A DNA stretch of 64,000 nt, taken from positions 3,805,487 through 3,869,486 of the forward strand of contig OZ271918.1 of assembly GCA_965602015.1 (NCBI GenBank), read 5' to 3'. The notes under the pieces were generated by a model that worked only from the letters and a program-made list of their open reading frames with translations, was not told where the DNA came from and made no database searches. This DNA comes from Salinispira sp. (GTDB taxonomy: Bacteria; Spirochaetota; Spirochaetia; DSM-27196; Salinispiraceae). Positions within the stretch are counted from its first letter, which is position 1. Each line of letters opens with the position of its first letter. Of the stretch, positions 1-64,000 are shown piece by piece. The position numbers were made by a program, and so were the translations under genes.

Positions 1-180
1 TCTGAGCGTGGGATTCTCAGCGATGAGCTCTCCAAGCGGCTTCGAAACGCTGTTGGCTTTCGCAATGTGGCTGTCCACGAATACGAGAAGCTGTCATATC
101 CCATCGTGTACTCGATAATTACCCGCCATCTCAATGATTTTCGCGATTTCGCCGATACCGTTCTCAATTTTATAAATTAG
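1..180 (+). CDS. HEPN/DUF86 (HepT-like) RNase toxin, C-terminal part (truncated by window start)
   Basis: Frame 1 reads SERGILSDELSKRLRNAVGFRNVAVHEYEKL...IN*, with the HEPN R-x4-H-x-Y motif (RNVAVHEY). Not in the ORF track. Confidence 0.8.
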   Translation, partial: SERGILSDELSKRLRNAVGFRNVAVHEYEKLSYPIVYSIITRHLNDFRDFADTVLNFIN

Positions 181-220
181 AAAAAGCCAATCAGCGCAGT
201 TCAATCTGCTGATGTGTCCA

Positions 221-251
221 CGGTCTGAGCCGCGCCTTAGGGCTCAGACTG
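221..251 (+). terminator. GC-rich hairpin downstream of the HEPN gene (possible terminator)
   Basis: CGGTCTGAGCC / GGCTCAGACTG inverted repeat; no strong U tract. Confidence 0.35.
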
Positions 252-357
252 CGTAAAAGACCAAAGCACCCTTAATTGCGGCCGATCTGCGGCGCTATTG
301 ATCTATTTTTTCCGCCCAGTTAGGATGTTTTTACCCAGAAAACCAACGGAGATTAGC

Positions 358-1296
358 ATGAAAAGACTCGTGTCCGTCCTCGGACTGTTCGTTATCCTGG
401 CCTCCTGTCAGGACTTTGCCGCGATGAAAAACCTCACGCCCCAGCCAGCCGCCGATTTGACCATCGAGCTGCTGGACCAGAGCGAGGTGGTTTCGGACAA
501 CTATTACGCGGCGGTGTTTTACACCAGCTTCAGCACCACCCATCCGGACTGGCTCGATTATCTGTCGGTCACCGCGGCGTTGTTTGAGCCCTGGGATGAC
601 GAGGGCACGTATGAAGATGTCTCGGGATTTGAGATCGAAAACGGCAATCTCAGGCTCACCCATCGAATGTACCCCCTGTTCCCCTCACAGGGAGAGTACA
701 CTCTTCGGCTCTTTGCCATTGATGAAGGTGAGCTGGCCGAGACCTACGACTATAATATGGACGTCGATGTGGACGGCAGCTCTTTGCCGGTATTCCCCCG
801 GAATACCGACTACTACATGCAGGGGTCTCCCTACATTCTCGAGCAGGTCAGTTCGTACTCGGTTGCCGTCGATGATGCCGGCGATGCCCTGTACTTCCAG
901 CCCGCCGACTCATTCAGCGCGGGACTGGACCTGATATATTACATCGTTTTTGGAAACACCCTGGAGTACATGGCATTTCTCGGAGCCGACGATCTGCAAG
1001 TCGGCAAGTGGACCCGACTGGCTGTGAACGATCTCGTGCCGATGCAGCAGCTCAATCGCAGCATAGACCCGACGGAATTCAGGGCTGACGACGGAACCTG
1101 GATTGTTGAATCCTATGCGACGGTTCTTAGCCGGGAGGATTGGGGCAATTTCTTCAGATCGGAAGTCAGACCGGCTTCCATTAGCGCAGAAGTTCCGCAG
1201 GCGGCAGACACCATCAGCCCCTCGGCTTCGAGTCGGAGTCTCCCAGTCATTCCGCCAATGGCCGTGGAACTCCTCGACGAGTATCTGGGAAAGTAA
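358..1296 (+). CDS. Hypothetical lipoprotein
   Basis: ATG at 358 after GGAG; MKRLVSVLGLFVILASC signal peptide with lipobox; acidic mature region. Confidence 0.75.
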   Translation: MKRLVSVLGLFVILASCQDFAAMKNLTPQPAADLTIELLDQSEVVSDNYYAAVFYTSFSTTHPDWLDYLSVTAALFEPWDDEGTYEDVSGFEIENGNLRLTHRMYPLFPSQGEYTLRLFAIDEGELAETYDYNMDVDVDGSSLPVFPRNTDYYMQGSPYILEQVSSYSVAVDDAGDALYFQPADSFSAGLDLIYYIVFGNTLEYMAFLGADDLQVGKWTRLAVNDLVPMQQLNRSIDPTEFRADDGTWIVESYATVLSREDWGNFFRSEVRPASISAEVPQAADTISPSASSRSLPVIPPMAVELLDEYLGK

Positions 1297-1320
1297 TACC
1301 CGATTCTCAACCGCGAAAAG

Positions 1321-1363
1321 AAAAAACCGCGCACAGCCCTTACGGCCGCAGCGCGGTTTTTTT
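1321..1363. terminator. Bidirectional intrinsic terminator between convergent genes
   Basis: AAAAAACCGCGC...GCGCGGTTTTTTT hairpin with A and T tracts on either side. Confidence 0.85.
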
Positions 1364-1401
1364 GTCTGTGCACCGCCGGCGTGCCGACGGCTCACCGGTG
1401 T

Positions 1402-2076
1402 CTAATACCGGTAACGAAAACCGATCTGGGGATACAGATCAATAAGAAACTGATCCTGAATATCGCCGGCAGTGGGGAGCCAGCTGAAGCCGTAGCCCAC
1501 CTCGACGGGAATCGAAAAGTGTTCAAACCCGATGATTTCAATTCCGATGCCGAATCCAAGGGTGATTCTGGGGGTGTAGTCTCCGACGGTCACCACGTCT
1601 TCGTACAGCGGATTGCCGCCCGAATCAAGCTCGCCGGTTTCCACCACATCATAATCCCGGGGGATGCGGCCGTCATGCATGATGCTGGTAAAAATATAGA
1701 GATTCCCCGCCAGAATTTCCCGCCAGGCGTTGGAGTAGACCTTCCACAAATGGGTGAGGCCGACGTTGTAAAACAAGAGATCGCTTCCCCAGCTTATTTC
1801 AGGGCTGTACAAAGCGCCCGCCACGGCCTGCCAGCCCGTAGTGCCGTTTGTCTTGTGGTAGCTCAAGCCGATGCCGGACATGGTCCCGCCAAAAAAGCCC
1901 AGGGCCTCGTCGTACAGCAGGTCCGGGGTCAGTTCGCTTGGTTCCGGGGGTCCAGCCGCCCTTGGCTGGTTCTCCTTGGGGTCGCTTTCGGCGAAGACGA
2001 TGCCGGATGCAAAAATTACGAAAAATAAAAAAACACACAAAGCGCGGCGATGTGTTATTCGCCCTCTCTTCAACAT
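1402..2076 (-). CDS. Hypothetical exported protein, probable outer-membrane beta-barrel
   Basis: GGAGG RBS before ATG at 2076; signal peptide ending IVFA; amphipathic strands; C-terminal ...IGFRYRY beta-signal. Confidence 0.65.
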   Translation of the reverse strand: MLKRGRITHRRALCVFLFFVIFASGIVFAESDPKENQPRAAGPPEPSELTPDLLYDEALGFFGGTMSGIGLSYHKTNGTTGWQAVAGALYSPEISWGSDLLFYNVGLTHLWKVYSNAWREILAGNLYIFTSIMHDGRIPRDYDVVETGELDSGGNPLYEDVVTVGDYTPRITLGFGIGIEIIGFEHFSIPVEVGYGFSWLPTAGDIQDQFLIDLYPQIGFRYRY

Positions 2077-2244
2077 GACGCCTCCCGAACAACATGAATT
2101 CTGTAATCTCGGAAACAATACTATCCCGACGGCCAATGCCCGTCCAGCGGGACCTTTTATTTTATCGGAACAAAAACGAGAATGGAATTGTCAGGCGAGC
2201 AGAAAGCGAAAAACTGACCTATGCAATTGAATTTACTTCTTCGC

Positions 2245-2253
2245 TGCTATAAA
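2245..2253 (+). promoter_or_regulatory. Extended -10 promoter element (TGnTATAAA)
   Basis: TGCTATAAA, identical in copy 2 at 15933-15941. Confidence 0.55.
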
Positions 2254-2258
2254 GTGCC

Positions 2259-2281
2259 TATTGTTCAATAATTGAACAATA
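2259..2281. promoter_or_regulatory. Perfect palindromic operator candidate, copy 1
   Basis: TATTGTTCAAT-A-ATTGAACAATA directly after the -10 element. Confidence 0.75.
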
Positions 2282-2571
2282 GACCCCTCCGGGTAGTGTG
2301 TTTCGGCCGCATTCGGGTTGTAAATCGTAGTATTTTATGAATGTCGACTTCGAGAAGAGACGCGTCTTCGCGTTTTCTCGCCTGGAAGGAGTCGGAATCT
2401 CTTGTATCCGTATCCGAAAACGTCAGCATGGCCCTCATTGGTTAAAGAACATGTCCAGGCCAATTGTGTCGAAGTCTTTTGCTGAGTAACAGTATTAAGA
2501 GATTATAGAAAACCTGTAGTTAGCTAATCCGGCCATTCAGTAACCAGGAATTTAGTAATAAAGGATTCATT

Positions 2572-3657
2572 ATGAAAAAAGCACTCATCACGGGAGTCAC
2601 CGGCCAGGATGGTTCATACCTTGCCGAGTTACTGCTGTCCAAGGGCTATGAGGTCCATGGCATAAAACGCAGGGCTTCAAATTTTAATACCGATCGCATC
2701 GACCACCTGTACCTTGATCAGCACGAGACTGACGTGCACTTTTTTCTTCACTATGGAGATCTAACCGATTCAACAAATCTCATCCGTATAATACAACAGG
2801 TCCAGCCCGATGAAATCTACAACCTGGGCGCCCAGTCTCATGTGCAGGTGAGCTTCGAAGTCCCCGAATACACGGCCCAGTCTGATGCCGTCGGCACTCT
2901 GCGGCTGCTGGAAGCCATCCGCATCCTCGGTATGGAGAAGAAGGTGCGTTTCTATCAGGCATCAACCTCCGAACTCTACGGAAAGGTGCAGGAAGTGCCC
3001 CAGAAAGAGACTACGCCCTTCTATCCCCGGAGCCCCTATGGGGTTGCCAAGCTCTACGGATTCTGGATCGTGAAGAACTACCGCGAGTCCTACGGAATGT
3101 ATGCCTGTAACGGCATACTGTTTAACCACGAAAGCCCCCGCAGGGGTGAGACCTTTGTTACCCGTAAGATCACCCGGGCCGCAGCCCGCATTTCCCTGGG
3201 GCTACAGAAGAAGCTGTATCTGGGCAATATGAACGCCTTGAGGGACTGGGGGTTCGCCGGTGATTACGTGGAAGGCATGTGGCTGATGCTCCAACAGGAT
3301 GGGCCTGAAGATTATGTCCTTGCTACCGGCGAAATGACCAGCGTGAGGGATTTTACTGCTATGGCCTTTGCCCGCGCAGGGATCGAACTGGAGTTCAGCG
3401 GCCAGGGCGTGGATGAAAAGGGCCGAAACAAGGCAAACGGGGACGTCCTGGTCGAGGTCGATCCTCGCTATTTCCGACCGGCCGAAGTAGAGCAGCTTTT
3501 AGGAGATCCGACCAAGGCGAGGAATGAACTCGGTTGGGAACCCCGGGTAAAGTTGTCCGGGCTCGTGGAGATGATGGTGGATGCTGACATCGAAGCAGCC
3601 CGGAAAGACGTGCATCTGCAGGATGGCGGATTCGAAGTGAAGGAATACAATGAATAA
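2572..3657 (+). CDS. gmd: GDP-mannose 4,6-dehydratase
   Basis: [59 protein letters not shown]. Confidence 0.97.
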
Positions 3658-4612
3658 TGCGGCAATGAGAAAGGATGGCAAAATCTACATCGCCGGACAT
3701 CGGGGCATGGTCGGGTCCGCCGTTGTTCGTGCTCTGGAAGCCCGGGGTTACGGCAACATCGTAACCCGGACCAGCGCCGAACTGGACCTGAGCCGGCAGG
3801 CAGCTGTTGAGGATTTTTTCAGTTCGGAAAAACCCGAATATGTTTTTCTGGCTGCTGCCCGAGTGGGCGGTATTATGGCGAACAAGACTCACAAGGCGCA
3901 GTTTTTCTACCAGAACGCTATGATAGCGCAGAACGTCATTCACGCTGCCTATCTGAACGGGGTGGAAAAACTGATGAACCTCGGCTCTTCCTGCATCTAT
4001 CCGAAATTGGCTCCCCAGCCCCTCAAAGAAGAGTATCTCCTCACCGGCCCTCTTGAAGAGACGAACGACGCCTACGCCATTGCCAAAATATCGGCGATCA
4101 AGATGTGCCGCTATTATAACGAGCAATACGGAACGAATTTCCTGTCGGCCATGCCGACCAACCTTTACGGCTATGGAGATAACTACGACCTTCAGTCTTC
4201 CCACGTGCTTCCGGCCATGATCCGCAAATTTCACGAGGCAAAGGAAAACGGCACATCCGTCACCCTCTGGGGCGACGGATCGCCCCTGAGAGAATTTATG
4301 TTCGCCGATGACCTGGCCGATGCCCTGGTTTATCTCATGGAAAACCATCAAGCCGCCGAGCTCGGCGAATTTATAAACGTCGGCACCGGCAGCGATTTGA
4401 GCATAAAAGCTCTGGCGGAGCTGGTCGCAAAAGTCGTCGGATATTCCGGCGGTATCGCCTGGGACATTAAAAAACCCAACGGTACGCCCCGGAAGCTCAT
4501 GGATTCGGGGCGGCTGAACAGCCTGGGGTGGCAGGCGCGCACCGGCCTGGAAGAGGGAATCGGGTTGGCGTATGCCGATTTTCGGGCGGTTCTAACGGGA
4601 ATCGGTAAATAG
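3650..4612 (+). CDS. fcl: GDP-L-fucose synthase
   Basis: [38 protein letters not shown]; coupled to gmd. Confidence 0.95.
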
Positions 4613-5409
4613 TGTTTATTTTGCAATTCATACGGAGTATTGGTCGTAACCGCCAGGTGATCTTCGAGTTAACGAAGAGGGAATTCCAGTCAAGTTACAT
4701 TCAGAATCTTCTTGGTCTGACCTGGGCCGTGGTTGAACCACTCGTTATGATGCTGATTTTCTGGGTTGTCTTCGGTCTCGGTATGAGGAGTGGGCTCGAA
4801 CTCGATATTCCTTTCGTGGTGTACCTGATTACCGGGCTTGTTTTATTTCTTTTCTTTAATGAGACGGTGATACAATCCGCCGCATTGATGAAGCAGTATT
4901 CCTTCCTTGTGAAGCGGGTTAATTTTGATCTGTCACTGCTCCCACTAATAAAGATCTTGAGTAAATCGATCCTTCATCTTTTAGTTATAGCGGCAATGGT
5001 ACCTATTCTATTACTTAATGGTATTATTCCGAGTCTGTTCTGGATTCAGATTATCTATTATCTGTTCGCGGCAAGCATGTTGATGTTGGGTGTTTCATGG
5101 ATGATTTCCTCAATCTACCTGTTTATCCCCGACATACAAAACCTCGTCAAAATCATTATGCGTGTGCTTATGTATCTTACACCGATATTTTGGGTGCTCG
5201 AAATTTTTCCCGCAAAGTACCATTGGATTTTCAAGTTGAATCCTCTGTACTATCTGGTAACCGGCTATCGGGATTCGCTGGTATACGGCCGCTGGTTTTT
5301 TGCCGACCCACCACAATTATTATATTTTTGGGCCTTCACTCTTGTCATGCTTCTGATCGGAGGAATGACATATAGATTGCTCAAGCCTCATTTTGCCGAT
5401 GTGATATAG
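4612..5409 (+). CDS. wzm: Polysaccharide ABC transporter permease
   Basis: Six hydrophobic segments, LGLTWAVVEPL, YLTPIFW, LNPLYY. Confidence 0.9.
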   Translation: MFILQFIRSIGRNRQVIFELTKREFQSSYIQNLLGLTWAVVEPLVMMLIFWVVFGLGMRSGLELDIPFVVYLITGLVLFLFFNETVIQSAALMKQYSFLVKRVNFDLSLLPLIKILSKSILHLLVIAAMVPILLLNGIIPSLFWIQIIYYLFAASMLMLGVSWMISSIYLFIPDIQNLVKIIMRVLMYLTPIFWVLEIFPAKYHWIFKLNPLYYLVTGYRDSLVYGRWFFADPPQLLYFWAFTLVMLLIGGMTYRLLKPHFADVI

Positions 5410-5415
5410 GAATCT

Positions 5416-6813
5416 ATGGACAAACAAGACGTCGTGCAAATCAAGAACATTACTAAGATCTACCACCTGTATCGTAAAAAGCAGCACAGGCTCATCGAGG
5501 CGATACACCCGTTGAGGAAGAAATATCATCGGGACTTTCATGCGCTTCGGAACATTAACCTGAACGTAGCAGAAGGGGAGATAGTCGGCATCGTCGGGCG
5601 GAACGGTTCCGGCAAGTCTACCCTCCTGAAAATCATCGCGGGCGTTCTGACACCTACGAGCGGACAAGTGCAGACAAAAGGATCGATAGTCGCTCTTCTC
5701 GAACTGACTGCCGGCTTCAACCCGGATTTCACAGGGCTGGACAACATCTATTTTTTCGGAGCCCTCATGGGGTATACAAAATCCGATATGGATGATTTGG
5801 TCGAGGAAATAATCGAATTCGCCGAGCTCGGAGATTTCATTTATCAGCCGTTGAAAACATATTCCAGCGGTATGAAAGCCCGGCTCGCTTTTTCGACTTC
5901 GATAATGATTGATCCGGAGATCCTGATTCTCGACGAGGTGCTCGCGGTTGGCGATGAACTTTTCAAACGCAAGTGTTACGCAAAAATCGAAGATTTATTC
6001 AATGCCGGGAAAACCATCTTCTTTGTTTCCCACAGCGGCCAGAGTGTGAAAGAATTATGTACACGGGTGATCCTGCTGCATCAGGGTGAAATCCTGTTGG
6101 ACGGGCCGTCCAAGCTCGTGGTCGATTACTATCAGAAACTCCTGTACTCGACGCCGGATACCCAGAAAAAGGTCCTGAATGAGATTGCTGAATTGAATGC
6201 TAATGAAAAACTCAAGCAGCTGGAATCCGTCGAGCATTTCGAGGATGACGGCTATTCGAGTACTGTCGGGCAGCCTGATGGAGCGGCAGCGGATAGCGCT
6301 GAATATACCTCCAAGTCTTACTACCTTGAAAAATTCATTCCCAAGAGTACCGTGGTGTATCAGAATTTCGATGTCGACATTCACAGCGCGAAAATACTCG
6401 ATTCGAGGGGAATCCAGGTTAACCAACTCATTCCCAATAATGAGTACGTGTATTCCTACAAAGTACGCTTCGGAGAGGCGGCCGATAACGTTAATTTCGG
6501 GATGAAGATTAAAACCCTGAAGGGCTTCGAAATAGTCGGCGGTTCGAACCCCGGTAAGCCCCATGTTGAACCGGGAATTGCCCGTATCGAAGGCGGTTGC
6601 GAATATGAAATCCGCTGGGAATTCCGCTGCGATCTATTCCCTGGTGATTATTTTCTGAACGCCGGTGTATTCGGAATAATCGATGGTGTGGAGACCTATC
6701 TGTGCAGGGTAATTGACATCACCGTTTTTCGGGTTCTCGAGTCAGGTTCCCGCTTGTTCACCGGCATAACAAACCTCGTATCAAATGTTGAGATAGCGGA
6801 ACAGACAGGTTGA
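5416..6813 (+). CDS. wzt: Polysaccharide ABC transporter ATPase with C-terminal carbohydrate-binding (Wzt_C) domain
   Basis: GRNGSGKST, YSSGMKARLAF, ILDEVLAVGD, plus ~200-aa extension ending in a beta-rich domain (LFPGDYFLNAG). Confidence 0.92.
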   Translation: MDKQDVVQIKNITKIYHLYRKKQHRLIEAIHPLRKKYHRDFHALRNINLNVAEGEIVGIVGRNGSGKSTLLKIIAGVLTPTSGQVQTKGSIVALLELTAGFNPDFTGLDNIYFFGALMGYTKSDMDDLVEEIIEFAELGDFIYQPLKTYSSGMKARLAFSTSIMIDPEILILDEVLAVGDELFKRKCYAKIEDLFNAGKTIFFVSHSGQSVKELCTRVILLHQGEILLDGPSKLVVDYYQKLLYSTPDTQKKVLNEIAELNANEKLKQLESVEHFEDDGYSSTVGQPDGAAADSAEYTSKSYYLEKFIPKSTVVYQNFDVDIHSAKILDSRGIQVNQLIPNNEYVYSYKVRFGEAADNVNFGMKIKTLKGFEIVGGSNPGKPHVEPGIARIEGGCEYEIRWEFRCDLFPGDYFLNAGVFGIIDGVETYLCRVIDITVFRVLESGSRLFTGITNLVSNVEIAEQTG

Positions 6814-6818
6814 TCGGA

Positions 6819-8048
6819 ATGGCACGACCTAATTTGTACATTCATTCTCTGTTCAAAACTGGCAGCACATACCTGTGGGGAAAATATAAATCCAATCCAA
6901 AAATAACGGCTTTTTATGAACCCCTTCACCATCGACTCTCTTCCGTGACAACCGATAATGTAGCCGAATTCGAAAAAGTCGACACAGTTAAATCGGTAAT
7001 AAACAATTCTCAGAATAAAGCTGATTTCGAAGTCTTCTTTGGGGAATATATGTCCTTCGTCGGTGCTGATGCTGGAATTACCGGCTTCGACGATTCGTTC
7101 ATTCTCCGTGATTTTTTCCGGGTGTGTCATGACGATAGGTTCAAGGCCTATCTTGATATGCTTTCCCGCAGCGACAGGAAAAGGAAGGTGTTTCAGTTTA
7201 ATCGGACATCCGCGAGATTGAATTGGTTTATCTCCCATTACCCGGCGGATAACCACATCTACCTTCTTCGCAATCCACGGGACCAGTGGCAGTCATCGGT
7301 AAAATCAAATTTCAATTCAGTCTTTGAAGTGATGAATTACATGATCCTCAATATCGCCGAACTTCCGGGAGAGTTGCGCTGGCTTGAAAAATATGTACCG
7401 ATGAAGCGTCACTCAGGATTGGCGACATTCGAGAGCCAGTTTCCGGTATACCGGAAATTCACTGAACAACTCACTCCCGAACAGAAGTATCTCATTCACT
7501 TCGCCTTGTGGCTGTACGGTTTGGCCGAGGCCCGGAATTGGAACGTACCGGTAATCGATATGAACGAGTTGAGTGAAAACGAGGTAAGCCGAAGGAGCCT
7601 GGAATCAGAAATGGGGAAAAAAGGATTCCCCGTCGATCTGTCTGACATTAAGTTACCCGCATACGATCAATACAGGCTTGATGCTGACGTCTTGTCTGAA
7701 CAAGAGGATCTGGTGCTCCTGAATTTCAGTCGGATGCGTGCCGGTTTCGACCCCGCAGTAGTTGCGAACGGGTTGCATAAGGGCACCTCCGCCATCCTGG
7801 ACAAATGCGACTATGCTGCCCCGCTTCCCGATGCCCCCGCTGCGAGCAATCTTGGTTTGCAGCTGGAGGAGATGCTGAATAGCGTGCTCGAGGCCTATTC
7901 CCAGGTCAGCGCCAAGTACGAGGCGCTTAATCGACGGGCCCGAAAGGCTTTTTTCGACCTCAACCGAATGACCGGGTTGAAGGATGCAGCAGAACGCGAG
8001 ATTGAGGAATTGCGGAAGCAAACAGGTGCTAAAAGGGGGCGTCGATGA
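6819..8048 (+). CDS. Sulfotransferase-fold protein with C-terminal coiled coil
   Basis: IHSLFKTGSTYLW (5'-PAPS loop), FYEPLH, LLRNPRDQWQS (3'-phosphate motif); heptad-like tail. Confidence 0.65.
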   Translation: MARPNLYIHSLFKTGSTYLWGKYKSNPKITAFYEPLHHRLSSVTTDNVAEFEKVDTVKSVINNSQNKADFEVFFGEYMSFVGADAGITGFDDSFILRDFFRVCHDDRFKAYLDMLSRSDRKRKVFQFNRTSARLNWFISHYPADNHIYLLRNPRDQWQSSVKSNFNSVFEVMNYMILNIAELPGELRWLEKYVPMKRHSGLATFESQFPVYRKFTEQLTPEQKYLIHFALWLYGLAEARNWNVPVIDMNELSENEVSRRSLESEMGKKGFPVDLSDIKLPAYDQYRLDADVLSEQEDLVLLNFSRMRAGFDPAVVANGLHKGTSAILDKCDYAAPLPDAPAASNLGLQLEEMLNSVLEAYSQVSAKYEALNRRARKAFFDLNRMTGLKDAAEREIEELRKQTGAKRGRR

Positions 8049-9304
8049 CCTCATCACGGAAGCTGATCATCGTCGATCCTATTTTTCGGGGTAGCCGTGT
8101 GTATTTTTCCTGGCTGGCCGCAGGTATGAATCAGCTCGCTGAGGGCGGTAGTATAGAAGTTGTCACGAGAACCGCAGCTGCAACCGAAGAATCCGAGCGA
8201 TACTTTTCCGATATCCCCCATGAAATTCACCAGGTCGCGAGGGTCCCGGAATCATTCTGGTATGGAAAGATTGAAGTGGATCAAATCAGGAAGATCATAT
8301 CTAAGATCAGGGAGATAATCTCAAAAGACGCGAATGCGTGGATCTACTTTTGCGGAGTGAATGAGCTTTATCCCCAACTTTACCGCCTGTTACTCAGACC
8401 GGAAAATAGGTTTCTTCGTCGGATACCAATGGTTCTCGTTGAATATGACGCAAAATATCTGTTCAATCAGTATACCCTGTTCCGTACCGGAAGATTTATG
8501 GGTGGCGTGCGGAACTTCGTAAAAATCATGCGTCTGCGTAAGCCAACCTACCTTCGTTTTGCTCTGCGCAAGCGCATGCTCGCTGCCCGATTCCTTGGGA
8601 GGTTCACTAACGCTTCGATTGCAATTCTTGATGAGCGCATAATGGATGATCGCTTCGTAAAGGGCTCGCGTGCCGTTTCGGGATATTTCTTTTTGCCTGA
8701 CCCGGTGCCTGAGCGCTCCGGAGCGGAAGGAGTCGAAACGAATCCATCCGTCTCATTCCGGGACATTCGTATTCTGGTAGTCGGTCTGCAGACATCCCGG
8801 AAAGGCCTTATCGACATTGTGGAAGTCTGCGAACGGGGGAGCGCCACCGGCGTCAAATTTATTATTGTCGGAAGATTGGCCGAAGAGACAGAAGTTCTCC
8901 GTGATAGGATCTCCGCGCTTTCCGATCACATTGAATTTCACGAAGGCTTCTTTCAGGAAGAAGACTTCCAGAAGCACTATCGGGAAGCGGACTATGTCAT
9001 TCTCCCCTATGATACGAGTTTCGAAGGATCAAGCGGTGTGATGTCCTATGCCGCGCTGTACGCAAAGCCCCTGGTGACCAGCGAACACGGCTGTATAGGG
9101 TACAGGGTCGGTCGATTCGATCTGGGATTTACCTATAGAAGCAGAAATGTAGATCAGTTGCAGGCGACCCTTGCACAAATTCCAGAGCCGGATGCTCCTG
9201 AGTACCGACGGCTGCAGGAAAATATGAAAGAATTCTACGCGACACATACCATCGAGATGCACAGGGAAGTCTTGGCGTCCCGGTTCGTCAAACTCGGCGG
9301 TTAA
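8045..9304 (+). CDS. Glycosyltransferase, GT-B/GT4-like
   Basis: RKGLIDI, ADYVILPY...SSGVMSYA...KPLVTS. Confidence 0.8.
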   Translation: MTSSRKLIIVDPIFRGSRVYFSWLAAGMNQLAEGGSIEVVTRTAAATEESERYFSDIPHEIHQVARVPESFWYGKIEVDQIRKIISKIREIISKDANAWIYFCGVNELYPQLYRLLLRPENRFLRRIPMVLVEYDAKYLFNQYTLFRTGRFMGGVRNFVKIMRLRKPTYLRFALRKRMLAARFLGRFTNASIAILDERIMDDRFVKGSRAVSGYFFLPDPVPERSGAEGVETNPSVSFRDIRILVVGLQTSRKGLIDIVEVCERGSATGVKFIIVGRLAEETEVLRDRISALSDHIEFHEGFFQEEDFQKHYREADYVILPYDTSFEGSSGVMSYAALYAKPLVTSEHGCIGYRVGRFDLGFTYRSRNVDQLQATLAQIPEPDAPEYRRLQENMKEFYATHTIEMHREVLASRFVKLGG

Positions 9305-9318
9305 CCTATGGAGGTATA

Positions 9319-10275
9319 ATGAAAAAAATCCTAATTTTTGACACGGCGGTTGCTTCGAAGAATATGGGCGACCAAATCATAATGGATGCGGTAAATACTC
9401 AGTTACGGAGAATTTTCCCCAAAGATTTCTTCCTTAACGTTCCGACCCATGATTATATCGATAAGCATGGCTATCAGCTTGCCCGCGAGGCTTCATATAT
9501 TTTCGTCGGCGGGACCAATCTGCTGACTGCGAAAATGAATATATACAATCAATGGAGAATCGATCTTCGTGATTTTTTCAAACTTCGGAATGCAGTGCTC
9601 ATGGGCGTTGGCTGGTGGCAGTACCAAACAGAGGCGAATTTGTATACCCGTATCCTTATGAGAAAAGTACTCTCCAATCGCTTCATCCATTCTTTGCGTG
9701 ACGAATACACCGTGCAGCGCTTCACGAAGCGAATACTCCCGAAGGCTCTGAATACCGGTTGCCCGACGATGTGGGATCTAACCGAGGATCACTGTCGCTC
9801 GATTCCCACTGAAAAGGCCGAGAATGTCGTATTCACGATCACAGATTATAAGCCTAATCCCGAAAAGGATATGGAGCTCTATAATGCATTGAAGGCTAAT
9901 TACGGGAAGGTGTATCTCTGGATTCAGGGGTCGCAGGACTACGTGTACGCCAAGCGCTTTCTCCCCCTTGATGAAATCGAAATCATCGAACCTTCGCTGA
10001 AGGGGTATGACGAGCTTCTCGCCAGCGATATAAGCCTTGATTATGTCGGCACCCGGCTTCATGCGGGTATTAGAGCCATGCAGCACCGGCGCCGATCGAT
10101 CATAATCGGTGTGGACAACAGGGCCACCGAGAAGAAGAAGGATTTTAATTTGCCGGTGATCGACAGGGCCGATGTTGCCGCCCACCTCGGGCCGGAAATC
10201 AGGAAGAAATTCGAGACAAAAATAGTACTGCCCCTAGAAGCCATCGAAAAATGGAAAAGCCAATTCACGGCATAG
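9319..10275 (+). CDS. Polysaccharide pyruvyl transferase
   Basis: NMGDQII, SLRDEYT, GCPTMW, GTRLHAGI motifs. Confidence 0.85.
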   Translation: MKKILIFDTAVASKNMGDQIIMDAVNTQLRRIFPKDFFLNVPTHDYIDKHGYQLAREASYIFVGGTNLLTAKMNIYNQWRIDLRDFFKLRNAVLMGVGWWQYQTEANLYTRILMRKVLSNRFIHSLRDEYTVQRFTKRILPKALNTGCPTMWDLTEDHCRSIPTEKAENVVFTITDYKPNPEKDMELYNALKANYGKVYLWIQGSQDYVYAKRFLPLDEIEIIEPSLKGYDELLASDISLDYVGTRLHAGIRAMQHRRRSIIIGVDNRATEKKKDFNLPVIDRADVAAHLGPEIRKKFETKIVLPLEAIEKWKSQFTA

Positions 10276-10280
10276 CACCA

Positions 10281-11744
10281 ATGAAAATAGCGATTGTCAG
10301 CACATCGGATATAGCAGGGGGTGCGGCTCGGGCAGCATATCGCCTTAAATTAGGTCTGCAGCAGAGCGGGCATGACGCTTCGTTTTATACCAGGGTAAAG
10401 CGGAGCAGAGATCCCGATGTAATACCGATATTCGTCAAGAACCGAATGTATTATCGCGAACATCCGCTATTAGTGGAGCTTGAAAATGAGGTAATCAATG
10501 TAAACAGACCCGAGGGAATGACGAACTACTTCACCATTCCTTTTGAGGGCTACGATTTGACCCAAATCGAGGGGATCATGAATGCCGATGTTATCAATCT
10601 CCACTGGGTTGATAATTTTCTCAGTGCGGAAAGTATCGCCAAACTGCTGGCGGCCGGAAAGCGTATAGTATGGACGCTTCACGATCAATCGCCGTTTACC
10701 GGCGGTTGCCACTACTCTGCGGGTTGTAAGGGCTACGAAACCACCTGCAGCGCCTGTCCGCAACTCTCCTCGAAGGTGAACAGCATAACCGCTGAGGTTT
10801 TACAAGACATGGTCTCCGCTTTGGATGACAGTTCCTTGACGGTTGTGGCTCCGAGCACCTGGATGGCGGATTGCGCCAAGCGCTCATCAGTGTTCCGAAA
10901 TCAGGACGTCTGTGTAATCCCAAACAGCCTTGAGACCGACGTATTCGTTCCTTCACAGACCGAGAGAAGGGCAGTCGGCATTCTGTTCGGAGCCGAGAGC
11001 CTCAAAGCGACCAGGAAAGGATTCGCCCTACTTCTCGATGCGCTGAAGAGCATTTCCGTGCATAAAGAAATCCGCCGGATGGTCGATGAGCGTCAGATTG
11101 AACTGCTTACCTTCGGCAAGGCGGCCGATGAACTGGAAAGCTGCGGAATCCCTGTTAGATATCTCGGACATATAAAGGACGACCGTACACTTGCGAAGGT
11201 GTATTCCCAGGCGACGGTTTTTGTTCTGCCGTCAATGGAAGATAATCTGCCCAATACCATCCTCGAAAGCTTCGCCTGCGGGACTCCGGTGATCGCCTTC
11301 GACACCGGCGGTATCCCCGACCTTGTCAATGATGACGTCGGACGCCTGATTCCCGCCTTTGATACTGATAAACTGGGGGAGGCGATTCTTGAGATAGCAT
11401 TGAATACGGAGTTGGCTCGGAGACTGGGAAACCGGGCTCGGGAAGTCGTATTATCCGGATATAAGCTGTCAGACCAGGCAGCTGCGTATGAGAAGCTTTT
11501 TTCTGAATTAGCTGCAACCAAGGGAACAGCTATCGGGAGTCAGAATCTCCCCGGTTCTACAACGCCATCTGACGGAAAACTCTACATTAGCAATTATTTT
11601 GTTTCGATGTACCGGATTGCTTTGACCAGATATCGGGAGCTTATTTTGGATGAATCCCGACGTAGATCCCTGTTCCAAAAAATGAAGAGCATACCCGTTC
11701 TCCGATCGGCATATCAAATGCTTCAACTCCTCCTGCGAAGATAG
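10281..11744 (+). CDS. Glycosyltransferase family 4 (WcaC-like)
   Basis: GGAARAAYRL, VINLHW, WTLHD..FTGGCHY, EDNLPNTILESFACGTPV. Confidence 0.9.
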   Translation: MKIAIVSTSDIAGGAARAAYRLKLGLQQSGHDASFYTRVKRSRDPDVIPIFVKNRMYYREHPLLVELENEVINVNRPEGMTNYFTIPFEGYDLTQIEGIMNADVINLHWVDNFLSAESIAKLLAAGKRIVWTLHDQSPFTGGCHYSAGCKGYETTCSACPQLSSKVNSITAEVLQDMVSALDDSSLTVVAPSTWMADCAKRSSVFRNQDVCVIPNSLETDVFVPSQTERRAVGILFGAESLKATRKGFALLLDALKSISVHKEIRRMVDERQIELLTFGKAADELESCGIPVRYLGHIKDDRTLAKVYSQATVFVLPSMEDNLPNTILESFACGTPVIAFDTGGIPDLVNDDVGRLIPAFDTDKLGEAILEIALNTELARRLGNRAREVVLSGYKLSDQAAAYEKLFSELAATKGTAIGSQNLPGSTTPSDGKLYISNYFVSMYRIALTRYRELILDESRRRSLFQKMKSIPVLRSAYQMLQLLLRR

Positions 11745-11756
11745 GGAAATGAAATA

Positions 11757-12674
11757 GTGCTTTCAATTATTATTCCCCTTCATATGAGAAATGAACATCT
11801 TGATTCTTGTATTAACCAGTTAGCGCCTCTTGAGGAAGATCGTTTTCTTGTGTTTTTCGTTCTTGATGGTTCTCCACCCATATTTAAGGAACTCATCCAT
11901 TCTTCGGGCCTGCAAAACCGCAGAATCCTTACTGGCGATGGGGAGTTATACTGGGGCGGGGCGATGAACCTCGGCATGCGTGAAGCCTTTGCTGCAGGTT
12001 CATCAGCCGTGTTATGGCTGAATGACGACACTTCTTTCACGACCGATGATGTCCGGAAAATAGAGAAGTACCACCGCCTCTACCCCGACTTGATTCTCGG
12101 AGCCCAGCTCAAAGCTATTAATCTCGATGAAAGGGCTATCTATCATCGTGAATCCACTGCGCAGGAATGTACAGTCGAGTATCTGAACGGTAATTTTACC
12201 CTGGTCCCACGATCTGTCTATACGGCAATCGGGAACATAAATCCACGGAAATTCCCCCATTTTGCCGATGGTCCATATTTTGATTCTGCCCGTAGGATGG
12301 GTGCTCAGTTCTGTCTCGTGCCGGGACTGGAGGTTGGGATAACATACGACGTGCTCAGGCATCTTCCAATCCGGTGGCAATATTACTTAGGGACTGAAAG
12401 TCTGCTCGGGTTTCTGCGGAACCAGCTTCTAAGGAAAAATTCAAAGTGGTATCTGCCGTATCGGTTTCACTACTCGCGGAATCGGGGGGGCGGTTTGATA
12501 AAGGGTATCGTACGCTTCGTTTTTGCCGCAATAAGGGATTTTCATTTTTTGATTTTTCCGTTCGGACGAAATCGCTTCCGGCACAATCCTGAAGTATCGA
12601 TCCAGCGGCATCTGCCGGAATTGGATGAAATCGCCAAGAAGGAGCTACTCCTGGAAATAGGGAGGAAGAACTGA
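11757..12674 (+). CDS. Glycosyltransferase family 2
   Basis: LSIIIP, GDGELYWGGAMNLG, LWLNDD, NGNFTLVP. Confidence 0.85.
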   Translation: MLSIIIPLHMRNEHLDSCINQLAPLEEDRFLVFFVLDGSPPIFKELIHSSGLQNRRILTGDGELYWGGAMNLGMREAFAAGSSAVLWLNDDTSFTTDDVRKIEKYHRLYPDLILGAQLKAINLDERAIYHRESTAQECTVEYLNGNFTLVPRSVYTAIGNINPRKFPHFADGPYFDSARRMGAQFCLVPGLEVGITYDVLRHLPIRWQYYLGTESLLGFLRNQLLRKNSKWYLPYRFHYSRNRGGGLIKGIVRFVFAAIRDFHFLIFPFGRNRFRHNPEVSIQRHLPELDEIAKKELLLEIGRKN

Positions 12675-13795
12675 GTTTCTCAGATTATGCCTCGACAACG
12701 CTTCCACGCATAGTGTTTATCGCCCCGCTGCCTCCTCCTCATACCGGGCAGGCCATCGCCTGTCAGGAGGTCCTTGACGGCTTGTCGGAACGGTATGACT
12801 TCCTCACGGTCGATTTCAACAAGGGGAATTTTTCCCATGGTGCGAACTCCCTTAGGCGGGTTGCCGAGGTATTCGGAAACCTTCGCGATGCGGCCCGCTG
12901 CGTGAAGAATGCGGATGCGGTATATCTCACGCTTTCTCAATCGATCGCCGGAAATCTTAAGGATCTCGCCTTTTTGTTCCTCACACGCGGCCGGCCGCAA
13001 ATTGTTCATCTGCATGGCAGCGGCATAGGGCGCCTCGTATTCTCAAAGCCGCTCCTGAAGATGCTTAACCGAAGAGCCTACCGTCGGGTTAAAAAAATTA
13101 TCGTGCTGAGCGATTCCCTTGCCTCGAATTTCGAAGGAATCGCTCTCCGACGGAAAATAATTTCGGTGGCAAACGGGGTGCCGCGGGATTTGTTTATTGG
13201 CACATCGGGAATGGCTGAGAAGCATGAGAATTCAGATGTGGTGAACTTTCTGTTTATGAGCAACCTTATCCGGGGCAAGGGATATGAAGAATTGCGGAAT
13301 GCCGGTTTCATGCTGAACAGCAAGGGACTGGCCCAGAAATATTCGTTGACCTTCGTCGGGAACTTCGGCGATGAACAGCACGAGAGGGATTTCGTCGCGA
13401 GTATTTCAGACACGGCGAACATGGAATACCGGGGATTCGCCTGGGGCGAAGATAAACGCCGACTTCTAATGCAGAGCCATGTGTTCGCCCTCCCTAGTTC
13501 ATACCCATACGAGGGTCAGCCAATCTCCATCCTTGAAGCCTATGCCGCCGGCTGTGCGGTTATCACCTCACGGCAGGGAGGCATTCCGGATATTTTCAGT
13601 GACGGCGTAAATGGGTTCGAGGTCGAGCCGCGCTCCGTGGAGAGCATCGCTGAAGCAATGGAGAGAACAATTTCAGAGCCGGAGCTCCGCAGAAAAATCT
13701 CCCTTACTAATCGCGCGACAGCAGATCAACATTTTACTCTTGAGCGATATATAGACGGGATGAACCAGGCGTTTGCCGAGGTGGTCGGGCAATGA
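12671..13795 (+). CDS. Glycosyltransferase family 4 (probable CTG start at 12671; track start 12713)
   Basis: RIVFIAPLPPPHTGQ, KGYEEL, EGQPISILEAYAAG; GGAGG RBS at 12661-12665. Confidence 0.85.
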   Translation: MSFSDYASTTLPRIVFIAPLPPPHTGQAIACQEVLDGLSERYDFLTVDFNKGNFSHGANSLRRVAEVFGNLRDAARCVKNADAVYLTLSQSIAGNLKDLAFLFLTRGRPQIVHLHGSGIGRLVFSKPLLKMLNRRAYRRVKKIIVLSDSLASNFEGIALRRKIISVANGVPRDLFIGTSGMAEKHENSDVVNFLFMSNLIRGKGYEELRNAGFMLNSKGLAQKYSLTFVGNFGDEQHERDFVASISDTANMEYRGFAWGEDKRRLLMQSHVFALPSSYPYEGQPISILEAYAAGCAVITSRQGGIPDIFSDGVNGFEVEPRSVESIAEAMERTISEPELRRKISLTNRATADQHFTLERYIDGMNQAFAEVVGQ

Positions 13796-14997
13796 TAAGC
13801 AATAATTCAAAACGCCCTCGGCTTCTGGTCATCCAGCAGCTTTTTTACCCCGATATCTCCGCGGTTTCCCAGTTGCTGACTGAACTGCTCGGCGCGCTTA
13901 GCGGCCCTTATGATATTACCGTGCTGTGCACCACTGCTTACAACGACTTAGGCCAGGGGAAAGCCGCTCCCGATGAAGTCGGAGGTGTCAAAATCAAGCG
14001 GGTTAAGGTCTTCAAGCTCGGCAAGGCCAACCTTGCCCGGCGGGTCCTTGAGAACCTTCGTTTTTATCTTTCGACCTTGTTCCATGTGCTTTTTAGCGCC
14101 GACTACGATTTGATAGTTGCCATGACCAGCCCGCCGTTCATCGGCTACGCCGCCGCTTTGGGGAACCTTCCGCATAAAAAGCGGCCTCTTATCCATTACG
14201 TCGAGGATGTTTTCCCCGAACTGCTATTCGATATCGGCATGATTCGCGCGCCGTGGTACGTCAGACGGCTTGCCCATTTCAGTCGGTTTGCCTACCGTCA
14301 CAGTGAGGGGATAATCACCATCGGCTCCTACATGCGTAGAAAACTTGCTTGGAACTATGGTATTCCCGAATCGGAAATAAGGGTTGTTGAAAACTGGGTC
14401 AGCGACGTGGAGTATGCCGAACCTAAGGACTTCACCTCGGGGTTGAATCTGCTCTACTCGGGTAATGCGGGCATGGCGCATGATTTCTCCCTGCTAGATG
14501 AGCTTGTGTTATTTTTTGCCTCAAATGAGCGAATTCGGCTTACATTCGTGGGAGGCGGTCATCAATATGCTGAGCTTCGCGATCAATACAAAACGGTATT
14601 GGGAGATCGCGCTGATTTTTTCGGCTATGTAGACAAAGAGCGGCATGGCGAAGTCCTGTCATCAGGTCATGTAATGATAATCTCCCAGCGCGAGGATACC
14701 GTGGGCGACATACTCCCTTCAAAACTGTACAGCTACCTGGCTGCCGGGCGGCCGCTATTGTTCCTCGGGCCGGCAAACTCGGAGATCGGCGAGCTTATCA
14801 AAGCAGAGGGAGTCGGCGCAGTGCTTGAATCCCGTGATCAGCTTGAGCCGGCAATTGAGTGGCTCGATTCCCTGTTAAGCAATTATTCTGCTTACAAAGG
14901 ATTATGCCGAAGAATCCGCAAGCTCTTTGAAGACCGCTATACCCTGACGCGCGCTGTCATGCAGTTCGATCAGGTTGTTCGGGAGGTTCTGCCTTGA
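13792..14997 (+). CDS. Glycosyltransferase family 4 (WbuB-like)
   Basis: FYPD, TSPPF, DVFPE, YSGNAGMAH, PSKLYSYLAAGRP. Confidence 0.88.
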   Translation: MISNNSKRPRLLVIQQLFYPDISAVSQLLTELLGALSGPYDITVLCTTAYNDLGQGKAAPDEVGGVKIKRVKVFKLGKANLARRVLENLRFYLSTLFHVLFSADYDLIVAMTSPPFIGYAAALGNLPHKKRPLIHYVEDVFPELLFDIGMIRAPWYVRRLAHFSRFAYRHSEGIITIGSYMRRKLAWNYGIPESEIRVVENWVSDVEYAEPKDFTSGLNLLYSGNAGMAHDFSLLDELVLFFASNERIRLTFVGGGHQYAELRDQYKTVLGDRADFFGYVDKERHGEVLSSGHVMIISQREDTVGDILPSKLYSYLAAGRPLLFLGPANSEIGELIKAEGVGAVLESRDQLEPAIEWLDSLLSNYSAYKGLCRRIRKLFEDRYTLTRAVMQFDQVVREVLP

Positions 14998-15791
14998 AAA
15001 CCTTCAAGCCCAAGAATCCGAACTGGTATTGGCTTCTTCTCGGTGATTTGCTTGTATTTGCCGTTGCTATTCTGGTTTCATGGTTCATCAGAGCGAGACT
15101 CGGTGCAGTGATGTCCGAGCTTCTCTATGAGTTTACCAACCTTGTGAAAATTATGCCCCTGATAGTGTCTGTACGAATTCTGTCTAATGTCGTCTTCGAC
15201 ATGTATTCGGTCCGGCTGGGGCGGCTGCGTGTAAATGACATCAGCAGGATTTTTGTCATCTATATCGCTCCCACGGCGGTGTTTATCCTGCTCAGGATCT
15301 ATTCAACCAACTACTTTCTGCTTCTGCCATTCACCGTAATACTCATCGAGTATGCCCTCTCTGTATTTTGCAGCGTCCTGATACGGCTTATCTACATCAA
15401 CATCCAATATCGTCTTGTGCGGAAAAAATCGGCCCATTACCGTGAGTTGCTTGTCTATGGTGATATTAACGAGCTTGAGCCTTTGGACCTTTCCGGAAAA
15501 ATGCAGAGGGGATTGATTAATGTTAACGCAATCATAAGCCCCAATCCCCTCCAGTGGGAGGATCACTACCAGTCGATACCCATTGTCGGCGATATTGATT
15601 ATATCCACCGCGTGTTGAAATACAATAATCAAGTTTCCGGCGTGCTTATCGCCAATCCTGCAAACGTGACGAACAAGCGCTTGGAGCGGCTTATCGAGAT
15701 TTGTGAAAACCTGAATTTGGACTTAATCGGATATGGAGTTGATGATCTGAAGTATATACGGAACTTCATTCGGAATGTGTTTAAACCGTAA
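14994..15791 (+). CDS. Membrane protein resembling the N-terminal TM plus Rossmann-like part of CapD/PglF/WcaJ proteins, no catalytic domain
   Basis: Four TM helices (LLLGDLL...FDMYS), then ELLVYG and IPIVGDIDYI..LKYNNQVSGVLIANP; stops at 265 aa. Confidence 0.6.
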   Translation: MKTFKPKNPNWYWLLLGDLLVFAVAILVSWFIRARLGAVMSELLYEFTNLVKIMPLIVSVRILSNVVFDMYSVRLGRLRVNDISRIFVIYIAPTAVFILLRIYSTNYFLLLPFTVILIEYALSVFCSVLIRLIYINIQYRLVRKKSAHYRELLVYGDINELEPLDLSGKMQRGLINVNAIISPNPLQWEDHYQSIPIVGDIDYIHRVLKYNNQVSGVLIANPANVTNKRLERLIEICENLNLDLIGYGVDDLKYIRNFIRNVFKP

Positions 15792-15870
15792 ATTTTATCT
15801 GACTCTTCCTGCAGGATGTACCTGTTCCATCGAAGAGGCTTTTGCGGGAACGGCGTCAGGGCGCTGCCCA

Positions 15871-15896
15871 TCGGCAATACCCCGGGGCATTGCCGA
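15871..15896. other. Stem-loop after block 1
   Basis: TCGGCAAT...ATTGCCGA inverted repeat; no downstream U tract on the + strand. Confidence 0.4.
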
Positions 15897-15908
15897 GAAA
15901 AACGACTC

Positions 15909-16085
15909 ATGCAATTGAATTTACTTTTACGCTGCTATAAAGTGCCTATTGTTCAATAATTGAACAATAAACCCCTCCGAGTAGTGTGTTTCGGCCGCAT
16001 TCGGGTGATAAATCGTAGTATTTTATGAATGTCGACTTCGAATTGCAGGTGCGTCGCCGTACTGAGTTATGTAGAAGGAGTCGGA
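15909..16085 (+). repeat. Conserved leader, copy 2 (upstream of regulator/wzx operon)
   Basis: Near-identical to 2221-2396. Confidence 0.95.
15947..15969. promoter_or_regulatory. Perfect palindromic operator candidate, copy 2
   Basis: TATTGTTCAATAATTGAACAATA, identical to copy 1. Confidence 0.75.
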
Positions 16086-16139
16086 CCTCCGTGTGTTTAT
16101 CGCCCGTTGTCACCGCTTTCGATCAGCAAACTAGGGAAC

Positions 16140-16715
16140 ATGTCAGAATCAATCGTTTCAAATCCCGACACTGAATACCAGGCCCTCAAGGTCATTGAAG
16201 ACCTGCACGCAACCGGTTCCTCGGTGAAGCAAGCGCCTTCGCAGCGTGATTTCGCCAGGGCCCTCGATATGAGCGTGGGTATGACGAACACCATAATAAA
16301 GCGCCTGGTCAGCAAAGGCTGGCTCGTTATTAACCGAATCAACGGCCGCAACCTTTCATACGCTCTCACACCCGAAGGAACCCGGGAGGTTGCCCGGCGC
16401 AGCTATCGTTACCTCCGGCGCACCATCGGCAATGTGGTGCGCTGGAAGGAAGCCGTTGATCAGGTGGTCCTGGCGGCAAAGGAAGACGGATGCACACGGG
16501 TTCTGCTCATCGGCGACAGCGACCTTGATTTTATTGTTGAACATGCCACCCAACGCCACGGGCTTGTATTTGTACGGAGCGCAGGATTGTCGGTGACCGC
16601 GGGCGAAGGGTTTCGGAGCGGCACACTCGTCATCTTTAGCGAGCAGCAAGAATCGGATGCAGAAGCTTGCGGGATGTATAAAAGCATCCTTCATTTAAGA
16701 GATGTTATAGCGTGA
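16140..16715 (+). CDS. Winged-helix (MarR-like, EPS-associated) transcriptional regulator
   Basis: SQRDFARALDMSVGMTNTIIKRLVSKGW...YALTPEG; small C-terminal alpha/beta domain; ATG at 16140 after AGGGA. Confidence 0.88.
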   Translation: MSESIVSNPDTEYQALKVIEDLHATGSSVKQAPSQRDFARALDMSVGMTNTIIKRLVSKGWLVINRINGRNLSYALTPEGTREVARRSYRYLRRTIGNVVRWKEAVDQVVLAAKEDGCTRVLLIGDSDLDFIVEHATQRHGLVFVRSAGLSVTAGEGFRSGTLVIFSEQQESDAEACGMYKSILHLRDVIA

Positions 16716-16794
16716 TCCGCGTAAAGCATCTAGCTTGTAGTGAGGTATCAAAATAAATCTAAAGAAAATTCGAGCCCGTTTTTCTAGCTCCGAA

Positions 16795-18105
16795 ATGAAG
16801 AATATTCTGTCTAATTCTGTTTGGATGATTTTAGAAAAAATTGTTCAGATGATTTTTGGTGTTTTTGTCGGGATATGGGTCGCCCGCTATCTCGGGCCTG
16901 GAGACTTTGGCGTATTCAGTTACAGCATCGCCTTTGTTGGCTTTTTTCTTCCGTTCACTAGCCTGGGGCTTAATCATATTTTGACCAGGGATTTAGTGCT
17001 TGAAAGACAGAATGAGTTCGAAATTCTGGGAACAGCCTGGACGCTCAGGGCGGTGTCGGGATTTTTGGCAATTGCCTTGTCCTTATTGGTAGTCTATTTT
17101 CTTCGTGGAAATGAACGATCCGTAGTGCTGTTCGTGGGACTGTTATCCCTGGGACAGGCCTTCAAGGCTTTCCTTGTAATCGACTTTTGGTACCAGTCGA
17201 ATGTCCGCTCCAAATTTGTTGTCATCTCTCGGGTGATAGGGCTGGCAATATCAAATGCACTGAAAATCCTCGTGATTGTTACCGGTCAAAACCTTGAATT
17301 ATTCGTGGTTGTCATGTTCGTGGAATACAGTCTGCCACAGTTTCTATTGGCGATAACCTATCGTGCCCAAGGTCAAAAACTCAGAAACTGGGTTTTTAAT
17401 ACCTCGCGAGCAGTCAGCTATTTACGGCAGGGATGGCCTCTAATTCTTTCAGGATTCGCAGCTCAGCTCTATTTGCGGATTGACGTCGTGATGATCGGAG
17501 AAGTACTCACCGATACTGACGTAGGATTGTACTCCGCTGCGGCACGACTTTCCGAAATATGGTATGTGATTCCCGCTTCGGTGGTCTCGTCGATGTTTCC
17601 AAAAATTCTGCGGCTCCGGAAAGAGTCGAAGAATAGTTATGGGCGGAGGCTTCAGCAGATATATTCCCTCCTTGCATTTTCCGGTTATTCGATTGCCCTG
17701 GTGGTTTCCGTGACTGCACCCTTTCTCATCCAACTATTGTTTGGAGAGGATTATTCGAGATCTGTTCCAGTACTGCTGGTTCACATCTGGGCCGGCGTCT
17801 TTATTTTCATGCGAATACTTTTTAGCAAATGGATTATTTCCGAGGGGAAATTCTACCTTTCCATACTCACCCAGGGGGGCGGAGCGCTCCTTAATATCGT
17901 TCTGAACATCCTGCTTATTCCCAGGCTTGGCATCATCGGCGCGGCTTGGGCGACGCTGATCTCCTATGCGGGGGCGTCCTATGGCATTTTGTTTTTCAAT
18001 CGGGACACATGGGTAACTGCCCGAATGATGACCAGGGCGCTGTTTTTTCCCCTCACTATGTGGAATGACTTTAATTTGCGGAGGAACAATGAGTCGAATT
18101 CCTAA
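16795..18105 (+). CDS. wzx: Polysaccharide flippase
   Basis: ARYLGPGDFG, RIDVVMI, VGLYSAA, LNILLIPRLGIIGAAWATLISY; multi-TM. Confidence 0.92.
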   Translation: MKNILSNSVWMILEKIVQMIFGVFVGIWVARYLGPGDFGVFSYSIAFVGFFLPFTSLGLNHILTRDLVLERQNEFEILGTAWTLRAVSGFLAIALSLLVVYFLRGNERSVVLFVGLLSLGQAFKAFLVIDFWYQSNVRSKFVVISRVIGLAISNALKILVIVTGQNLELFVVVMFVEYSLPQFLLAITYRAQGQKLRNWVFNTSRAVSYLRQGWPLILSGFAAQLYLRIDVVMIGEVLTDTDVGLYSAAARLSEIWYVIPASVVSSMFPKILRLRKESKNSYGRRLQQIYSLLAFSGYSIALVVSVTAPFLIQLLFGEDYSRSVPVLLVHIWAGVFIFMRILFSKWIISEGKFYLSILTQGGGALLNIVLNILLIPRLGIIGAAWATLISYAGASYGILFFNRDTWVTARMMTRALFFPLTMWNDFNLRRNNESNS

Positions 18106-19144
18106 TGCAGTTGTTGCGGTTTTACGTACGGTAAGGAATTCTGTTGATTTTATCCTTACCAGAGTTGTGGTAAAGAGCGGGTTCCTTTCCAGCCTTTATT
18201 ATACATTTTTCTCAAGATCATTTTATAAAGAACACCGCGCCCTTATCGCCGGGAGGATACGCTACGCCCGGGAGGCTAAGGGGGACGGGAACTCATCAGT
18301 GCTGTTGCGGCGAAACGTTCATCGTATGGAAAAGGGGTTAATCATGCGGCCCCGACGACCGATCTTCGCGCGCAGTTATATCATTGAAACCGTGGCGGCA
18401 TTCGAAGATTTGATACAATACTGCGGTGAGGACTGTGATCAACGCGAAGAGCTGCAATGGGCTCACGATGTGTTGGCTGAGTACTTCTCCATCACCGATG
18501 TCACCGATGATGCGGTCAATGCCGCCCGAAAACAGTTCGAATCCTTGCCACCAATCCAAGATGGTCGTCAACTCAAGCCATATGTCCGGGATCTTGAAGG
18601 GCTCCCGCCTGTTGATTATGAAAGTATGCTCGAGCTTGCTAAGAGAAGACGCTCAGTGCGTTGGTATGATCAGCGGCCGGTTGCCCGTGAAACCATCGAT
18701 AAGGCAATGGTAGTGGCGGGATACTCACCTAGTGCATGTAATCGTCAACCATTCGAATTCAGGATCGTTGACGCCCCGGATAAAATTGCTGAAATATCAT
18801 CGATTCCCATGGGGACAAAAGGGTTTAATCACAATTTCCCGGGAGTAATTGCTGTCGTGGGGCGATTGAGTGCGTATTTTCATGATCGCGATAAACACGT
18901 CATATATATTGATGCTTCTCTTGCGGCCATGTCGTTTCTGTACGCGTTAGAGACCTTGGGGGTCGCAAGTTGTATTATAAATTGGCCAGATATTCCGAAG
19001 CTGGAGCGGAAAATGGAAAAGGCTTTGGAACTGAGGGCAGATGAACGTGTGGTAATGTTGATTTCTTATGGCCATCCCGACCCTACAGGAATGGTGCCTT
19101 ATTCACAAAAGAAAAACCTGAAGCAACTGCGGAGATACAACTGA
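18089..19144 (+). CDS. Nitroreductase-family flavoprotein with N-terminal extension
   Basis: RRSVRWY, SPSACNRQPF, ALETLGVASC; GGAGG RBS before ATG 18089. Confidence 0.85.
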   Translation: MSRIPNAVVAVLRTVRNSVDFILTRVVVKSGFLSSLYYTFFSRSFYKEHRALIAGRIRYAREAKGDGNSSVLLRRNVHRMEKGLIMRPRRPIFARSYIIETVAAFEDLIQYCGEDCDQREELQWAHDVLAEYFSITDVTDDAVNAARKQFESLPPIQDGRQLKPYVRDLEGLPPVDYESMLELAKRRRSVRWYDQRPVARETIDKAMVVAGYSPSACNRQPFEFRIVDAPDKIAEISSIPMGTKGFNHNFPGVIAVVGRLSAYFHDRDKHVIYIDASLAAMSFLYALETLGVASCIINWPDIPKLERKMEKALELRADERVVMLISYGHPDPTGMVPYSQKKNLKQLRRYN

Positions 19145-20313
19145 TGTATGTGGAATTGCGAGGTGTGGGATTTATAAACAAGGGCGCAGAGCTGATGCTC
19201 TTGGCAATGGTTAAAAAAATTCGGGGGAGGTATCCGGACGCCGTTTTCGTAATGGCGCCTACAACGAAAAAAGGCAATGCTCCATATGCAAACCGTGCAA
19301 AACTCGGGTTCATGCAGAAGGCTTGGTTGTGGCGGTGGGGGCTGCCGGTCGGTGACCTGGCACGCATTTTGCCAAGGCGGATTAGGGAAATGTATGGTAT
19401 AGTGCTTGATTCCGAAATTGATGTGGTACTCGACGCAGCAGGTTTTGCCTACTCCGATCAGTGGGGAGCAAAAGATACCGTGCTTTTCGGTAAGGCGTGC
19501 AGGAGATGGCACCGCCAAGGAACGAAGGTGATACTGCTACCCCAGGCATTCGGCCCTTTCACCTCCCCAAAAATAAAAACCGGAATTTCCAATGCCGTCA
19601 AAAACTCCGACTTGGTTTTCGCAAGGGAACAGACCTCCTATGACTATCTCTGCTCTGCTGCCGGTAGCCGACTTCCGAACATGTATGTGGCGCCGGATTT
19701 TACAAATTTACTGCAGGCTGAATTGCCCGAAGATCCCTCAGAATACAAAAATAGGATTTGCATTATTCCCAACTACCGGATGATCGATAGGACCTCCAAA
19801 GAAGCAAAAGATTTATATGTCCCGCTTATGGCCAGACTGGTTTCCATGGCGCATGAGAATGGAGGACGCCCTTTTGTTTTGGTCCACGAAGGGGAGAAGG
19901 ATTACAATCTGGCTCTTGAAATAATCTCGCAATCGCAGATTTCCGCAGACATAGTTGTCGAAAGCGATCCATTGAGAGTTAAGGGGATAATCGGATTGTG
20001 CCGGGCTACAATTGGGAGCCGATTCCATGGACTTGTCAGTAGTCTTAGTCAAGGTGTTCCTGCGCTGGGCACAGGGTGGAGTCATAAATATAAAATTCTA
20101 TTTGAGGACTATGGCTGTCCGGAATCGCTTTTGCCGGTTTCAATTGACGAAGATACCTTGGCTATGCAGATGCGGAAATTGAACTCCGAGTCAGAATACG
20201 ACGAACTGCGTAAAGTAATTCTGCGGCACGGTTCCGCGCTAAAAGACAAATCGGAAAAAATGTGGACCATGGTGTTCAAAGAACTGCAAAAAACCGGAAG
20301 GGAAGATCTATGA
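19144..20313 (+). CDS. Polysaccharide pyruvyl transferase (WcaK-like)
   Basis: NKGAELML, PQAFGPF, FARE..S, GSRFHG, GWSHKY. Confidence 0.85.
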   Translation: MYVELRGVGFINKGAELMLLAMVKKIRGRYPDAVFVMAPTTKKGNAPYANRAKLGFMQKAWLWRWGLPVGDLARILPRRIREMYGIVLDSEIDVVLDAAGFAYSDQWGAKDTVLFGKACRRWHRQGTKVILLPQAFGPFTSPKIKTGISNAVKNSDLVFAREQTSYDYLCSAAGSRLPNMYVAPDFTNLLQAELPEDPSEYKNRICIIPNYRMIDRTSKEAKDLYVPLMARLVSMAHENGGRPFVLVHEGEKDYNLALEIISQSQISADIVVESDPLRVKGIIGLCRATIGSRFHGLVSSLSQGVPALGTGWSHKYKILFEDYGCPESLLPVSIDEDTLAMQMRKLNSESEYDELRKVILRHGSALKDKSEKMWTMVFKELQKTGREDL

Positions 20314-21557
20314 CAATTTCGATTATCGGATTGGGATACGTGGGATTGCCCCTCGCCCTCCAAGCAGACAGCCGGGGCTTACAGATAACCGGGGTCGATA
20401 AGAATCCAGCAGTACTTGAAGCTCTGGGTAACCGAAAATCAATGCTTAATGATAAAATCGTTACTGAATTACTTCCCAAATCCGGACTGACCCTCACCGA
20501 TCGGGTTTTCGGTTCAAAGGTCTATATCGTATGCGTCCCCACTCCTGTCGTGAATTTCCAGGAACCTGATCTACGCTTCGTTAAGTCAGCTTCCGAAGAA
20601 ATTGCATCTGTTTTACGGGATAACGATCTCGTGATAATCGAGTCCACCATCAATCCAGGCGTCTGTGAAGAAGTGGTCGCACCGATTTTAGCACGGTCAG
20701 GAAAAAAGTTCGGATTGGCGCATTGCCCGGAACGGATTAACCCCGGAGACCCAAATTGGGATGTTCGTAATATTCCGAGAGTTGTCGGAGGTTTGATGCC
20801 TGAGGATGGTGTCCGCGCAAGGGATGTTTACTCTAAAATTATCGATGCGGAAATTACTATATTGAGCCAAATCCGGGCCGCGGAAGCTACGAAAATTCTG
20901 GAGAATACGTTTCGGGATGTCAATATCGCATTCATAAATGAGATGGCCATGTCGTTTCATCGTCTTGGTATCGATATTTCCGAGGTTATCAGGGGCGCAA
21001 GCACGAAACCGTTTGCCTTCCTGCCTCATTCGCCTGGCATCGGGGTTGGCGGGCACTGCATCGCAGTGGATCCGTACTACATGATTAGCAAAGGCCGAGA
21101 GGTTGGGTTTATTCATGACTTCCTTATAGAGGCACGAAGGATTAACTCCGGGATGCCTGAGTTCGGGATTTCTGTGCTTCAGGATGGGTTGAACGAAATC
21201 GGCTTGCCAATAAACGGTACCTCGGTTTCCATTTTAGGGGTATCGTACAAACCGAATGTTGCCGACGAACGGGAGTCACCATTTTTCGAGGTGCATAGGC
21301 TCCTGAAGAAAAGGGGCGCGAAAATAACGGTTTATGATCCGCATTTCCCGCAGCTCTCCACAGTCGGTACTATGAAGGAGGCTTGTGCTTCAGCCGACGC
21401 AATAATTATCGTTACCGCACATAAAGAGTTTCTTGACGTGAGCAACTATAAGAACGTCAAGTTCATTCTGGATGGAAGGAATTGCCTGGACAGGGCAGCG
21501 GTGCAGAGCCTCGGTATTATTATCGCCGGAATCGGGATCGATAGCGAGTTAATATAA
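20310..21557 (+). CDS. UDP-N-acetylhexosamine 6-dehydrogenase (WecC/WbpA family)
   Basis: IIGLGYVGLP, CVPTP, CPERINPG, KILENTFRDVNIA, GVGGHCI. Confidence 0.9.
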   Translation: MTISIIGLGYVGLPLALQADSRGLQITGVDKNPAVLEALGNRKSMLNDKIVTELLPKSGLTLTDRVFGSKVYIVCVPTPVVNFQEPDLRFVKSASEEIASVLRDNDLVIIESTINPGVCEEVVAPILARSGKKFGLAHCPERINPGDPNWDVRNIPRVVGGLMPEDGVRARDVYSKIIDAEITILSQIRAAEATKILENTFRDVNIAFINEMAMSFHRLGIDISEVIRGASTKPFAFLPHSPGIGVGGHCIAVDPYYMISKGREVGFIHDFLIEARRINSGMPEFGISVLQDGLNEIGLPINGTSVSILGVSYKPNVADERESPFFEVHRLLKKRGAKITVYDPHFPQLSTVGTMKEACASADAIIIVTAHKEFLDVSNYKNVKFILDGRNCLDRAAVQSLGIIIAGIGIDSELI

Positions 21558-22658
21558 ATGAAAATCGCCTATCTGCTTACCTCGGATACTGCCCGCTACC
21601 TCGGCTCCACCGGAAAAATCAAAAATCAGGTGGATTCCTGGCGCAGCATGGGTCATGAGGTTGAAGTTTTTGCCCGGACCCCGGACCTTGAGCCGAGCAT
21701 TCTCGAATCCAACCGCTATGTAAAACCAAAGAGCCTGGTCGGCAGCCTGATGTTGGTTGACCGGCAGCTGCTGAAGGACATGGAGCGATTTGGGCCGGAG
21801 CTAGTGTATATCAGAAGTACGGTTCGAAACCGAACCTATGCGGCGGTTCAAAAACGCTTCCCGCATGTGATTGAGGTAAATACCCACGACCTGGATGAAT
21901 TTCGGTTTATCTGGAAACGGGAAAAATCATTACGTGCATTCTTCCGCTATATGCTCGCCGGGTTACTTCGCAGAGGGTTTTACCGGTCGGCAAACGGGCT
22001 TGTGTTTATTTCCCGGGAATTGGAAAAACGGTTCAACAGCGAGGGCCTGGTCCGCAAATCAATTGTCGTCCCGAACTCTATTACCATCGACCTTTCGGGG
22101 AATGACGTTATTAAGGAAAAAAAATCCGAATCCGGACCTATACGAATCTTTTTTATCGGATCACCGGGGATATCCTGGCACGGTGAAGACAAGCTTCTCC
22201 GGTTGTCGCAAAAACTGGGGGACGATTACGAGTTTCATATTGTCGGGCTAACGGGTGAAGACACCGAGACGGTAAAATTTTACGGATACTTGGCAAAAGA
22301 TGAGTATCAGAAAATCCTGTCGCAATGTCATATATGCTTCAGCACATTCGCCCTGCATCGAAAAAATTTACATGAATGCAGCACCATAAAATTCACCGAA
22401 TATCTGAAAGCCGGTTTTCCCGTTATTATGCCATACCGTGAGACCTGTCTTGGCGAGGGAGTGTTGCCTTCATTCGTCCTTCAAATTCCGAACGCCGAGG
22501 ACGCGGTAGAAATGCCCGGTGTGGTCGCTTCAATCGATAATTTCTGCCGCGAAAACCGGCAGGTCATAGTGCCGCCCGAGAAGGCATCAGACATTGTCGG
22601 TTCACAAAAGTGGGAAGCTGAGCGCCTGGCGTTTTTGTCGGCTTCCCGGAAATCCTGA
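21558..22658 (+). CDS. Glycosyltransferase, GT4-like
   Basis: GKIKNQ..W...GHEV, WHGEDK, KFTEYLKAGFPV. Confidence 0.75.
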   Translation: MKIAYLLTSDTARYLGSTGKIKNQVDSWRSMGHEVEVFARTPDLEPSILESNRYVKPKSLVGSLMLVDRQLLKDMERFGPELVYIRSTVRNRTYAAVQKRFPHVIEVNTHDLDEFRFIWKREKSLRAFFRYMLAGLLRRGFYRSANGLVFISRELEKRFNSEGLVRKSIVVPNSITIDLSGNDVIKEKKSESGPIRIFFIGSPGISWHGEDKLLRLSQKLGDDYEFHIVGLTGEDTETVKFYGYLAKDEYQKILSQCHICFSTFALHRKNLHECSTIKFTEYLKAGFPVIMPYRETCLGEGVLPSFVLQIPNAEDAVEMPGVVASIDNFCRENRQVIVPPEKASDIVGSQKWEAERLAFLSASRKS

Positions 22659-22676
22659 CGTAAAGAAAAGGATTGT

Positions 22677-23963
22677 ATGATTCTGAGTAATAACCCCTTC
22701 TGGAAAGATCAAAGCTCCGTTATTTTCAAGGTTTACCCGTGGCTAAGCCTTGCATTGCTAACGGCGTTGTCAATTTTATATGCATTCCGTTGGCCAATGA
22801 GTACGATTGCGCCTTTTGGCGCGGCATTTCTTCTTGTTGCCTTGGGATTGCTCTTTGAGAACATCAATCCCCAGTTCTCCGAATTGAGAACCATGGGTGT
22901 TGAGCTGACCATCCTATACGGCTTTTTGTTCTGGACACTTTTAACTCCGTTGTTTTCCGTTCTCGACCTAAACTCATTTATTGTTACCACGGTGGCAATT
23001 TTGTTTACAAGTTTTCTGCTCTATTTTCTCATCCTGATTCTGAACACAGAGAATCATGAGCAATTACTGCACGGAATCTTTCTTGCTGGCGGAATACTGG
23101 TTTTTGGCGTCGTAGCCGTTATCGCATATCGGGGGTATATCGACAGGGATATCCATTGGCTGCGGGCGGTAACCAACATCGATTCCCTGGACTCTGAGTT
23201 GGCGCGCCAAAAAAATATTTATGGAAGCGTGTTGATGGTTTCGACGGTTTCCGCCCTGTATTTCTTTTTGAGCACCCGCGGACTTTTGACTAAAGCATTT
23301 TTTGCAGTTTTAACTATTATTCAGGGAGCCATGGTTCTTTTTATATCTTCACGAACCGCTCTTCTCATGGTAGTCGCCGCCATCGGCTTTTTCCTTCTTC
23401 AACGCCTGCTGCCTCGGGTGGCTAAAATTGCCCTCATTATCGGGTTGGTTCTATTGGTTTTGCTGATCAGCGCCCTGCTAGTCAGTGAGGCGCTGGTGAC
23501 CATGCTGGATGAGAGTATCGTTTTGAAAAACATCCTTACGCACCGCAGTAATCTGTGGGCAGCCTCAATTCAGTTTATTGAAGAATCTCCATGGGGTGCG
23601 GGAGTAAACGGGGACGATGACGCAATCATGCAGTATCTCGAGACAAGAAGATACTTAAAAGGATACGATCCTCATAATACCGTCCTGCGATACGGGGTCT
23701 CCTACGGCCTTGTAGCCATGTTTGGCTTTCTTCTGGTTTCGTCCCTTCCGGTGCTCACCCTGCCTGGAGGCAAGCTGACGGTATTTCATTCCTCCATGCT
23801 GGCGATATATGTGGGTTTTATTGTCTACCAGATTGCAGAAGTTGTCCTGTTGGGGGGAGTTTCCTGGAAGAGCATGGTCTATACAATTTCATTTCTTGTT
23901 CTATTAATTGAGAACAGGCGGCATGCTTCGAAAACCAATGGTGCGGAAAATACGCGGCAATGA
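22677..23963 (+). CDS. O-antigen polymerase/ligase family membrane protein (Wzy/WaaL-like)
   Basis: About 12 TM segments, SSRTA, R..LW...I...PWGAG, DPHNT. Confidence 0.8.
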   Translation: MILSNNPFWKDQSSVIFKVYPWLSLALLTALSILYAFRWPMSTIAPFGAAFLLVALGLLFENINPQFSELRTMGVELTILYGFLFWTLLTPLFSVLDLNSFIVTTVAILFTSFLLYFLILILNTENHEQLLHGIFLAGGILVFGVVAVIAYRGYIDRDIHWLRAVTNIDSLDSELARQKNIYGSVLMVSTVSALYFFLSTRGLLTKAFFAVLTIIQGAMVLFISSRTALLMVVAAIGFFLLQRLLPRVAKIALIIGLVLLVLLISALLVSEALVTMLDESIVLKNILTHRSNLWAASIQFIEESPWGAGVNGDDDAIMQYLETRRYLKGYDPHNTVLRYGVSYGLVAMFGFLLVSSLPVLTLPGGKLTVFHSSMLAIYVGFIVYQIAEVVLLGGVSWKSMVYTISFLVLLIENRRHASKTNGAENTRQ

Positions 23964-25027
23964 AACTGCTGATTGTCCAAAATTATTGGACTCCCTACAG
24001 AAATGCCCTGTTTAACCATCTCGCTGAGAAGGTAGAGCTGGAGGTCATCTATTTGTCTCCGGTCGATGAGCAAAGAAAGTGGCGGGCGGAAAATAGCGCC
24101 TACCCCCACAGGGTGTTGCCCGCTCGCAGGTTCTCCAGGTTCGTGATCAGCAAGTTCCCCGCAGATTTTAGGGTGGATGCTGATATGTGTGTGCTGCCGG
24201 AAATTGTGTTCAATGTTGTTTCCATTTTGCAAATAAAAAAGCAGGTGGAACGCCGGGGGATTCCTTGTATTATATGGAGCGGTGAGGCAAGGGATTTACC
24301 GGTTCGCGGAAGCATGAACCGGGCGATTGCGAATATGCTGAAGCATATATTTCGCAAGCGACTTTACAAGTCCGCCGACAGGTTTTGGGCTTATTGTAGG
24401 CGCACCCGGGATTTCCTCGTCGAAAATGAAGTTTCCCTGAGCATGATAGATATCATCCCCCAGGCATTTCCCGATCCGCCTGACCTTTCCCGCGACCGAA
24501 CCTACAGGCAGGACGATACGGTAAAGTTTGTTTACATCGGTTATTTGAGACCTGAAAAAAACCTCCTTTGTTTTATACAGGTGTTCAACAGATTTTCCGC
24601 TCAACATAGGGCTGAGCTGAGCATTGTCGGTTCAGGCCCCCTGGAAGAACGCTTGAGAGAAATCGCCGGCGATAGCATCCGATTTTACGGCTACTTAACT
24701 GGTGAGGAAAAATACCGCGTCCTTCTGGACTCCGATGTACTGGTGCTGCCCTCGCTCCGGGAGCCCTGGGGATTCACGGTAAATGAAGCCGTGTACTATG
24801 GTCTGCCGGTAATGGTCAGTTCGGTTGCCGGAGCGAAGGATATGGTTGATAAAAACGGCGTGTTGATCGACCCTCTTTCAGAAAAGAGTATGGAGGAAGC
24901 CCTGGTCTTTTTCTCTGATGCCCCGGGAGATTTTCAGAATTTGTCGCAACACAGCAGGGAAATTTACCGTCGCTATACCATCGATAAGGCGCGGGATTGT
25001 ATAGAGGAATCAATCAAGAGCATATGA
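23960..25027 (+). CDS. Glycosyltransferase family 4
   Basis: TPYRNALF, EKNL, LPSLREPWGFTVNEA. Confidence 0.9.
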   Translation: MKLLIVQNYWTPYRNALFNHLAEKVELEVIYLSPVDEQRKWRAENSAYPHRVLPARRFSRFVISKFPADFRVDADMCVLPEIVFNVVSILQIKKQVERRGIPCIIWSGEARDLPVRGSMNRAIANMLKHIFRKRLYKSADRFWAYCRRTRDFLVENEVSLSMIDIIPQAFPDPPDLSRDRTYRQDDTVKFVYIGYLRPEKNLLCFIQVFNRFSAQHRAELSIVGSGPLEERLREIAGDSIRFYGYLTGEEKYRVLLDSDVLVLPSLREPWGFTVNEAVYYGLPVMVSSVAGAKDMVDKNGVLIDPLSEKSMEEALVFFSDAPGDFQNLSQHSREIYRRYTIDKARDCIEESIKSI

Positions 25028-26253
25028 AGATTCTCTATATAAATGATTACTCCAGCATGGGCGGTGCTGAAGCGGTTCTCCAGGAACTCATAGAACACTT
25101 CTCAGTTGAGCATGAGGTGAAAACGTTTTTTCCCGGTGATTACGGCGGCAAGCGATCCCTGGTTTCGTATATATGGAATCGTAAGGCCAACAAGGCCCTT
25201 GCCAAGATATTGCATGAATTTCAGCCCGATTCGGTTCACGTAAAAAATTATTATCAACAGCACAGCCCGTCAATTCTCGCTGTATTAAAAAAGTACAAAA
25301 CTGTATGCCCTGTGAGAATTATTTATACCGCCCATGACATGCATCTGTTGGGTCCGGGGAGCGGCATGCTCACCTTCAGGGGACGGGAGCGAAAAGCGCA
25401 CCGGGAACCCCTGGTGCGGCCGGGCCTTCTGAAAAGCATTTTTCTTTTGTGGGATTACCGGGGACGGATGTACAGCCTGTTAAAAAGCCTGCAGTGGTTA
25501 CTGCATTATCGGCTGCAATCTGCGGATTCTGTATTTGACGAAGTGCTCGTCCCGAGTGTGTTTCTGGCAGACGCCCTCCGACCGGTACTGCAGTGCCCGG
25601 TGCGGACAGTCAGAAACCCCCTGGATGTTGCCGGCATAAAAAGTCAGATAGTATCCCCTTCGGGCAAAAAAAGCACTTGTGCAGAAAACCCGCAACCTGT
25701 CAGGTTCGTATTCGCCGGGCGGTTGGCAGCCGACAAGGGACTAATCCCCTTCTTGCAGCGAATCCCGGAACGCGTTTATCCGTTGCTGGAACTTCATATA
25801 TACGGAGATGGCCCTCTGAAAAGCCAGATTCAAAGGCTTGCCATTCAGAGAGGAATGGGGAATATTGTAAAGCTCCATGGGAAGGTCGGGAATGACCTTC
25901 TTCGAAAAGAACTCTCAGGCTACGACGCCCTGTTTCTGTCTTCGGTGGTGTACGAAAACGCTCCGGTGAGCATTATGGAAGCCGCCCTGTCGGGATTACG
26001 CATTTTCTGTCCGTCAGTGGGGGGAATGAAAGAGATGGCCGAACTGGTCGGCGGCGGGTATCTTTATTCCCAGGGAGACCAGTGTGATTTTATTGATGCC
26101 CTGGATAAGCTGATTGTCGACGTGCAAAACGCAATTCCATTACGGCGGGACACCGATTGGACTAAGGAATTTGAAGCAGTGCGGGTTTTTGCCGAACATC
26201 TGGTAGTATATTCAGGCCACCAAACGATAGAAGACGGAGAAAGCCGTGGTTAA
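25024..26253 (+). CDS. Glycosyltransferase family 4
   Basis: MKILYIN..GGAE, TAHD, GRLAADKG, YENAPVSIMEA; ATG overlaps upstream stop. Confidence 0.88.
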   Translation: MKILYINDYSSMGGAEAVLQELIEHFSVEHEVKTFFPGDYGGKRSLVSYIWNRKANKALAKILHEFQPDSVHVKNYYQQHSPSILAVLKKYKTVCPVRIIYTAHDMHLLGPGSGMLTFRGRERKAHREPLVRPGLLKSIFLLWDYRGRMYSLLKSLQWLLHYRLQSADSVFDEVLVPSVFLADALRPVLQCPVRTVRNPLDVAGIKSQIVSPSGKKSTCAENPQPVRFVFAGRLAADKGLIPFLQRIPERVYPLLELHIYGDGPLKSQIQRLAIQRGMGNIVKLHGKVGNDLLRKELSGYDALFLSSVVYENAPVSIMEAALSGLRIFCPSVGGMKEMAELVGGGYLYSQGDQCDFIDALDKLIVDVQNAIPLRRDTDWTKEFEAVRVFAEHLVVYSGHQTIEDGESRG

Positions 26254-27358
26254 CGTTTTGCACGTTGGAAAATACTATCCTCCCGACCATGGCGGCATCG
26301 AACAGGTGACCCGCGATACGGTGCGCGCGCTGACCAGCGCCGGCGGCTATACCCAAAAGGTTATTGCTTTCGGAAAAAATCACGCCACCAGCGTCAACAT
26401 GCAGGACGGAGCAGAAATTATCCGCTTGCCTCAGAAGCTGGTTATTGATTCCCAGCCCTTGTCCTTGAGTTATGTGGTTAAAATATTCCGGGAAGTGCCA
26501 AAAGCCGGTCTTCTGCACATTCATCTTCCAAATCCTTTCGCCGCTCTGGCGGTGCTGCTCAGGAATACCAAAAAACTTAAGATTGTCGTGCACTGGCATT
26601 CCGACGTGGTCCGCCAGCGATTCTTCAAATGGCTGGCAGACAAGGTGCAAAGGGCTCTTGTCAAAAGGGCGTCGGTGGTATTGGCAACTACCCAAAATTA
26701 TGCCCGGTATTCCGATGTAATTAAGGATTTTCCTGAGAAAACAGCAATTCTGCCGTGCGCTGTAGAAAACGATAAGTACGGGGATCTTTCCAGATTTTCC
26801 ACGCATCACAGGTCTGAAAAAGGCATCAGGCAAGTGATGTTTGTAGGAAGGCATGTGGAATACAAGGGCATCGATATCCTCATCGAAGCGGCAAATGCCT
26901 GGCCTGAAAATATTGAGGTGGTAATTGCGGGAGACGGCCCCCTGCGGCCTGAACTGGAAAAACGGGTGCGAAATCCCCGGATTCGCTTCGTTGGAGCCCC
27001 CAACGATGAAGAGCTTGCCCTTATGTTCCATACCTCAGATCTCTTCATTTTGCCGTCCCGCACAAAAAATGAAGCGTTTGGAATCGTGATCGGTGAGGCT
27101 CTGAGTTTTGGGCTCCCGGTGGTGTGTTTCAACATACCCGGTTCCGGAGTAAGTTGGGTAAATCAACATGGAATCACCGGTGAAGTGGTAGATGAACTTA
27201 GTCCGGAGGCCCTGAGCACCACAGTGCTTGGCCTATTATCGGATGAGAAACGATTAGCCGAGTACTCAAAAAACGCGATTGCCTGGTATGACCAGCAGTT
27301 ATCAATGGATGCCTACAGGAAACATGTTTTGGAAATCTACAGGGATATACAGAAATGA
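26246..27358 (+). CDS. Glycosyltransferase family 4
   Basis: GKYYPPDHGGIE, HLPNP, HWHSD, YKG, EAFGIVIGEA. Confidence 0.9.
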   Translation: MVNVLHVGKYYPPDHGGIEQVTRDTVRALTSAGGYTQKVIAFGKNHATSVNMQDGAEIIRLPQKLVIDSQPLSLSYVVKIFREVPKAGLLHIHLPNPFAALAVLLRNTKKLKIVVHWHSDVVRQRFFKWLADKVQRALVKRASVVLATTQNYARYSDVIKDFPEKTAILPCAVENDKYGDLSRFSTHHRSEKGIRQVMFVGRHVEYKGIDILIEAANAWPENIEVVIAGDGPLRPELEKRVRNPRIRFVGAPNDEELALMFHTSDLFILPSRTKNEAFGIVIGEALSFGLPVVCFNIPGSGVSWVNQHGITGEVVDELSPEALSTTVLGLLSDEKRLAEYSKNAIAWYDQQLSMDAYRKHVLEIYRDIQK

Positions 27359-28206
27359 GTCAGAATAACAGTACTGCGCTTGATTTAGCGCTGGTGACGG
27401 TAAGGCGGCGAAAAAAGGCGCTGATAGCAGGCAGCGGGGCAATTTTCCTGCTATCCCTCCTGTTGGCTCTGGCTTTTCGCTCTCATCCGCTCCTGGCCGG
27501 AAGTCCGCGCTATGCTACCGAGGCAAAATTTTCCATGGAGTTTGTAGACCCCCGTCTACCGGCTCTGTTCCCCGGTGGAGTATATGATTCACTCATGGAA
27601 AAGGGATCCGAGGCTGCGTTCCTCTCCCGCTTCTACGATTTTGCCCTTGCTAATTCCGGGCGTGATATTTCGATTGAGAATCGGGAGCAGTGGGCGCTCA
27701 GTCTAAGAGAACAGCAGCGGTTTTCTCTCATTTTCCTTCCCGGGGCTCCTCAGCTTCGAGTAACCGTGACCGATGAAGACCCCCGATACCCCGGGCTTTT
27801 TATTGATGAGTTTATTCCGGAGCTCACGGCTCTTCTGCGAGACCAACTGCGAGACCAATTTGCGTTTTCAATGGAGAGGTATCAAAATACTAATGAAGAA
27901 TACCGGCGGACCTCAAGCGGAATTCTCGGTCAGCCTGTGCGTCAAATTGAAGCCGGCGCGCTTCGCACAGAGCCCACAGGTGGTCGATTCATGAGTTATA
28001 TTAGGGCAGTCTACTCGCTCAATGCCCTTCAGGAACTCGCCGACGGGCCGTTGGTAAACTTCGCAGTCTATGAGGTTGAAGAAAGGACCATTAATCCTCC
28101 TCCAGTTTCTCTCGTCGAGTTGATGTTTGTTGTATTTCTCGTTTTAGAGTTGTTTTTTCTGCTGTCACTGATGGTTATTGAAGGTCGGAGGGCAAGCCTG
28201 GCATGA
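27355..28206 (+). CDS. Wzz-like chain-length regulator (two TM anchors)
   Basis: N- and C-terminal TM helices flanking a periplasmic helical region; Pro-rich stretch before TM2; position in the Wzx/Wzy block. Confidence 0.55.
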   Translation: MSQNNSTALDLALVTVRRRKKALIAGSGAIFLLSLLLALAFRSHPLLAGSPRYATEAKFSMEFVDPRLPALFPGGVYDSLMEKGSEAAFLSRFYDFALANSGRDISIENREQWALSLREQQRFSLIFLPGAPQLRVTVTDEDPRYPGLFIDEFIPELTALLRDQLRDQFAFSMERYQNTNEEYRRTSSGILGQPVRQIEAGALRTEPTGGRFMSYIRAVYSLNALQELADGPLVNFAVYEVEERTINPPPVSLVELMFVVFLVLELFFLLSLMVIEGRRASLA

Positions 28207-29672
28207 TGGCTCGGCTCGCCGCCAGGAATGTTTGGCGTTACCGCAACAAGATCCTACCGATTATTCTCGCTCAGGTGCTGGTGTTCGGCGTTCTCTTTTA
28301 TCTCAACGCCGTGGTATCGCAAATAAACGCGCGTTTCGAAAGTGAACTGGAAGCAAAACTCACCGGCGATTTCGTAATCTCACAGCGGGTTGATGGGACA
28401 AATTTCAATCTTTTTGGCAACGATGAGCTTCTTATCGGCCGCTACTTCCAACAGCCCGTGCTTCGTCATTCCAATGCGATCATTGATGCGCTGGAGTCAC
28501 ATAACAGTATTCACGATGTAACCGGCGTGGTGAGTCTGCTTGCCCAGGGGAATTTTAACAGGTTTACCGAGAACATCGTTATCCTCGGCGTAGACTACGG
28601 CGATTTTGCCGGTTTCTTCGAAGAGGCAGTCTTCAAAGAGGGGTCATTTCCCGCACCGGGAGAATCCGGGCTGGTTATGTTTAACCAATTCTCTGAAATT
28701 GTCCAAAGGTTGAACCATCGGGCGCCGGGACTCGGCGATCCTATAGTGATTACCAGCTCAAATGACAATTTGTTTACCATTCGAGAAGCTCCGCTGTCCG
28801 GAGTGTACAAAATGGAAACCACCGACGAAATATTTGCCCGGCTTACTCTGCTGGATATCGGGACTGCCCGACAGCTTGCTGATCTCAACAATGATAATGC
28901 CGATAGCGAGCCGGGCTCAACGCCAATAGCATCAGACCCGTCAAATCTCGATGATCTGTTCGGCGAATCAGATGTGAGCGATGCATCATCTGAAGAGAGC
29001 GGGGGAGAGGGTTCGGTACTCGATCTACTCGGATCTGGCTTTTTTAACCCTGCCGCACAATCCGAGATCAACCAGGATTTCAAACAGGGCGACGTTCATT
29101 TCTTGTTGATAGATGCGCCGGCAGTTGCAGGGGTGAATGAAATCCGGCGAATACTCTCTGAAGCGGGAATAAACGCCGACGATGTACTTGTAAGGGGCTG
29201 GAGGGATTCATTGGGGGGCAACTTCCTCGTCCTGTGGATTCTCCAGCTATTCATAAACGCCGGACTCCTTTTTATTCTCGGAGCAACGGTGTTTATATCC
29301 GGAAACACGTTGATGATAAGTGTCATGGATCGCTACAAGGAGTTCGGCACTATACGGGCAGTGGGCGGAACCCAGCGCTTTGTTTCCCGGATGGTTTTTT
29401 TGGAATACCTGGTTATAGCTGTTTTTGTGCTTGGTTTTGGTTTGACATTCGGTTGGCTTCTTTCGCAGGCTTTTGCGGGAGTCGAACTGGATATTGCCAA
29501 CAGTTTTATCCAAAGTCTATTCGGGGGAACCAATCTGAACGTGCGCTTCACTGCCGCCCAGGCGCTGCTTTATGCCGCTGGGTATCTGTTACTGAGTTTT
29601 GCCTTTCTCATCAAACCCATGATGTATGTTACCCGGGTTTCTCCTGTCCAGGCCCTGAGGATTGAGGCGTGA
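28203..29672 (+). CDS. FtsX/LolE-like ABC transporter permease
   Basis: LAARNVWR, large periplasmic loop, DRYKEFGTIRAVG, SPVQALR. Confidence 0.88.
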   Translation: MMARLAARNVWRYRNKILPIILAQVLVFGVLFYLNAVVSQINARFESELEAKLTGDFVISQRVDGTNFNLFGNDELLIGRYFQQPVLRHSNAIIDALESHNSIHDVTGVVSLLAQGNFNRFTENIVILGVDYGDFAGFFEEAVFKEGSFPAPGESGLVMFNQFSEIVQRLNHRAPGLGDPIVITSSNDNLFTIREAPLSGVYKMETTDEIFARLTLLDIGTARQLADLNNDNADSEPGSTPIASDPSNLDDLFGESDVSDASSEESGGEGSVLDLLGSGFFNPAAQSEINQDFKQGDVHFLLIDAPAVAGVNEIRRILSEAGINADDVLVRGWRDSLGGNFLVLWILQLFINAGLLFILGATVFISGNTLMISVMDRYKEFGTIRAVGGTQRFVSRMVFLEYLVIAVFVLGFGLTFGWLLSQAFAGVELDIANSFIQSLFGGTNLNVRFTAAQALLYAAGYLLLSFAFLIKPMMYVTRVSPVQALRIEA

Positions 29673-30937
29673 CGCTTCTGAGATTGGCCTGGCGAAACGT
29701 TATTCGGAATTTTGAGAGGAATTTTCCGCTTCTGTTTTCTATCGGTTTAGCCGTCACCCTCCTTAATTTGCTCGTCGGGTTTTCCTGGGGAATTCAGGAA
29801 AGCCTGCAAGTAAAAGCCAGGAAATACTTCGGCGGCGATGTGGTAATCAGTTCCTATGCCAATGATTCCTTCCCCGTAGTCGAGAATAGCTCCGAGATTG
29901 CAGGGGTAATATCCCGGGCTCCGGTCAATCCTGTTACTGTTGCTCAACGTTCGGTGTATTACCGCAGCGATGCTCGTTTATTCTTTAATGGAATGAGCAT
30001 TGCCCAGCGCAGGGTAATCGGTATCGATGACCAGGAGCTGCCGCAAATTCTGTCTGATCGCGAACTCGTAAGGTCCGGACGACCTGAAAACTGGATTATC
30101 GTTTCCACCCGTGTTGCGCAGATACTCGGCCTTCGAGTTGGGGATGAGGTCACGCTCAGGGCTAATACCGATACGGGCCAGGCTAACACCATAGGTCTTG
30201 TCGTTGAAGGCGTGTTTTCCGAAGAGAGCTTTTTTGGTTTCGCTTCTTACGTGAATCGTTCCGCGTTGAATACCCTTTTAGGTCGTAATCCGGACCATAC
30301 TTCAGAGTTAGCGGTCTATCTGCCGCCGCGGCAGCAGAATGACGGCCCCGGAATACTCCATCGGGAGTTGGCAGAGCATTTTTCCGTTCTGCCGCTTTTT
30401 ACCAGCCAGGTTTTGAGGGATGAAGAACTATCGGCGACCTGGATCGGCAGGCGTTACGGAATTACCCCCCTGGCTGCGCAGCTCAATAGCATTACCTTGA
30501 TTATCAGTTCAATAAACATCATCAGCCTGGGGTTCATTGCCCTTTTTCTTGTTATTACCAGCATCGGCATTAGCAACACCTATCGTCAGGCCATCGCTCG
30601 TCGAAAAACCGAGATAGGAATCATGCGGGCCGTTGGTATGCGCAAACATCAGGTCGGCTCATTGGTCTGGCTGGAAGCCATTTATATTTCTTCTGGCGGC
30701 TGGATTGTGGGAGTCCTCGGCGGACAGCTTTTGGCAGGACTGGTGAATCTTGTTGTTCCCCGGGGCGAAATAAGTTTGCTCAAACTGTTTACGTATGATG
30801 GTAGCCTGAGTTATGTCCTGCCCATTCCCTGGTATGCCATTGTGCTCGGGGTGACAATACTGGCCGGAGGTCTCGGCGTGGCCGTGCCGGTGCTGCAAGC
30901 TCTTCGAATAACGCCCGTCGATGCGATTCGCGACTGA
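29669..30937 (+). CDS. FtsX/LolE-like ABC transporter permease
   Basis: LAWRNVIRN, RKTEIGIMRAVGM, ITPVDAIR. Confidence 0.88.
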   Translation: MTLLRLAWRNVIRNFERNFPLLFSIGLAVTLLNLLVGFSWGIQESLQVKARKYFGGDVVISSYANDSFPVVENSSEIAGVISRAPVNPVTVAQRSVYYRSDARLFFNGMSIAQRRVIGIDDQELPQILSDRELVRSGRPENWIIVSTRVAQILGLRVGDEVTLRANTDTGQANTIGLVVEGVFSEESFFGFASYVNRSALNTLLGRNPDHTSELAVYLPPRQQNDGPGILHRELAEHFSVLPLFTSQVLRDEELSATWIGRRYGITPLAAQLNSITLIISSINIISLGFIALFLVITSIGISNTYRQAIARRKTEIGIMRAVGMRKHQVGSLVWLEAIYISSGGWIVGVLGGQLLAGLVNLVVPRGEISLLKLFTYDGSLSYVLPIPWYAIVLGVTILAGGLGVAVPVLQALRITPVDAIRD

Positions 30938-30971
30938 TACCTTCTAGATTTATAAATACAAAGGAAACAGT

Positions 30972-32141
30972 ATGAATATTACCATTGTCGGCACGGGTTA
31001 CGTCGGAATGTCCAACGCCGTATTGCTTGGTATGAGAAACCCCGTAATCGCTCTGGATATCGATGCTGGGCGCGTTGAAAAAATCAACAGGCACGAAACG
31101 ACGATTATCGATCAGGACATTCAAGAATACCTTAACAACAACACGCTCTCGCTGACCGCCACCACCGATCCGGAATCGGCATATTCCGAAGCTGAGCTGA
31201 TTCTCATCGCCACGCCGACGAATTATGATCCGGTTACCAATTACTTCGACACATCTTCTGTTGAATCAGTATTGGCTGATATTGCCCGGTACAATCCCGG
31301 CGCTCTGACGGTAATCAAATCGACGGTTCCAGTGGGTTTTACCGAATCAATGAGAGCGAAATTTTCCTCCGACAACATCGTGTTCTCACCGGAGTTCTTG
31401 AGAGAGGGCAAGGCGCTGTATGACAACCTTCATCCGTCAAGGATTATCGTGGGTGACAGAAATGCGCGCACCGAGGCCTTTGCCGGCTTACTGCAAGCTG
31501 CAGCGCGTAAAAAAGATGTTCCGGTGCTCTACATGAAAAACACCGAGGCCGAGGCGGTCAAATTGTTCGCCAATACCTACCTGGCTATGCGGGTGGCGTA
31601 CTTTAATGAGCTGGACAGTTATGCCGAGGTTCACAACCTCGATACCCGCAGCATTATCAACGGCGTCTCTCTCGATCCGAGAATCGGCGATTATTATAAC
31701 AACCCGAGCTTCGGATACGGGGGATACTGCCTTCCCAAGGACACCAAGCAGCTGCTGGCGAATTACCAAAGCGTTCCCAATAACATCATTCAGGCCATTG
31801 TCGACGCCAATAGAACCCGGAAGGATTTTATTGCCGAAAGAGTGCTTTCCCGTAAACCAAAAACCGTCGGTATTTATCGACTGACAATGAAGACCGACTC
31901 GGACAACTTCCGCAGCTCCGCAGTTCAGGGGATTATGAAACGTATAAAGGCGAAGGGTGTTTCTGTTATTGTGTTTGAGCCGGCGCTGGAAGAATCCGAG
32001 TTTTTTAATTCGCCGGTAATGACGGATTTTAGTGACTTTGCGGCACGGGCCGATGTCATTATTGCCAATAGAATTACCGATGAGCTCAAACCATATATCG
32101 ACAAGGTCTATACCCGCGACCTTTTTCAGAAGGATGTATAA
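30972..32141 (+). CDS. ugd: UDP-glucose 6-dehydrogenase
   Basis: [48 protein letters not shown]. Confidence 0.95.
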
Positions 32142-32920
32142 TGGTTACACACCGATCTTTGGCAGCTGCGGTTTTTGCGGCGGTCCTTCACATAACAGTT
32201 TTTGCCCAGAGCAATTCATCGCAGAATGAGATTCTGCGGAGCGTGGACAGTCTGGTGAATTACGGGGACTCGGATTTCTCCGCCGAGTACACCATATCCC
32301 AGGAGATTCCCGGAAGACCCGCCAATGTAACCAAAGCTGCGCTCTTCAGACGGGATGATGAGGAAAAGTATCTCATCCTTATTATGGAACCGGAAAGCGA
32401 CAGGGGGAAAGGCTACCTGAAAATTGGCAATAACCTCTGGCTTTACGATCCGGTGAGCCGCCGTTTTACGGTTACCAGCGCCCGCGACCGCTTTCAAAAC
32501 TCAAATGCGAGAAATTCCGACTTCACAAGCTCCACTCTTGCAGAAGATTATCGGGTGGTGTCCAGCAGCACCGAGCGACTCGGGGTGTACAATACCCGCG
32601 TTCTTGAACTTGAAGCCGTCAGCAATGACGTAACCTATCCGTTCATGAAAATATGGGTCGATGAGAACAATTTGGTGCGGAAATTCGAGGACTACAGCCT
32701 TTCCCGCCAACTGTTGCGGACCACCGCCATTCCCCGATATCAGCCCTTGGGCGATTTCTTTGTTCCCACTCAAATCGTCATTGTAGATGCCCTAGCCGGC
32801 GCTGAAGTTAACGGGGTGTTCAGAAATGAGCGAACGGTTATCAGCGTGGCGAAACCAAGCTTCCAGAATCTACCCGACCTGATGTTCACCCAGGCCTATT
32901 TGGAGCGCATCGGCCAATGA
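32141..32920 (+). CDS. Outer-membrane lipoprotein-sorting (LolA-like) periplasmic protein
   Basis: Signal peptide, PESDRGKGYLK...LWLYDP, SDF, KIWVD, FTQAYLER. Confidence 0.8.
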   Translation: MVTHRSLAAAVFAAVLHITVFAQSNSSQNEILRSVDSLVNYGDSDFSAEYTISQEIPGRPANVTKAALFRRDDEEKYLILIMEPESDRGKGYLKIGNNLWLYDPVSRRFTVTSARDRFQNSNARNSDFTSSTLAEDYRVVSSSTERLGVYNTRVLELEAVSNDVTYPFMKIWVDENNLVRKFEDYSLSRQLLRTTAIPRYQPLGDFFVPTQIVIVDALAGAEVNGVFRNERTVISVAKPSFQNLPDLMFTQAYLERIGQ

Positions 32921-34281
32921 GGACAAAGTGCATAACCCGCCGGGGTGTTTTTATCATTCTCACAATAGCTGCAATGCTTCTTTCTCAGACAGTTACTGCC
33001 CAGGATTCAATAGATGATTTGTTTTCCGACCCGGACAGCACGGTGGACGAGCAATCCCCCGACGCCGGGAACGGCGAAGCAGAGTCAGCCGAAGGAAACG
33101 ATGATTCATCCGGGGCTGTAGACATTGCCGCCCTCACCAGCTCAAGCGAACCGATAATCAAGGGCTCGGTGTCACTGGCCGGAAGCCTTGTGCTCGGATT
33201 GAGCGAATGGCCGGATCTCAACTCGGATGCATCCCTTCCTGCCCAGGTGGCAAACAACTTCGACGGTTCTGCCTACTATGAAATGCGCTCGACGATTTCC
33301 GCGGATGTTCGGCCCACCTCATATTTCCGGTTCTTTGTTTCCGGCGCCACCGCTCTCGATGAAGCTTCTTTGAGCTTTCCGACCCCGAGCATTTCCGAAC
33401 TGTTCGTCGATTATACCCTTAGTGAACGCGTGTTCTTCAGGGTCGGCAAACAGGCCGCCGCCTGGGGCCAGGGCCTTCTCATGGGCAATCCGACGAACCT
33501 GCTCGATGATATAGGCTCGAGCATTGCGGTAAAGGCCTTCCTGCCTATCGGCACAAACGGCCTCGACGTATTTATGTACTCAAAAGGCGCGTGGATAAAT
33601 GACTCCAGCAGCCCGGGCCTGCCGGATTTTGCCTATGCAGGCATGCTTGACGGAAGCATCGGCAACTTCACCCTGGGAATCGCCGGCAAGTACAATGCCA
33701 ACGGAAGCAATCCCGTTCCTCAGCCGGATCCGTTGGGAGGCGCTGAAGAGCAGACGGAACCCCTTGGCACGCCGAATCAGGTTTCCGGTTCAGCCTATAT
33801 AAAAACCGCCCTATGGGGCCTCGATGTTTCCACCGAGTTCAGGACCGACTTCCCCGATGACTTCTCCGCGGTGAACTACCGCAGCATTACCAACCTGTTT
33901 TATGAGTACGGAGCCATCGGCCTGCAGGCCATCGGGGAATATTACTTCGCGTACGGCCCTAACCACCTCATTCAAACAAGTTCGGAAGAGCGGGAAATTG
34001 CGCCATTCGGAATACACAGGAGCGCCATTGGACTGCTGTTTTCACGGATAAGCTCCCTGAGAGGATGGAAACCCGGCATACGATGGTTTCATGACTATAG
34101 CGACATGTCCGGCCAGGTAGTGTTGGGAATTACCGGACCCCTGGCGCCAATGCTTTCTCTGAACTTCGCCCTGCCTGTAGTATACGGCGACGAGTTTGGC
34201 TACTACCGACAAAACAACGAAGACCCCGCCGGTCGGGTTATTTCGACCCTGTTCCAGGTTTCCCTGAGCCGGAATTTTTAG
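32917..34281 (+). CDS. Putative outer-membrane beta-barrel protein
   Basis: Signal peptide, acidic linker, ELFVDY...FRVGKQ...WG, C-terminal Phe. Confidence 0.65.
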   Translation: MRTKCITRRGVFIILTIAAMLLSQTVTAQDSIDDLFSDPDSTVDEQSPDAGNGEAESAEGNDDSSGAVDIAALTSSSEPIIKGSVSLAGSLVLGLSEWPDLNSDASLPAQVANNFDGSAYYEMRSTISADVRPTSYFRFFVSGATALDEASLSFPTPSISELFVDYTLSERVFFRVGKQAAAWGQGLLMGNPTNLLDDIGSSIAVKAFLPIGTNGLDVFMYSKGAWINDSSSPGLPDFAYAGMLDGSIGNFTLGIAGKYNANGSNPVPQPDPLGGAEEQTEPLGTPNQVSGSAYIKTALWGLDVSTEFRTDFPDDFSAVNYRSITNLFYEYGAIGLQAIGEYYFAYGPNHLIQTSSEEREIAPFGIHRSAIGLLFSRISSLRGWKPGIRWFHDYSDMSGQVVLGITGPLAPMLSLNFALPVVYGDEFGYYRQNNEDPAGRVISTLFQVSLSRNF

Positions 34282-34356
34282 GCACCATCAACGATAAAAG
34301 CCTTTCAGATATCTACACCTCATTACCGAGTTCCCAAATAGGATGAGATTTTATAC

Positions 34357-35790
34357 ATGCGTCTTCAAAAGATACCGTTTGTAAATAGTTATGGACCACA
34401 GGCTGCAGCGCCACTGTATGAGCCCGAGCTTGAAAATGCAGCACGGGTTGATAACAGCATTAAACTTGAAACGACCGGGAAGGCTTTTTTCAACCAATAC
34501 TACCATATACTGGATGTAAAAAAATGGTTGGAATTCGGGAAGATCAGCGACTTCGGTGTTGAGATTCAGGGTACGGGTAGCGTCGAGGTCACGTTCTTTT
34601 CTATAAAAAAACCAAGGACTCCGATTCATAGTGCAATCACAGACCTGAAAACTAACAGGCTTTTGCATCTTCCGGATACACTGTTTTTTTATGACCAAGT
34701 GTATTTTTCTGTTTCTGCCATAACTTCAGCAAATATTACTTCTTTGCTTTGGGTGGCTCAGCCAGAAGGCGTCGCTAATGTAATAAAGCCCGTAATCGTC
34801 ATTTGTACTTATCAGCGGGAAGAGTATTTACACCGGAATCTCAGAATTCTGAAGAACAATATCCCCGAAGGTTGGGGCCTTTATGTGGTCGATAATGGAA
34901 GAACTATCGATGAGTCGAGTTTTGAACAAGATTATCCTGATTTTCGTCTATTCCCAAACCCAAACACCGGCGGTTCCGGGGGCTTCACGCGAGGGCTGCT
35001 GGAAGCGGTGAACGACTCCGCGGACTGGTCCCACGTGTTGTTTATGGATGACGACGTGGTAATAGAGCCCGAAGCCTTGTTCAGAACAGATGCCCTGCTG
35101 TCCCTTCTCAAAGATGAATACCGGGAAGCCTTCGTCGGCGGTGCCATGTTTAGGCTCGAAAAGCCAACCATACAGCAGGAAAGTTCCGCCCGCTGGAACG
35201 GCTGGAGGATCAAACAGAACCACCACCTGCTGGACATGTCCCGCAGACGGGATTTAGCCAGAGGCTTCTCGGAAGCGAAACACAAAAACGAATATGCGGG
35301 CTGGTGGTACTGCGCCATTCCCCTGCTGCCAGGAATAGAGAAGGACCTGCCCCTCCAGGTCTTTCTCCGTGGGGACGACATCGAGTACTCGCTTCGAAGG
35401 GCGAGTTATATCATTACATTAAGCGGCATCGCAACCTGGCACGAGAGCTTCGAGAACAAAGAGAACCCGGTGGTGTCGCATTATTTGATTATCAGGAATT
35501 CGTTAATCGTGAATTTGAGTAAATCAGTTCCTCTGCACCGCTCTCTATTGTTTGTTGTTTCCCGGTACGTAAATCAATTAAGAATGGGTAATCTGCGTAA
35601 CCTAAAACTAATCCGATATGCAATAAACGAAGTTATTTTTCAACCCGCAAGCGCACTTTCGGGAGTTAACCCATTTGGCAAAATAATGTCGCCGCGGCCA
35701 GGAACGAATATACCCGGGTTTCCGATGCTGCTGATTCACCTGGCGGGACGGTATAAAACGCTAAGGGCGACATACAATGCTCACCAATAA
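34357..35790 (+). CDS. GT2 glycosyltransferase, GlfT2-like (galactofuranosyltransferase family)
   Basis: ICTYQR, NTGGSGGFTRG, LFMDDD, YAGWWYCAIP, FLRGDDIEY, WH. Confidence 0.8.
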   Translation: MRLQKIPFVNSYGPQAAAPLYEPELENAARVDNSIKLETTGKAFFNQYYHILDVKKWLEFGKISDFGVEIQGTGSVEVTFFSIKKPRTPIHSAITDLKTNRLLHLPDTLFFYDQVYFSVSAITSANITSLLWVAQPEGVANVIKPVIVICTYQREEYLHRNLRILKNNIPEGWGLYVVDNGRTIDESSFEQDYPDFRLFPNPNTGGSGGFTRGLLEAVNDSADWSHVLFMDDDVVIEPEALFRTDALLSLLKDEYREAFVGGAMFRLEKPTIQQESSARWNGWRIKQNHHLLDMSRRRDLARGFSEAKHKNEYAGWWYCAIPLLPGIEKDLPLQVFLRGDDIEYSLRRASYIITLSGIATWHESFENKENPVVSHYLIIRNSLIVNLSKSVPLHRSLLFVVSRYVNQLRMGNLRNLKLIRYAINEVIFQPASALSGVNPFGKIMSPRPGTNIPGFPMLLIHLAGRYKTLRATYNAHQ

Positions 35791-35867
35791 TCATTTAAAT
35801 TATCGCATAGGCTTAATCTTTTACTTTATCGCCGCCGGTGCGATTCCATTTATAGGAGTCCGTTCCC

Positions 35868-36650
35868 ATGTTTTTGAAACGTTTCTTTCATGATTTAAGA
35901 AAGTACAAGCATTACATATTTTTTTCGGTTAAATCCAATTTGAAAGCAGAGTTGAGCAACACCGTCCTTGGTTATTTTTGGTGGCTGCTGGATCCCCTGC
36001 TTCATATGATTATTTATACGTTCATCGTGCAGGTCGTCTTCCAGCGCGCTGATTTCGCATTCCCGGTATATCTATTTGCGGCCTTGTTACCCTGGAAGGT
36101 TGCTTCCGTCACACTGAGCAGAGCAACGAACTGTGTCAGGGCGAGCGCTGGAATTGTGAAGCAAATCTATATTCCCCACTTCATTCTCCCGCTCGTCATT
36201 ATTATTACTAACTCGATAAAACTTGCTTTTGGACTTCTCATTCTGCTGGCTATGATTCTGATCTATCGAATACCGCTCAGCTGGCATTTGATAGAATTTA
36301 TCCCGGTCTATATTGTATTTTTTATGTTTTTCTGGGCCCTAAGTCTGTTTCTCACCCATCTCGGAGTGCTTTTCCAGGACATGAGCAATCTTATCGGCTA
36401 TCTCATAATGTTTTGGTGGTTCGCTTCCCCAAGCCTGTGGTACTTGGATATGCTACCTCCCGATTCCCAGAGGCTCATGCATCTTAATCCGAATACCACG
36501 TTTTTTTCCGGTATTCGGCAGGTTTTTATGTATCAGGAATCCCCTGATTACTTGATGTTAGGTATCTGGTTTTTAGTAAGTATCGGGCTTGCCATTATTG
36601 GGTTGGCGGTTATTTATCGGTCTGAGAAAAATTATAGTAAGGCGATTTAA
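35868..36650 (+). CDS. wzm: Polysaccharide ABC transporter permease (second)
   Basis: LGYFWWLLDPLL, six TMs, LNP. Confidence 0.88.
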   Translation: MFLKRFFHDLRKYKHYIFFSVKSNLKAELSNTVLGYFWWLLDPLLHMIIYTFIVQVVFQRADFAFPVYLFAALLPWKVASVTLSRATNCVRASAGIVKQIYIPHFILPLVIIITNSIKLAFGLLILLAMILIYRIPLSWHLIEFIPVYIVFFMFFWALSLFLTHLGVLFQDMSNLIGYLIMFWWFASPSLWYLDMLPPDSQRLMHLNPNTTFFSGIRQVFMYQESPDYLMLGIWFLVSIGLAIIGLAVIYRSEKNYSKAI

Positions 36651-36651
36651 G

Positions 36652-37374
36652 ATGGCGGATTTGGTATTGGAAATCGAAGATGTGCATTTAAGTTACAAGT
36701 ATTATCAGGCTCAAGCCTTAAAACAGGTTCTCCTGAGAAAGGAGCGGAAAAAAGCCCGTAAGTTCGAGGCACTGCGGGGAGTTTCGTTCAATGTAGATCG
36801 TGGCTCGAATCTGGGAATTATTGGTTCAAATGGTTCCGGGAAATCTACACTACTTAGAATAATCGCGAATACCCTCTCCCCGGACAGCGGCCGAGTAATA
36901 AACAGGGCGAAATCCGTTTCGCTTCTCAGCCTAGGGGTCGGCTTCCAACCGGAACTAACGGGGTTTGAAAACATCTACCTTAACGGCTTGTTGCTCGGAC
37001 TGTCGAAAAAGGAAATTGAGCAGAGGATGGAGCAAATTGTCGGTTTCGCTGAGCTCGGTGAGTTTATCCACAATCCCGTTCGGACATACTCATCCGGAAT
37101 GAAATCGAGACTTTCGTTTTCAGTCGCAATCAATGTCGATCCTGAATTGCTTTTAATTGACGAGCTTTTCAGTGTGGGGGATGAGCATTTCAGGAAAAAG
37201 AGTAGCGAACGCATCATCTCACTTATTGAAGATAACCGGACTGTTATTATGGTTTCCCATAACCTCCAGCAGATACAGAAATATTGTCACAAAGCTGTAT
37301 GGATAGATCAAGGTAAGATCATGGGCGTGGGAGCACCGGACGAGGTTATTCAAGATTATTTGAAGACGGTCTGA
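36652..37374 (+). CDS. wzt: Polysaccharide ABC transporter ATPase without C-terminal CBM (TagH/Wzt-like)
   Basis: GSNGSGKST, YSSGMKSRL, IDELFSVGD; ends right after the NBD. Confidence 0.9.
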   Translation: MADLVLEIEDVHLSYKYYQAQALKQVLLRKERKKARKFEALRGVSFNVDRGSNLGIIGSNGSGKSTLLRIIANTLSPDSGRVINRAKSVSLLSLGVGFQPELTGFENIYLNGLLLGLSKKEIEQRMEQIVGFAELGEFIHNPVRTYSSGMKSRLSFSVAINVDPELLLIDELFSVGDEHFRKKSSERIISLIEDNRTVIMVSHNLQQIQKYCHKAVWIDQGKIMGVGAPDEVIQDYLKTV

Positions 37375-37521
37375 TAAATCTCTCTGATTAAACTTTTGCG
37401 ATAACTGCATCAAAAATTAAATGATGTGCAATTTTTGCAACAAACTGTATTTTTGTAATAGTAAAAATATGTTACAAAAAATTGATAATATTAAATACAT
37501 AAGTTTACAAAGGATGAAGTC

Positions 37522-39075
37522 ATGGAAAAAAGTATGATTTTAGATTGCACGTTACGAGATGGTGGTTATTACACTAACTGGGATTTTTCTATTGATCTGA
37601 TAAAAGATTATTTCAAAGCCGTCGACTTATTGCCAGTTGACTATGTAGAACTGGGTTACCGGAATAAGCCAAAAAATGAATATTTTGGCGAGTTCTTTTT
37701 TACTCCTATTTATTTGCTGGAATTAGCAAGAAAGCTCATGCCGAATACCGGTATCGCAATTATGTTTAATGAAAAGGATGTTGAGCCCTCTGATATTGAG
37801 GAGTTGCTAAATCCCTGTATTGATTTCGTGGATCTGGTGAGATTCGCTGTTGCACCCGACAACATTGGGCGTTCAATTAGTAAAATTCAAACCGCTAAAG
37901 CAATGGGATTTAAAGTAGCCCTAAATGTTATGTATGCATCCAAGTGGTTGAATGAACGATTTGATCAGCTCGAGATGGCCGCCGGGGAAGTTGACTTCTT
38001 CTATGTAGTAGATTCTTACGGCGCATCGGACCCGGATGAAATACAAGCTTTAATTACGCGTTTCAAAGCAATCTACAAAGATTCTATTATTGGATTTCAT
38101 AGCCACAATAACCTCGAAATGGCACTTCCTAATACAATTCAGGCGATCAAGAGTGGAGCAGGAATTGTAGATGCTACAATAATGGGAATCGGCAGAGGTG
38201 CGGGCAATCTAAAAACAGAACTTTTGCTTACTTATCTTGAAAGTAAGAAATTACTTAAAGTTGATTTTGAAGTGCTCAGCAATATAATCGAACCTATCAA
38301 GAAACTTCAAGATCATTATCAATGGGGAACAAGCCTGCCTTATATGATCTCCGGCGCCAACTCATTGCCTCAAAAAGATGTAATGGACTTCATTCAAGTT
38401 AAGTATTTCTCCATAAGCAGTGTTGTACGTGCATTGAGAACAGCCAATCCGGAGACACTTGATGATACGCGCTATCCGCTGTTCAATGCAAAAGGGGAAA
38501 CACAGTATAAAAAGATTTTAATCGTAGGTGGTGGGCAGAGTGTTTCTGATCATGCCGCTGCATTAAACTCCTATATTTCAAAAAATGAAGACGAAATCGC
38601 GATTATTTTTACCAGTACCAGAAATGCAAGGTCAATTCATGCTCCTAAAGTCAAAAAGGTATATTGCTTTCTTGGAAATGAGGGGATGAGATTCGAACGC
38701 GAAGTTGAATCATTGGATAGCGAAAGTGAAGACATGTTTGTTCTTCCTCCATCTCCGAGACTTTTGGGAACATATGTACCAAAAAGAGTGAAATCATGGA
38801 CTTATGAGCTGGGAGAGGTAAGCTTTACCGAAGACTATCGTGATTCAAGTTTTGCTTTATCACTTCAAGCTGCTATAAACCTCAATCCTGATATTGTATA
38901 TTTGGCTGGTTTTGACGGGTATAAGGATTTGAATATTGGAGAGAAAGAGAAGCAACTGATAGTGCAAAATGAACACTTGATAGCTCGTTTTGCGGAGAAA
39001 TGTAAGTTAATCTCATTCTTTCCGACAAACTATACTTCATTACCTGTTTCATCGCTCTATCAAGAATTTGAATGA
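37522..39075 (+). CDS. DRE-TIM (HMGL/DmpG-like) aldolase with C-terminal Rossmann-like domain
   Basis: ILDCTLRDGGY, GFHSHNN, GRGAGN; tail IVGGGQS...YLAGFDGY. Confidence 0.8.
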   Translation: MEKSMILDCTLRDGGYYTNWDFSIDLIKDYFKAVDLLPVDYVELGYRNKPKNEYFGEFFFTPIYLLELARKLMPNTGIAIMFNEKDVEPSDIEELLNPCIDFVDLVRFAVAPDNIGRSISKIQTAKAMGFKVALNVMYASKWLNERFDQLEMAAGEVDFFYVVDSYGASDPDEIQALITRFKAIYKDSIIGFHSHNNLEMALPNTIQAIKSGAGIVDATIMGIGRGAGNLKTELLLTYLESKKLLKVDFEVLSNIIEPIKKLQDHYQWGTSLPYMISGANSLPQKDVMDFIQVKYFSISSVVRALRTANPETLDDTRYPLFNAKGETQYKKILIVGGGQSVSDHAAALNSYISKNEDEIAIIFTSTRNARSIHAPKVKKVYCFLGNEGMRFEREVESLDSESEDMFVLPPSPRLLGTYVPKRVKSWTYELGEVSFTEDYRDSSFALSLQAAINLNPDIVYLAGFDGYKDLNIGEKEKQLIVQNEHLIARFAEKCKLISFFPTNYTSLPVSSLYQEFE

Positions 39076-39241
39076 AAAAAGCGTTAAGGTGATCCCGACT
39101 CACCACAAACTGGATAAGTTTCTTAAACACCGCTTGGCAGATCTACCAAGTATGAATCTTACAACTACGTTTAAAGAACTCAAGACGAGTTTTTGCAGTA
39201 GAAATGGATAGTGAGCAAAAAATGAATATGGTAGGCGTAAA

Positions 39242-40270
39242 ATGAGCAAAGTTCTTTTAACTTTCGGTGAAGTGATGATGCGTTTGAACCCAACGGGTGT
39301 TGAGCGATTAGCATTCACTAATAATCTAGAGATGAATATTGCCGGGAGCGAGGCAAATGTAGCAGTTGATTATTCATTGTGGGGCGGAAGCGCACATTAC
39401 TTCACGTCGCTACCACAGAATGACTTAGGCCTTTTTGTGAAGCGCATACTGCGTGGTTACAACGTCGATGTTTCAAGAATCATCGATGTGGAAGATAGCC
39501 GTCTGGGAATTCTATTTTTGGAAAAGGGGAGTAATCTACGGCCTTCCAAAGTGACCTATGATAGGTCTGAATCAGCACTTCATAACTTTAAAGTTTTGAA
39601 TACCGATTTTAGTAGCATTTTCAAAGATATAGATGCTTTTCATGTTTCCGGTATAACACCTGCTTTGTCAGCAGAGCTCGCTGAGTTCACGATAAAATTA
39701 CTTTCAGAGGCAAAACAGAGAGATATCTCAATATCTGTTGATCTAAACTACAGGTCAAAATTATGGAGCTACACGACTAATCCAATGGCCGTAATGAGCA
39801 ATATTTGCAAATACGCAGATTTGCTCATTGGAAATGAAGAGGATTTCGAAAAGCTCCTCGGAATTGGTTCTGATTTTAATGGGTTTTCCGACTCATTTGC
39901 CTATATTGCCAAATCTGTTTTTAAGAAATATCCTAATGTCTCATATGTAGCCCAATCCAATAGGCAAAGTAAAACAGCTGAAAAAAATAATTGGTCTGGA
40001 GCAATCGCAACAAAAAAAACGTCAGCACATTCAACTTTATACTCTATAGATAACATTGTTGACCGCGTAGGTGCTGGAGATTCATTCGCGGCTGGAATAA
40101 TAAGAGGAATGGACCTGTATGGGGATGATTTGGATAAGGTGATAAATTTTGCTGTTGCAGCATCATATTTGAAGCACACAATACCAGGGGACTTTTGCAC
40201 TGTAACAATGGAAGAAATTCTGAGGTTTATGGATCGTGGCAGAGTTGACCTTGGTCGAATAGTACGTTAA
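39242..40270 (+). CDS. PfkB-family kinase, 2-keto-3-deoxygluconate kinase-like
   Basis: FGEVMMRL, GSEANVA, HVSGITPALS, DLNYRSKLW, DRVGAGDSF, LKHTIPGD. Confidence 0.88.
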   Translation: MSKVLLTFGEVMMRLNPTGVERLAFTNNLEMNIAGSEANVAVDYSLWGGSAHYFTSLPQNDLGLFVKRILRGYNVDVSRIIDVEDSRLGILFLEKGSNLRPSKVTYDRSESALHNFKVLNTDFSSIFKDIDAFHVSGITPALSAELAEFTIKLLSEAKQRDISISVDLNYRSKLWSYTTNPMAVMSNICKYADLLIGNEEDFEKLLGIGSDFNGFSDSFAYIAKSVFKKYPNVSYVAQSNRQSKTAEKNNWSGAIATKKTSAHSTLYSIDNIVDRVGAGDSFAAGIIRGMDLYGDDLDKVINFAVAASYLKHTIPGDFCTVTMEEILRFMDRGRVDLGRIVR

Positions 40271-40775
40271 TTCAACTACCATTTGAACTTGAGTTCCAGA
40301 AAGATTTGAAAAAAACAGAATGGAGCGAGTATACGTCTCAAATTTTCCTGTTGTCGAAAAAAGAGGAAACATTTCCCAAAACTGTAAGATTTCCTTGCTT
40401 AAGATTCAAAAACGTTTGAATCGTATGAAGTTCAGTATTACTTGTCTTCAGTTTTTAGTTTCGGTTTGCATAATCCGAAGGATTGCGATGCTTTTTTTAC
40501 CAACCTGCTTATACGAGTAACAATGAGCCTTTGTTCATGTCTCAAGATGAATAAAAAGTTCTGCTCTCAACCGATAAACTCTTTCTTAATCGAGTTTACT
40601 GACCAGATTAAAAAGCCCCTTAGACGTGTCGTTCGTATTAGGAGTCGCGAATTACTTTTACTTAAATATATTGATCTTCTTCTTATGTTTAGTAGGATTC
40701 TCCTGAATTTTACCGTTACTTCCTGCAAAATGGACACCAATTAGCTAATAATAGCGGAGCAAAAAGGAATTCAAA

Positions 40776-42464
40776 TTGATAATAGAGTCATACAAAATTC
40801 ATAACCACAAAAAAGACTGTTTTGAAATTAGCGCAGACAAAGAACTTTACAACGAGATCGTCGAAGATATGGTGCTGAATTCTGGAAATTTCTCACCAAG
40901 ATCTGTATGGCATAAGTTGGAAGACGCCAGTGATCCTTCTACCTATGAATCAGGCGCTGTTAGATATAAAGATGAAATTCTGAGTGAGCATGAAGTTCGA
41001 TTAACAGCTAGAAATCTGATTGATCGTTACCCACACCTTTCTGATTTGCTAGATAGTTGGATAGGTCCGCGGGGAAAAAGGGAAGAATTTGATGAAAAAG
41101 TCGTGTCAAAATTTCTGAGCTATAGTAAAACAGTTAGTGGGGATTTTATACAAGAATATAATAAATCTCAATCATATAAAATATTTGTTGATCATCTGAC
41201 AATTTCGGAAATAGGTATAATAAATGAGTTATTTAAAGAAAAATGTAAAGTAAAAATATTGGAAGTCGGAGGGGGGTATGGCAGGTTATGTGAATGCATT
41301 ATGAATGTGTTCAAAGGTCAAGTGACGTATATTTTGGCAGATTCTGTACCAATCTCGCTGATGTATAGTTACTTGTACTTAACAAAAATGCTGCCTGATT
41401 TCAATATTGGGATATACTACATTGATGAAGGTAAGGATTTTTTAGAATACGACTGCTACATTATGCCGACTTGGAAAATGGAAACTATTTTTGATAATAA
41501 TGGAATGAAAGTTGATTTGTCTATCAATATTCAGAGTATGCAGGAAATGTCTCAATGGCATGTAGATTATTTCTTAACCTTTTTCGATAAGTACTCGGAC
41601 CCGGGTTCATATATTTATTTGAATAATAATGAAGAATATATATTCTTGGGAAATTGGAACATACCACCTAATTGGAAAATGATGTTTCGTCATCAGACTC
41701 CTTGGTCTTGGTCCGATACATGCCCTACTACCGTGTATTTAAAAGATCGAGAAAATAATGAAGCTTGGAACAGTCTGGCTAGTTATGAGTATCAGGAGAG
41801 TATTGAGTTAAGAAAAAGATTGAAAGAACAAGGTCTGGAGATAAAGCGGCTTTCTCATAACGATGAAGTTATTTCTATGCTTAATAATGATCTATCCGAG
41901 TTGAACAGTGTTCTAAGGATGAGAGATAGTCAGATTGAGATGCTCAAAAATAGCCAAATCGAAATTAATGAAAAAAACAGAATTATAGAGAATGATTTAC
42001 TGAGGCGCGAAGCTCAAATAGCTTCGTTGAAGCAAAATAAGTTAAAGCAAAATGCACAAATATTGCGTCTTCAAGAAAAATTGGCTTTATTGCGGGAATA
42101 TGTAGAGACGAAAGAAAATGAACTTGAAGTTCAAAGCGAGCTGATTTGCGCTTTAGAAATTAGTGAGAAGGAAAAATCTGAAGAGAACGGTTTGCTTCGG
42201 AAACTTTTTGATACTGAAAACACGAGAAATCAGGAAAGCAAAAAAGAGATTGAAACATTAACTCGGAATGTCAATGAACTGAGCTCAATAAGTCTAGAGT
42301 ATAAGAAGACAATAAAAAATTTAGAAAATAAACTAAATGAGAAATCAAAAATTATCTTGGACTTATATCGATCAAATTCATGGAAGATTACAAAACCGTT
42401 ACGAGCTGCAAAAGAATTTGCCATATACATAAAGGATTTATTCGGAAAAAACAATGAAAGTTAG
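40776..42464 (+). CDS. Putative sugar O-methyltransferase with long coiled coil (WbdD-like chain terminator)
   Basis: ILEVGGGYGRL SAM motif, INIQSMQEM, ~200-aa heptad region, SNSWKITKPLR tail. Confidence 0.75.
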   Translation: MIIESYKIHNHKKDCFEISADKELYNEIVEDMVLNSGNFSPRSVWHKLEDASDPSTYESGAVRYKDEILSEHEVRLTARNLIDRYPHLSDLLDSWIGPRGKREEFDEKVVSKFLSYSKTVSGDFIQEYNKSQSYKIFVDHLTISEIGIINELFKEKCKVKILEVGGGYGRLCECIMNVFKGQVTYILADSVPISLMYSYLYLTKMLPDFNIGIYYIDEGKDFLEYDCYIMPTWKMETIFDNNGMKVDLSINIQSMQEMSQWHVDYFLTFFDKYSDPGSYIYLNNNEEYIFLGNWNIPPNWKMMFRHQTPWSWSDTCPTTVYLKDRENNEAWNSLASYEYQESIELRKRLKEQGLEIKRLSHNDEVISMLNNDLSELNSVLRMRDSQIEMLKNSQIEINEKNRIIENDLLRREAQIASLKQNKLKQNAQILRLQEKLALLREYVETKENELEVQSELICALEISEKEKSEENGLLRKLFDTENTRNQESKKEIETLTRNVNELSSISLEYKKTIKNLENKLNEKSKIILDLYRSNSWKITKPLRAAKEFAIYIKDLFGKNNES

Positions 42465-45132
42465 AAAAATTTCTTCCACAGCTGAGACCCAAAAAGCGTT
42501 AGTTAGTGTGATTGTTCTAAATTACAATCACAAGGATACTATAATTGCTACCTTAGACAGCATCAAAGTCCAAACATACAACAATATTGAGCTGATTATT
42601 ACAGACGATAACTCCACTGATGATTCAATGAACCTTGTCGAATCCTGGGTTGAGAGAAATAAAAAATACTTCAAAGATGTAAAGATCATTTATTCTGAGA
42701 AGAATACAGGAGTATCTGGAAACTGTAATCGTGGGGTGCGCATTTCAAAGGGTCACTATGTAAAGCTGATTGCAGCAGATGATATGCTCTGTGATTTTTA
42801 CCTTGAAAAAATGATGATAGGGATAAAAGATAATGATCTGGCATTTTGCTACGTGTGTATGTTTACAAATGAAAATGATTTAAAGTTAGCTCCAGAAGAA
42901 TTGGATCATGCTCCCACATCACTTGATACGTATACTTTATCACCCAGACAACTCTACAAAAAGCAGTTAATGAGAAATGATTTTAATGCTCCTGCAGCTT
43001 TGATTAAACGAACAGTTTTTGATGAAGTTTGTTACTTCGATGAAAACTATCCCATGATGGAAGATTTGCCATTTTGGTTGAGTTGTGTGAAAGCAAAAAA
43101 GAAAATTGTTTTTGTTGAAATATATGGTGTGCTTTATAGAAGGAGTCCTAAAAGTATATCGCTGGGAGTTTCTCCATATGCAAATGGAGAGCAAAGTAGT
43201 ACGCAGGCAAGATTTAAATCTGACTTTGATCGATTCATGAAAGTTCGACGCAGAAAAATGATAAAAAATCTTATGTTTAGGCAAATGTATTTTTCTTTTG
43301 GTGAACAGTTTTTCAAACGGATTACGACGAAGTATCAAAAGCATGAAAAAATAAAGAAAATCATATCAAAATATCTTGTGGTTTTTGCACCATTTGCAAT
43401 GTTGTCTAGGAGAAGTAACCGTATAGACAGACGAATAGAGCAAAAAAGAAAGAAAGAAGAACGTAGTTACAGACTCAAGTTGTCGCTCCTGGATTTAGAA
43501 AAGCAATATAAAGATGATCTATTCGCTGCCAAAAGATCGCTTATGTTTAGATTAAGAGCTTTTCCATTAACCAAAAATGATAAACTCCGAATAAAAAAAA
43601 TAAAGAAAGACTACATTTCAAAGAAAAAAAATATTCTCCATAAGCACGCAAGAAGAAAGAATAAAGTAATCAGCTATTTATATACCTGGCATCAAATAGT
43701 GCTTAGATTCGTAGAAAAAATGAGTCTAAAGGGAATCCCGATATTTTTTAGGTATGTAGTGTTGGTTCTTTCACCGATTGCAATTTTTGAAAAGTTGAAC
43801 AAAGCAAGAAATGTGAACTGCAAGACTGATTGTGATACTGAGGCCATTAATACCAAACTAAGATTTAGATTCAAAAATGAGCCTTCATACAAAGATGATG
43901 AACTGAGCAAAAAAGACTGGGAAAGCGTTTTTAATCGGGAGATCCTACTTCAATATGAATATCAAAATAAAAAGAAAATTGGCAAAAAAATAAAAATACT
44001 TTTTATTGTCCACCTAAAAATGTGCTTCTCTTCATATGAAAGTATTTATCTCGCTATGAAAAAAGCTAAGAAAATATCTGCTTCTTTTTTAATAGTTCCT
44101 AAAAAGCAACCAGGTATGAATCCATTTTTTGAGTATGATGAAGGATTAATAGAGTACATCGATGGATCAGGTTATGATTATGAAATTGGCTACGAAAACC
44201 ATTCATGGAAAAGTATTTTCGACTTCAATCCTGATGGAATTTTCTATCAGACTCCATATAATTTCCAAATACCTGCAGTCTACTCATATGATCTTAGGTT
44301 TGCTTTTCCCAATATATTCTATACACCTTATGGGCCATGGGTTATGGATAAAAGTGTAAAGAAATTTATCGAAGCTGGTATAGAACCGGAACTTTTTGAC
44401 AATTGCTATAAGGTATTTATGGATAAATTCAGTTTGGAAATGCTTGAACACGCAGCACCAAAATACTCACAGAAGTGTGTAATCTCAGGTTCTCCAAAGG
44501 TTGACTTTTATAAAAGTAACTTCATCAAGGATACTTATTGTTGGAGAAATAAAGAATCAAATAATAGAAAAAAAGTTATTTGGATGCCCAGATGGGGATT
44601 GGCTGAGGGACGATCATCATTTCCAGATTATTATAAGTATTTCGAAAATTTGGTAAATGAGAAAAAGATTGAGTTTGTAATGCGTCCTCATCCATTTCTT
44701 TGGGGTGATTTAATTGCAACAAAATATTTTTCTCAAAAAGAACATAAAAAGATGGTAGAGAGTTTTACTAGCCCATTCAACTCCAACATTGATTATGGCA
44801 TTGACTACAGAGAAGGACTCCTAAGCTGTGATTTTCTTGTCATGGATTTTAGCTCGATTGTTTATGAGTTTTTACCTACTGGGAAACCAATAATATATAC
44901 GAAGAAAGACAATACATTGCTCGATTCTCGTATATCAGACGCGTGTTATATTGTTAGCAATCAGAACGAGCTAGAAGCAACTGTTGATATGTTGTTATTA
45001 GGCGATGATCCTCTGAAGCAGAAGCGGCAAAATATAATCAAGGATCTAGAATTTTTTCCTCACAACAATAAAACAAATGGTTCCTTCATTACAGATTTTA
45101 TCATAAAGGAATACGAATCAGGCATGAAATGA
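42454..45132 (+). CDS. GT2 glycosyltransferase fused to a C-terminal TagF-like/GT-B domain
   Basis: VSVIVLNYN, DDNSTD, AADD, EDLPFW; C-terminal GSPKVD, WMPRW, MRPHP, DFSS..YEF..TGKP. Confidence 0.78.
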   Translation: MKVRKISSTAETQKALVSVIVLNYNHKDTIIATLDSIKVQTYNNIELIITDDNSTDDSMNLVESWVERNKKYFKDVKIIYSEKNTGVSGNCNRGVRISKGHYVKLIAADDMLCDFYLEKMMIGIKDNDLAFCYVCMFTNENDLKLAPEELDHAPTSLDTYTLSPRQLYKKQLMRNDFNAPAALIKRTVFDEVCYFDENYPMMEDLPFWLSCVKAKKKIVFVEIYGVLYRRSPKSISLGVSPYANGEQSSTQARFKSDFDRFMKVRRRKMIKNLMFRQMYFSFGEQFFKRITTKYQKHEKIKKIISKYLVVFAPFAMLSRRSNRIDRRIEQKRKKEERSYRLKLSLLDLEKQYKDDLFAAKRSLMFRLRAFPLTKNDKLRIKKIKKDYISKKKNILHKHARRKNKVISYLYTWHQIVLRFVEKMSLKGIPIFFRYVVLVLSPIAIFEKLNKARNVNCKTDCDTEAINTKLRFRFKNEPSYKDDELSKKDWESVFNREILLQYEYQNKKKIGKKIKILFIVHLKMCFSSYESIYLAMKKAKKISASFLIVPKKQPGMNPFFEYDEGLIEYIDGSGYDYEIGYENHSWKSIFDFNPDGIFYQTPYNFQIPAVYSYDLRFAFPNIFYTPYGPWVMDKSVKKFIEAGIEPELFDNCYKVFMDKFSLEMLEHAAPKYSQKCVISGSPKVDFYKSNFIKDTYCWRNKESNNRKKVIWMPRWGLAEGRSSFPDYYKYFENLVNEKKIEFVMRPHPFLWGDLIATKYFSQKEHKKMVESFTSPFNSNIDYGIDYREGLLSCDFLVMDFSSIVYEFLPTGKPIIYTKKDNTLLDSRISDACYIVSNQNELEATVDMLLLGDDPLKQKRQNIIKDLEFFPHNNKTNGSFITDFIIKEYESGMK

Positions 45133-45309
45133 TGGCATTGATCATTTCTTTCGAATTCATTATTTCATTATAGGGAACTATAACCCATTTGATACCCAAT
45201 CTAGTTTAACAGCAAAACGATTAGCATTTCGAATGTCTATGGCATTACTTATAGTACTAGCATTTGGTTATAGCCAATATTGTAGAATATACTTTTTTTT
45301 AAGGGTGTA

Positions 45310-46287
45310 ATTATTCAAAAAGCGGACCTTATAACAGTAGTTACTCTTTGCTATAACAGCGAACACTTAATAGAAACTGTAAAATCTGTGGTAGAGCAGA
45401 CTTATCCAAATATCGAGTATATTATTGCTGATGATTGTTCTGCTAATATCACGCAGAAGGACATACAGTTAATCAGCGATTATGTTAATAAGTCGCATAT
45501 AAAAACGTATAAGTTTATCAAGCAAAAAGAAAATTTAGGTACTGTAAAGAATCTAAATAGTGCACTACGAATCGCTACAGGTGATTATGTTTTTTTATTA
45601 TCAGCTGATGACATATTTCATAATAAAAATGTATTGAAAGATTGGGTAGGTGTTTTCCAAAAAACTGGTGCTAATGTCATTACCGCTTATCGTGAATTAT
45701 ATGATGGTGACATGAAAGATGTCATAGGTGTAACTCCAAATCTGAGGCAAGCAAAACGAATTAAAACATTTTCCCCCAACCAATTATATCAGGACCTTTG
45801 TCGAGTTAATTATGTATTTGGGTGCGTCACGGCTCGGACAATGAAGAGTTTACAAAAATATGGATTCTTTGATGAGCGTTATCGCGTACTTGAAGATTAT
45901 CCGATGAATCTATATCTCTTACGAATGGGAGAACCTTTGTATTTCTGGGATAATATTGTGGTAAAATCCAGAAACACAGGTATAAGCAATCCTAAGAGAT
46001 TTAACGATATTTATGAAAAAGATTCTGACCTGCTCTACCATCTTGAGCTTTCACGATACGCTGAAGACAAAGAAAAAATCAAAAAGTCATATTCAATTTG
46101 GAAGATTAAACATAAACGCACAGGGGCATATCTATTAGCTAAAGAATCACCCTTGCGATTCTCAAACTATTTTAGACTGTTAACGAAGTATCCGATACTC
46201 TTATTAAAAGATCTTCTTAGTTCCCTACTAATAAGAAGGTTAAAATCCATATACCGGCATTTGAAAAAAACGAGAAAGTCTTCTTGA
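45310..46287 (+). CDS. Glycosyltransferase family 2 (probable ATT start at 45310 or 45313; track start 45388)
   Basis: In-frame LITVVTLCYNS upstream of the track start; DDCS, NLGTVKNLN, SADD, EDYP. Confidence 0.8.
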   Translation: MIQKADLITVVTLCYNSEHLIETVKSVVEQTYPNIEYIIADDCSANITQKDIQLISDYVNKSHIKTYKFIKQKENLGTVKNLNSALRIATGDYVFLLSADDIFHNKNVLKDWVGVFQKTGANVITAYRELYDGDMKDVIGVTPNLRQAKRIKTFSPNQLYQDLCRVNYVFGCVTARTMKSLQKYGFFDERYRVLEDYPMNLYLLRMGEPLYFWDNIVVKSRNTGISNPKRFNDIYEKDSDLLYHLELSRYAEDKEKIKKSYSIWKIKHKRTGAYLLAKESPLRFSNYFRLLTKYPILLLKDLLSSLLIRRLKSIYRHLKKTRKSS

Positions 46288-46362
46288 AAAAATCTAATAT
46301 CACAGAAGTAATTTTAAAACTTGAGTAAGAAATAGTCATGGCGGTAAACAGCAATTCGATGA

Positions 46363-47469
46363 TTACCTTTTGAAAGAATTCACTTTTTCGATTACATATT
46401 TCACATCTTCATCAGACATCACTGGACTCATTGGCAAGCTTAATTCCTCATCATGTATTTGCTCAGTTATGGGATAGGATAAGTGATTCCAATCTTTGTA
46501 GCATTCCTGTTTATGAGGAGGAATCGGATAATGAATGATAGTTTGCACACCATTTTGGACTAAATAATTTTGCAAGTCATCTCTACTAGCGCAACGAATT
46601 GCATAAATATGGAAGACGTGAGCATCCCAGTCATTAATAATAGGCAAAACTATTTCTGGATTGGTTATTTCATTTATATATCTTCTCGCAACACTTTTTC
46701 GTAGTTCAATGTCTTCATCAAGATGAAGTAGTTTCACATTCAAAATAGCAGCTTGTATTTCGTCCAAGCGACTATTTCGGCCTTGATATTTGAACTCATA
46801 TTTCTTGTTTGAGCCGTAGTTTGCGAGAGAGCAAATAACAGTCTTTAACTCATCATCATCTGTAGTAACTGCCCCAGCATCGCCTAAAGCACCGAGATTT
46901 TTTCCAGGATAAAAACTATGCCCTGCGGCATCTCCTATGGCACCAGTTTTTTTGCCAGAAAATAAACAGCCATGAGCTTGAGCATTGTCTTCTACCAATT
47001 TCAATCTGTATTTCGAGCATATTTGGCCAATTTTATCTGTATATGCACATTGACCATAGAGATGAACAATCAAAATTGCTTTTGTTTTAGGGGTAATCGC
47101 CTCTTCAATTTTATTCTCGTCAATTTGATATGTTTTGAGATTGGGCTCAATCAAAACAGGTACCAAATTATTGTCAGTGATAGCCAGGATTGAGGCAATA
47201 TACGTATTTGCTGGAACAATTACTTCATCGCCTGGTTTCATTATTCCCATAACTATATAAGCACGAAAAATCCAGAACAGTGCGTCTAATCCATTAGCTA
47301 CGCCAATCGCATGTTTGGTTCCAATGTAGTCTGAGTAATTTTTTTCAAACTGCTCATTTTCTTTTCCTTGTATGTACCAACCGGAATCAATGACCCGCCC
47401 TACAGCTGCAATAATTTCTTCTCTGTACTTGCCCGTAATTTTTTTTAGCGATAAAAATGGTATTTGCAT
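46363..47469 (-). CDS. fdtB: DegT/DnrJ PLP aminotransferase (FdtB/QdtB-like)
   Basis: [45 protein letters not shown]. Confidence 0.88.
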
Positions 47470-47472
47470 TAT

Positions 47473-47994
47473 TTAATCCTCTAATTCATGTGCATTTCCG
47501 TCTGCATCTTTCATATATATATCCAGCTGGATACCACTGCGAGTAATAAACCCATGTTGTTTTGCCGGATTTCCATACCAGACGGTGTTAGGAGGCACTG
47601 ATTTTGTCACAACACTACCGGCTCCAATTAATGAATACTCACCAATTAAATTTCCCGCTATGATAGTCACATTGGCACCGATTGAAGCGCCTTTTTTAAT
47701 TACTGTTTTTGCGAGATTCCAGTGTGAAGATTTTGATCTAGGTATCAAATCATTGGTAAAAGTAGCATTAGGACCAATAAAAACATCATCCTCAACTGTT
47801 ATACCGTTCCACAGCTGTACTCCTGATTTAACGGTGACATTATCACCGATTAATACTTCATCTTCAATGAGAACGTGTGAACAGATATTGCAATTATCGC
47901 CTATAACAGCTTTCTCAAAGATAACGCAATATTGCCATACTTTGGTGTTCGAGCCTATCTTTGCTGTTTTCACATCTGATAATGGGTGTATCAT
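47473..47994 (-). CDS. Hexapeptide-repeat N-acyltransferase (FdtC/QdtC/WxcM-like)
   Basis: MIHPLSDV, hexapeptide repeats, FTND..PRS, GAGSVVTK, GNPA. Confidence 0.88.
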   Translation of the reverse strand: MIHPLSDVKTAKIGSNTKVWQYCVIFEKAVIGDNCNICSHVLIEDEVLIGDNVTVKSGVQLWNGITVEDDVFIGPNATFTNDLIPRSKSSHWNLAKTVIKKGASIGANVTIIAGNLIGEYSLIGAGSVVTKSVPPNTVWYGNPAKQHGFITRSGIQLDIYMKDADGNAHELED

Positions 47995-47995
47995 T

Positions 47996-48415
47996 TCAAT
48001 TCGCAGCCTTATATGAAATAAATTCTTTATAGTCCCTAATATAATCTCGCTCATCATATTTTTGAGAGGCTAGTACGAGGCAGACTGATCCTGAGGAGAA
48101 GTTGGTTAAATCCCGCCATATCCCTGGGGTGATAAGCAAGCCATTGGAAGGTTGTTTGAGGGTAAATGTTTGCTTGTTAACTCCATCATCTAATACAACA
48201 TCAAAACTCCCATGTGCTGCAATGATAAGTTGCCTTAATTCTATGTGGGCATGTCCTCCCCTGGTTTCTCCTACGGGTACTTCATATAAGTAATAAACTC
48301 GTCGTACATTAAATGGTATTGTCTTGGAATTTTCTATTACTTGTAAATTAACCTCTCCATGATTTTGCGCGGTCAGTTCACGAATGGTGCAATCATAAAC
48401 AGTCGATTTTATCAT
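47996..48415 (-). CDS. fdtA: dTDP-4-keto-6-deoxyglucose 3,4-ketoisomerase (FdtA/QdtA cupin)
   Basis: IPFNVRRVYYLY, RGGHAH, GSFDVVLDDG, CLVLAS..YDERDYIRDY. Confidence 0.88.
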   Translation of the reverse strand: MIKSTVYDCTIRELTAQNHGEVNLQVIENSKTIPFNVRRVYYLYEVPVGETRGGHAHIELRQLIIAAHGSFDVVLDDGVNKQTFTLKQPSNGLLITPGIWRDLTNFSSGSVCLVLASQKYDERDYIRDYKEFISYKAAN

Positions 48416-48456
48416 TTTTCTACTTCACTATTAACCAATATTTTTCTTACAGTCTA

Positions 48457-48801
48457 CTATATAGACGCTAAAATGAGGGCAAGAGAACCCTCTGAAAAGT
48501 TCAATATTTTACGATGATAATGACCCGGGACGTATAGACCTTTGTCTGGTCGATTTAGCTTATATAGTGTGTTGTCCTTCCCATCATCAAGTGCTACTTC
48601 AAAACTACCAGATAGGGCCACGATGAACAGTTCATTTACTTCGTCCTCGAGGTCAATGTGGGTTAGGTCACCTGGAACATCATATACCCAATATGTTCGT
48701 TGGATTCTAAATGGAACATGTGTCTCCTCTTCGATAAACGAAAGATTTCCGCGATTATCGAAAAATTTAGGTAATGCGATTATTTGTGGTTCAGTTTTCA
48801 G
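48457..48801 (-). CDS. Second, degenerate FdtA-like cupin (non-canonical start; possibly pseudogene)
   Basis: Manual translation: (L)KTEPQIIALPKFFDNRGNLSFIEEETHVPFRIQRTYWVYDVPG...ALSGSFEVALDDG...NFSEGSLALILASI*. AAGGA RBS 8 nt before CTG. Absent from the ORF track. Confidence 0.8.
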   Translation of the reverse strand: MKTEPQIIALPKFFDNRGNLSFIEEETHVPFRIQRTYWVYDVPGDLTHIDLEDEVNELFIVALSGSFEVALDDGKDNTLYKLNRPDKGLYVPGHYHRKILNFSEGSLALILASI

Positions 48802-49017
48802 TATTTAGGTCCTTTCGAATCCATTATGATATTTTCCTGGAATGTACTCAGCAATCTTCATCTTAATCTCACATTATTTAGCAATCATATCAATAGATCA
48901 ATGTGTACTCGTTACGGATAGGGTACTCTTAGCTCTTCTGATTGTAAGCTTAGTAAATTAGCTGTTACTTTTATCAATGATTTCGCCCTAAGCTTGGATA
49001 GTTAACTGCTTCTTAGT

Positions 49018-49692
49018 TTAATAATTGCTGCGATTCTTCAGGAAGTTTTCGACAAGCACAAAGTCCTCTTCTTCATCAATTTCAAACGATTCATTTTTTG
49101 GAGTTTCAAATAAGTAAGGCTTCTCTCCTATTCTGCTTTTGGATTTTTTAAATGTATTTCTGGAAAAAATAAATAGATTGGAATTTTCCTCCATAACCGG
49201 TTCCATATCTTGCGTTCTTAGCATTTTTCCGAGTTCATGATTGATAGGCTTACCATCCCTCCAATAACATCTAGATTGAATCCTGTTAACTGAGAATAAT
49301 GAGTCACATTGATCTAATCTAGAAAAATATTCAAAAATAGCGTTATTAATTGTAGCTATTGACAATAATGGATTCGTCGTGTGTGTTTGGAGGAAATGCT
49401 CGTGATCGTTGCACTTTTCAATATCGTAGTTAATTATATGGTTCATGGGAACTAAATCACCGCAAATACTTCCCGGACGCAAATAAGCTGTAACCTCAGG
49501 GTATAGAGATCGTAGTTCAGAAATAAAATCGTTACTATCTGTGTTGATAACAACTCGAGAAATAAGTTTCGATTGAGTCAATGTATTGAGAATCCACTGG
49601 TATAGGGGCTTACCATTTATTAGTCGGAAATTTTTGCCAGGAACCCGTTCGGAGTGCGCTTTAATTGGCAATAGTGCAACAACTTTAGTCAT
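49018..49692 (-). CDS. Acylneuraminate/ulosonate cytidylyltransferase family protein
   Basis: PIKAHSERVPGKN, THTTNPL, RTQD, EIDEEEDF. Confidence 0.85.
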   Translation of the reverse strand: MTKVVALLPIKAHSERVPGKNFRLINGKPLYQWILNTLTQSKLISRVVINTDSNDFISELRSLYPEVTAYLRPGSICGDLVPMNHIINYDIEKCNDHEHFLQTHTTNPLLSIATINNAIFEYFSRLDQCDSLFSVNRIQSRCYWRDGKPINHELGKMLRTQDMEPVMEENSNLFIFSRNTFKKSKSRIGEKPYLFETPKNESFEIDEEEDFVLVENFLKNRSNY

Positions 49693-49776
49693 GAATAAAA
49701 ATCCTTTCTTGGAATCATCATTTGATTCACGAAGAAATCAGTATATAAAAAGCTTCTCTAATCTTTGGCTCAAGTT

Positions 49777-50643
49777 TTAAGCATTAGCGAGTTTAATGAG
49801 ATATTCACCATATTTCGATTTCTTTAGTCCGTTTGCTAACTCTAGCAATTGATCCCTAGCTATAAAGCCCATCCTGTAGGCAATTTCCTCTATGCAAGCA
49901 ATTTTCAAGTTCTGTCTATCTTCAATCGCTTTGACATACATTGTGGCATCTGCAAGCGCATCGTGGGTTCCTGTATCCAACCATGCTATACCGCGCCCCA
50001 TCAGGTCCACTTGCAGTTCACCCATTTCGAGATAGGTACGATTCAGGTCAGTAATTTCCAGTTCGCCTCTGATAGAAGGTTTTAGATTCTTTACCAGGTT
50101 CACTACTTTGTTATCATAGTAATAAAGACCAACTACAGCATAATTCGACTTTGGTTTTGTGGGTTTCTCTACGAGAGAAAGAACCTTCCCGCTTTCATCG
50201 AAATCGACAACTCCGTAACGCTCCGGATCGGCCACATAATACCCAAATACTTTGGCCCCTTTCTTCAACTTTGCTGCGTTTTGTAAAATTGCTGCGAGTC
50301 CGTGTCCATAAAAAATATTATCACCTAGCACAAGGCAGACTTCGTCATCTCCAATGAAGCTCTCACCTAGCACGAAGGCTTCAGCTAGCCCATTTGGCTT
50401 TTCCTGGACTGTATAAGACAATCTCAATCCGAGCTGAGATCCATCTCCAAACAGACCCTCAAAACGGGGCAGATCTTCAGGAGTCGATATAATAAGAATA
50501 TCTTTAATTCCTGAAAGCATCAGTGTTGACAAGGGGTAATAAATCATGGGTTTGTCATAAACAGGCAATAACTGTTTGCAAATCGCCACTGTTGAGGGAT
50601 AAAGCCTGGTCCCGCTTCCTCCCGCCAAAATTATTCCTTTCAT
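49777..50643 (-). CDS. rfbA: Glucose-1-phosphate thymidylyltransferase
   Basis: [46 protein letters not shown]. Confidence 0.97.
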
Positions 50644-50653
50644 TTTGGATCCT

Positions 50654-51727
50654 CTATCTATTTTCGTAATTTGATTTAATCCAGTTCAGATATTCACCGC
50701 TTTTGATGTTTCTAATCCATTCCTGGTTGCTTAAATACCATTTCACGGTTTTAATCAGTCCTTCCTCGAAGGTGAGGGATTGTTTCCAACCTAGTTCGTT
50801 TTTAATTTTATCACAGTTAATTGCATATCGACGATCATGTCCTGGCCTGTCTTTGACATGCGCAATCAAGGTTTTATAGTGGTCTTTATCTTTTCCGTGC
50901 TCTGCTGCCATTATTTCACAAATCTTGTGAACAAGTTGTATGTTCTCCCATTCGTTTTCACCTCCGATATTGTAAGATTCTCCACTTCGTCCTTTATTCA
51001 ATATCATCCATACCGCGTTGTTATGATCCTCTACATATAACCAATCGCGAATGTTTTTGCCATCTCCGTAGATCGGGAGCGGTTGCTCATTAAGTATGTT
51101 CTCAATGATGACTGGGATTAGTTTCTCCGGAAACTGGAGTGGTCCGTAGTTGTTGCTGCAGTTGGACAAAGTGATAGGCAGCCCGTATGTGTGAAAGTAG
51201 GCTCTAACAAGGTGATCTGATGAAGCTTTTGACGATGAGTAGGGGCTCCGAGGATCATATGGTGTGTCTTCGTAAAAAAAACCATGATCACCCAATGAAC
51301 CAAAAACTTCATCAGTGCTTATGTGGTGAAAGAGAACATCATCACGATCTTTCCAGTTTTTTCGAGCGGCTTCAAGCAGAGTGAAGGTTCCGAGGACATT
51401 GGTATGGATAAATGCTTTGGGGCCTTCAATAGATCGGTCAACATGGCTCTCCGCAGCGAAATGTACAATGGTATCAATTTCGTAATTATCCAATATTGAT
51501 TCGACTTTTGTCTCGTCGCAAATATCTCCTTTTTCAAAGAAATAAGTCTTGCCACCGAACTCTTTCTCAATATTTGAAAGACTATCCGGATTACCCGCAT
51601 AAGTGAGTTTGTCCAGGTTGATGATTTTACCTGTAAAATTGGTACCCTTTAAAAGATAACTGATAAAATTAGCACCAATAAAACCAGCGCCGCCGGTTAC
51701 CAGAATATTTTTTAGCCTTCTACTCAT
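50654..51727 (-). CDS. rfbB: dTDP-glucose 4,6-dehydratase
   Basis: [49 protein letters not shown]. Confidence 0.97.
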
Positions 51728-52845
51728 ACTTTTACAACCTTTATTTCGAACTTATTGTGGATATACGCCACTTGATTGTGAATACTATAAATCGATTTGA
51801 TATATTGTTAAAGTGAGGAATAATTTTTCTTTAGCTGGTGGAATGCATTCTATGTAGATCACGTCCAATAATGTTCGCAATTTAGAAAAGTAAAAGGAGC
51901 CACAATTCTCTCCGAAGGTTAAGTAGCGATACACAACCAGAAGGAGTAAGTAATCATGGCCCCAAAAAACTCTACCGCAGATTTCAAGAATCTGCTATCC
52001 CAATTCACCGGTGAATCCGATCCCTTGTTTGAGATGCTCAAATGGACAACAGAGCAGCTTATGAAAATCGAAGTCGAATCCAAGGTCGGTGCCCCCAAAG
52101 GTCAGCACTCCCACAACCGGGCTACTCACTTTTCCGGAACACGGGTTCGCCGTTTTGATACCCGATTAGGTACCATGTATCTGGTGGTTCCAAAGCTCCG
52201 AAAGGGAGGGTATATCCCCTTCTTTGTCACCGAGAAGCGCCGGTCTGAGCAGGCGCTTCTTCAGGTTGTCCAGGAAGCATTCATTAACGGCGTTTCAACC
52301 CGGAAGATTGATCGTCTGGCAAAACAGCTGGGAATCGAGAATATTTCCGCAAGCCAGGTTTCAGAAATCAACAAAGGTCTTGATGAACAGGTTGATACAT
52401 TTCGCAATCGCCCCCTTGAAGCGGAGTACCCAGTAATCTGGATAGACGCCCTGTATGAAAAGATCCGGGATGACGGGAGAGTCTACAATCATGCGGTTAT
52501 GGTCGTGTGCGGCCTCAACAGGGCTGGAGAACGGGAAATCCTGGCCATAGAGCCCATGGATGCTGAAAATGAAGACAATTACCGGTTCCTGATCCAGAGG
52601 TTGAAGGAGCGTGGCCTTCGGTCCGTGTGGCTTGTGGTCTCAGATGCGCATCTGGGATTGAAGAATGCTATCCAGAAAGAATTCCTTGGTTCCAGCTGGC
52701 AACGCTGCAAAGTACATTTCATGCGGAACGTGTTGGCAAAAGTGAGAGCCAAACACAAAGAGCATGTGTAGCTTCGCACATTAAATTAGCCTAACCCTCG
52801 CACGTACAGACAAACAATTTTACAAGTAAAACTGACGAAGGGTAC

Positions 52846-52869
52846 CCCCTGCCGCATTCGCGGCAGGGG
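52846..52869 (-). terminator. Hairpin just after the ATPase stop codon
   Basis: CCCCTGCCGC-ATTC-GCGGCAGGGG perfect 10-bp stem. Confidence 0.55.
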
Positions 52870-52875
52870 CAGCAT

Positions 52876-53682
52876 TTACATAAAAATCTCGGTGGAAGCG
52901 ACCCGGACGTGTTCTGCAGAAACAGTCTGTCCACCATCTCCGGCGCAGGCAAGGAGAGCCGTTTTCGCCAGGGAGTTGGCTTTCCGCAAGAGACCACCGG
53001 ATCCCTGATGAATGGCAAAGATCGCCTCATCACTGAATGCTTTCTTTGTTCCCCCGGCCAGGGTGATGTGATGATTCAGGTAATCTTCCATCACCTCCTT
53101 CTTAATAGACTCCAGATGATTCTTGCCCAGCACCCGGGACGCCAGAGGCCGAACTGAGTTAGCCATCAGATGATCGAGCAGGAAATCCTGACCGCAGAGA
53201 ATCATCGGCATGACCGGTTTGGAATCGAATTCAAACTGAGCAAGGGTATGCAGCTGGGTAAACACTGACCGTTTCAGCAGATGAGCCTCATCGATTACCA
53301 GCACCGGGATGACATTGCGGGATGCAATTTCCAGAATAAGCTCCCGGATCTTCGAGATCATGATCGATACCTGGAACGACATATAGCTCATGCCGAAAGT
53401 GAGCAGGATCTGCCGGTACAGTTCCATGGGTGAGAAGTTCCCGCCGACAATGGTAATCAGTTCATACTCACTCGAATGGCATTTGCTTGAGACATAGCGC
53501 AATGACGTAGACTTTCCCGACCCCACATCTCCGGTGATGACGGCAATGGCTTTCTGCTCCAGGGCAAAGAACACCCGCTGCCGCAGGGGTTCCAATGCCG
53601 GTAAGGGGTACAGGTCCTTTACCGCTACATTCTGCGGGAACGGGTTGTGCCGGAATCCAAAGTGGTGGCGCAGCGTATCCAT
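52876..53682 (-). CDS. ExeA/TniB-like AAA+ ATPase of the element
   Basis: HFGFRHNPF, GDVGSGKST, VIDEAHLL, LCGQ, SGGLLRKAN. Confidence 0.9.
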   Translation of the reverse strand: MDTLRHHFGFRHNPFPQNVAVKDLYPLPALEPLRQRVFFALEQKAIAVITGDVGSGKSTSLRYVSSKCHSSEYELITIVGGNFSPMELYRQILLTFGMSYMSFQVSIMISKIRELILEIASRNVIPVLVIDEAHLLKRSVFTQLHTLAQFEFDSKPVMPMILCGQDFLLDHLMANSVRPLASRVLGKNHLESIKKEVMEDYLNHHITLAGGTKKAFSDEAIFAIHQGSGGLLRKANSLAKTALLACAGDGGQTVSAEHVRVASTEIFM

Positions 53683-54965
53683 TAGCTACCTGCCTTTGAG
53701 CCCAGCTTTTCAAAAAGAGCTCCCCCCGAAGCCGACGGCATGACCGGACCCGTGCCGTCCCGCTTAATGCGGCTGTTCACTCCCTGATCCAGATCCCTTA
53801 AGAATCCCTTTGACTGATTCTCGAGAAAGACTTCAATCCGGTCGTAATTCTCAAAACGCAGGACGACTTTCATGCCAACCAATCCCGCAGGGGCTTCATA
53901 CAAACGGCCATCGAGTTTCACCGTCCGGTCGTTGTTTACCGTTCGCTCCTCGCGTTTTCGAAAGTATTCAGGCAAGTTCTCCGGCGCTTTTCGCAAGGCA
54001 TGGGCATCCTGCAGGTAACGCTCCAGGGGCTTCTGCCCCGTACCGCCATGGATCCTCTGGTGATAACCGTTTTCAATGTAGTGGTGAAACAGCCGGTTGA
54101 TCTCATCCAGAGGAAGTTCATCAGGCAGCTCGGGGATAAACTGGCTACGTACGGTACGAAAGAACCGTTCAATCTTGCCCTTTCCCTGGGGTCGGTACGG
54201 CCGTGCATAGCGCAGCCCGATTTCCAGCGAAGCACATCCCAACTGGAGCCTGTGCGCCTTAAATGATGCCCCGTTATCGACATAGAGCTTTCGGGGAACT
54301 CCCCGCTTGCGTAACGCCGTCCATAAGCAGTCCAGGTAATTTTCCAGTGTTTCAGCCAGGTAGAACTGGCCATGGGTAATGAGCCTTGAATGGTCGTCAA
54401 TGATTGCAAACAGATAGGTCTTTCTCAGTTTCCCGCCATGCAGAACTTTCGGACCGTGCATGCAGTCTGACTGCCACAGGTCGTTGGGCAATTGTACCTC
54501 GAACTTCCTCATGTCAGACTCGACTTTGACCCGTTGGGCTTTGCGGATCTTCATGAGCCGGTAAATGCTGGCCATGGAGACCTCTTTTCCGGACGGAAAG
54601 ACGCCGTTTCCTTGAGCAATTTCAACCAGACGCGGGGTGGAGAGTTTTGGATGCTCTTTTCGAAGCAGCATGAGCGCATCGATTTGTTCATCGGAAATGC
54701 TTCTCATCCGGCCCTTGTCGCCGCGATTCTCAGGAAACAAGGCTTCAATCTTCCGCCCGCCATCTTCGTAGCGCTTTACCCAGGTCAGGATGGTGGCCTT
54801 GCTGATGTAGTTTCGGTTTGAAAAGGGAATCTCCCATTCCTTGCTGACCAGCTCCCGCAGGATTCGCTCTTTCTCTCCCCAATACTGGTGTAGGTCTTTC
54901 TCCACAAGCGGAAAGATGACCCCGAAGCGGAATACTGCGATCTTTTCTTTCTTTTCTCTGTCCAT
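53682..54965 (-). CDS. DDE integrase-type (Mu/TnsB-like) transposase
   Basis: HTH, LWQSD, IDDHSRL, YVDNG, PQGKGKIERFF, C-terminal V..DGRLYE; AAGGAGG RBS before ATG 54965. Confidence 0.92.
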   Translation of the reverse strand: MDREKKEKIAVFRFGVIFPLVEKDLHQYWGEKERILRELVSKEWEIPFSNRNYISKATILTWVKRYEDGGRKIEALFPENRGDKGRMRSISDEQIDALMLLRKEHPKLSTPRLVEIAQGNGVFPSGKEVSMASIYRLMKIRKAQRVKVESDMRKFEVQLPNDLWQSDCMHGPKVLHGGKLRKTYLFAIIDDHSRLITHGQFYLAETLENYLDCLWTALRKRGVPRKLYVDNGASFKAHRLQLGCASLEIGLRYARPYRPQGKGKIERFFRTVRSQFIPELPDELPLDEINRLFHHYIENGYHQRIHGGTGQKPLERYLQDAHALRKAPENLPEYFRKREERTVNNDRTVKLDGRLYEAPAGLVGMKVVLRFENYDRIEVFLENQSKGFLRDLDQGVNSRIKRDGTGPVMPSASGGALFEKLGSKAGS

Positions 54966-55565
54966 TTTCTCCTCCTTGAGAGTGATACGTTTTCTCACTC
55001 AAGGCTAAATGGACGCGGTTTCACTGTCAGCGCAAAAGGCAGGTAGGGTACGCAGGCTTCTGACCAGATCTCACGGTATATTCGCCTGGTTGTTACTGGT
55101 ATTTGATCATCGCTCTGCCTGCGGAGGAAAACCGAATGTGGGGCAGTCCAGTTGCCGCTACGGCGGCAGTGGTTGAGAAATGTCTTCCACCAATGCTGCT
55201 GGATCTGCCTCGACACAGTTTGAAGGAACGGCTTTCCTGCAAGCTTTGCTTCCAGGCTGGAGATTTGAGTTTGAACAGGATATTGCATCCCCGGCAAGAA
55301 CTGCTGTGGCCTACAGGTATGAACCCCATGGCAGTCCGGACATCGATACCGCTTCATCCACAGTCCTTGGGCAAACCCGACAAACTGCCGAAGAACGAAG
55401 CCGTGCCCCCATAGCCGTATGCTTCCACACTCGGGTGTCATCACCGGTGCTAAATTGCAGGAAATCACCGGACTAAAATTGCAGACTCCGGCTTGAAAAA
55501 AAGGGCGATGCTACCTTGTAATGGTTGTTACCACACAATCATTCAAGTAAGGAGCACGCCCTAAA

Positions 55566-56816
55566 ATGCTGGAGCTACTGATGCATGAAGCACAGATGTT
55601 GAAACAACAGGGTAAGAGAATCGGTCAGATCGCCGAAGCCCTGGGAAAAAGTGAACGCATGGTTCACTACTACCTTGCAGAGCCTTCAAGGTCTCGAAAG
55701 AAGCGGAATTACACGAGCAAGCTCGATCCGTTCAAACCCTACATCGACACTATACTCGAGGAAGACCCGTCCTTCAATCGGGAGGTTCTGTTGAGGAACC
55801 TGCGAAAACAGAAATACGATGGCGGGGTCACAATCCTCAGGGATTATGCTGCCAGGAAGGCTGCAGATATCACAAAACAGGCAGTTATCCGGTTCGAAAC
55901 CGAACCGGGCTACCAGGCTCAGGTGGATTGGAAAATCCTGGGAAAACAGCTGGTGGACGGACGGTGGCAGAAACTCTATGCCTTTGTCATGGTATTCGGC
56001 TACTCGAGAATGCCGTTTGTCATTCATACCACGAGCATGGACATGGCCACCTTTCTGATGTGCCACGTATTGGCATTCACATATTTTGGCGGGGTGCCGG
56101 AAGAAATCCTGTACGACAACATGAAAACCGCCTTTATCTACCAGGCCGCAGAGGAGAAATGGCAGGTCAACAAGCACCTGCTGTCTCTGGCCCGGCACTA
56201 TGGATTCACACCCCGCCGATGCCAGGTCCGCCGGCCTCAGACCAAAGGAAAGGTCGAACGGTTCATCCAGTTCTACGAGAACAACTTCTGGATCGAGCAC
56301 AAAGCACTGCCAGCTGGACTGATTGAGTTAAACGAAGCAGTCATCACCTGGTGCGAGGATATCAGCCACAGAGTCATCGGCGGGCTCAATGAAAGCCGAT
56401 CAGAACGCTTTACGCATGAAAAGGCTTTCCTTACCCCCTTACCAACGCAGCCGTTTGATTACCGGAAACCGACCAATGTGCGTGTCTCCGGTGAATCTCT
56501 GGTACGGGTGAGAAACAACTGGTACAGCGTTCACCCGCAATTCATTGGTGCAGAGGTAATTGTACGTATCGATCCGCTCACCGGTGAGGCCGAAGTATCA
56601 TCAGAGGATCAGATCATCCGAACCTTCATGCTTAACCTCGAATTGCGAAATCAACGGTTCTACCTGGCTGAACACTCAGCGGCGCTGACCGAGCTCTGGA
56701 AAAGGCAGTACCGGATACCCAAGAGAAGAAAACGGATAAAGGTTTCTACCGATGTTGATGTCCGCTCACCTGGGGAGTACGACCGCTTGTTTGCACTGCA
56801 GGAGGCGGCCTCATGA
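55566..56816 (+). CDS. istA: IS21 transposase
   Basis: SKLDPFK, RFETEPGYQAQVDW, YDNMKT, PQTKGKVER. Confidence 0.95.
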   Translation: MLELLMHEAQMLKQQGKRIGQIAEALGKSERMVHYYLAEPSRSRKKRNYTSKLDPFKPYIDTILEEDPSFNREVLLRNLRKQKYDGGVTILRDYAARKAADITKQAVIRFETEPGYQAQVDWKILGKQLVDGRWQKLYAFVMVFGYSRMPFVIHTTSMDMATFLMCHVLAFTYFGGVPEEILYDNMKTAFIYQAAEEKWQVNKHLLSLARHYGFTPRRCQVRRPQTKGKVERFIQFYENNFWIEHKALPAGLIELNEAVITWCEDISHRVIGGLNESRSERFTHEKAFLTPLPTQPFDYRKPTNVRVSGESLVRVRNNWYSVHPQFIGAEVIVRIDPLTGEAEVSSEDQIIRTFMLNLELRNQRFYLAEHSAALTELWKRQYRIPKRRKRIKVSTDVDVRSPGEYDRLFALQEAAS

Positions 56817-57574
56817 CTAGTAAAAGCACAATGATTACAGCCCGTATGGAAGAGTTGGGTTTGAGCTTCATGGCTGCCGGTCTGGACAGTTTTCTCTCAA
56901 GCCAGGTGAATCAGGATGCGCCTCTGATTGAAGCGATCGGAGAACTCATTGATCTGGAACTGATTCCCCGAAAGGAACGAATGGCCAAAACCCGCTTGAA
57001 GGTTTCAGGAATTCCCCAGGGAAAGAATCTTGAATCCTTTGATCTGTCATGGCCGAAAGGCGGTCTTACACACAAGCAGTTCAACGAACTGTCCACCCTT
57101 GCGTTCATTGAACGTAAAGAGAATGTCATTCTGCTTGGTCCCAGTGGATTGGGTAAAACGCACCTCATGACAGCGCTTGGACAGAAGGCATGTATGAATG
57201 GGTATACGGCCTATTTCATCAGCTGTCTTGATTTGCTTGAACGATTACAGCGTTCCCGGGATCAGGGAAGATTGAAAAACAAACTGACCTGGTTTGGCAA
57301 ACCCCACGTTCTGTTGATTGATGAAGTTGGGTATGAAAACCTGAATGCTGAGCAGGCAGCCTTGTTTTTCCAGCTGATCAATACCCGCTATGAGCATGGA
57401 TCAATCATTCTGACCAGCAACAAAGTATTCGGGAAGTGGGGAGAAATCATGACTGATGACGCAGTTGCTACGGCCACTTTGGACCGGCTGCTTCATCACT
57501 CCCATGTGATCAGCCTGAAAGGAGACTCGTATCGGATGAAGGATCGAATGAAAATCGGAGTCGTTGACTTCTAA
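56813..57574 (+). CDS. istB: IS21 helper ATPase
   Basis: GPSGLGKTHL, LIDEVGY, RYEHGSIILTSN, LDRLLHH, GDSYR. Confidence 0.95.
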   Translation: MTSKSTMITARMEELGLSFMAAGLDSFLSSQVNQDAPLIEAIGELIDLELIPRKERMAKTRLKVSGIPQGKNLESFDLSWPKGGLTHKQFNELSTLAFIERKENVILLGPSGLGKTHLMTALGQKACMNGYTAYFISCLDLLERLQRSRDQGRLKNKLTWFGKPHVLLIDEVGYENLNAEQAALFFQLINTRYEHGSIILTSNKVFGKWGEIMTDDAVATATLDRLLHHSHVISLKGDSYRMKDRMKIGVVDF

Positions 57575-58459
57575 AAAATTTGCCGGAAGTCTGCAATTTA
57601 ACTCCGGTGAAAAACTGCAATTTCATTCCGGCGTTGACATCGGGACAACATTCAGGTTTTTTCCAGTGGAACTGTTTCCCAAGCGCTTGAAGTTTTTCCA
57701 AAACTATCCGACAAATAAGTAACGTTTATTTGCCCCCTTTGGGGGTGAGGTTTTAAGAGCAATGGGGAGTCGGCAAACTTCAACACCATTGCTCTTTTTT
57801 TGTCGGCAGATAAAATTTCCGGTCTAAGTGGAATGAGAGATTGTTTAACTGTTTGTGAGATTTTCTATGCTGGTTTGATCAATTTAATTTGAGAGGCTAC
57901 AGCATGTTGCCGCCCGTATCAAACATATCTGGCTTCAACCGGATGCCGGTACCGCACGGGAATATGCCAAACAGGTGATGGATGATCTGGAATCGCAATT
58001 CCCTGAGGCGGTGGAAATCCTGGATAACGGACTTGAAGACTCACTCCAGTTCTATGAATTTCCAAAGCTCGATCATCGGAAGGTCGCTTCGACAAACATG
58101 CTGGAAAGACTGAACCGGGAGATCCGTCGGCGGTCGAAAGTCGTCGGGATTTTCCCATCTCAGGATTCTTACCTGAGATTGGTGACCTGTTTCCTGATTG
58201 AATACACGGAAGACTGGACAGCCGGCAAGGCCTATATTAAAAAGGAAATACTGGATGAGCAACGAGATCTCATCCCGAAAATAGCCGCTTAACCCGCTGG
58301 AGGAAGCTGGCTCCTACATGAAATTGCGAACTAATTTGGACACCATCTCTCTATGTATATATGGTTTCTTCAAATGTTGTGTTTAACCCATATATTAAAT
58401 CATTAAGTATCTATCCCTCAGAATAATATTAAGGATCTTTATTGATTTGCTTCAAAAAT

Positions 58460-59224
58460 TCAGAGGATATACTTTATCAATCCTACTAAGGCATAGATTG
58501 AAAATTTTTGTAGGCTTGAGATAATGCCGAGACCGAGATACTGGCGGTAATACTTCCATTGGAGTTTTGCTGACATGATTTTATTCCCAGTCAGGGTCTC
58601 GGAAAATACGCGGAGCCGTGCCAGGTCCCGGTTAATGCCTATTCCTCGGCCATGAGTCTTCAAGATTTTCAGGAAAAAATCATAATCGTCCCGACCCAGG
58701 GGTGCTTGAATGTCCTGTCTGAGTCGTCCGGTTACCTCGGTGTCTATCATTGCGGAGGATGCCATAATGCTGTCGGTGAACAGCAGTTGCGCATAAGTGA
58801 TTCTCTGGGGGACTTTTATGGTCACCCCTGAGCGAATGTGACCTGCTTTATTGATTTTTTTGTAGCCCGTGCACGAGAGAACGGCGCCGCTTTCTTTCAT
58901 GACTGAAAGTTGGGTTTCAAGTTTTGTCGGGAGCCAGATGTCGTCGGCGTCGAGCAAAGCCACGTATCTTCCGCGGGCAATTTCAAACCCTGCGTTCCGC
59001 GCCAACATTGGGCCGCCATTGGTTTTTTGATAAATAACCCGAACTCGTTCATCGGACCGGACGAGCTCTTTGAGTTTTTCGTCGGAACCGTCTGTGGAGC
59101 AGTCGTCAATAATAAGCCATTCGAAATTGGTGAATGTCTGGTTAAATACGCTTTCAGCAGTTTCTTGTATAAACTCTTTGGCATTATATAGTGGAGTTAT
59201 TATTGAAACTTCTACTGTTCCCAT
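58460..59224 (-). CDS. Glycosyltransferase family 2 (TuaG-like)
   Basis: VSIITPLYN, DDCSTD, ARN.G, LDADDIW...KLE.Q. Confidence 0.9.
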   Translation of the reverse strand: MGTVEVSIITPLYNAKEFIQETAESVFNQTFTNFEWLIIDDCSTDGSDEKLKELVRSDERVRVIYQKTNGGPMLARNAGFEIARGRYVALLDADDIWLPTKLETQLSVMKESGAVLSCTGYKKINKAGHIRSGVTIKVPQRITYAQLLFTDSIMASSAMIDTEVTGRLRQDIQAPLGRDDYDFFLKILKTHGRGIGINRDLARLRVFSETLTGNKIMSAKLQWKYYRQYLGLGIISSLQKFSIYALVGLIKYIL

Positions 59225-59329
59225 GTGAAATCACTATAATCGACTTTTTGAATGCTGTAAATCACTGCAGCACTTTTGTTTTTGTGTTGCTGAGTCAAGA
59301 TATTTTGCATTCTTATAGGCCCCTGGACG

Positions 59330-59941
59330 CTAAAAAATGACGGAAAAATGGGCGCCTGCCTTAAACAGCACCTGGTTTACTCCCCTGGTGGCGTGCATTA
59401 GTCCCACATTGAGCCCTGATGTGAACATCGGACCAACGAAAATGTCCAGGCCGAGGAGGAATGCGCTGAAGAAGCTTGAATCCGGTGCATTTACCCCGTC
59501 GTTATAAAGCAGATAGCCGATTTCAAAACCGGTGAAGGGAATCAGGACCCTCCTTCGAACTGTCCCGGGGGTTTCTAGGCTTATGGTCCAACCCAAGGCG
59601 CTTATTGCACCAATATTGAGACCCTCTATCGGCAGGGCCTGGGAGATTCCGACGCGACCGTAGACTTCCCATCGAGCGCGTTCCAAAATCCGCGGACTGT
59701 TTGAAAAAGCGTTGAATGCGGAAATCAGGTTGTGGCGATAGTACAGCATTGCGACGGAGGATTCTTCCTCGGAAACCGCAACCATGTAATCAAAACCCAA
59801 TCCGGGAAGACTCATCTGATAAAATGAACTGACTGCTTCAGTTTTCCCTTCATCCTGAGTAAATAATGGCAGGGTAACCAGCATGCCCAGTGCTATTAAC
59901 AGGATTCCCTTCTTATAACCGCATTTCAATTTCATCTGCAA
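59330..59941 (-). CDS. Hypothetical exported/outer-membrane protein
   Basis: Signal-like N-terminus, amphipathic strands, C-terminal Phe. Confidence 0.55.
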   Translation of the reverse strand: MQMKLKCGYKKGILLIALGMLVTLPLFTQDEGKTEAVSSFYQMSLPGLGFDYMVAVSEEESSVAMLYYRHNLISAFNAFSNSPRILERARWEVYGRVGISQALPIEGLNIGAISALGWTISLETPGTVRRRVLIPFTGFEIGYLLYNDGVNAPDSSFFSAFLLGLDIFVGPMFTSGLNVGLMHATRGVNQVLFKAGAHFSVIF

Positions 59942-61658
59942 TTCGCTCCCTCACTCTCTGATATTCGCCTATTCTTTTCGAAAAAATCGTGCTGCTCATG
60001 TGTATCTGCCGCGTCAAACTTTCCGGCAGCAGCCTGTCACCTGTTATCTGTTCCAGCATTACCAAATACTCGTAATCTTCGAATCCTTCCCGAAGGAGTT
60101 TTAGTCGGAGAGAGGCAATTGGCAGGTGATCGTCCAGGCCTGGGATTCCCGGATGCCCTGGATAGAGGACCGTTCCATCCCCGTTGGTAAAAAAAGCGTA
60201 CTGGTTTTGCCACGGATCCCCTCCGACATAGCGGTATACCGAACTCCAGTACAGGAAGCCCGTAGCTCCGCGCCCATACATCAGCCAGGGAAGCGCCCGC
60301 TGATACGCCGCCGTACTATCGATAAACATATTCGGGTAATCCAACGCCTGGGCGGTTGTGCAGGTATATACCCACAGTTCATCTCCGCCTGCAGTTATCA
60401 CATCATATGACGCGGGGAGTGGGTTTGTGTGAAAATCCGGATGTATATTCGCACCTCGGGCGTACAGCGGCATAAACGGTATGGTGTCGCCCAATGCGAA
60501 AATATCCGGGGCCCAGATATCGATTTCAGGTTCCAAAAGCGCGTTGTAGGGTTCGGTCAGCAGTATTTTTATACCGGGAAAATACCGCCGATAGCGCTCG
60601 CTTCGGCTTTTAACCTGATCGTACATGGAGATTAACGGCTCATCGTAATTGTAGTGATACATTCGGTCGAACCAGGACCTGCCGTTGAAGAATTCTCCGG
60701 CATTTTGCGAAAACGACTGAATCCATTCTGGATCTTCAGGAATAGCAGAGGGTAGGCGAATGGCCAGGGAAGTTGCCGGCGGCACATCGTCAAAAAGGGT
60801 TCCGTCCAGAAGCGGACCCTGTATCCTGTTGAAAGACCGTTCATCGATGGAAGCGTTTTGCTCATCGATGATTAGTCCCTCGGGATCCGGGTAAAACGGA
60901 TACATTCTGTGAGTTCCGAGTATCCTGAGATACTCCAGCCATAGCTCGTCAGTCTCGAAACTGCCCTGCTCATATCTTCGGTGCCGACGAATGACCTTGT
61001 CGTAACCAAGATCAACCGTCGTCCTGAAACTCGGGATCCAGGGTAAGGAGAATCGGCGGAAAACCATCGTAGAGCTTATGGAATGCAGGGTTTCGGAGCC
61101 GTGTGTAATTGCCACGCTAAAATCAGCCGCGGTGCCCGATGCATTTTCTGACGGGTTGTAAAACTCAAGCAAAACCTGATAGTTGCCGGGTTGTACCAAC
61201 GGGCTGCTTTTTAGTTCCTTAACGGGCAAGACAAAGGCTACTCTGTGCTCTGTTTGCGCCTCACTGTGGTGTATCCGCCTGAGGGGAATGCAGGAGTCGG
61301 GCCATAAGCCTCTCACCCGCGATGAGTCAAACCAGCGGGATTTTTTATCAATATCGATGCTTCCCAGATAGTAAGCCTGAACTTCAACCATTGGCGGAAG
61401 ACCGACAATGGTGACCTCCACATCATCGGTCAAATCACCTGTCAGCACATAAAGAGCGGTTTCGTACTCATTTCCCGCGATTGAAATTTCTTGCGTAACA
61501 TCTGAACTGACGGGCAAATACTCACCGCGATATTTCTCAACCGGGTACACCAGCGTAAACCCCGAAGCCGTGTCTTTATGCACCGGAATGCTTGTACAGG
61601 CGGAAAGCAATGCAATTACACTTACGATTAGAAAAAATCTGGTGATGGTTCTCACCAT
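59913..61658 (-). CDS. Lipoprotein with DUF4091/GH123-like glycoside hydrolase domain
   Basis: LLSAC lipobox; YDEP, W.Y.C, GFLYW, GDGTVLYPG, SLRLKLLREGFEDYEYL. Confidence 0.75.
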   Translation of the reverse strand: MVRTITRFFLIVSVIALLSACTSIPVHKDTASGFTLVYPVEKYRGEYLPVSSDVTQEISIAGNEYETALYVLTGDLTDDVEVTIVGLPPMVEVQAYYLGSIDIDKKSRWFDSSRVRGLWPDSCIPLRRIHHSEAQTEHRVAFVLPVKELKSSPLVQPGNYQVLLEFYNPSENASGTAADFSVAITHGSETLHSISSTMVFRRFSLPWIPSFRTTVDLGYDKVIRRHRRYEQGSFETDELWLEYLRILGTHRMYPFYPDPEGLIIDEQNASIDERSFNRIQGPLLDGTLFDDVPPATSLAIRLPSAIPEDPEWIQSFSQNAGEFFNGRSWFDRMYHYNYDEPLISMYDQVKSRSERYRRYFPGIKILLTEPYNALLEPEIDIWAPDIFALGDTIPFMPLYARGANIHPDFHTNPLPASYDVITAGGDELWVYTCTTAQALDYPNMFIDSTAAYQRALPWLMYGRGATGFLYWSSVYRYVGGDPWQNQYAFFTNGDGTVLYPGHPGIPGLDDHLPIASLRLKLLREGFEDYEYLVMLEQITGDRLLPESLTRQIHMSSTIFSKRIGEYQRVRERIADEIEMRL

Positions 61659-61697
61659 ACCAGTATAGAAGTACTGATCAATAAATGTGAGTGGTTT

Positions 61698-63104
61698 CTA
61701 ACGGCAAAAACCCCGCCCAGTCACAATATTGGATTGCATTTTTTGAAACCATAAATCCAGCTGTGCGTTTTCCAGCTCGAAGAGCATCTGTCGAACTTCC
61801 TGACGTCGGTTTTGCACTTCCCACAGGCTGCTGGCACCTGATGAATACCGTTCCTCCTCTGCCATCGTCAACTGCTCCACTTGGTCTATACGGTCCTCCA
61901 ATATGCCTATCATATTCTCAGTCCTGCTTATTGTGTTACTATTCGCTTCTTCTTCAGCCATTTGCCGAATCCTTAATGCTGAAGCTTCAGATTCGAGTTG
62001 ACGAAGCTCCAGCAGGCATGTGCGTATTCCTGGATCCAATCCTCCCTGGTCAATTCCAAGTGATAGTGAAATCCTCACACTCACGGCATCTTCTACGTCC
62101 TCCCAGCGCAAGTCGCTCCAGCTTTCTTCGAAGCTGTAGCTGCCGAATAGAGATTCATAGTTGGGTCGGTAGCTGGCGCTTAACTCCAGAACCGGAGTTA
62201 TTCTTCTCCGCAAACTGAATAGCTTGCGTTCCGCAAGGCGCCGGCGGACTGTAATCATGTGCTGTCTAAGCTCAAACCAGCATACTGTACCGGTTCTTTC
62301 GTATGACGGGAAATCTATTGGTAATCCAGTTGAAACATGGGCTCCCATTGCACGGACATGGTACAGGGTTTGAGAAATATTCTCCCTGGCTTCCTGAATC
62401 TGAAGCTGTACCGAAGCAGCGCCATGCTGCTGAAGGAGCAATGCCGCGGTACTTACCATGCCGTTGCCATGCATTTCATGTATGGCTTCATTCGTCGACA
62501 TCTGGAAGCTGAGCCGGCTCTGTAGCTGCTGAAGGTGCAGCTGCTCTTGGAGAAGTTGAGTAAAGAGCTCAAGCGCTCTTAACTCCTGATTGATGGTGAA
62601 TAATTCCCTCTCGTATTCCTGGTATTGTAGTTCGAGCTCAGCGTCTCTGCTTGCAGATGTGAAGCTGCTGCGGCTGATGCCTGCAATGCTCAAACTGGCA
62701 CGAGCAGAGGGAGACTGGGTGTATTTCCATTCAGATTCATCACCAGACAGGGCGGAAAAACTGTTGCTGAGGGAAATGCCTGCGCTAACCGCCGTTCCAA
62801 GGGCCTGGCTGAGACTGAGGTTTAACCCCCCGGCGATATTTTCTTCATTCTCGATATTGCTGTGAGCCGAAATGGCAAATCCCGGGAGGTAGCTCTGTGA
62901 TATTTGCTCCCTGATGTGAGTTTCCCGATATCTGAAAATTTCCAGATTGCTCTGTACTTCTTCCGATTCCATCCAAAGTTCGAGAAAATCCTGCCAATTG
63001 AGCGGAACTTCATAAGCATGGAGCACGGCTCGAAAGCTGAAGAAAATCAACAAGGCTTGAATGAATAGTCTCCGGAGTTCATGGCTCACCGCGGGTTTAA
63101 TCAC
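61698..63104 (-). CDS. TolC-family outer-membrane efflux protein
   Basis: Two repeats of helical/barrel pattern (YLPGFAIS, GMVSTAALL, RYSSGASSLWEV); probable GTG start at 63104 overlapping the upstream TGA. Confidence 0.65.
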   Translation of the reverse strand: MIKPAVSHELRRLFIQALLIFFSFRAVLHAYEVPLNWQDFLELWMESEEVQSNLEIFRYRETHIREQISQSYLPGFAISAHSNIENEENIAGGLNLSLSQALGTAVSAGISLSNSFSALSGDESEWKYTQSPSARASLSIAGISRSSFTSASRDAELELQYQEYERELFTINQELRALELFTQLLQEQLHLQQLQSRLSFQMSTNEAIHEMHGNGMVSTAALLLQQHGAASVQLQIQEARENISQTLYHVRAMGAHVSTGLPIDFPSYERTGTVCWFELRQHMITVRRRLAERKLFSLRRRITPVLELSASYRPNYESLFGSYSFEESWSDLRWEDVEDAVSVRISLSLGIDQGGLDPGIRTCLLELRQLESEASALRIRQMAEEEANSNTISRTENMIGILEDRIDQVEQLTMAEEERYSSGASSLWEVQNRRQEVRQMLFELENAQLDLWFQKMQSNIVTGRGFCR

Positions 63105-64000
63105 GTGAAGAACTCTCTGAACAGATATCGGATAATGGTAATCCGCCCAAGTTTTACCTGGGCAGTACCTGAAAGTCCGGGGCGAAGGGTATTTCCATAG
63201 CTTCCGGTGTTTACCAATACTCCTTCGTAAATCCAACCCGACTCGCCGTTGCGGGGGTTTGGACGGGCATCCGCCGGAAGGTGGGTAATTTTTCCGCTGA
63301 GAATTTCCTGGGTGGAAAGCATCAGCTCGGGAAAGCGAATGGTGAAATCCTGTCCGGCTTTGATTTCAAGCAGACGTTCCTGATTGATAATTAGCTTTAC
63401 CCGCAAAATGCCCGTCCCCGCAGGAATGATTCGGCAGAGCTCTTCACCGGCGCGAATTGAATCGCCTGAATTTATTTCAAGGACCTCAATGGCCTGGCCT
63501 TCGATAGCTGAACGTACAAGCCCAAGGTTTCTCCGCACTGCAATATCGTCCAACTCGGATTTAATGGTGATGAGCTGTTGTTGGATGGCCAGGAGTTCGG
63601 CCTGACACGCGGCTTTTCCGCTGCTGAGGATGGCAGTTCGCTCGGCTTCTTTTTGAGCTATCTGAAATTCCAGCGCTTCGCACTCCGCCGTTATATAATA
63701 AAGGAGGGGTAAGCCTTGTTTGCGTTCCAGTTCCTGCTGTAACGCGCTCAGCGAAGCATCCTGAGATCGCAACTGTGAAAAGAGCTGCTCTGCGAAGCCG
63801 GAGATTGCTTCCAACATGCCAATCATGGCGGAATTTTCCCCTTCGAGGGCCAGTAACAGCGTTGTATACTCATCCTCTAAATCTAAAAGCCTGATGCGCT
63901 CTGACTGAAGACTGGAGAGCCGCTGTTGGTCAGCAGGCAATCTTATGGTACATAAAATAGCACCGGCTCGAACGACGGTCCCTTCGTTAACTACTATGGA
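63101..64000 (-). CDS. HlyD-family periplasmic adaptor (5' end outside window)
   Basis: Frame open to the window edge: VNEGTVVRAGAIL, coiled coil, VRSAIEG...GDSIRAGEEL, LRPGLSG. Confidence 0.85.
   Translation of the reverse strand, partial: SIVVNEGTVVRAGAILCTIRLPADQQRLSSLQSERIRLLDLEDEYTTLLLALEGENSAMIGMLEAISGFAEQLFSQLRSQDASLSALQQELERKQGLPLLYYITAECEALEFQIAQKEAERTAILSSGKAACQAELLAIQQQLITIKSELDDIAVRRNLGLVRSAIEGQAIEVLEINSGDSIRAGEELCRIIPAGTGILRVKLIINQERLLEIKAGQDFTIRFPELMLSTQEILSGKITHLPADARPNPRNGESGWIYEGVLVNTGSYGNTLRPGLSGTAQVKLGRITIIRYLFREFFT

Follow-up and report, generated by a model that had tools for sequence, protein, structure and literature searches.

What is the role of a leader that heads two separate polysaccharide operons of the same spirochaete? 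The window analysed here, a stretch of 64,000 nucleotides of Salinispira sp. DNA, carries two such copies. Copy A precedes gmd and copy B precedes an operon beginning with a regulator gene and a wzx gene, each operon extending over more than 13 kb. A first-pass annotation of the window had reported the same leader at these two sites, and BLAST places both copies where it had put them: they align without gaps from 2221 and 15909 to about 2353 and 16041, with 95% identity over 133 nt (E 2.6e-56). No further copy of the module was found in the 3.87-Mb genome by BLAST or by two covariance models, R1 and R2, the latter restricted to the hairpin. Copy A additionally retains a 9-nt remnant of the regulator start region (GAACATGTC, 2447-2455, compared with 16136-16144), which points to a simple duplication of the region upstream of the regulator. 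The features of both copies are collected in Table 1.

Table 1. Features of the two leader copies and of the genes that follow them (positions in the window)
Feature	Position	Strand	Basis or remark
Copy A promoter, predicted	-35 TTGAAT 2227-2232, 17-nt spacer, -10 TAAAGT 2250-2255	+	Layout as in 85 related leaders
Copy A palindrome, predicted operator	2258..2282	.	Perfect, 25 bp, CTATTGTTCAAT-A-ATTGAACAATAG
Copy A RNA hairpin (28 nt)	2289..2316	+	Covariation on 87 leaders; R1 39.6, R2 30.1 bits
Segment AATCGTAG..TGAATG	2317..2344	+	Conservation limited to the genus Salinispira (copies A and B aligned with G001, G002)
Copy A stem 2	2345..2394	+	CGACTTC 2345-2351 with GGAGTCG 2388-2394; seen in own genome only
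gmd (GDP-mannose 4,6-dehydratase), first gene after copy A	2572..3657	+	Pfam PF16363, 527.6 bits
Copy B promoter, predicted	15915..15943: -35 TTGAAT 15915-15920, -10 TAAAGT 15938-15943	+	
Copy B palindrome, predicted operator	15947..15969	.	Outermost pair lost: A15970 instead of the G of copy A
Copy B RNA hairpin	15977..16004	+	UUCG loop 15990-15993; R1 42.5, R2 32 bits
Copy B stem 2	16033..16083	+	16033-16039 with 16077-16083; different interior hairpin
Winged-helix (MarR-like) regulator with C-terminal alpha/beta domain, predicted palindrome binder	16140..16715	+	AlphaFold, Foldseek
Wzx-type polysaccharide flippase, second gene after copy B	16795..18105	+	Pfam Polysacc_synt_3, Polysacc_synt

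The first 60 nt of the 'leader' correspond to a predicted promoter and a 25-bp perfect palindrome at the predicted start, a point that had been missed. Among 85 related leaders, sigma-70-type -35 and -10 boxes separated by 17 nt match the consensus at a mean of 9 of 12 positions, and 54 of these leaders have an extended TG at the -10 box; TGcTATAAA (2245-2253) provides an alternative -10 box in copy A. A stricter promoter scan called no promoter at copy A. The core of the copy A palindrome consists of GTTCA (2263-2267) and TGAAC (2273-2277) and is detected by BLAST as a minus-strand self-match. GTTCA adjoins the -10 box in 57 of the 85 leaders. The dyad core is also kept in loci collected via the regulator protein alone; L206, L207 and L218 have the symmetric variant GTTCG..CGAAC, and the dyad of L236 is located on the upstream side of the promoter, outside the transcript. 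Transcription is predicted from the sequence to start at or inside the dyad. RNA evidence comes from nine metatranscriptome runs in which a digester relative has a small share: a single contig starts inside the dyad spacer (L111:1507), which is a weak hint, and in three other runs the contigs extend across the promoter.

Downstream of the palindrome, the first-pass annotation had described a hairpin with a UUCG loop in which a G/A difference between the copies preserves pairing, and had taken it for a cis-acting structured RNA. Comparison with other genomes bears out both statements for this hairpin, which recurs in 87 non-redundant leaders with covariation at its free positions. In copy A, the lower stem pairs CCGGGT (2289-2294) with ATTCGG (2311-2316) and the upper stem pairs 2296-2298 and 2300-2301 with 2306-2310, with A2295 unpaired, U2299 bulged and the loop at 2302-2305; G2292 of copy A is replaced by A15980 in copy B, so that a G.U pair stands against an A-U pair. 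Over the 87 leaders, paired cells amount to 85.2% as against 63.6% after shuffling, the observed value being reached in none of 500 shuffles, and the covariation score is 0.567 as against 0.181 for shuffled and at most 0.167 for slid alignments. Pair 36-53 is GC in 38 of these leaders, CG in 29, UA in 10, UG in three and AU in one, and pair 40-50 is GC in 48, CG in 22, AU in five and UG in two; all six pair types are found in the lower stem, at four consecutive positions. The apex AG..GU-UNCG-GC.GC is kept across families. Since the pattern used to collect the 87 leaders fixed the dyad arms and the loop, the evidence that these letters are conserved comes from the smaller protein-anchored set, in which the loop is UCCG in L218, L220 and L221 and the closing pair is G-C in L204 and L211; the loop class is therefore UNCG. 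Hairpin 1 is supported as a conserved, covarying, cis-located structured RNA heading polysaccharide operons, its place in the transcribed leader depending on the predicted promoter. Neither copy matched an Rfam family: searches of the window and of 20 related loci against Rfam 15 gave none at or above the gathering threshold, and only chance-level matches at E up to 10.

These data bear on two alternatives in which the leader acts as DNA. According to the first, only a promoter and operator were duplicated, and the 'hairpin' would either serve as another DNA site for a protein or be without function. Both the promoter and the palindrome do exist and are conserved, and the 9-nt remnant in copy A fits such a duplication; however, free covariation through all six pair types with acceptance of G.U agrees with RNA pairing and not with a DNA site, and the length of the stem changes among lineages while its apex stays fixed. 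We regard this explanation as very improbable. The second alternative is that an RfaH-like factor reads the non-template DNA strand of an ops/JUMPstart-type element. The resemblance to ops pointed out in the first-pass annotation is not borne out: the string G(G/A)GTAGTGTG is present, copy A reads CGGGTAGTGTG, and the 3' part TAGYGTG resembles the end of E. coli ops, but the positions of the 5' half belong to the freely covarying stem of the 87 leaders and differ in G001, G002 and genus g18. Rfam has a JUMPstart family, and no Rfam match was obtained; RfaH is absent from the genome, whose sole NusG paralog scores 27 bits on TIGR01955 against a cut-off of 144.5. The ops/RfaH candidate was rejected because there is no RfaH and the 5' half of the word is not conserved; we give it practically no credence. 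PMC11685472 gives the ops hairpin core as GCGGTAGC.

Many genera share the GTTCA-N5-TGAAC dyad and the hairpin as a conserved pair. R1 matches 15 of the 99 genomes of the order, representing 11 of its 26 genera as a lower bound, and the motif is also present in four further genomes elsewhere in the class and in at least 118 metagenome stretches, with an estimate of about 140. A strict DNA pattern recovered six of the 99 genomes of the order and six of the 401 of the phylum sample; it proved too strict, because R1 and the protein-anchored loci gave a wider spread. The module nearly always heads a MarR-like winged-helix regulator gene or polysaccharide-synthesis genes, and half of the non-regulator downstream ORFs (14/28) encode nucleotide-sugar enzymes or flippases. 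The regulator was found in 51 of the order's 99 genomes, and in 73 of 134 motif loci it is no more than 1.5 kb away from the motif. Conversely, 24 of 30 regulator loci have an R1 match upstream of the regulator in the same orientation, and in two more the motif was recognized by eye.

The regulator, whose start codon was chosen by homology with G001, matches the Pfam MarR and HTH_24 models weakly, below their gathering scores, and reaches 41.7 bits on TIGR04176 (MarR_EPS), for which the cut-off is 88. A profile search of PDB sequences gave a best E value of 0.076. Its AlphaFold model (pLDDT 86.3) is matched by Foldseek to MepR, HcaR and other MarR proteins with probability 1.0, and the modelled fold is that of a MarR-type winged helix. 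The copy B dyad directly follows the predicted -10 box of the regulator's own promoter, a layout shared by 24 to 26 of the 30 regulator loci. The palindrome is most simply predicted to be the operator of this protein. No covariation was seen between the recognition helix and the dyad variants, because both are nearly invariant.

Which factor might read the hairpin? The first-pass annotation was right that the window contains no NusG paralog. The genome has two NusG-family genes, both outside the window (389726 and 2223060), and searches for RfaH, LoaP and UpxY paralogs identify the second as LoaP. This protein (G000:C1:2223051-2223602) scores 131.4 bits on NF033641, above the cut-off of 125, and has 8f5g as its nearest PDB relative; as for RfaH, its score on the UpxY model (46.3 bits) remains under the cut-off, here 100. 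In PMC12691694, LoaP is described as binding a hairpin with a UNCG tetraloop in the leaders of dfn and mln, where the hairpin is needed for antitermination, and as adjoining polysaccharide or metabolite operons in Spirochaetota; the literature that we found names no LoaP target in this phylum. In the present genome, loaP lies 1.6 Mb from the leaders.

LoaP exceeds its cut-off in 82 of the 99 genomes of the order. Since the motif was detected in 15 and the regulator in 51 of them, co-occurrence has no discriminating value, and the targets of most LoaPs must be different or diverged. All four motif-bearing genomes outside the order have LoaP above the cut-off. Three incomplete genomes, G092, G093 and G054 (71%, 63% and 75% complete), have the regulator or the motif and no LoaP match; the apparent absence of LoaP from G094 and G097 is explained by broken contig ends. 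G003 has the promoter, the motif and the regulator immediately after loaP, and in G420 loaP lies 6.3 kb upstream on the same strand. Nevertheless, no motif was detected by R1 within 1.5 kb of loaP in 35 loaP loci and no LoaP within 1.5 kb of the motif in the 134 motif loci. UNCG hairpins of at least four pairs occur within 350 nt upstream of loaP in two of 31 loci, neither being motif-like, and a GT-TNCG-GC scan of loaP loci returned nothing consistent. Proximity of loaP to the operon that it controls is usual in the family and not obligatory. The link between LoaP and the hairpin is circumstantial, at about even odds.

Our preferred reading, which we hold tentatively and at somewhat less than an even chance, is that of a promoter-plus-leader module whose UUCG stem-loop would recruit LoaP and whose palindrome would be the operator of the adjacent winged-helix regulator. 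Transcription would start at or inside the dyad, where a regulator dimer could exert joint control over its own operon and the gmd operon; the nascent hairpin would then be bound by LoaP, which would ride with RNA polymerase and suppress termination through both operons. Antitermination is a plausible candidate function of the leader.

The same distributions can be read differently, with the hairpin as a conserved cis-regulatory RNA whose partner is not LoaP: it would be bound by a different RNA-binding protein, conceivably by the regulator itself, or by none, the stem-loop then acting as a protein-free 5' stabilizer or processing signal of the polysaccharide mRNAs. The hairpin sits some 10-25 nt from the predicted 5' end, where protective stem-loops are found; the motif tracks the regulator and not loaP in the loci counted above, and is patchy in an order where LoaP is near-universal. 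On the other hand, an invariant loop, bulge and flanking A would be superfluous in a mere stabilizer, MarR-type winged-helix proteins are DNA binders according to the fold matches, and no other candidate RNA-binding gene is consistently linked. We consider this reading without LoaP rather unlikely. A bolder version, to which we assign a small chance, would be a new class of cis-regulatory RNA operating without LoaP, in which the dedicated family of winged-helix/alpha-beta regulators reads both the dyad in the DNA where transcription starts and, a few bases further on, the stem-loop in the nascent RNA. If true, this dual reading would couple initiation to elongation in a single switch of polysaccharide loci throughout Spirochaetota, without known counterpart.

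The remainder of the leader is less uniform. The first-pass annotation had described a second stem, and its pairing and interior hairpins do exist in both copies, the interior folding into a hairpin in each; as a conserved element, stem 2 gained no comparative support. Its sequences are absent from two other Salinispira genomes (L005 and L007), which limits the comparison to two paralogous copies, and the minimum-energy folds of the region disagree among four Salinispira leaders. In copy A, stem 2 encloses a near-threshold terminator-like hairpin, CGCGTCTTCGCG (2361-2372) followed by TTTTCTC to 2379, and its 3' strand contains the Shine-Dalgarno-like string AAGGAG; copy B has no terminator-like hairpin. 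Within the two operons, 23 terminator-like sites were counted as against 21.1 expected, which is no enrichment.

Such structures raise a further alternative, an attenuator in which the long stem is the anti-terminator arm and its outer helix, perhaps held by a protein at the apex, would block a short downstream terminator; with the outer helix open, transcription would end within the leader. Terminator-like hairpins occur within 110 nt past the apex in 28 of the 87 leaders, compared with 6.45 in shuffled sequences, and outer-helix complementarity exceeds that of shuffles in 77 of the 87. In the Treponema-like loci L057, L074, L078, L117, L132 and L168, the 5' arm of the terminator-like hairpin is the 3' strand of the outer helix, and copy A has its own terminator-like hairpin with the T-rich tract at 2361-2379. 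Yet many of the 28 are a UCCGG..CCGGAAGG hairpin bearing the ribosome-binding site and are not terminators, the candidate terminator stems have just 4-5 bp, the Salinispira copies show no outer helix beyond chance (z -0.5 and -0.3) and copy B lacks a U-rich terminator. Attenuation appears improbable on this balance.

Returning to LoaP recruitment, the motif provides a sequence-defined candidate target in Spirochaetota, where LoaP is reported to be widespread, and its roughly 90 non-redundant natural variants constitute a ready mutational series. If LoaP binds, the RNA-guided recruitment of NusG paralogs would extend from the antibiotic clusters of Firmicutes to the surface polysaccharides of spirochaetes, including the treponemes of termite gut, rumen and digesters. 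If it does not, the motif still represents an undescribed, strongly covarying RNA family tied to a previously unnamed regulator family. In the annotation of genomes it also serves as a marker of where polysaccharide operons begin.

The motif is undescribed, and the proposed control is of a known kind in a variant form. As with the MarR-family EPS regulators of TIGR04176, a winged-helix regulator stands at the head of a polysaccharide locus, and as in autoregulated MarR operators, a palindrome overlaps the regulator's own promoter. Unlike the former, the present protein falls short of the model's cut-off and carries an extra C-terminal alpha/beta domain; unlike the latter, the operator is in every case accompanied by a conserved RNA hairpin. 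The RfaH system of Proteobacteria, with its ops/JUMPstart signal, likewise combines a short leader element, partly similar in TAGYGTG, with long polysaccharide operons, but here it is the pairing of the RNA that is conserved and not an invariable DNA word of 12 nt. In the eps and capsule operons of Bacillales, the read-through of polysaccharide genes also involves a cis-acting RNA, EAR. This RNA is large, comprises several helices and is located inside its operon, whereas the present 5'-terminal element consists of one stem-loop and has no Rfam match. In Bacteroides capsule operons, UpxY and opsX also associate a polysaccharide-operon NusG paralog with a multipartite leader signal; according to PMC11685472, each operon begins with its UpxY gene, and the protein recognizes about 40 bp of DNA, whereas the paralog is unlinked in our case and the conserved signal is an RNA hairpin. 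The dfn and mln leaders of Bacillus velezensis, as portrayed in PMC12691694, belong to long biosynthetic operons and share with the present ones a small hairpin with a UNCG tetraloop, a genome with a LoaP-class NusG paralog, the occurrence of the same hairpin at the head of two separate operons and, as regards copy A, a near-threshold terminator-like hairpin downstream. The cargo is polysaccharide in Spirochaetota instead of polyketide genes, and the hairpin is here fused to a promoter-proximal palindrome and a dedicated winged-helix regulator.

Polysaccharide loci across the Spirochaetota are marked by a compound module made of a promoter, a palindromic dyad (GTTCA-N5-TGAAC) and a UUCG-capped RNA hairpin. 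Rfam contains no family for this module, which is linked to a family of regulators without a name. The duplicated leader reported in the first-pass annotation is real, and the finding is larger than first thought. Its two copies, copy A before gmd and copy B before the operon of the regulator and a flippase, can be aligned gap-free, starting at 2221/15909 and reaching about 2353/16041, and share 95% identity over 133 nt (BLAST, E 2.6e-56, whole 3.87-Mb single-contig genome). BLAST found no third copy in this genome, the further matches being only the palindrome against itself on the opposite strand, and two covariance models of the motif return exactly the same two places. Beyond 2353, about 36 nt diverge between the copies, followed by a common GAAGGAGTCGGA and renewed divergence. 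The gene rows behind both copies run on the + strand throughout, for more than 13 kb each. The window is the final 64 kb of the contig (3805487-3869486 of 3869486) and its first half is mostly one polysaccharide region of uniform strand. Copy A retains at 2447-2455 a 9-nt remnant, GAACATGTC, matching the ribosome-binding/start region of the regulator in copy B (16136-16144). The gmd leader is thus most likely derived from a duplicated upstream region of the regulator, which would later have lost everything except the promoter, dyad, hairpin and stem-2 strands. Hairpin 1 and stem 2 had been correctly described, while the promoter and palindrome were overlooked.

Features of the module and associated genes (window coordinates unless stated otherwise; G000, own genome; G420, a related genome)
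Feature	Position	Strand	Remarks
Promoter-like TTGAAT-17 nt-TAAAGT	2227-2255 (copy A), 15915-15943 (copy B)	+	Read from sequence
Perfect palindrome CTATTGTTCAAT-A-ATTGAACAATAG	2258-2282 (copy A)		25 bp; 23 bp in copy B; read from sequence
Hairpin 1	2289-2316	+	6-bp lower stem, unpaired A, upper stem of 5 bp containing a single bulged U, UUCG loop 2302-2305
Genus-restricted conserved stretch, 28 nt	Directly after hairpin 1		Kept within Salinispira only
Stem 2	2345-2351 with 2388-2394 (copy A)	+	Encloses variable hairpin
gmd	2572-3657	+	Pfam GDP_Man_Dehyd; 175 nt downstream of copy A
Regulator gene, 191 aa	16140-16715	+	55 nt downstream of copy B
Wzx-type flippase	16795-18105	+	Next after regulator gene
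Second NusG-family gene, 183 aa	Genome 2223051-2223602		LoaP model match
Six-gene loaP block	G000:C1:2223051-2229855 (L231:552-7356); L192:2532-9267 (G420)		Gene order identical

The regulator protein, searched against one genome per species, provided a motif-independent route to related loci. Five were found, one in a Salinispira genome and four in MAGs from a different genus (protein identity 36-41%); in all five, the gene is preceded by a -35/-10 pair together with the dyad TGTTCA..TGAACA and the hairpin apex GYRYGUUUCGGCYGY. In the other complete Salinispira genome, a diverged copy stands before a gene without assigned function, followed by the regulator. An exact pattern (dyad arms, 10-30 nt gap, AG-N3-GTTTCGGC-N-G) returned 118 stretches from metagenome contigs, about 140 being estimated for the whole collection. 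Two loci within coding DNA and without promoter (L095, L109) were discarded as chance matches. Collapse at >92% likeness left 87 leaders, including the two copies of the window and seven genome loci. Among reference genomes, the strict pattern occurs in 6 of 99 of the order and 6 of 401 of a phylum sample, with 0 matches for the reversed control pattern in the same scans. With the covariance model R1, the motif is detected even under Infernal's stricter filters in 15 of the 99 genomes, covering 11 of the 26 genera and 9 of the 11 families of the order. In Rfam, no family reached its threshold for the window or for any of 20 related loci, and the matches at E up to 10 were at chance level. The arrangement of two copies per genome, with the regulator behind one and a different polysaccharide operon behind the other, recurs in G347, whose identical copies are 21 kb apart. 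Two further hairpin copies were observed in G420: that at L236:1380-1560 is followed by a small ORF and by a gene for an ATPase, and has its dyad upstream of the promoter; that at L239:1440-1540, without dyad, lies beside an apparent tyrosine-recombinase C-terminus on the opposite strand, identified by eye.

Single-sequence folding of the two leaders gave z-scores of -3.5 and -2.1 relative to shuffles. Pairs in the lower and upper stems were counted over the 87 leaders against 500 shuffles and, as a second control, with the 3' partners slid by 1-3 columns. Standard pairs fill 85.2% of cells versus 63.6% in shuffles, none of the 500 being as high, and the covariation score reaches 0.567 versus 0.181 (shuffled) and at most 0.167 (slid), the significance from shuffles being overstated since many of the 87 sequences are related. 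The four apex-adjacent pairs (columns 33-36 with 53-56), left free in the search pattern, show five or six pair types each, as in pair 36-53 (GC 38, CG 29, UA 10, UG 3, AU 1, unpaired 6); the free upper-stem pair 40-50 displays GC 48, CG 22, AU 5, UG 2 and 10 unpaired. Between Salinispira and the MAG genus, the upper stem underwent a compensatory change from G-C to A-U. Despite kinship, true base pairing in hairpin 1 is favoured both by how many pair types occur and by the slid control. The rival view that the leaders are a duplicate at the DNA level only was kept, but a site that a dimeric protein recognises on DNA would not accept all pair types and G.U. Because the search pattern had fixed the loop and dyad arms, their conservation was judged on the loci found via the protein, where the apex is retained with variants: UCCG replaces UUCG in L218, L220 and L221, and the closing pair is G-C in place of U.G in L204 and L211. 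By these variants, the loop classifies as a UNCG tetraloop with a covarying closing pair.

Most lineages prolong the hairpin by an outer helix whose length varies, and in 77 of the 87 leaders the flanks are more complementary than their shuffled versions (mean z -1.45); the Salinispira copies represent a short form, the outer extension being absent (z -0.5 and -0.3). The outer helix could alternatively belong to an attenuator, in which it would compete with a downstream terminator-like hairpin. Such hairpins are present downstream in 28 of the 87 leaders against 6.45 in shuffles, but many of the 28 are ribosome-binding-site hairpins. In Treponema-like leaders, a second conserved hairpin, UCCGG-N6-10-CCGGAAGG, carries the ribosome-binding site in its 3' strand and lies 40-70 nt past the apex, before a U-run and start codon (L113, L130, L158, L117, L145, L142, L087 and others). 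It may mask this site, and stem 2, which occupies a similar position, may be its analogue. Stem 2 pairs in both copies as proposed; its conservation is unsupported beyond these two paralogues of one genome, its sequences being absent from congeners, and the minimum-energy folds of four Salinispira leaders do not agree. The retention of its strands around a diverged interior hints at selection. Its 3' strand contains a Shine-Dalgarno-like AAGGAG string (2385-2392 and 16074-16081), and 10 nt further TTG (copy A) or GTG (copy B) opens short ORFs with unrelated peptides.

The promoter was surveyed in the 85 leaders whose upstream sequence is long enough. On average, the best -35/-10 pair matches 9 of 12 consensus positions, and an extended TG is present in 54. 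In 57 leaders the -10 hexamer reaches exactly to the G of GTTCA; in 6 the two overlap by 2 nt, and in 11, both window copies included, the hexamer stops 7 nt upstream of GTTCA. This placement predicts a transcription start within the dyad spacer for most lineages and, for Salinispira, at the left edge of the dyad, so the dyad is itself predicted to be a DNA site at the start point and not an obligatory RNA hairpin. The symmetric variant GTTCG..CGAAC (L206, L207, L218) agrees with a DNA site, as does the L236 copy, where the dyad is upstream of -35 and hence outside the transcript. A metatranscriptome contig (4259 nt, depth 22.6) starting at L111:1507, two bases past GTTCA, gives a weak hint of a start inside the dyad; two low-depth contigs end at L111 1518-1520 and contigs from three other runs extend across the promoter region.

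Position, symmetry and linkage suggest that the regulator binds the dyad. Its Pfam matches, MarR and HTH_24, are sub-threshold only, and it scores 41.7 bits on the NCBIfam EPS-associated MarR model (cut-off 88). An AlphaFold model from 26 homologues (pLDDT 86.3) predicts an N-terminal winged helix, matched by Foldseek to MarR-family proteins including MepR and HcaR with probability 1.0, then a long helix, and a C-terminal alpha/beta domain for which PDB sequence-profile and Foldseek searches returned no clear solved relative. The recognition-helix region SLGMTNAILKRL is almost invariant, as is the half-site GTTCA, so that no specificity covariation is readable. The regulator gene lies within 1.5 kb of the motif in 73 of 134 motif loci, and a profile of 26 regulators detects the family in 51 of the 99 genomes of the order. 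Among the best 30 regulator loci, the motif is upstream on the same strand in 24 (R1, filters off), L204 and L214 being added by inspection; in the remaining four, the regulator is immediately preceded by a different gene (L199, L203, L219) or part of the sequence is masked (L209). Of 28 downstream ORFs scanned at loci whose next gene is not the regulator, 14 encode a nucleotide-sugar dehydratase/epimerase, UDP-glucose dehydrogenase, sugar-nucleotidyl transferase or flippase; the other 14 comprise 2 methyltransferases, 1 oxidoreductase, 4 toxin-antitoxin-like, 1 KAP NTPase, 1 iron alcohol dehydrogenase and 5 without family. The toxin-antitoxin-like ORFs (L056, L061, L096, L180) correspond to Zeta toxin, Xre/MbcA antitoxin, HepT or Pol-beta nucleotidyltransferase.

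The window was rightly said to lack a NusG paralog; the whole genome encodes two NusG-family genes. The second product scores 131.4 bits on the NCBI LoaP model (cut-off 125), 46.3 on UpxY (cut-off 100) and 27 on RfaH (cut-off 144.5), and the supposed likeness of the leader to ops failed in every defining feature examined. The closest solved relative of this LoaP is 8f5g. Its gene heads a block with a CapD-like dehydratase, a DegT aminotransferase and three xanthine-dehydrogenase-like genes (MoCoBD, 2Fe-2S, FAD-binding). G420, a member of a different family, shares this six-gene order, including the oxidoreductase trio that accompanies loaP. According to one study, the target of LoaP in the dfn and mln leaders is a hairpin with a UNCG tetraloop, antitermination requires this hairpin in vivo and in vitro, LoaP works through antagonism of NusA at terminators, and loaP genes occur in Bacillota, Actinomycetota and Spirochaetota beside metabolite or polysaccharide operons (PMC12691694).

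LoaP is present in 9/9 motif-bearing genomes of the order with completeness of at least 90% and in 4/4 elsewhere in the class, a co-occurrence that says little because LoaP is over cut-off in 82 of the 99 genomes of the order. In the relative G003, the promoter and the motif (UCCG loop) come directly after loaP and precede the genes for the regulator, a dehydratase and DegT, and in G420 the motif lies about 60 nt past the end of the loaP block on the same strand. Between the loaP stop codon and the motif promoter of G003, GCGGCTTTTGAACGCTCAAAAC (L221:1300-1330) is a possible terminator or small dyad. No motif was found near loaP in 35 other loaP loci, nor loaP within 1.5 kb among 134 motif loci. 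LoaP was undetected in three incomplete genomes with motif or regulator, and terminator-like sites inside the two operons of the window are at chance level (23 vs 21.1 expected). With points on both sides, we consider a role of the hairpin as LoaP recruitment site roughly evenly balanced, and retain as rival another partner or a protein-free role. Joint control appears most likely, in which a winged-helix repressor would act at the start site and the nascent UNCG hairpin would recruit LoaP. With a UNCG hairpin and sequence-invariant flanks in the leader of each of two long polysaccharide operons, in a spirochaete that encodes LoaP, the motif fits the published description of LoaP targets (PMC12691694). 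If true, joint control would constitute a new variation on an already known type of control.
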